Shown: in pieces, positions 1-15,891 of the stretch | Position numbering within the stretch: the stretch's first letter is position 1 | How the letters are laid out: every line of letters begins with the position of its first letter | Origin: Zygophlyctis sp. KS116 | Lineage: Eukaryota > Fungi > Chytridiomycota | Reading direction: 5' to 3' | Assembly (NCBI GenBank): GCA_054661495.1 | Contig: BAAFSQ010000229.1 | Location: 1-15,891 of the forward strand | Length of the DNA stretch: 15,891 nucleotides | Program-made: the position numbers and the translations under genes | The notes under the pieces: model-generated | The model's database searches: none | Told to the model about the DNA's origin: nothing | The model's input: only the letters and a program-made list of their open reading frames with translations

Positions 1-51
1 TGTAATATTGTTTAAGAACCAGAAAGAAATACGTGATACTAATTTAGCCAT
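1..51 (-). CDS. Possible 5' start of a gene running off the left edge (MAKLVS...)
   Basis: ATG at 51..49, preceded by GGCGCGATA. The frame stays open to position 1. A donor-like GTATTT begins at 32 and is followed by AT-rich intron-like sequence. Too short to identify. Confidence 0.3.
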   Translation of the reverse strand, partial: MAKLVSRISFWFLNNIT

Positions 52-140
52 TATCGCGCCTTAAAGTTGTTTTTTTTAACCAGAAAGAAATACGTGATAC
101 TAATTTAGCCATTATCGCGCCTTAAAGTTGTTTTTTTTTT
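17..140. repeat. 61-bp tandem duplication, 2 copies
   Basis: 17..77 and 78..138 are identical (AACCAGAAAGAAATACGTGATACTAATTTAGCCATTATCGCGCCTTAAAGTTG + T-run). The T-run is 8 nt in copy 1 and 10 nt in copy 2. Confidence 0.97.
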
Positions 141-217
141 AATGCAGTTATTTAAAAATAAACCCGGCAAGTATTTTAACGTATGACGTCGGTTTTAAAA
201 AGCTCCGTTTTGTACTT

Positions 218-1655
218 TTAACCGTGCAATGCATACAAATCATTCCAAATATCATGCATCATCTGGCCAACACTTTTATAATGAGGAGATAATTCTCCAA
301 CATCTCTTTCCGCAAGTTCAGGTTTTAGACAAAACGGATGGGTCGGAGCTTCCCATTCCCTAACATTTAGTTATTACTGATTCTTACCATTCTAAAGGTT
401 TAAAAGTCCGATCAATTGCAAAATGTGTTAAATTGTAAGTTTGACTCCTTCCAATTTCCGTATGCTTATTCATTTCAAGCCCTCCATTTAACCATAATGG
501 TTCCCAATTTTCATCTACATGAAATAATCCACCACAAACTGAATCTGTTGTATTTGGATTAAGATATCCAACTGCACCTCCAGCACCAGGACCCCAACTA
601 TAAGAAACTTTAAGCGCTTCACTTGACATCCAGTAGGATTCCTTATCTCCATATATATCTTTGTACATGATTGTTTTTATAGGATCCATATTAAGAAGAG
701 ATGCAAGTAATAGTACAAACATACCTCCCATTTTCTTATCCATGACTATAACACCTGATTCTTCTTCATGCAATGATATATCACGCCAAATTCTACTATT
801 CTTTGCAGAATGCGATGGAAAAGGAACCAATGATTTGAAAAAATCCAATGTAGGTTTACTTGAAGACCTTATTGTCCTGTCTCTGAAATATAATGTCCCT
901 GTTTTTACATATGACTTAAATTTAAACATATTTTCTGGATTTTGAAAAAATAAAACATCTGCATCTATAAATATAAATTCTTGAAATATTGACATGAGCA
1001 TTGCAAATGGCTTTATAGCCCATCCTTGTAATGAATTTGCTTTTAAAGGAGATAATAACTTTGATGCATCAGTTAAAATAACTCCCTCTTTTTTAAGTAG
1101 TACTTGATTTTGTAAAGATAGATCATCTATTCCATTGAAAAAAACTTGAATCGGAAGAGTACAATTTAACTTTTTCAATACTCTTAGTGAATGTACTACA
1201 TATCTACTAACTTATTTTCTCAAATCTTACTTTGCATACCAATCGCCAGTCGTAATCACAATCCCCTTTCCAGAATAACTAGAGTACAAGTCCCAAACAG
1301 ATCTAAAATATATTTTGTTGAAGGGATAAAACTCTTCTTGAAATGCAATACTTTTGCGTAATAATTCATCATCATCATTACTTAATAATTGTGAAGCATT
1401 ATACAAATAATAAGCCTCCCATATATTTTTGTGAATTGCGATCCTCTTCACCAACGATGACGGATCATCATCCTTGTATTGTAAATTTAGAGATTCTTGT
1501 ACAAGATCCAATAATTTCAACCGATCCTCTGCAACCGCTTGTCCGATTGACTCGACAATTTCATTCTGTTCTGATCGAGGTCCATAGATGTAAATCAGTA
1601 TTGATATAGAAGAAATCAAGGCTAGAACAATATATCTTGTAATCGTCTTTGACAT
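218..1655 (-). CDS. GT71 (Mnn1/Mnt-type, Mannosyl_trans3) alpha-mannosyltransferase, about 460 aa
   Basis: N-terminal type II membrane anchor. Motifs GKGIVIT, GWAIKPFAML, FIDAD (DxD), TGTLYFRDR, ESGVIVMDK and YGDKESYW. Exons 1655-1231, 1203-388, 359-218. Introns 1204..1230 (27 nt; a 24-nt alternative acceptor is also in frame) and 360..387 (28 nt) join the frames. Confidence 0.88.
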
Positions 1656-1866
1656 GAACTAACCCTTCTCTACACTTTCCCATAGAATCAGCAGAGTGGC
1701 TAATTATGCGCGTTGGTATTTAGTACGGGAATCAATACTTACATGAGTCGACAGTTGCGATGCAATGGTTTTAGAGATTTACTATTCCATAATGTACTTA
1801 CTAATCTACTTTACTGATCTACTATAAACACAATGTGACCTTGGCCTTGACTCGCGCGTCGTAAAA
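1656..1866. promoter_or_regulatory. Divergent promoter region (GT71 / NDUFB8)
   Basis: 211 bp between divergent ATGs. CGCG cores at 1709..1712 and 1853..1858, and a 13-bp imperfect tandem repeat at 1798..1823. Confidence 0.55.
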
Positions 1867-2615
1867 ATGTTGAAATTCAAGAGATTTAGTTCAATTAAAC
1901 CGACGGCAGGAGATTCGACCGGTTGGTTCAAGACAAATCCTAAAGGAGACAGTGGATTAAGAGCACCTCCAGATCCCTATGAACCTGCGGCTGCTGAATT
2001 ATGGTCTGGCATAACTGGAGTCAATCCACCGCCAAGTTTAGAGGAAACTAAAAATGATTATTTACAGCATCCATTATATACTCCACCAGCAAAACCTTAT
2101 ACAGGAATAGGTCCTCTAAAGTTTCCTCTTAAATTTCCAGAATTTGATCAGAAAATATTGTCGGCTCAAGCTTCTGGACTTCCTTCTCCAGGCGCATGGA
2201 GTTATGTTCCGTTTGATGATCCAAAATCAGCTCCAATTGGAGATTATCCTGCTGTAGTGCCACAATTCACTCAATTAAAAAATCCATCAACATACTGGGA
2301 TCAACAAGGGCGTAGAAATTATGGGGATGTCTTGTATGATCATGATAACTTTACAGACTATATATCAATTGGGCCTGAAATTCATTGGAAGACTCCTTTA
2401 ATAGGGCTACTAAGAGCGTTTGGCTTAATCGGGCTTGGAAGTGGTCTGGTTGTGTTATGGAATCCAAAATCACATTTATGGTTTGCTGAAAAAGAATATC
2501 CTTATGATGGTTTACGATTAGAACTTGGAGGTGATCCAAATAATGATCAGGATAATTGGATGTCTACGGTAGTTTAGAATTCATAATAGTATAGACAGCA
2601 AGCATTGAAGAATAG
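1867..2615 (+). CDS. NDUFB8: NADH:ubiquinone oxidoreductase subunit NDUFB8 (ASHI), mitochondrial
   Basis: Motifs GDYP...YWDQQGRRNYGD, a single TM segment and KEYPYDGLRLELGG are typical of NDUFB8. The N-terminus looks like a basic presequence. The 3' end is uncertain: the unspliced stop is at 2577, while a probable 26-nt intron 2569..2594 moves the stop to 2615. Confidence 0.85.
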
Positions 2616-2651
2616 GAAAATATAGTAAAAACATTTTCTTTTTAGGTATTA

Positions 2652-3638
2652 TTAAAGTTCATCATGACCGCTTTCGGTAGTTTCCTTTGAGGATTTAGAG
2701 TCGCTTAAATGAGGACATTTCTTTAGAGCGTCTTTGTAACTTCCTGGAGTACCCTTTGCAGCATGTGGACATGCGCCTGCAATTGGACAATTCTTGAGTT
2801 TCTTTGGATCATCACGAATGTTTTGATAATAAGGACATTTTTTGGCCAAGGGACAATTTTCAGTGGTCCATTCTTCCGTGCCTTCATTCTTCTTTAGCTT
2901 CTTTAGAGTTATTCAAAATAGAAAAGATACATCAAAGTATGGACATTTTTCCATGGGACAGCCAGCAGCACTGTCCGAGGCGACAATATCTGCTGCATTC
3001 TGATCTTTAGCATGTTTATCATAGTATGGACAGCCGCCAGTCTGAAGAGGACATCCCTTTTCTCCAGCATGTTCTCCCTTGTGAGCGCCAACATATGGAC
3101 ACTTTCCATCCAAAGGACAACCAGATTTAGAATCAGCACCTGCATCAGAGCCGGCCAGATGAGGACATTTCTTTAGAGCGTCTTTGTAACTTCCTGGAGT
3201 ACCCTTTGCAGCATGTGGACATGCGCCTGCAATTGGACAATTCTTGAGTTTCTTTGGATCATCACGAATGTTTTGATAATAAGGACATTTTTTGGCCAAG
3301 GGACAATTTTCAGTGGTCCATTCTTCCGTGCCTTCATTCTTCTTTAGCTTCTTTAGAGTTATTCAAAATAGAAAAGATACATCAAAGTATGGACATTTTT
3401 CCATGGGACAGCCAGCAGCACTGTCCGAGGCGACAATATCTGCTGCATTCTGATCTTTAGCATGTTTATCATAGTATGGACAGCCGCCAGTCTGAAGAGG
3501 ACATCCCTTTTCTCCAGCATGTTCTCCCTTGTGAGCGCCTACATAAGGACACTTTCCATCCAAAGGACAACCAGATTTTTCATTTGTATTTGTAGCATAC
3601 AAGACGGTAATGAATAGCAATAAAAGTAGGATTTTCAT
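2652..3638 (-). CDS. Secretory/ER-lumenal Cys-Pro repeat protein with C-terminal HDEL, 308 aa, function unknown
   Basis: ATG at 3638 gives the signal peptide MKILLLLLFITVLYA. Exons 3638-3381, 3350-2931, 2900-2652. Two identical 30-nt phase-0 introns (3351..3380 and 2901..2930; GTATCT...CTAAAG) each contain an in-frame TGA. The protein ends ...ESGHDEL-stop and contains 22 CP dipeptides. Confidence 0.88.
2709..3578. repeat. Intragenic direct repeat: 2 x 420 bp with a 450-bp period
   Basis: 2709..3128 and 3159..3578 are identical except at 3090/3540 and 3096/3546, both synonymous. A unique 30-bp in-frame linker lies at 3129..3158. Confidence 0.97.
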
Positions 3639-4022
3639 CTTTCGCGTTGGTGAGCTAGCCCTAAACTGAAGATTCGACATTCCTTTTAAGCAAATAGAAT
3701 CCAACTTCAAGGCAATCCATTAACGCTAAAATCAAAGAAATATGGACAAGATAATTGCTATTAAAATTACTAAAATCATAAATTTTATTATATACTTTTA
3801 AAGTAAACTGTTTCTTCCCGAGATTGGATAAATCCATCTCTCAGAAAAGATTCTTTATCTATCATGCATCCGTTTATTTTTGACAAGATTGTCAAGAACA
3901 AATTTAAAACATGAATTTAAAATTTTTAAAAAATTTCAAGACTGCAGTAGGACTAGTTGCAGGTCTGACCAACGCCAACCGACGCCGATGACGTTGCATT
4001 GTTTGCGCATTGTTTGAAATAT
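3639..4022. promoter_or_regulatory. Divergent promoter region (CP-repeat gene / calaxin)
   Basis: Longest intergenic region in the window. It contains TTTCGCG at 3640..3646, the palindrome TTGACAA-GA-TTGTCAA at 3880..3895 and two copies of GCATTGTTTG just before the calaxin ATG. Confidence 0.5.
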
Positions 4023-4731
4023 ATGACCGCCAGACTTCCAATAGAAGAATTACTGAAAATTACGAATTGTAATAATGATGATTTAAACCATTAGTCAATC
4101 GTCAAGAAATTGATTATTTATCAAGAGCATTTTCGGACTTGGCATCAAATGGTGATAAAATTGACAGATCTAGATTTAGAGATATGTTGGTAGATCAATT
4201 TGGAATCGATGATTCTTTAATCATGGACCGAGGTAAAATTATTATTTTTTATATTCTAGTTTTTAGAATTTGTGATTTGGATGGAGATAATTATATTAGT
4301 TTTGATGAATTTATGAAATGCATGTCGGTTCTACTCAGAGGTCGATATGAAGAAAAATTAAAATTCTGCTTTAGAGTTTATGATCTAAATGGCGATCGTT
4401 ATATTTCTAAAGAAGAAATGTATCAAATGTTGAAATTTTGTCTAGTTAGAGGTGCAGAAGAAGATGAAGATGGAATTAAAGACTTGGTTGATTTAGTTTT
4501 GAAGAAATTAGATGAAGATCGTGATGGTAGAGTTTCTGAATCAGATTGGGCAGGAGCAATTGCTAAAGAATCATTATTGATGGAAGCATTCGGACAATGT
4601 TTACCATATGCAAAAGTAATTTATTTAAATTTAATTTTTAGGAAATAGATGTATTCTTTAATATAGAATCAAATTCCCCTTCTCCTTCATCTAAAGTTTC
4701 CTCTACTGGAGGATTAATAAAGAGCATTTAA
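4023..4731 (+). CDS. CLXN: Calaxin (EFCAB1), NCS-like EF-hand Ca2+ sensor, about 209 aa
   Basis: The spliced protein reads MTARLPIEELLKITNFNRQEI..IDRSRFRDML..MDRVFR..YDLNGDRYISKEEM..EEDEDGIKDLVDL..LLMEAFGQCLP, which is characteristic of calaxin, with three EF-hand loops. Introns 4069..4094 (26 nt), 4233..4259 (27 nt, in frame) and 4616..4641 (26 nt). Confidence 0.88.
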
Positions 4732-4758
4732 GAGATTTCAGACTATAGATTTTTAGAA

Positions 4759-5377
4759 ATGTCCGTTCAACGGAAACCTTTAAAATCCACTGATGATACA
4801 TCGATAAACATGTAATTATTTTATTATTTATAAAAGTCCATATTCTTCTAGTTCAATGCATCAAGCAGACACTTGGAAGGCGTTAGCCACTACTATTCTT
4901 CAGAACCCATTATTTAAATTCTTTTATTTGGTTGCAGTCTTAATTTCACTATTGACTCTAATTATTTCATTCATTAACCGTTGCCCGCCCTTAATATTCT
5001 TTTTTTTGGAAGCATTAGTAAATGGACTCATGGTTATTGAAGTTGCAGCTAGATTTATTGCAAATAGAAGAAGATTTTGGGAGTCTTTTTGGAATAGAAT
5101 AGATGCCGTACTTGTAGTATTTTGCTTATTTACATTGGTACTTATTATTTTCGGACATCATCAATGTCATATTGGAGAATCAGATCCAACAAAAGAAGTT
5201 GAAATTTTGGAACAGATTATTCTAATACTGCGAAATGGAATGTCGCTATCAAGATCAGTCAGTTTAATTCAACGGTATTAAACATTTTATAATTTATAAT
5301 TTAGGAATACAATCTCTCTAAGACCAATTCAAGATGTAGATATTGATTCTGTTCCATTAACAGACTTGATTTCGTAG
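4759..5377 (+). CDS. Small 4-TM stand-alone voltage-sensor-like (Ion_trans S1-S4) protein, about 187 aa
   Basis: S2-S3 signature LEALVNGLMVIEVAARF...FWESFWNRIDAVLV and an S4-like segment LILRNGMSLSRSVSLIQR. No pore domain. Introns 4812..4836 (25 nt; a 40-nt alternative to 4851 is also in frame) and 5275..5304 (30 nt). Confidence 0.75.
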
Positions 5378-5400
5378 GAGCAGATTTAGGAGAGTAAAAA

Positions 5401-6799
5401 ATGCAAGAGTCATCAGTGCTATACTCAAATAGTGATATTATGGCTATAATTCTTTCGGGGCCGGGAGGGAAGTAAGTAATATATTGATTTTACTTGAGAG
5501 ATTGTATCCATTAACTGAAAATCTTCCAAAGGCATTACTTCCGGTGGGGAATAAGCCGATCCTTGCTTATTCTTTAGAATGGCTCGAAAAGGCTAGAATC
5601 AAGGATATCATTATTCTAACTTATCCTAAATGGAGAGAAAGGATCGCTAGTTATTTGAGCAAAGTTTATGAATTTTCTGGGGAAAACAATGTTAAAGTTT
5701 TGGATGTTCCTGATAATTGTGGATCTGCAGATGCGTTAAGATCAATCAAGGGAAAGATAAAGGTAACATAATATTATATTTATGCATAGTCTGATTTTTT
5801 GGTAATGAGTTGTGATTTGATCACGCAAGTATTACCGCATGTTATATTGGATCCTTATCGTACGCTAAATTCAACAATGACAGTCATGCTTTATGATTCT
5901 ACAAAATTTGAAGATGTTAGTGAAAAATCAGCTAATAAGGATGATGATTTTGTAGAATATATTGGAATAGATGATGCTACTTCACGTTTATTATTTTCAG
6001 CATCACAGGCAGATTTGGATGATGAATTGGATTTAAGGTTGTCATTGTTTCAGAAATTTCCAAGACTGCATTTATACTCAAAATTAAGAGACTCACATTT
6101 ATATATTTTCAAAAATTGGGTGATTGATGTTGTTGCAAAGTCAAAGAGTATAAACTCAATTAGATTAGATCTTGTACCATTACTGCTAGAATGTCAGTAT
6201 AGATCCAAGCTGGTTTGTAAAGAAGGGATTGATAAATGTAATTTTTTATTAGAATTACGAAATAGTGCTTTTGGCTCATAGTGATCCTTTTGTAGAAGCG
6301 TATGCATATTCTTCTCATGGTCAGAAAAAGGATGAGGTTGTTTGTACTGCAGTTATTTGTCGGGATTCATTATCAGTTCGATTAAATAAGAGGTTTACAT
6401 ATTCTGAAATGAATAAATATGTGATCAAAGATGCAACCTCTAGAGTAGCTACTAATGCTGATATAAGTCCAAAAACTCAGGTAGGAAAAGACTCAATGGT
6501 TGGAGATGGATCAATTATTGGAGAAAGATGTTCTGTTAAAAAGTCTGTAGTTGGTAGTCATTGTACGATTGGCCAAAATGTCAAGATTAATGGAAGTATT
6601 ATTATGGACTATGTTACTATTGAAGATGGTGTTTCATTAGTTGGTTGTATTGTATGCAACGGTGCCATTATTCAAAGCTCTGCTAATTTAAAAGATTGTG
6701 ATGTATCTTCTAAATTTGTAGTTCCAAAGGAAGGTAAGTCTAAATTAGTTTTAACTCAAAAAAGTAACTGCTAAAAACGAGTCATTTATCGAGTTTTAG
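5401..6799 (+). CDS. GCD1: Translation initiation factor eIF2B gamma subunit, about 427 aa
   Basis: NTP-transferase-like N-terminus AIILSGPGGKLYPLTENLPKALLPVGNKP, plus GSADALR, DFLVMSCDLIT, LRDSHLYIF and a C-terminal left-handed beta-helix. No W2 domain, so gamma rather than epsilon. Introns 5472..5500 (29 nt), 5763..5789 (27 nt), 6238..6265 (28 nt) and 6734..6764 (31 nt). Confidence 0.9.
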
Positions 6800-6811
6800 T
6801 TTAAGAAATCT

Positions 6812-8081
6812 TCAAATTATTTTTCCATTTTCATCAATTAGTGACACTTTTGGATCATATCCAGTTGCTAAAACTTGAGGACCACCACCAATTCTGGTAC
6901 TAATAATTTTCTTTAGAGATCCAGAGGGAGAAACCAAGATTTTTGTAGAAATATTTGCAATCATCTTTTCTAATCCATCCACAACTGATTGATAAAATTC
7001 AATCCCAGACCCAAAATATTCTTGTAAAGCAGATTCAGTAGGAGGAGGAAAAAAGTGATTTAAACACTGTAAAAACATTGCTACATTTTCTCTCGGTAAA
7101 AATATAACTGCATTTGGACCAGCATCAAACGTATAACTTGCACCTTGTCCCCCATATTGTTCTCTATGCACCTGATTATACACTGTAACAAAGGAAATAA
7201 TTGCTTTTGAAATATCATTTAGATAAAACACTGGAGGATATGTATCTAAACAAACCGAATGAAATTGATTAGAGTCTTTCATGGTCCTATAATTTTTAAT
7301 AAATTATAAATTACAATTCAGCAAAAGTCTTGTAATCCTTTTCCTTGATAGCCTTTTCCATAATTTTCATTCTTTGAGGAACCAAATTCAATCTTTGCTT
7401 AAACAATTCAGAACTTTCAACTGTTTGTTGCATTCCAAGACTAGATCCAACATCTTTTTTATCATCTGAAACTACTAAAACCAAAGCTTCCATATCTGAC
7501 CAATGTGTTTCTGGCGCAACCTGAACAGCCATTGAATCATTTCCATTTTCCAAAACCCCCATTTCCCAAGAAACAAAACCTCCAAATAGTGATCTCTAAA
7601 ATTATAAAACTAGTCTTACACAAGCACTCCCACTTCCCATTCTAGCAATCCTTGATAATTCCTGCATTCCCAAATCTAAACAGTAAAACTTTGCTAAAGC
7701 AAATGTAAGAGCAGCATAACCACTTGCAGACGATGCCAATCCAGCAGCCGTTGGAAAGTTATTCCTGGATGAAATTAATACTTTTCTAATTGAAATTTTC
7801 TCCAACTTTTCATCTTGTAATTCCATGACCAATCGTCTCTTTCTAATATTTTCCAAAACGGCCAAAACTCTTTTATTCAGATGCATCGGTTTCCCATTTA
7901 ACCAAATCTCATCCGAACCTTTGGAATTTCCAACCGTTGTAAATGACTGCAAGTCCTGTAAAGTCAAAGAAAGACTAGAATTGGTAGGCAGCATCAACGG
8001 CTCATCCCGTTTACCCCAATACTTTATAACAGCAATATTAACAGGTGCAGAGACGGTGACTTGAAAGTCTGAAATTGTCAT
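6812..8081 (-). CDS. MVD1: Diphosphomevalonate decarboxylase, about 405 aa
   Basis: Motifs [34 protein letters not shown]|RSLFGG (restored by the 24-nt intron 7596..7619), EL|TMKDSNQFH (restored by the 28-nt intron 7287..7314) and YTFDAGPNA. Confidence 0.97.
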
Positions 8082-8256
8082 GTAGAATCCTAACCTCTAA
8101 GTTTCTGGTACTTTATAGATTCCCAGAATGTACAAACTTGATGCTTATAATGAATGCATGCGCTATTGAAATATTGAGATATCATGATAAATGATGAGAC
8201 ATGCGATCCTCTTGAGAATTACGTCGCAAGTTACGTAACCCTTTTTAACTTGTAAA
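8082..8256. promoter_or_regulatory. Divergent promoter region (MVD1 / GT14 fusion)
   Basis: 175 bp between divergent ATGs, with a perfect palindrome GTTACGTAAC (bZIP-type core) at 8230..8239. Confidence 0.45.
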
Positions 8257-10911
8257 ATGCGAATCAGACGGCAATTAATCAGACAAGCCAAAATTATATT
8301 CTGGAAATGTTTTATTTTCTCTTACAAGCGACGGCTGATGATCATTCTTGGCTTGATATTAACGATCTTTATTTTCAGGAGCAAGAGCCAAGACAAAATC
8401 TCAAATCTGTTGGCGAAAAATAGGAAATGGTACATTCCAAACAATGATTTCTTTAAACCGACGCTCTACTTGAAACCGGTTCAGAATACAAATACTGCTA
8501 AATTCTTTGATCATAAGAGAGAGAATCAAACTTATTTTAGGTTGCATGGTTTCAATTACTGTCAGAATTTAAATAATTCTTGGTTTAAGGGGAATGTCTA
8601 TATATCAAAATTAGGAGGGACTGTCATGCATATTAATCCAATTAGGAAAAGGATTATAGATTTAATTGATGATACTGCAAGGGATATTTCTGCGTTTCTT
8701 AAAGATAAGACTAATATTCCTGGATTAGCACAAGTAGGTGATCAAAGTATTTCTCTAAACTTGGAAACTGTATTTTAAATTTATTGATTTTATTAGGAAA
8801 TAGTAAGGCTATCTTGCTATTTAGCTGCTGAAGGGAATAATCAATTGGCTAATTTATCTGATACCATATTTTTACATAATATTCATCCACAGACTTACTT
8901 TAAAGAACAATTACCAGCATTAATTCCACAAAAGGCATTTAATCCAAAGATTAGGAGAAAGTTTAAATTGGCTTACAATGTTTTAATAGAAAATGAGATG
9001 GATTTTGCAAAACTAGGAAATCTATTACAGATTATTAATGATGGGAATGCAATCATGTTGATTCAAATAGACTCTAGAATACAGAAAAAGATTCAATCTA
9101 AAGTGGAAAATCTTCAAAAGCAGTCACGATATCATAATATTATAATTTCAAAGACTCGCTATGTTCATATTGAGGGGCATATTTCAAGTACTTTTTCTCT
9201 ATTAAATGGATATTTTGAATTATTGGATGCTGCAGAATGGGAATATGTCATAAATTTATCGGTTTTTGATTGGCCATTAAGAAATAACAAGGAAATTTAT
9301 AACTTATTAGATGGGCATGGAAAACAAAAGTCATGGATAAGTTTATGGCGAGACTCTAGTATTTTTTCTGAATCTAATATCTAGAGTGGGTTGCTCATAG
9401 GCTTTTTCGACTTCATTTACCGATTTTCACTGACAAGGGGTTTTCAAATTTCCATTCTGAAGATTTTGGGATATCTTACTGGCCAATGACAAATTGGAGA
9501 CTTTTTAGAAACACTCGGTGGACGATTTTAAGTCGTACAGCAGTTTCTTTTTTGCGTGGAGATAGCCATTCTTTACGGTTTCTAGCCTTTTTAGAGCATA
9601 GTTTTGAGCCTGAAGAATTCTTTGTTGGCACTGGTAAGTAAATAATAATTTGATAATAAAGCATTAATGAACTCGCATCTGGCCCAAAATGTATATATGG
9701 ATAACTTGCGGTATTCTAGAGGTAGCAGTGATTGGATCGGATATCGGGATCGTCACATTTTTCAATTGAATGAAAAGTTATCTCGATATTTATTTATGTG
9801 TCCTTTCAATTCCGAAGATGTGGCGAGAGGGGAGGATAAGTTGCTCGATTGGATGAAAGCTAGCCATTCATCAAGAAATGATAGTGGGGATTTCTGCAAT
9901 GATAAGATTTTGACTAATAATGATTGTTTGAAAGCCTTTGCAGACCGTGTTGCTGCAGATGATCATTTGATTTTAATCCCAATTATTTCTCAAAAGCATA
10001 TTTCTTTGGCAAAGAATTTAGAGTGCTCTCTAAATAGGATTGGATACACAAATGTAGTACTGTTAACTTATGACCATGCTACAAATTGTAAGAAATATTT
10101 CTTTACTGAATTACTAGCCAAGATTAGTAAATTACCTTACAATTCTTTATATATCCCTCTAGATGCTGAACTAGGGACATCATTAAAAGAATCCAAATTA
10201 GTTGAGGCGATATCCAGGTACAAGCTTGAAATTTTACTTAAATTCTCAAAAAATGGATACAATGTCTTCTATGTTGAATCTGGTACAGTTGTTATAAAAG
10301 ATGTATTCCAAAGGCTTCTACAATATTCAAGCAAACACATTGATGCTGATATTATGGTTGGAGTTGCTGAAGAAAAGATCATTAAACCCGATCCAGAAAC
10401 ATTAAATATTCCATCTCTTGATTCAAATATTATATTTGTTCGAAAGACTTTTGGTGCGATATCTTTCTTGGAACAGATTCAAGACTTCATGGGTAAAAAT
10501 GCAAATGAAAACTTTGAAGCTGCCTTTTACACTTTACTTCATAAAGAAACACTTGTTCAAGTCACTGGATTTGGCTCATCAAACCCCGATCCATTGTATC
10601 CAAACAAGTATGGGAAATCAGAAAATGAAAAATCTAGCGGGGATGGACATTTTGGAGTAGACTTGACACATCTTTTCCAACTTGGATATTCTAGACCTGC
10701 CGAAATCAAACCCAAAATATCAAAAATCCATATTCTTGATCAGATAGAGTTTATTAATGGTAGATTATACTTTGATACAAATTCAGACTTGGATTCAAGA
10801 AAAGAATCAGTTTTGCTCATTCATTCTCCACATCAACTCGAAATTGAAAAACTATTCAAGACTCATAAGCTATGGTATTTGGATTTAAGGGATACATGTA
10901 TAAGTATTTAA
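8257..10911 (+). CDS. Type II membrane glycosyltransferase: GT14 (core-2/I-branching/xylosyltransferase-like) domain plus C-terminal nucleotide-diphospho-sugar transferase (GT77-like) domain, about 847 aa
   Basis: N-terminal TM segment. GT14-like motifs KLAYNVLI, IQID, WEYVINLSVFDWPLR, RWTILSR and EHSFEPEEFFVGTALMNS (exon 9385..9633 is absent from the ORF track). GT77-like motifs AKNLECSLNR, KLEILLKFSKNGYNVFYVESGTVVIKD, LDSNIIFVR and ILDQIEFING. Introns 8770..8796 (27 nt), 9359..9384 (26 nt), 9634..9661 (28 nt) and a probable in-frame 10088..10117 (30 nt). Confidence 0.78.
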
Positions 10912-10941
10912 CAGATGTTTTAGAATCCAAATAAATCTTAT

Positions 10942-11406
10942 TTAAATCATTTTTAACAAGTCAATAGCTGCATTGTTGACAAGAAAGACATCCTCCAAAA
11001 CTTTTCGGACATAATCCATTGATTCCATTTTTGCCTCTTTCACAATTGAATTGTACATTGGACCTTGATAATTCTTTCCGGAAATGATACATTCCATAAT
11101 ATGATCCTTTTGAGAACTGTGCGCCCTATATTGGATAAGAGTTTGGATAATTTCCCCAATTTTACAATCAATCATACGATTTAGACATAAAAACTTTGAT
11201 AAAAGAATCGGATCAACACTTTTTCCCAAAGATAATATATCAGCTAGCAGATCGACGGGGCGCTGTCCTTGAATAACATTTAACGCCTGATAAATCCACT
11301 CCAAGGCCTTGTTATCTTCCATCATATCGGCAATTAGACCATTTAACAAATAATCTGATTGGGTGCATTGAGATCCATAGAATTCATCTGTCAATTTAGA
11401 AATCAT
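10942..11406 (-). CDS. Hypothetical alpha-helical protein, 154 aa
   Basis: An intact ATG-to-stop ORF that fills the gap between the GT gene and PTH2. No motif recognised and the start codon is uncertain. Confidence 0.6.
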   Translation of the reverse strand: MISKLTDEFYGSQCTQSDYLLNGLIADMMEDNKALEWIYQALNVIQGQRPVDLLADILSLGKSVDPILLSKFLCLNRMIDCKIGEIIQTLIQYRAHSSQKDHIMECIISGKNYQGPMYNSIVKEAKMESMDYVRKVLEDVFLVNNAAIDLLKMI

Positions 11407-11502
11407 TTGATAGATGATCTTTTTAGATTGCAGTCTATTTATACAAGTAAAACATTCTCACGCTGTCAACTCCGTCAAACCCACCCCTAAACAGTCAAGT
11501 GA

Positions 11503-12006
11503 ATGGAAATATCACTAATTGTCTTGATCCTGATGGCTGTTTTAGGATCTATATTCACTATTGCTTTTCAAAAGTTGTCTAGAAAACAACCGCTCATAAT
11601 CCCGACATTTTCAAGTCATTCATATAAAATGGTTTTATTGATTCGTACAGATCTGCAAATGTCCAAGGGTAAAGTCGCTGCCCAATGCTCTCATGCCACA
11701 TTGGCTGCTTATAAATCATCATTAAAAGGGTCTAAACATCAAACTGACTGGCTCAAGAGATGGGAAACAGAAGGTCAAGCAAAAATAACTTTAAAAGTGG
11801 AAAATGAAGACAGGCTGTATGATTTAATCAGATTTAATCTTAGAGTTCAACTACAAAAACAGGCGCGCGGTAAGGGCCTGGTGTGTGAGTCTATAATTGA
11901 TGCCGGACGAACTCAAATTGAAGCAGGTACAAGAACAGTTTTGGCAATCGGTCCTGGACCTGTTGACCTTATTGATAGTATCACTGGGAAACTAAAATTA
12001 TATTAA
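11503..12006 (+). CDS. PTH2: Peptidyl-tRNA hydrolase 2, about 158 aa
   Basis: N-terminal TM anchor and motifs KMVLLIRTDLQMSKGKVAAQCSHA, WETEGQAKITLK and DAGRTQIEAGTRTVLAIGPGP. Removing the in-frame 27-nt intron 11817..11843 (GTATGA...CTTAG) gives ENEDRLVQLQKQA. Confidence 0.96.
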   Translation: MEISLIVLILMAVLGSIFTIAFQKLSRKQPLIIPTFSSHSYKMVLLIRTDLQMSKGKVAAQCSHATLAAYKSSLKGSKHQTDWLKRWETEGQAKITLKVENEDRLYDLIRFNLRVQLQKQARGKGLVCESIIDAGRTQIEAGTRTVLAIGPGPVDLIDSITGKLKLY

Positions 12007-12733
12007 ATATAATCTCTTCTTTTATAGAAATTGTATGTCCACGTCCCTGCTTTATATACTGTGTATATTCCAAAACAACCAATCAATATTTTCATCATTC
12101 GAGATCTTGTACTTTTGTTAATATGGTCAATGCGATCTGCAATATACTGGAGTTCTTTATTTACTCTAGATTCAGCCAATTCAATATCTTTTAGCAACAC
12201 ATCTGCTTCATTTTTTATACGTGCCTTCTCCAATGATATATCTAATCTAACTGAACCATGTGCTTTTGATAGATCTTCTCTCATACTAGTTTTTAGCGCT
12301 TCTGTTTCTGTAATTATTTTTGCTAGTTCTGATTTGAGAATCGCAAAATCCTTTTGGCCTTTATATTAAATTTATTGGATATACCAAGATCGTTAATATC
12401 AGATTGCAGTTTATCAAATTGAGCTTGATTATGCTGTCTTACAAACTGTTGATCATTTTTTAAAGCCAGTGATTGGATCATGTTTTTCATACTTTCTCCA
12501 ACCGCTTGCGATATAAGTAATATTAAAGCATCAGTTTGTTCCTGACTAAAACCTTCTGCGATCAGCAATTGAGAGATTTTAGAATGATCCAGGTCAATGT
12601 GTTTCTCGGGACTGATGGGCTCCAATGATGCGATTTGATTAGTTTTTAGCGGATTAACATCGATCGGTCTTTCGGACTTTGATCCATGCCAGCGGTTTTT
12701 GATAAATTGAATTCCCAATCGTCTTTTGCTCAT
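12003..12733 (-). CDS. DUF1640 / CCDC90-MCUR1 / Fmp32-like mitochondrial coiled-coil protein, about 234 aa
   Basis: Presequence-like N-terminus, head motif LIAEGFSQEQTDALI, VRLDISLEKARIK and a C-terminal TM segment. The 26-nt intron 12359..12384 joins the two ORFs (DL-GQKDFAILKSEL). Confidence 0.85.
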
Positions 12734-12757
12734 ACAATCAAGGATTAGGAGAATTTA

Positions 12758-13795
12758 TTACTTAAATCCAACAAATTGAACCATTTCAGGCATATCATCA
12801 CAATTTTCATGTTTAATTTTTCTGAAATTTCCTTGTCTAAAGATCCATGTTTGATTAAAGTCATCAATCGCTGTTGGTTCATGTTTTGGAATAAATCGAT
12901 TAAATTTTACAGTAACTGATTTACGACTGCGATCAATTCTTTCTGATATAACGACTAAAGAAGGAATACAAGAGTTGGTTGATCGAGTAACTCTTTTATT
13001 CCCTAAATTACCCCAAGAATAGATTAATCCAGACTCACTTATTGTTAACAGTACGTTATCATGTCCAGCCATTGATTTCCACTTTTCTTTGGATTCAACT
13101 CTATCCCAGTGTCTTTTAGTTTCCTTTTGTTAGAATATAATACTTTTACCATAAAAAGACCAGTCACAAAAAGATCGCCTTCCTGAGTTATAATTGCTGT
13201 AAATGTATCCAACACGCAGATTTCTATTGGAATAATCGGACATGAAACTGGGTATAAAGTTTTTAACGAATCTAAAGTCTGACCACTAGTTCCTAATTGT
13301 CCATACTGGTTATCTCCAAATGAGAATAACATGGTTTTTTGCTTTATCCATAGAAATCCATGGTTTTTACCCACTATAACAGTAGGTTTGACTAGTGGAT
13401 CCAAGTTGATTTTTGCTGCTAAAGTGTCCAACTGGATCCAATCTAATTTGTTCATTGTGATCAGTATACTACAATCAGCAATCGTATTTGGGCTCTTAAA
13501 ATTGAGACTGCGAGCCGATGTTTTTCCATCTACACGCGTTAATGTAATCCAACTTACTTGGCAATGCATTGAATTTAGTAGTTTTTTTAGGGGAAAATAA
13601 AGCTCTCGACGATGATGGAGCCACGATTTGATGATTTAATGACTTTAAGATTTTACGTGGTGATAACGGAGAGGAAGTCAAAGAAGGCTCCAAGTTAATA
13701 AATGGAGAAGTTGATGGAAGTGTTTTAATAGGTGAAGAAGAATGGAACATAGCATTTCGAGAAGATGGATTCAATGGAGGTTTGTTTTCGCTCAT
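12758..13795 (-). CDS. RCC1/BLIP-II-like repeat protein with a Ser/Pro-rich N-terminus, about 327 aa
   Basis: RCC1-type blades LFSFGDNQYGQLG, FTAIITQEGDLFVTG and LTISESGLIYSWG. Introns 13530..13557 (28 nt) and 13124..13149 (26 nt) join the three ORFs in frame. Confidence 0.72.
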
Positions 13796-13881
13796 TTATG
13801 GATATCGGATATATTTCGGACTTGATCGCTCAACAATATAAAGAATTTGCAGTGTTTGATGATATTAAGGCGTTGAAGAGT

Positions 13882-15891
13882 CTATGATTCCGGATCTAGC
13901 TTTAAAGAGATTCGATCAATATCCTTTAGGGGAATATTCTGATAGTTTGATAGATAATCAGATAATTCTGATGACACTTCAAATTCGTATTCAATCTTTT
14001 GATGCTGTAATACTGAATTGATGACAGCTGTAGTCTTATTGATCCTATCCGCATTGATCCATTTAATATTCTTTTCTCTAAAAACTACATCACCAAGAGC
14101 GGACAATGCTTGTAAGTCGTGGTGATACATTCCAGGATACGGAATTAATGCAGTCTGGGTAGTTTTTGAAATATTTCTAATTTCTACAAAATTCTTCTTT
14201 TCATCTACCACATCCTTTAGGTAATTCAACTTATTTTTGGAATCTTGGCTTAAATTCTAGTTAATAATCGCTTGTTTAATTACCTGGAAGGTTTGTTTTA
14301 ATCTTGCGACAGGTTTTAGAGATAATGCATCCATGATCATCTTCAATCCGTTGAAATTTCGCAGTTTCACCAATTCCTAAGAGATAAATAGAAAAATATT
14401 TACCTGGCCAATCTGAATTATATGTGCCAAAATAGAAATTCTGCGAATTAGATCTGTGACGGATAATATTTCAGATACAATCCACATTGTGGCACTGTTA
14501 GTCCATTCAGACAATTTACAAATATTTGGCGATAATGTCTCCTTTTCTTTTTTAGTCCAATTAGAGTCTATTAATTCTCTTGGTCCAACCAATTTAAAAT
14601 ATTTGAAGTCATTAAGGGTTATTTGTCTAGATACATCCACTGGGTCATAATCTAAAATACCAGACAGTTGCTTATGAGATGATTCTTCCTTGATAATGTT
14701 ATTATCAATTCTTTTCTTTAAAGTAGATTTTCCACCTCTAAAGGCTTTAGATATCATTATTGACAATCTGTTCGGTATCTTGTTCTCGACTGTGGATCTT
14801 CGTACAGATTCACCTCCGTTCTGTGATCTTTTACTGACAGTATCAGTTAAGATTTGCATGACCTCGTTAGATCTTACATCGGGCGGTTGCACTTGAATGA
14901 TGGACAGTATATATTGAGCAGTAGAGTCATTCATATTTATGTCATTTTGAAACTTTTGCATCCACATCTTCAAAATATTTGCAATCCTTTTGTTCAATAT
15001 AAAACAAGCTCACCTTATCATATAAACGCCATGGCCTTGTTTTTGATCTTTAATTAAATCGATCCATTTTAATAGAAGCATTCCTAGCAAATCTTTGCTC
15101 TTGGTAAAAATTGGATGGTTTAACAAAAATGCGTATATAAGTATCGAATCATAATCTGCTATCTCAAGCAAATATGAAAGATACCATGGTAAAGTTGCTG
15201 ACTTTAAAATCTGCTTGTCTCCAATGAGTAACAGTTTTTGTAATTTGTTTGGGTTATTATCAGAGAGTGGAATTTTTGAGTAAGATTCAAGGATTTTCCC
15301 TAGCTGAGGCATTTCAAGCTGCTTAAATATCAGGTTATCTGATTGTCCGAAAGAATTAGTCTTCAAAACTTGTTCGTTTAATTCAGATATCTGTGCCATA
15401 TATTGTACCCTTTCATGCTGCACTTTCTCGAACTGTATTAAAAGTGATTCAAACCGAGTCTTCACATCTGAATATTCGTTAGAAACCCTATCAAGCTCGA
15501 TTCTACATATGTCAAGCTGGTTGAAGACATCATCTCTTTCATAACTAACTGATTCTATTTTCGATTGAAGTTCATAATTATATATAGAATTAGTATCAGA
15601 AGTTTCCAGAAGTGCTGTATCACCCAAAGTTTCTTTCAATCTGGCAAGCAGCTGATGGTTCTCTTTCTCTAAAGAATCTAACTTTTGTGACATTTTTTCG
15701 ATTTCAGGAGATGGTCTGTCACTTGCAAGCTTGCTGAGCTCAACATTTTCAGTTTCAATGTCTGAAATTTTCAATGTTAAATCTAAGATCTGCGCTGAAA
15801 AAACTCCCAAATTTTCCCGAATATTAGTCTCTGCCTCAATCTTTGCTGAGTCTAATCGTTTTAGAAGATCTTCTTTTTCTTGCTCCACCCG
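13882..15891 (-). CDS. RasGEF (coiled coil + REM + CDC25 domain), 5'-partial
   Basis: REM motifs AFLLNHPIFT and IRIANILKMW. CDC25 motifs DPVDVSRQITL, WTKKEKETLSPNI, WIVSEIL, LRNFNG, RLKQTF, IPYPGMY and LSNY...SLKLDP. Introns 14987..15013, 14377..14403 and 14257..14283 (all 27 nt). The frame is open to the window edge. Confidence 0.88.

What the first reader, a model, noticed from the sequence alone, without database searches (positions are those of the whole stretch)
2652..3638. ER-retained (signal peptide + HDEL) protein made of 22 Cys-Pro motifs: candidate lumenal heme, metal or redox buffer
Seen: after removing two 30-nt introns, the three fragment ORFs form one 308-aa protein with a hydrophobic signal peptide and a terminal HDEL. 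All 22 cysteines are followed by Pro. Twenty form ten pairs [GN]-C-P-x(3-5)-C-P-[YH] (GCPLDGKCPY, GCPLQTGGCPY, GCPMEKCPY, NCPLAKKCPY and NCPIAGACPH, each twice). The other two are single KKCPH motifs. They sit in hydrophilic, Lys/Asp/His/Gly-rich linkers with no recognisable folded domain. Established: CP followed by an aromatic or hydrophobic residue is the heme regulatory motif of Hap1, ALAS, Bach1, cytochrome c heme lyase and HO-2, and HDEL is the fungal ER-retrieval signal. Those HRM proteins are not ER-lumenal and carry fewer motifs. Inference: this may be a dedicated multi-heme sponge or chaperone of the secretory pathway, a metallothionein-like ER chelator, or a non-thioredoxin thiol buffer. 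I do not recognise the family.
Basis: partly seen in the sequence, partly recalled or inferred. Interest (0 to 1): 0.85.

Follow-up and report, generated by a model that had tools for sequence, protein, structure and literature searches.

The report
Chytrid ER Cys-Pro repeat protein
This real, spliced chytrid gene makes an ER-retained protein built from a cysteine-proline module for which I found no description; the same module forms the inner (lumenal) end of some fungal ZIP7 zinc transporters, so it more likely binds zinc than heme.

Summary
Two 30-nt introns are skipped in RNA contigs of close relatives, and the 308-aa model has a signal peptide, 22 Cys-Pro and HDEL. But it is two near-identical copies of one 11-Cys, 140-aa unit. 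Read depth in one DNA run suggests a collapsed array of about 4-6 units, homogenised within species. The unit defines an uncharacterised family (no Pfam, PDB, Atlas or paper match) across chytrids and Glomeromycota, mostly with signal peptide and xxEL. The Batrachochytrium orthologue is syntenic. Key new result: the same module forms the lumenal N-terminus of intron-free fungal ZIP7/Yke4 zinc transporters (Saitoella, hhalign probability 96.7%; also a metagenomic one), where other ZIP7s carry His-rich tracts. Best reading (0.45): a lumenal thiolate/His zinc buffer or hand-off partner of ZIP7. Rivals: disulfide/redox module (0.25), heme sponge (0.2). No ligand binding is shown. It is not a metallothionein, CCCH finger or PDI. 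The scan's earlier notes held no report of this family.

The parts
3381..3638 (-). exon 1: signal peptide and Cys pairs 1-3 of unit 1
3594..3638 (-). predicted signal peptide, about 15 aa (hydropathy only; SignalP not available)
   Evidence: hydrophobic N-terminus kept in homologues
3678..3680 (-). alternative in-frame upstream ATG (+14 codons)
   Evidence: the gene caller used it in relative P0003
3351..3380 (-). intron 1, 30 nt, GT..AG, in-frame stops
   Evidence: skipped in RNA contig X16; an intron is inferred at the same place in L012, L014, L015
2931..3350 (-). exon 2: pairs 4-5 and single CP of unit 1, junction, pairs 1-3 of unit 2
   Evidence: query
2901..2930 (-). intron 2, identical to intron 1
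   Evidence: skipped in RNA contig X17
2652..2900 (-). exon 3: pairs 4-5 and single CP of unit 2, tail, HDEL, stop
2655..2666 (-). HDEL ER-retrieval signal
   Evidence: sequence; xxEL/xxDL ends in 44 of 86 family hits, many of the rest being fragments
3159..3578 (-). repeat unit 1 (420 nt including intron)
2709..3128 (-). repeat unit 2 (2 synonymous differences from unit 1)
3129..3158 (-). inter-unit junction; also present in RNA contigs and in relatives at about 69% identity
   Evidence: P0001, P0002; X7, X16, X17; L012
1867..2577 (+). convergent neighbour NDUFB8 (context; same arrangement in Batrachochytrium dendrobatidis)

Best explanation
A soluble ER-lumenal protein of a chytrid, retrieved by HDEL and built of tandem copies of an 11-Cys module. 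Each element is a C-P-hydrophobic-x(2-4)-C-P-aromatic loop followed by a short helix; a few His are conserved. The module is the free-standing form of a domain that also forms the lumenal N-terminus of some fungal ZIP7/Yke4 zinc transporters, where other ZIP7s have a His-rich tract. Most likely it binds Zn2+ (or a similar thiophilic metal) through Cys pairs and His, buffers lumenal zinc, and hands it to ZIP7 or to secretory zinc proteins. Oxidation of the Cys pairs may release the metal, and more units give more capacity. Shown: gene structure, splicing in close relatives, family, conserved targeting signals, ZIP7 fusion. Inferred: ER location, fold, ligand, reduced state of the cysteines, hand-off.
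For: Fusions: Saitoella ZIP7 P0133 and metagenomic P0062 are single intron-free ORFs. The P0133 N-terminus matches the family profile at hhalign probability 96.7%, E 3e-10, including non-Cys positions. Against 500 shuffles that keep CP(Y/F/H) words, P0133 scores 47 bits (shuffle maximum 21) and P0062 58 bits (maximum 26); Glomeromycota and Coemansia ZIP7 ends also beat all shuffles, some narrowly. The whole Saitoella ZIP7 finds this gene as its best hit in the genome. CP-bearing ZIP7s fall in two separate supported clades, and the sister pair of the P0062 clade has His-rich ends instead. ZIP7 has a His-rich lumenal domain thought to hold zinc (PMC7949119); Yke4 is the ER zinc transporter of yeast (PMC7711662). 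Cys columns are 93-100% conserved and one His 98%. Weak CCCH-finger resemblance in 10-11 of 85 units, best E 0.001.
Against: The ER is oxidising; a review states that free thiols are not available there for high-affinity zinc buffering (PMC7949119). A fusion shows a link to ZIP7, not the ligand. Only two ZIP7s carry a large module; most carry 0-2 CP, and both long-module rows sit on long branches. The motifs also fit the heme regulatory motif. No ZIP7 was found in this incomplete assembly. The model has mean pLDDT 63 and gave no ligand geometry.
Confidence: 0.45

Rival explanations
1. The Cys pairs are disulfide-bonded. The module is a disulfide-stapled mini-domain or a thiol-disulfide buffer, with the odd eleventh Cys as the reactive thiol. 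On ZIP7 it would be a redox gate, not a metal site.
For: Lumenal location; odd Cys number per unit (11); review statement on ER thiols; the LIV-1 CPALLY motif before TM1 is thought to form disulfides (PMC9861476), and fungal ZIP7s have a CP-Y-I/V-x-x-L motif in a similar place. From my own knowledge, not verified here: the DnaJ-type Cys-rich domain of ERdj3 is oxidised in the ER.
Against: No CxxC and no thioredoxin fold. Conserved His beside the pairs and interchange with His-rich tracts fit metal binding better. Repeated expansion of unit number suggests a capacity function.
Confidence: 0.25
2. A multi-heme sponge or chaperone of the secretory pathway: each Cys-Pro-aromatic motif ligates ferric heme, with conserved His as trans ligand.
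For: Second Cys is followed by Pro and Y/H/F/W in most pairs, the classic heme-regulatory-motif pattern (own knowledge; Cys-Pro plus His coordination in mouse HRI, PMC12303383). Weak ALAS-presequence hits in 9 of 85 units, best E 0.02.
Against: The only credible fusion partner found is a zinc transporter; none is a heme protein, though the searches were limited by length. Pro after the second Cys of pair 3 is kept in only 66% of units while the Cys is 100%. Tightly paired Cys 4-6 residues apart are unlike the isolated motifs of Hap1, ALAS or Bach1 (own knowledge).
Confidence: 0.2
3. Another ligand or role: Cu or Fe binding, or a protein-interaction module.
For: Some ZIP7-related transporters move iron (Drosophila ZIP13, abstract of PMC5797780); thiolate arrays bind Cu(I) well (own knowledge).
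Against: No specific evidence; the fusion partners are of the zinc-transporting ZIP7/Yke4 group.
Confidence: 0.1

Closest known systems
Lumenal N-terminal domain of ZIP7/Yke4 (SLC39A7) ER zinc transporters
   Same: Homologous Cys-Pro module on Saitoella and other fungal ZIP7s; same compartment; sits where the His-rich tract lies in other ZIP7s
   Different: This protein is soluble, has no transmembrane domain or HEXPHE motif, ends in HDEL and is a tandem array. Animal ZIP7 hits have no such module, and I found no paper describing it
Heme regulatory motif proteins (ALAS1, Hap1, Bach1, HO-2, HRI, cytochrome c heme lyase)
   Same: Cys-Pro followed by an aromatic or hydrophobic residue in hydrophilic surroundings
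   Different: Motifs are paired at fixed 4-6 spacing, lumenal, and make up the whole protein; only sub-threshold Pfam similarity
Metallothioneins
   Same: Cys-repeat protein with no enzyme domain; possible metal-thiolate buffer
   Different: 7% Cys, rich in Tyr, signal peptide and HDEL, predicted helices, 140-aa unit
CCCH (C3H1/Nab2-type) zinc fingers
   Same: C-x5-C loop with an aromatic two residues after the second Cys
   Different: Lacks the full C-x7/8-C-x5-C-x3-H pattern; lumenal, not nuclear or cytosolic
Calreticulin and ERp44 (ER-lumenal zinc binders with retrieval signals)
   Same: Soluble, retrieved ER residents that bind zinc (PMC7949119)
   Different: No sequence or fold similarity found

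Membership tests
Heme-regulatory-motif heme binders | Cys-Pro followed by hydrophobic/aromatic residue | tested here: met
   22 of 22 Cys; family statistics
Heme-regulatory-motif heme binders | Cys-dependent heme binding (thiolate Soret band) | not testable with these tools
   needs hemin titration
Heme-regulatory-motif heme binders | Homology to a known HRM protein | tested here: inconclusive
   ALAS presequence best E 0.021, below cut-off; no PDB match
Metallothionein | Small, 20-30% Cys, nearly no aromatic residues, no signal peptide | tested here: not met
   308 aa or more, 7% Cys, 15 Tyr, signal peptide; no metallothionein model among the Pfam hits listed
Metallothionein | Metal-thiolate clusters | not testable with these tools
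   needs ICP-MS and spectroscopy
CCCH zinc finger | C-x7/8-C-x5-C-x3-H spacing; Pfam model over cut-off | tested here: not met
   Cys gaps are 5,15,6,23,4,19,5,15,5,17; exon 3 scores 15.8 bits against cut-off 25; family best E 0.001
PDI/thioredoxin oxidoreductases | CxxC in a thioredoxin fold | tested here: not met
   no CxxC; no strands in the model; no such Pfam hit listed
ZIP7/Yke4 transporters | Eight-helix ZIP domain with HEXPHE | tested here: not met
   absent from this gene
ZIP7/Yke4 transporters | Homology to the lumenal N-terminal segment of fungal members | tested here: met
LIV-1 CPALLY motif | C-x26-CPALLYQ-x5-C | tested here: not met
   last CP has its previous Cys 17 residues away and no Cys after it (consensus from PMC9861476)
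Soluble ER residents | Signal peptide plus C-terminal H/K/RDEL-type signal, conserved | tested here: met
   most named full-length chytrid and Glomeromycota homologues; hydropathy only
Soluble ER residents | Observed ER localisation | not testable with these tools
   needs tagging or fractionation

The most novel reading that the evidence does not exclude
Early-diverging fungi have a dedicated, expandable, Cys-thiolate metal store inside the oxidising ER lumen, free as an HDEL protein or fused to ZIP7, that couples lumenal redox state (or heme) to zinc release. This would contradict the view that lumenal zinc buffering cannot use thiols.
Probability: 0.35. Interest if true: 0.85.

Novelty: new variant of a known kind. 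Interest (0 to 1): 0.66.

Why it matters
What buffers zinc in the ER lumen, and what the lumenal arm of ZIP7 does, are open questions, and thiols are assumed to be unavailable there. This family gives a small soluble protein, and a natural fusion in a culturable yeast-like fungus (Saitoella), on which zinc, heme and disulfide readings can be told apart in a few experiments. It also defines an unnamed domain present in Batrachochytrium, Synchytrium and mycorrhizal fungi, and shows a coding array with introns kept nearly identical within species.

Tried and rejected
Annotation artefact from joining three ORFs: rejected, introns are skipped in RNA contigs. Duplication as an assembly artefact: rejected, the junction is in DNA and RNA runs and in relatives; the assembly more likely under-counts units. 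Known family: no Pfam model over cut-off, no PDB sequence match, no fold match in PDB or Atlas (the model is only pLDDT 63, so this does not show a new fold), no usable Atlas feature hit. Similarity from shared Cys-Pro composition alone: rejected by shuffles. First AlphaFold run on 12 sequences was unusable. Region search with the P0062 module found only itself and missed known relatives, so it is insensitive. Metagenome locus scans gave 0 and 1 loci. Free gene next to a ZIP7 gene: not seen in Batrachochytrium, Powellomyces or Quaeritorhiza. USE1-like loci of this genome hold no such pairs. Paper searches found no description. As the operators asked, the spliced model was searched exon by exon by reference; the joined protein was built only inside local scripts for counting and was sent to no search or folding tool.

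Full report
Observation. The gene lies on the minus strand with exons 3638-3381, 3350-2931 and 2900-2652 and two identical 30-nt GT..AG introns that contain in-frame stops. The spliced model is 308 aa, with a hydrophobic N-terminus, 22 Cys all followed by Pro, and HDEL. Metatranscriptome contigs of about 97-98% identical relatives from two studies skip exactly these 30 nt, at 3351 and at 2901. A gene built the same way, with an intron inferred at the same place, is in three related loci. An in-frame ATG 14 codons upstream leaves the start open.

The repeat. The 22 motifs are two copies of an 11-Cys unit: period 450 nt, two synonymous differences, intron included. The junction between units is real: it is in RNA and DNA contigs and in relatives (P0001, P0002, L012). 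In L012 the two units differ at 1 of 156 compared bases, while its unit is 69% identical to the window's. With a junction of the same length and similar sequence, this points to an old array kept uniform within each species. In DNA run X3 the flanks are unbroken contigs identical to the window at depth 54 and 86, the repeat is at 370-437 and the junction at 266. These ratios (4-8 and 3-5) suggest about 4-6 units in that population. This rests on one run and contig depth is a rough measure, but the contigs of relatives also end inside the gene.

The family. Exon 2 finds 24 relatives in the word-indexed search and 62 in the full HMMER search. Named members come from many chytrid genera (Chytriomyces, Zopfochytrium, Geranomyces, Powellomyces, Nowakowskiella, Batrachochytrium, Synchytrium, Clydaea, Quaeritorhiza and others) and from Glomeromycota. 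Most are single units of 170-225 aa with 11 Cys; some have three or four diverged units (33-44 Cys); Glomeromycota members lack pairs 1-2. Signal peptide and xxEL end are the rule. The gene is single in this assembly. The Batrachochytrium gene faces NDUFB8 as here, so it is the syntenic orthologue and the host is a chytrid, probably near Rhizophydiales (inference). No Pfam model passes its cut-off, and PDB, Atlas and paper searches are blank. In 85 aligned units the Cys columns are 93-100% conserved, one His 98% and one Asp 93%; the first Cys of a pair is followed by Pro and an aliphatic residue, the second by Pro and an aromatic, except that pair 3 keeps Pro in only 66%. AlphaFold2 (mean pLDDT 63, pTM 0.40) shows a loop plus short helix per pair and no strands.

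The ZIP7 link. One hit, P0062, is a single 485-aa ORF with signal peptide, ten CP motifs and a ZIP7-type transporter domain. Among the 120 best ZIP7 relatives listed, Saitoella complicata P0133 has nine CP motifs in its lumenal end, again as one intron-free ORF. It aligns to pairs 3-5 and the single motif with hhalign probability 96.7%, E 3e-10, including the residues between the pairs. It scores 47 bits against a maximum of 21 in 500 shuffles that keep the CP words, and it picks out this gene in the window's genome. Glomeromycota ZIP7s keep one or two motifs and Coemansia ones five or six; animal ones have His-rich ends and no such module. In a tree of the transporter domains, CP-bearing proteins fall in two supported clades, and the sister pair of the P0062 clade has His-rich ends (the two key rows are long branches, and 29 rows were chosen by hand). 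So the module and a His-rich tract occupy the same slot. ZIP7 releases ER zinc and its His-rich lumenal domain is thought to hold zinc (PMC7949119); yeast Yke4 is a two-way ER zinc transporter (PMC7711662).

Mechanism. The best reading is a retrieved lumenal zinc buffer or hand-off protein that uses paired Cys and His, possibly releasing metal on oxidation (0.45). Shown are gene, family, targeting signals and fusion; ligand, redox state and hand-off are inferred. The main objection is that the ER is oxidising, so a disulfide-bonded or redox module is the first rival (0.25). The heme sponge (0.2) rests on the motif pattern and weak ALAS-presequence hits; no heme-protein fusion turned up, though searches were limited by length. 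No ZIP7 was found in this fragmented assembly.

Membership and novelty. It fails the defining tests for metallothionein, CCCH finger, PDI, CPALLY and ZIP7 proper, and meets the sequence tests for a soluble ER resident and for the heme regulatory motif. It may work like a metallothionein or like the ZIP7 lumenal arm without being either. I rate it a new variant of a known kind (Cys-rich metal buffer, ER zinc handling) carried by a domain for which I found no description. Interest 0.66; 0.85 if a thiolate metal store in the ER lumen is confirmed (probability 0.35).

Noticed in passing
window 17-138: Exact 61-nt tandem duplication at the contig start; may be an assembly end artefact.
   Followed up: no
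window 384-8081; L012, L014, L015, L024: Gene order (mevalonate diphosphate decarboxylase, eIF2B-type, ion-transport, EF-hand, this gene, NDUFB8) is kept in metagenomic relatives; the convergent NDUFB8 neighbour is shared with Batrachochytrium, which suggests a chytrid near Rhizophydiales.
   Followed up: partly
G000 whole assembly: Three ZIP loci found but no ZIP7/Yke4 type; the assembly is fragmented, so absence is not shown.
   Followed up: partly
P0051, P0057, P0064, P0078: A second, more distant Cys-Pro repeat type in amoebozoans (Planoprotostelium, Vermistella) and unplaced samples; some lack a signal peptide and none has xxEL. It beats shuffles against the family profile; P0051 units are 95-97% identical.
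   Followed up: partly
P0185, P0189, P0192, P0193, P0158: Coemansia-type ZIP7s have 280-420-residue lumenal ends with 12-18 Cys, single CP motifs and a CCC/CGCGC patch.
   Followed up: partly
P0033 (Kappamyces): Gene model joins what looks like a SUMO/NEDD8-protease domain to the Cys-Pro protein; probably two merged genes (my reading, untested).
   Followed up: no
L021 and L022 (G000 C543, C336): Two USE1-like SNARE loci with the same C-terminal part and different upstream parts.
   Followed up: no
window 3159-3410 in run X3: The array differs from the window at 4 sites (3 in the intron) in the contig laid there, while about 2.2 kb of flank is identical; a further unit variant has 8 differences. 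Fits fast turnover of the array.
   Followed up: partly
window 4139-5281 (+): EF-hand ORF followed by an ion-transport ORF upstream of the gene; may be one spliced channel gene or two genes.
   Followed up: no
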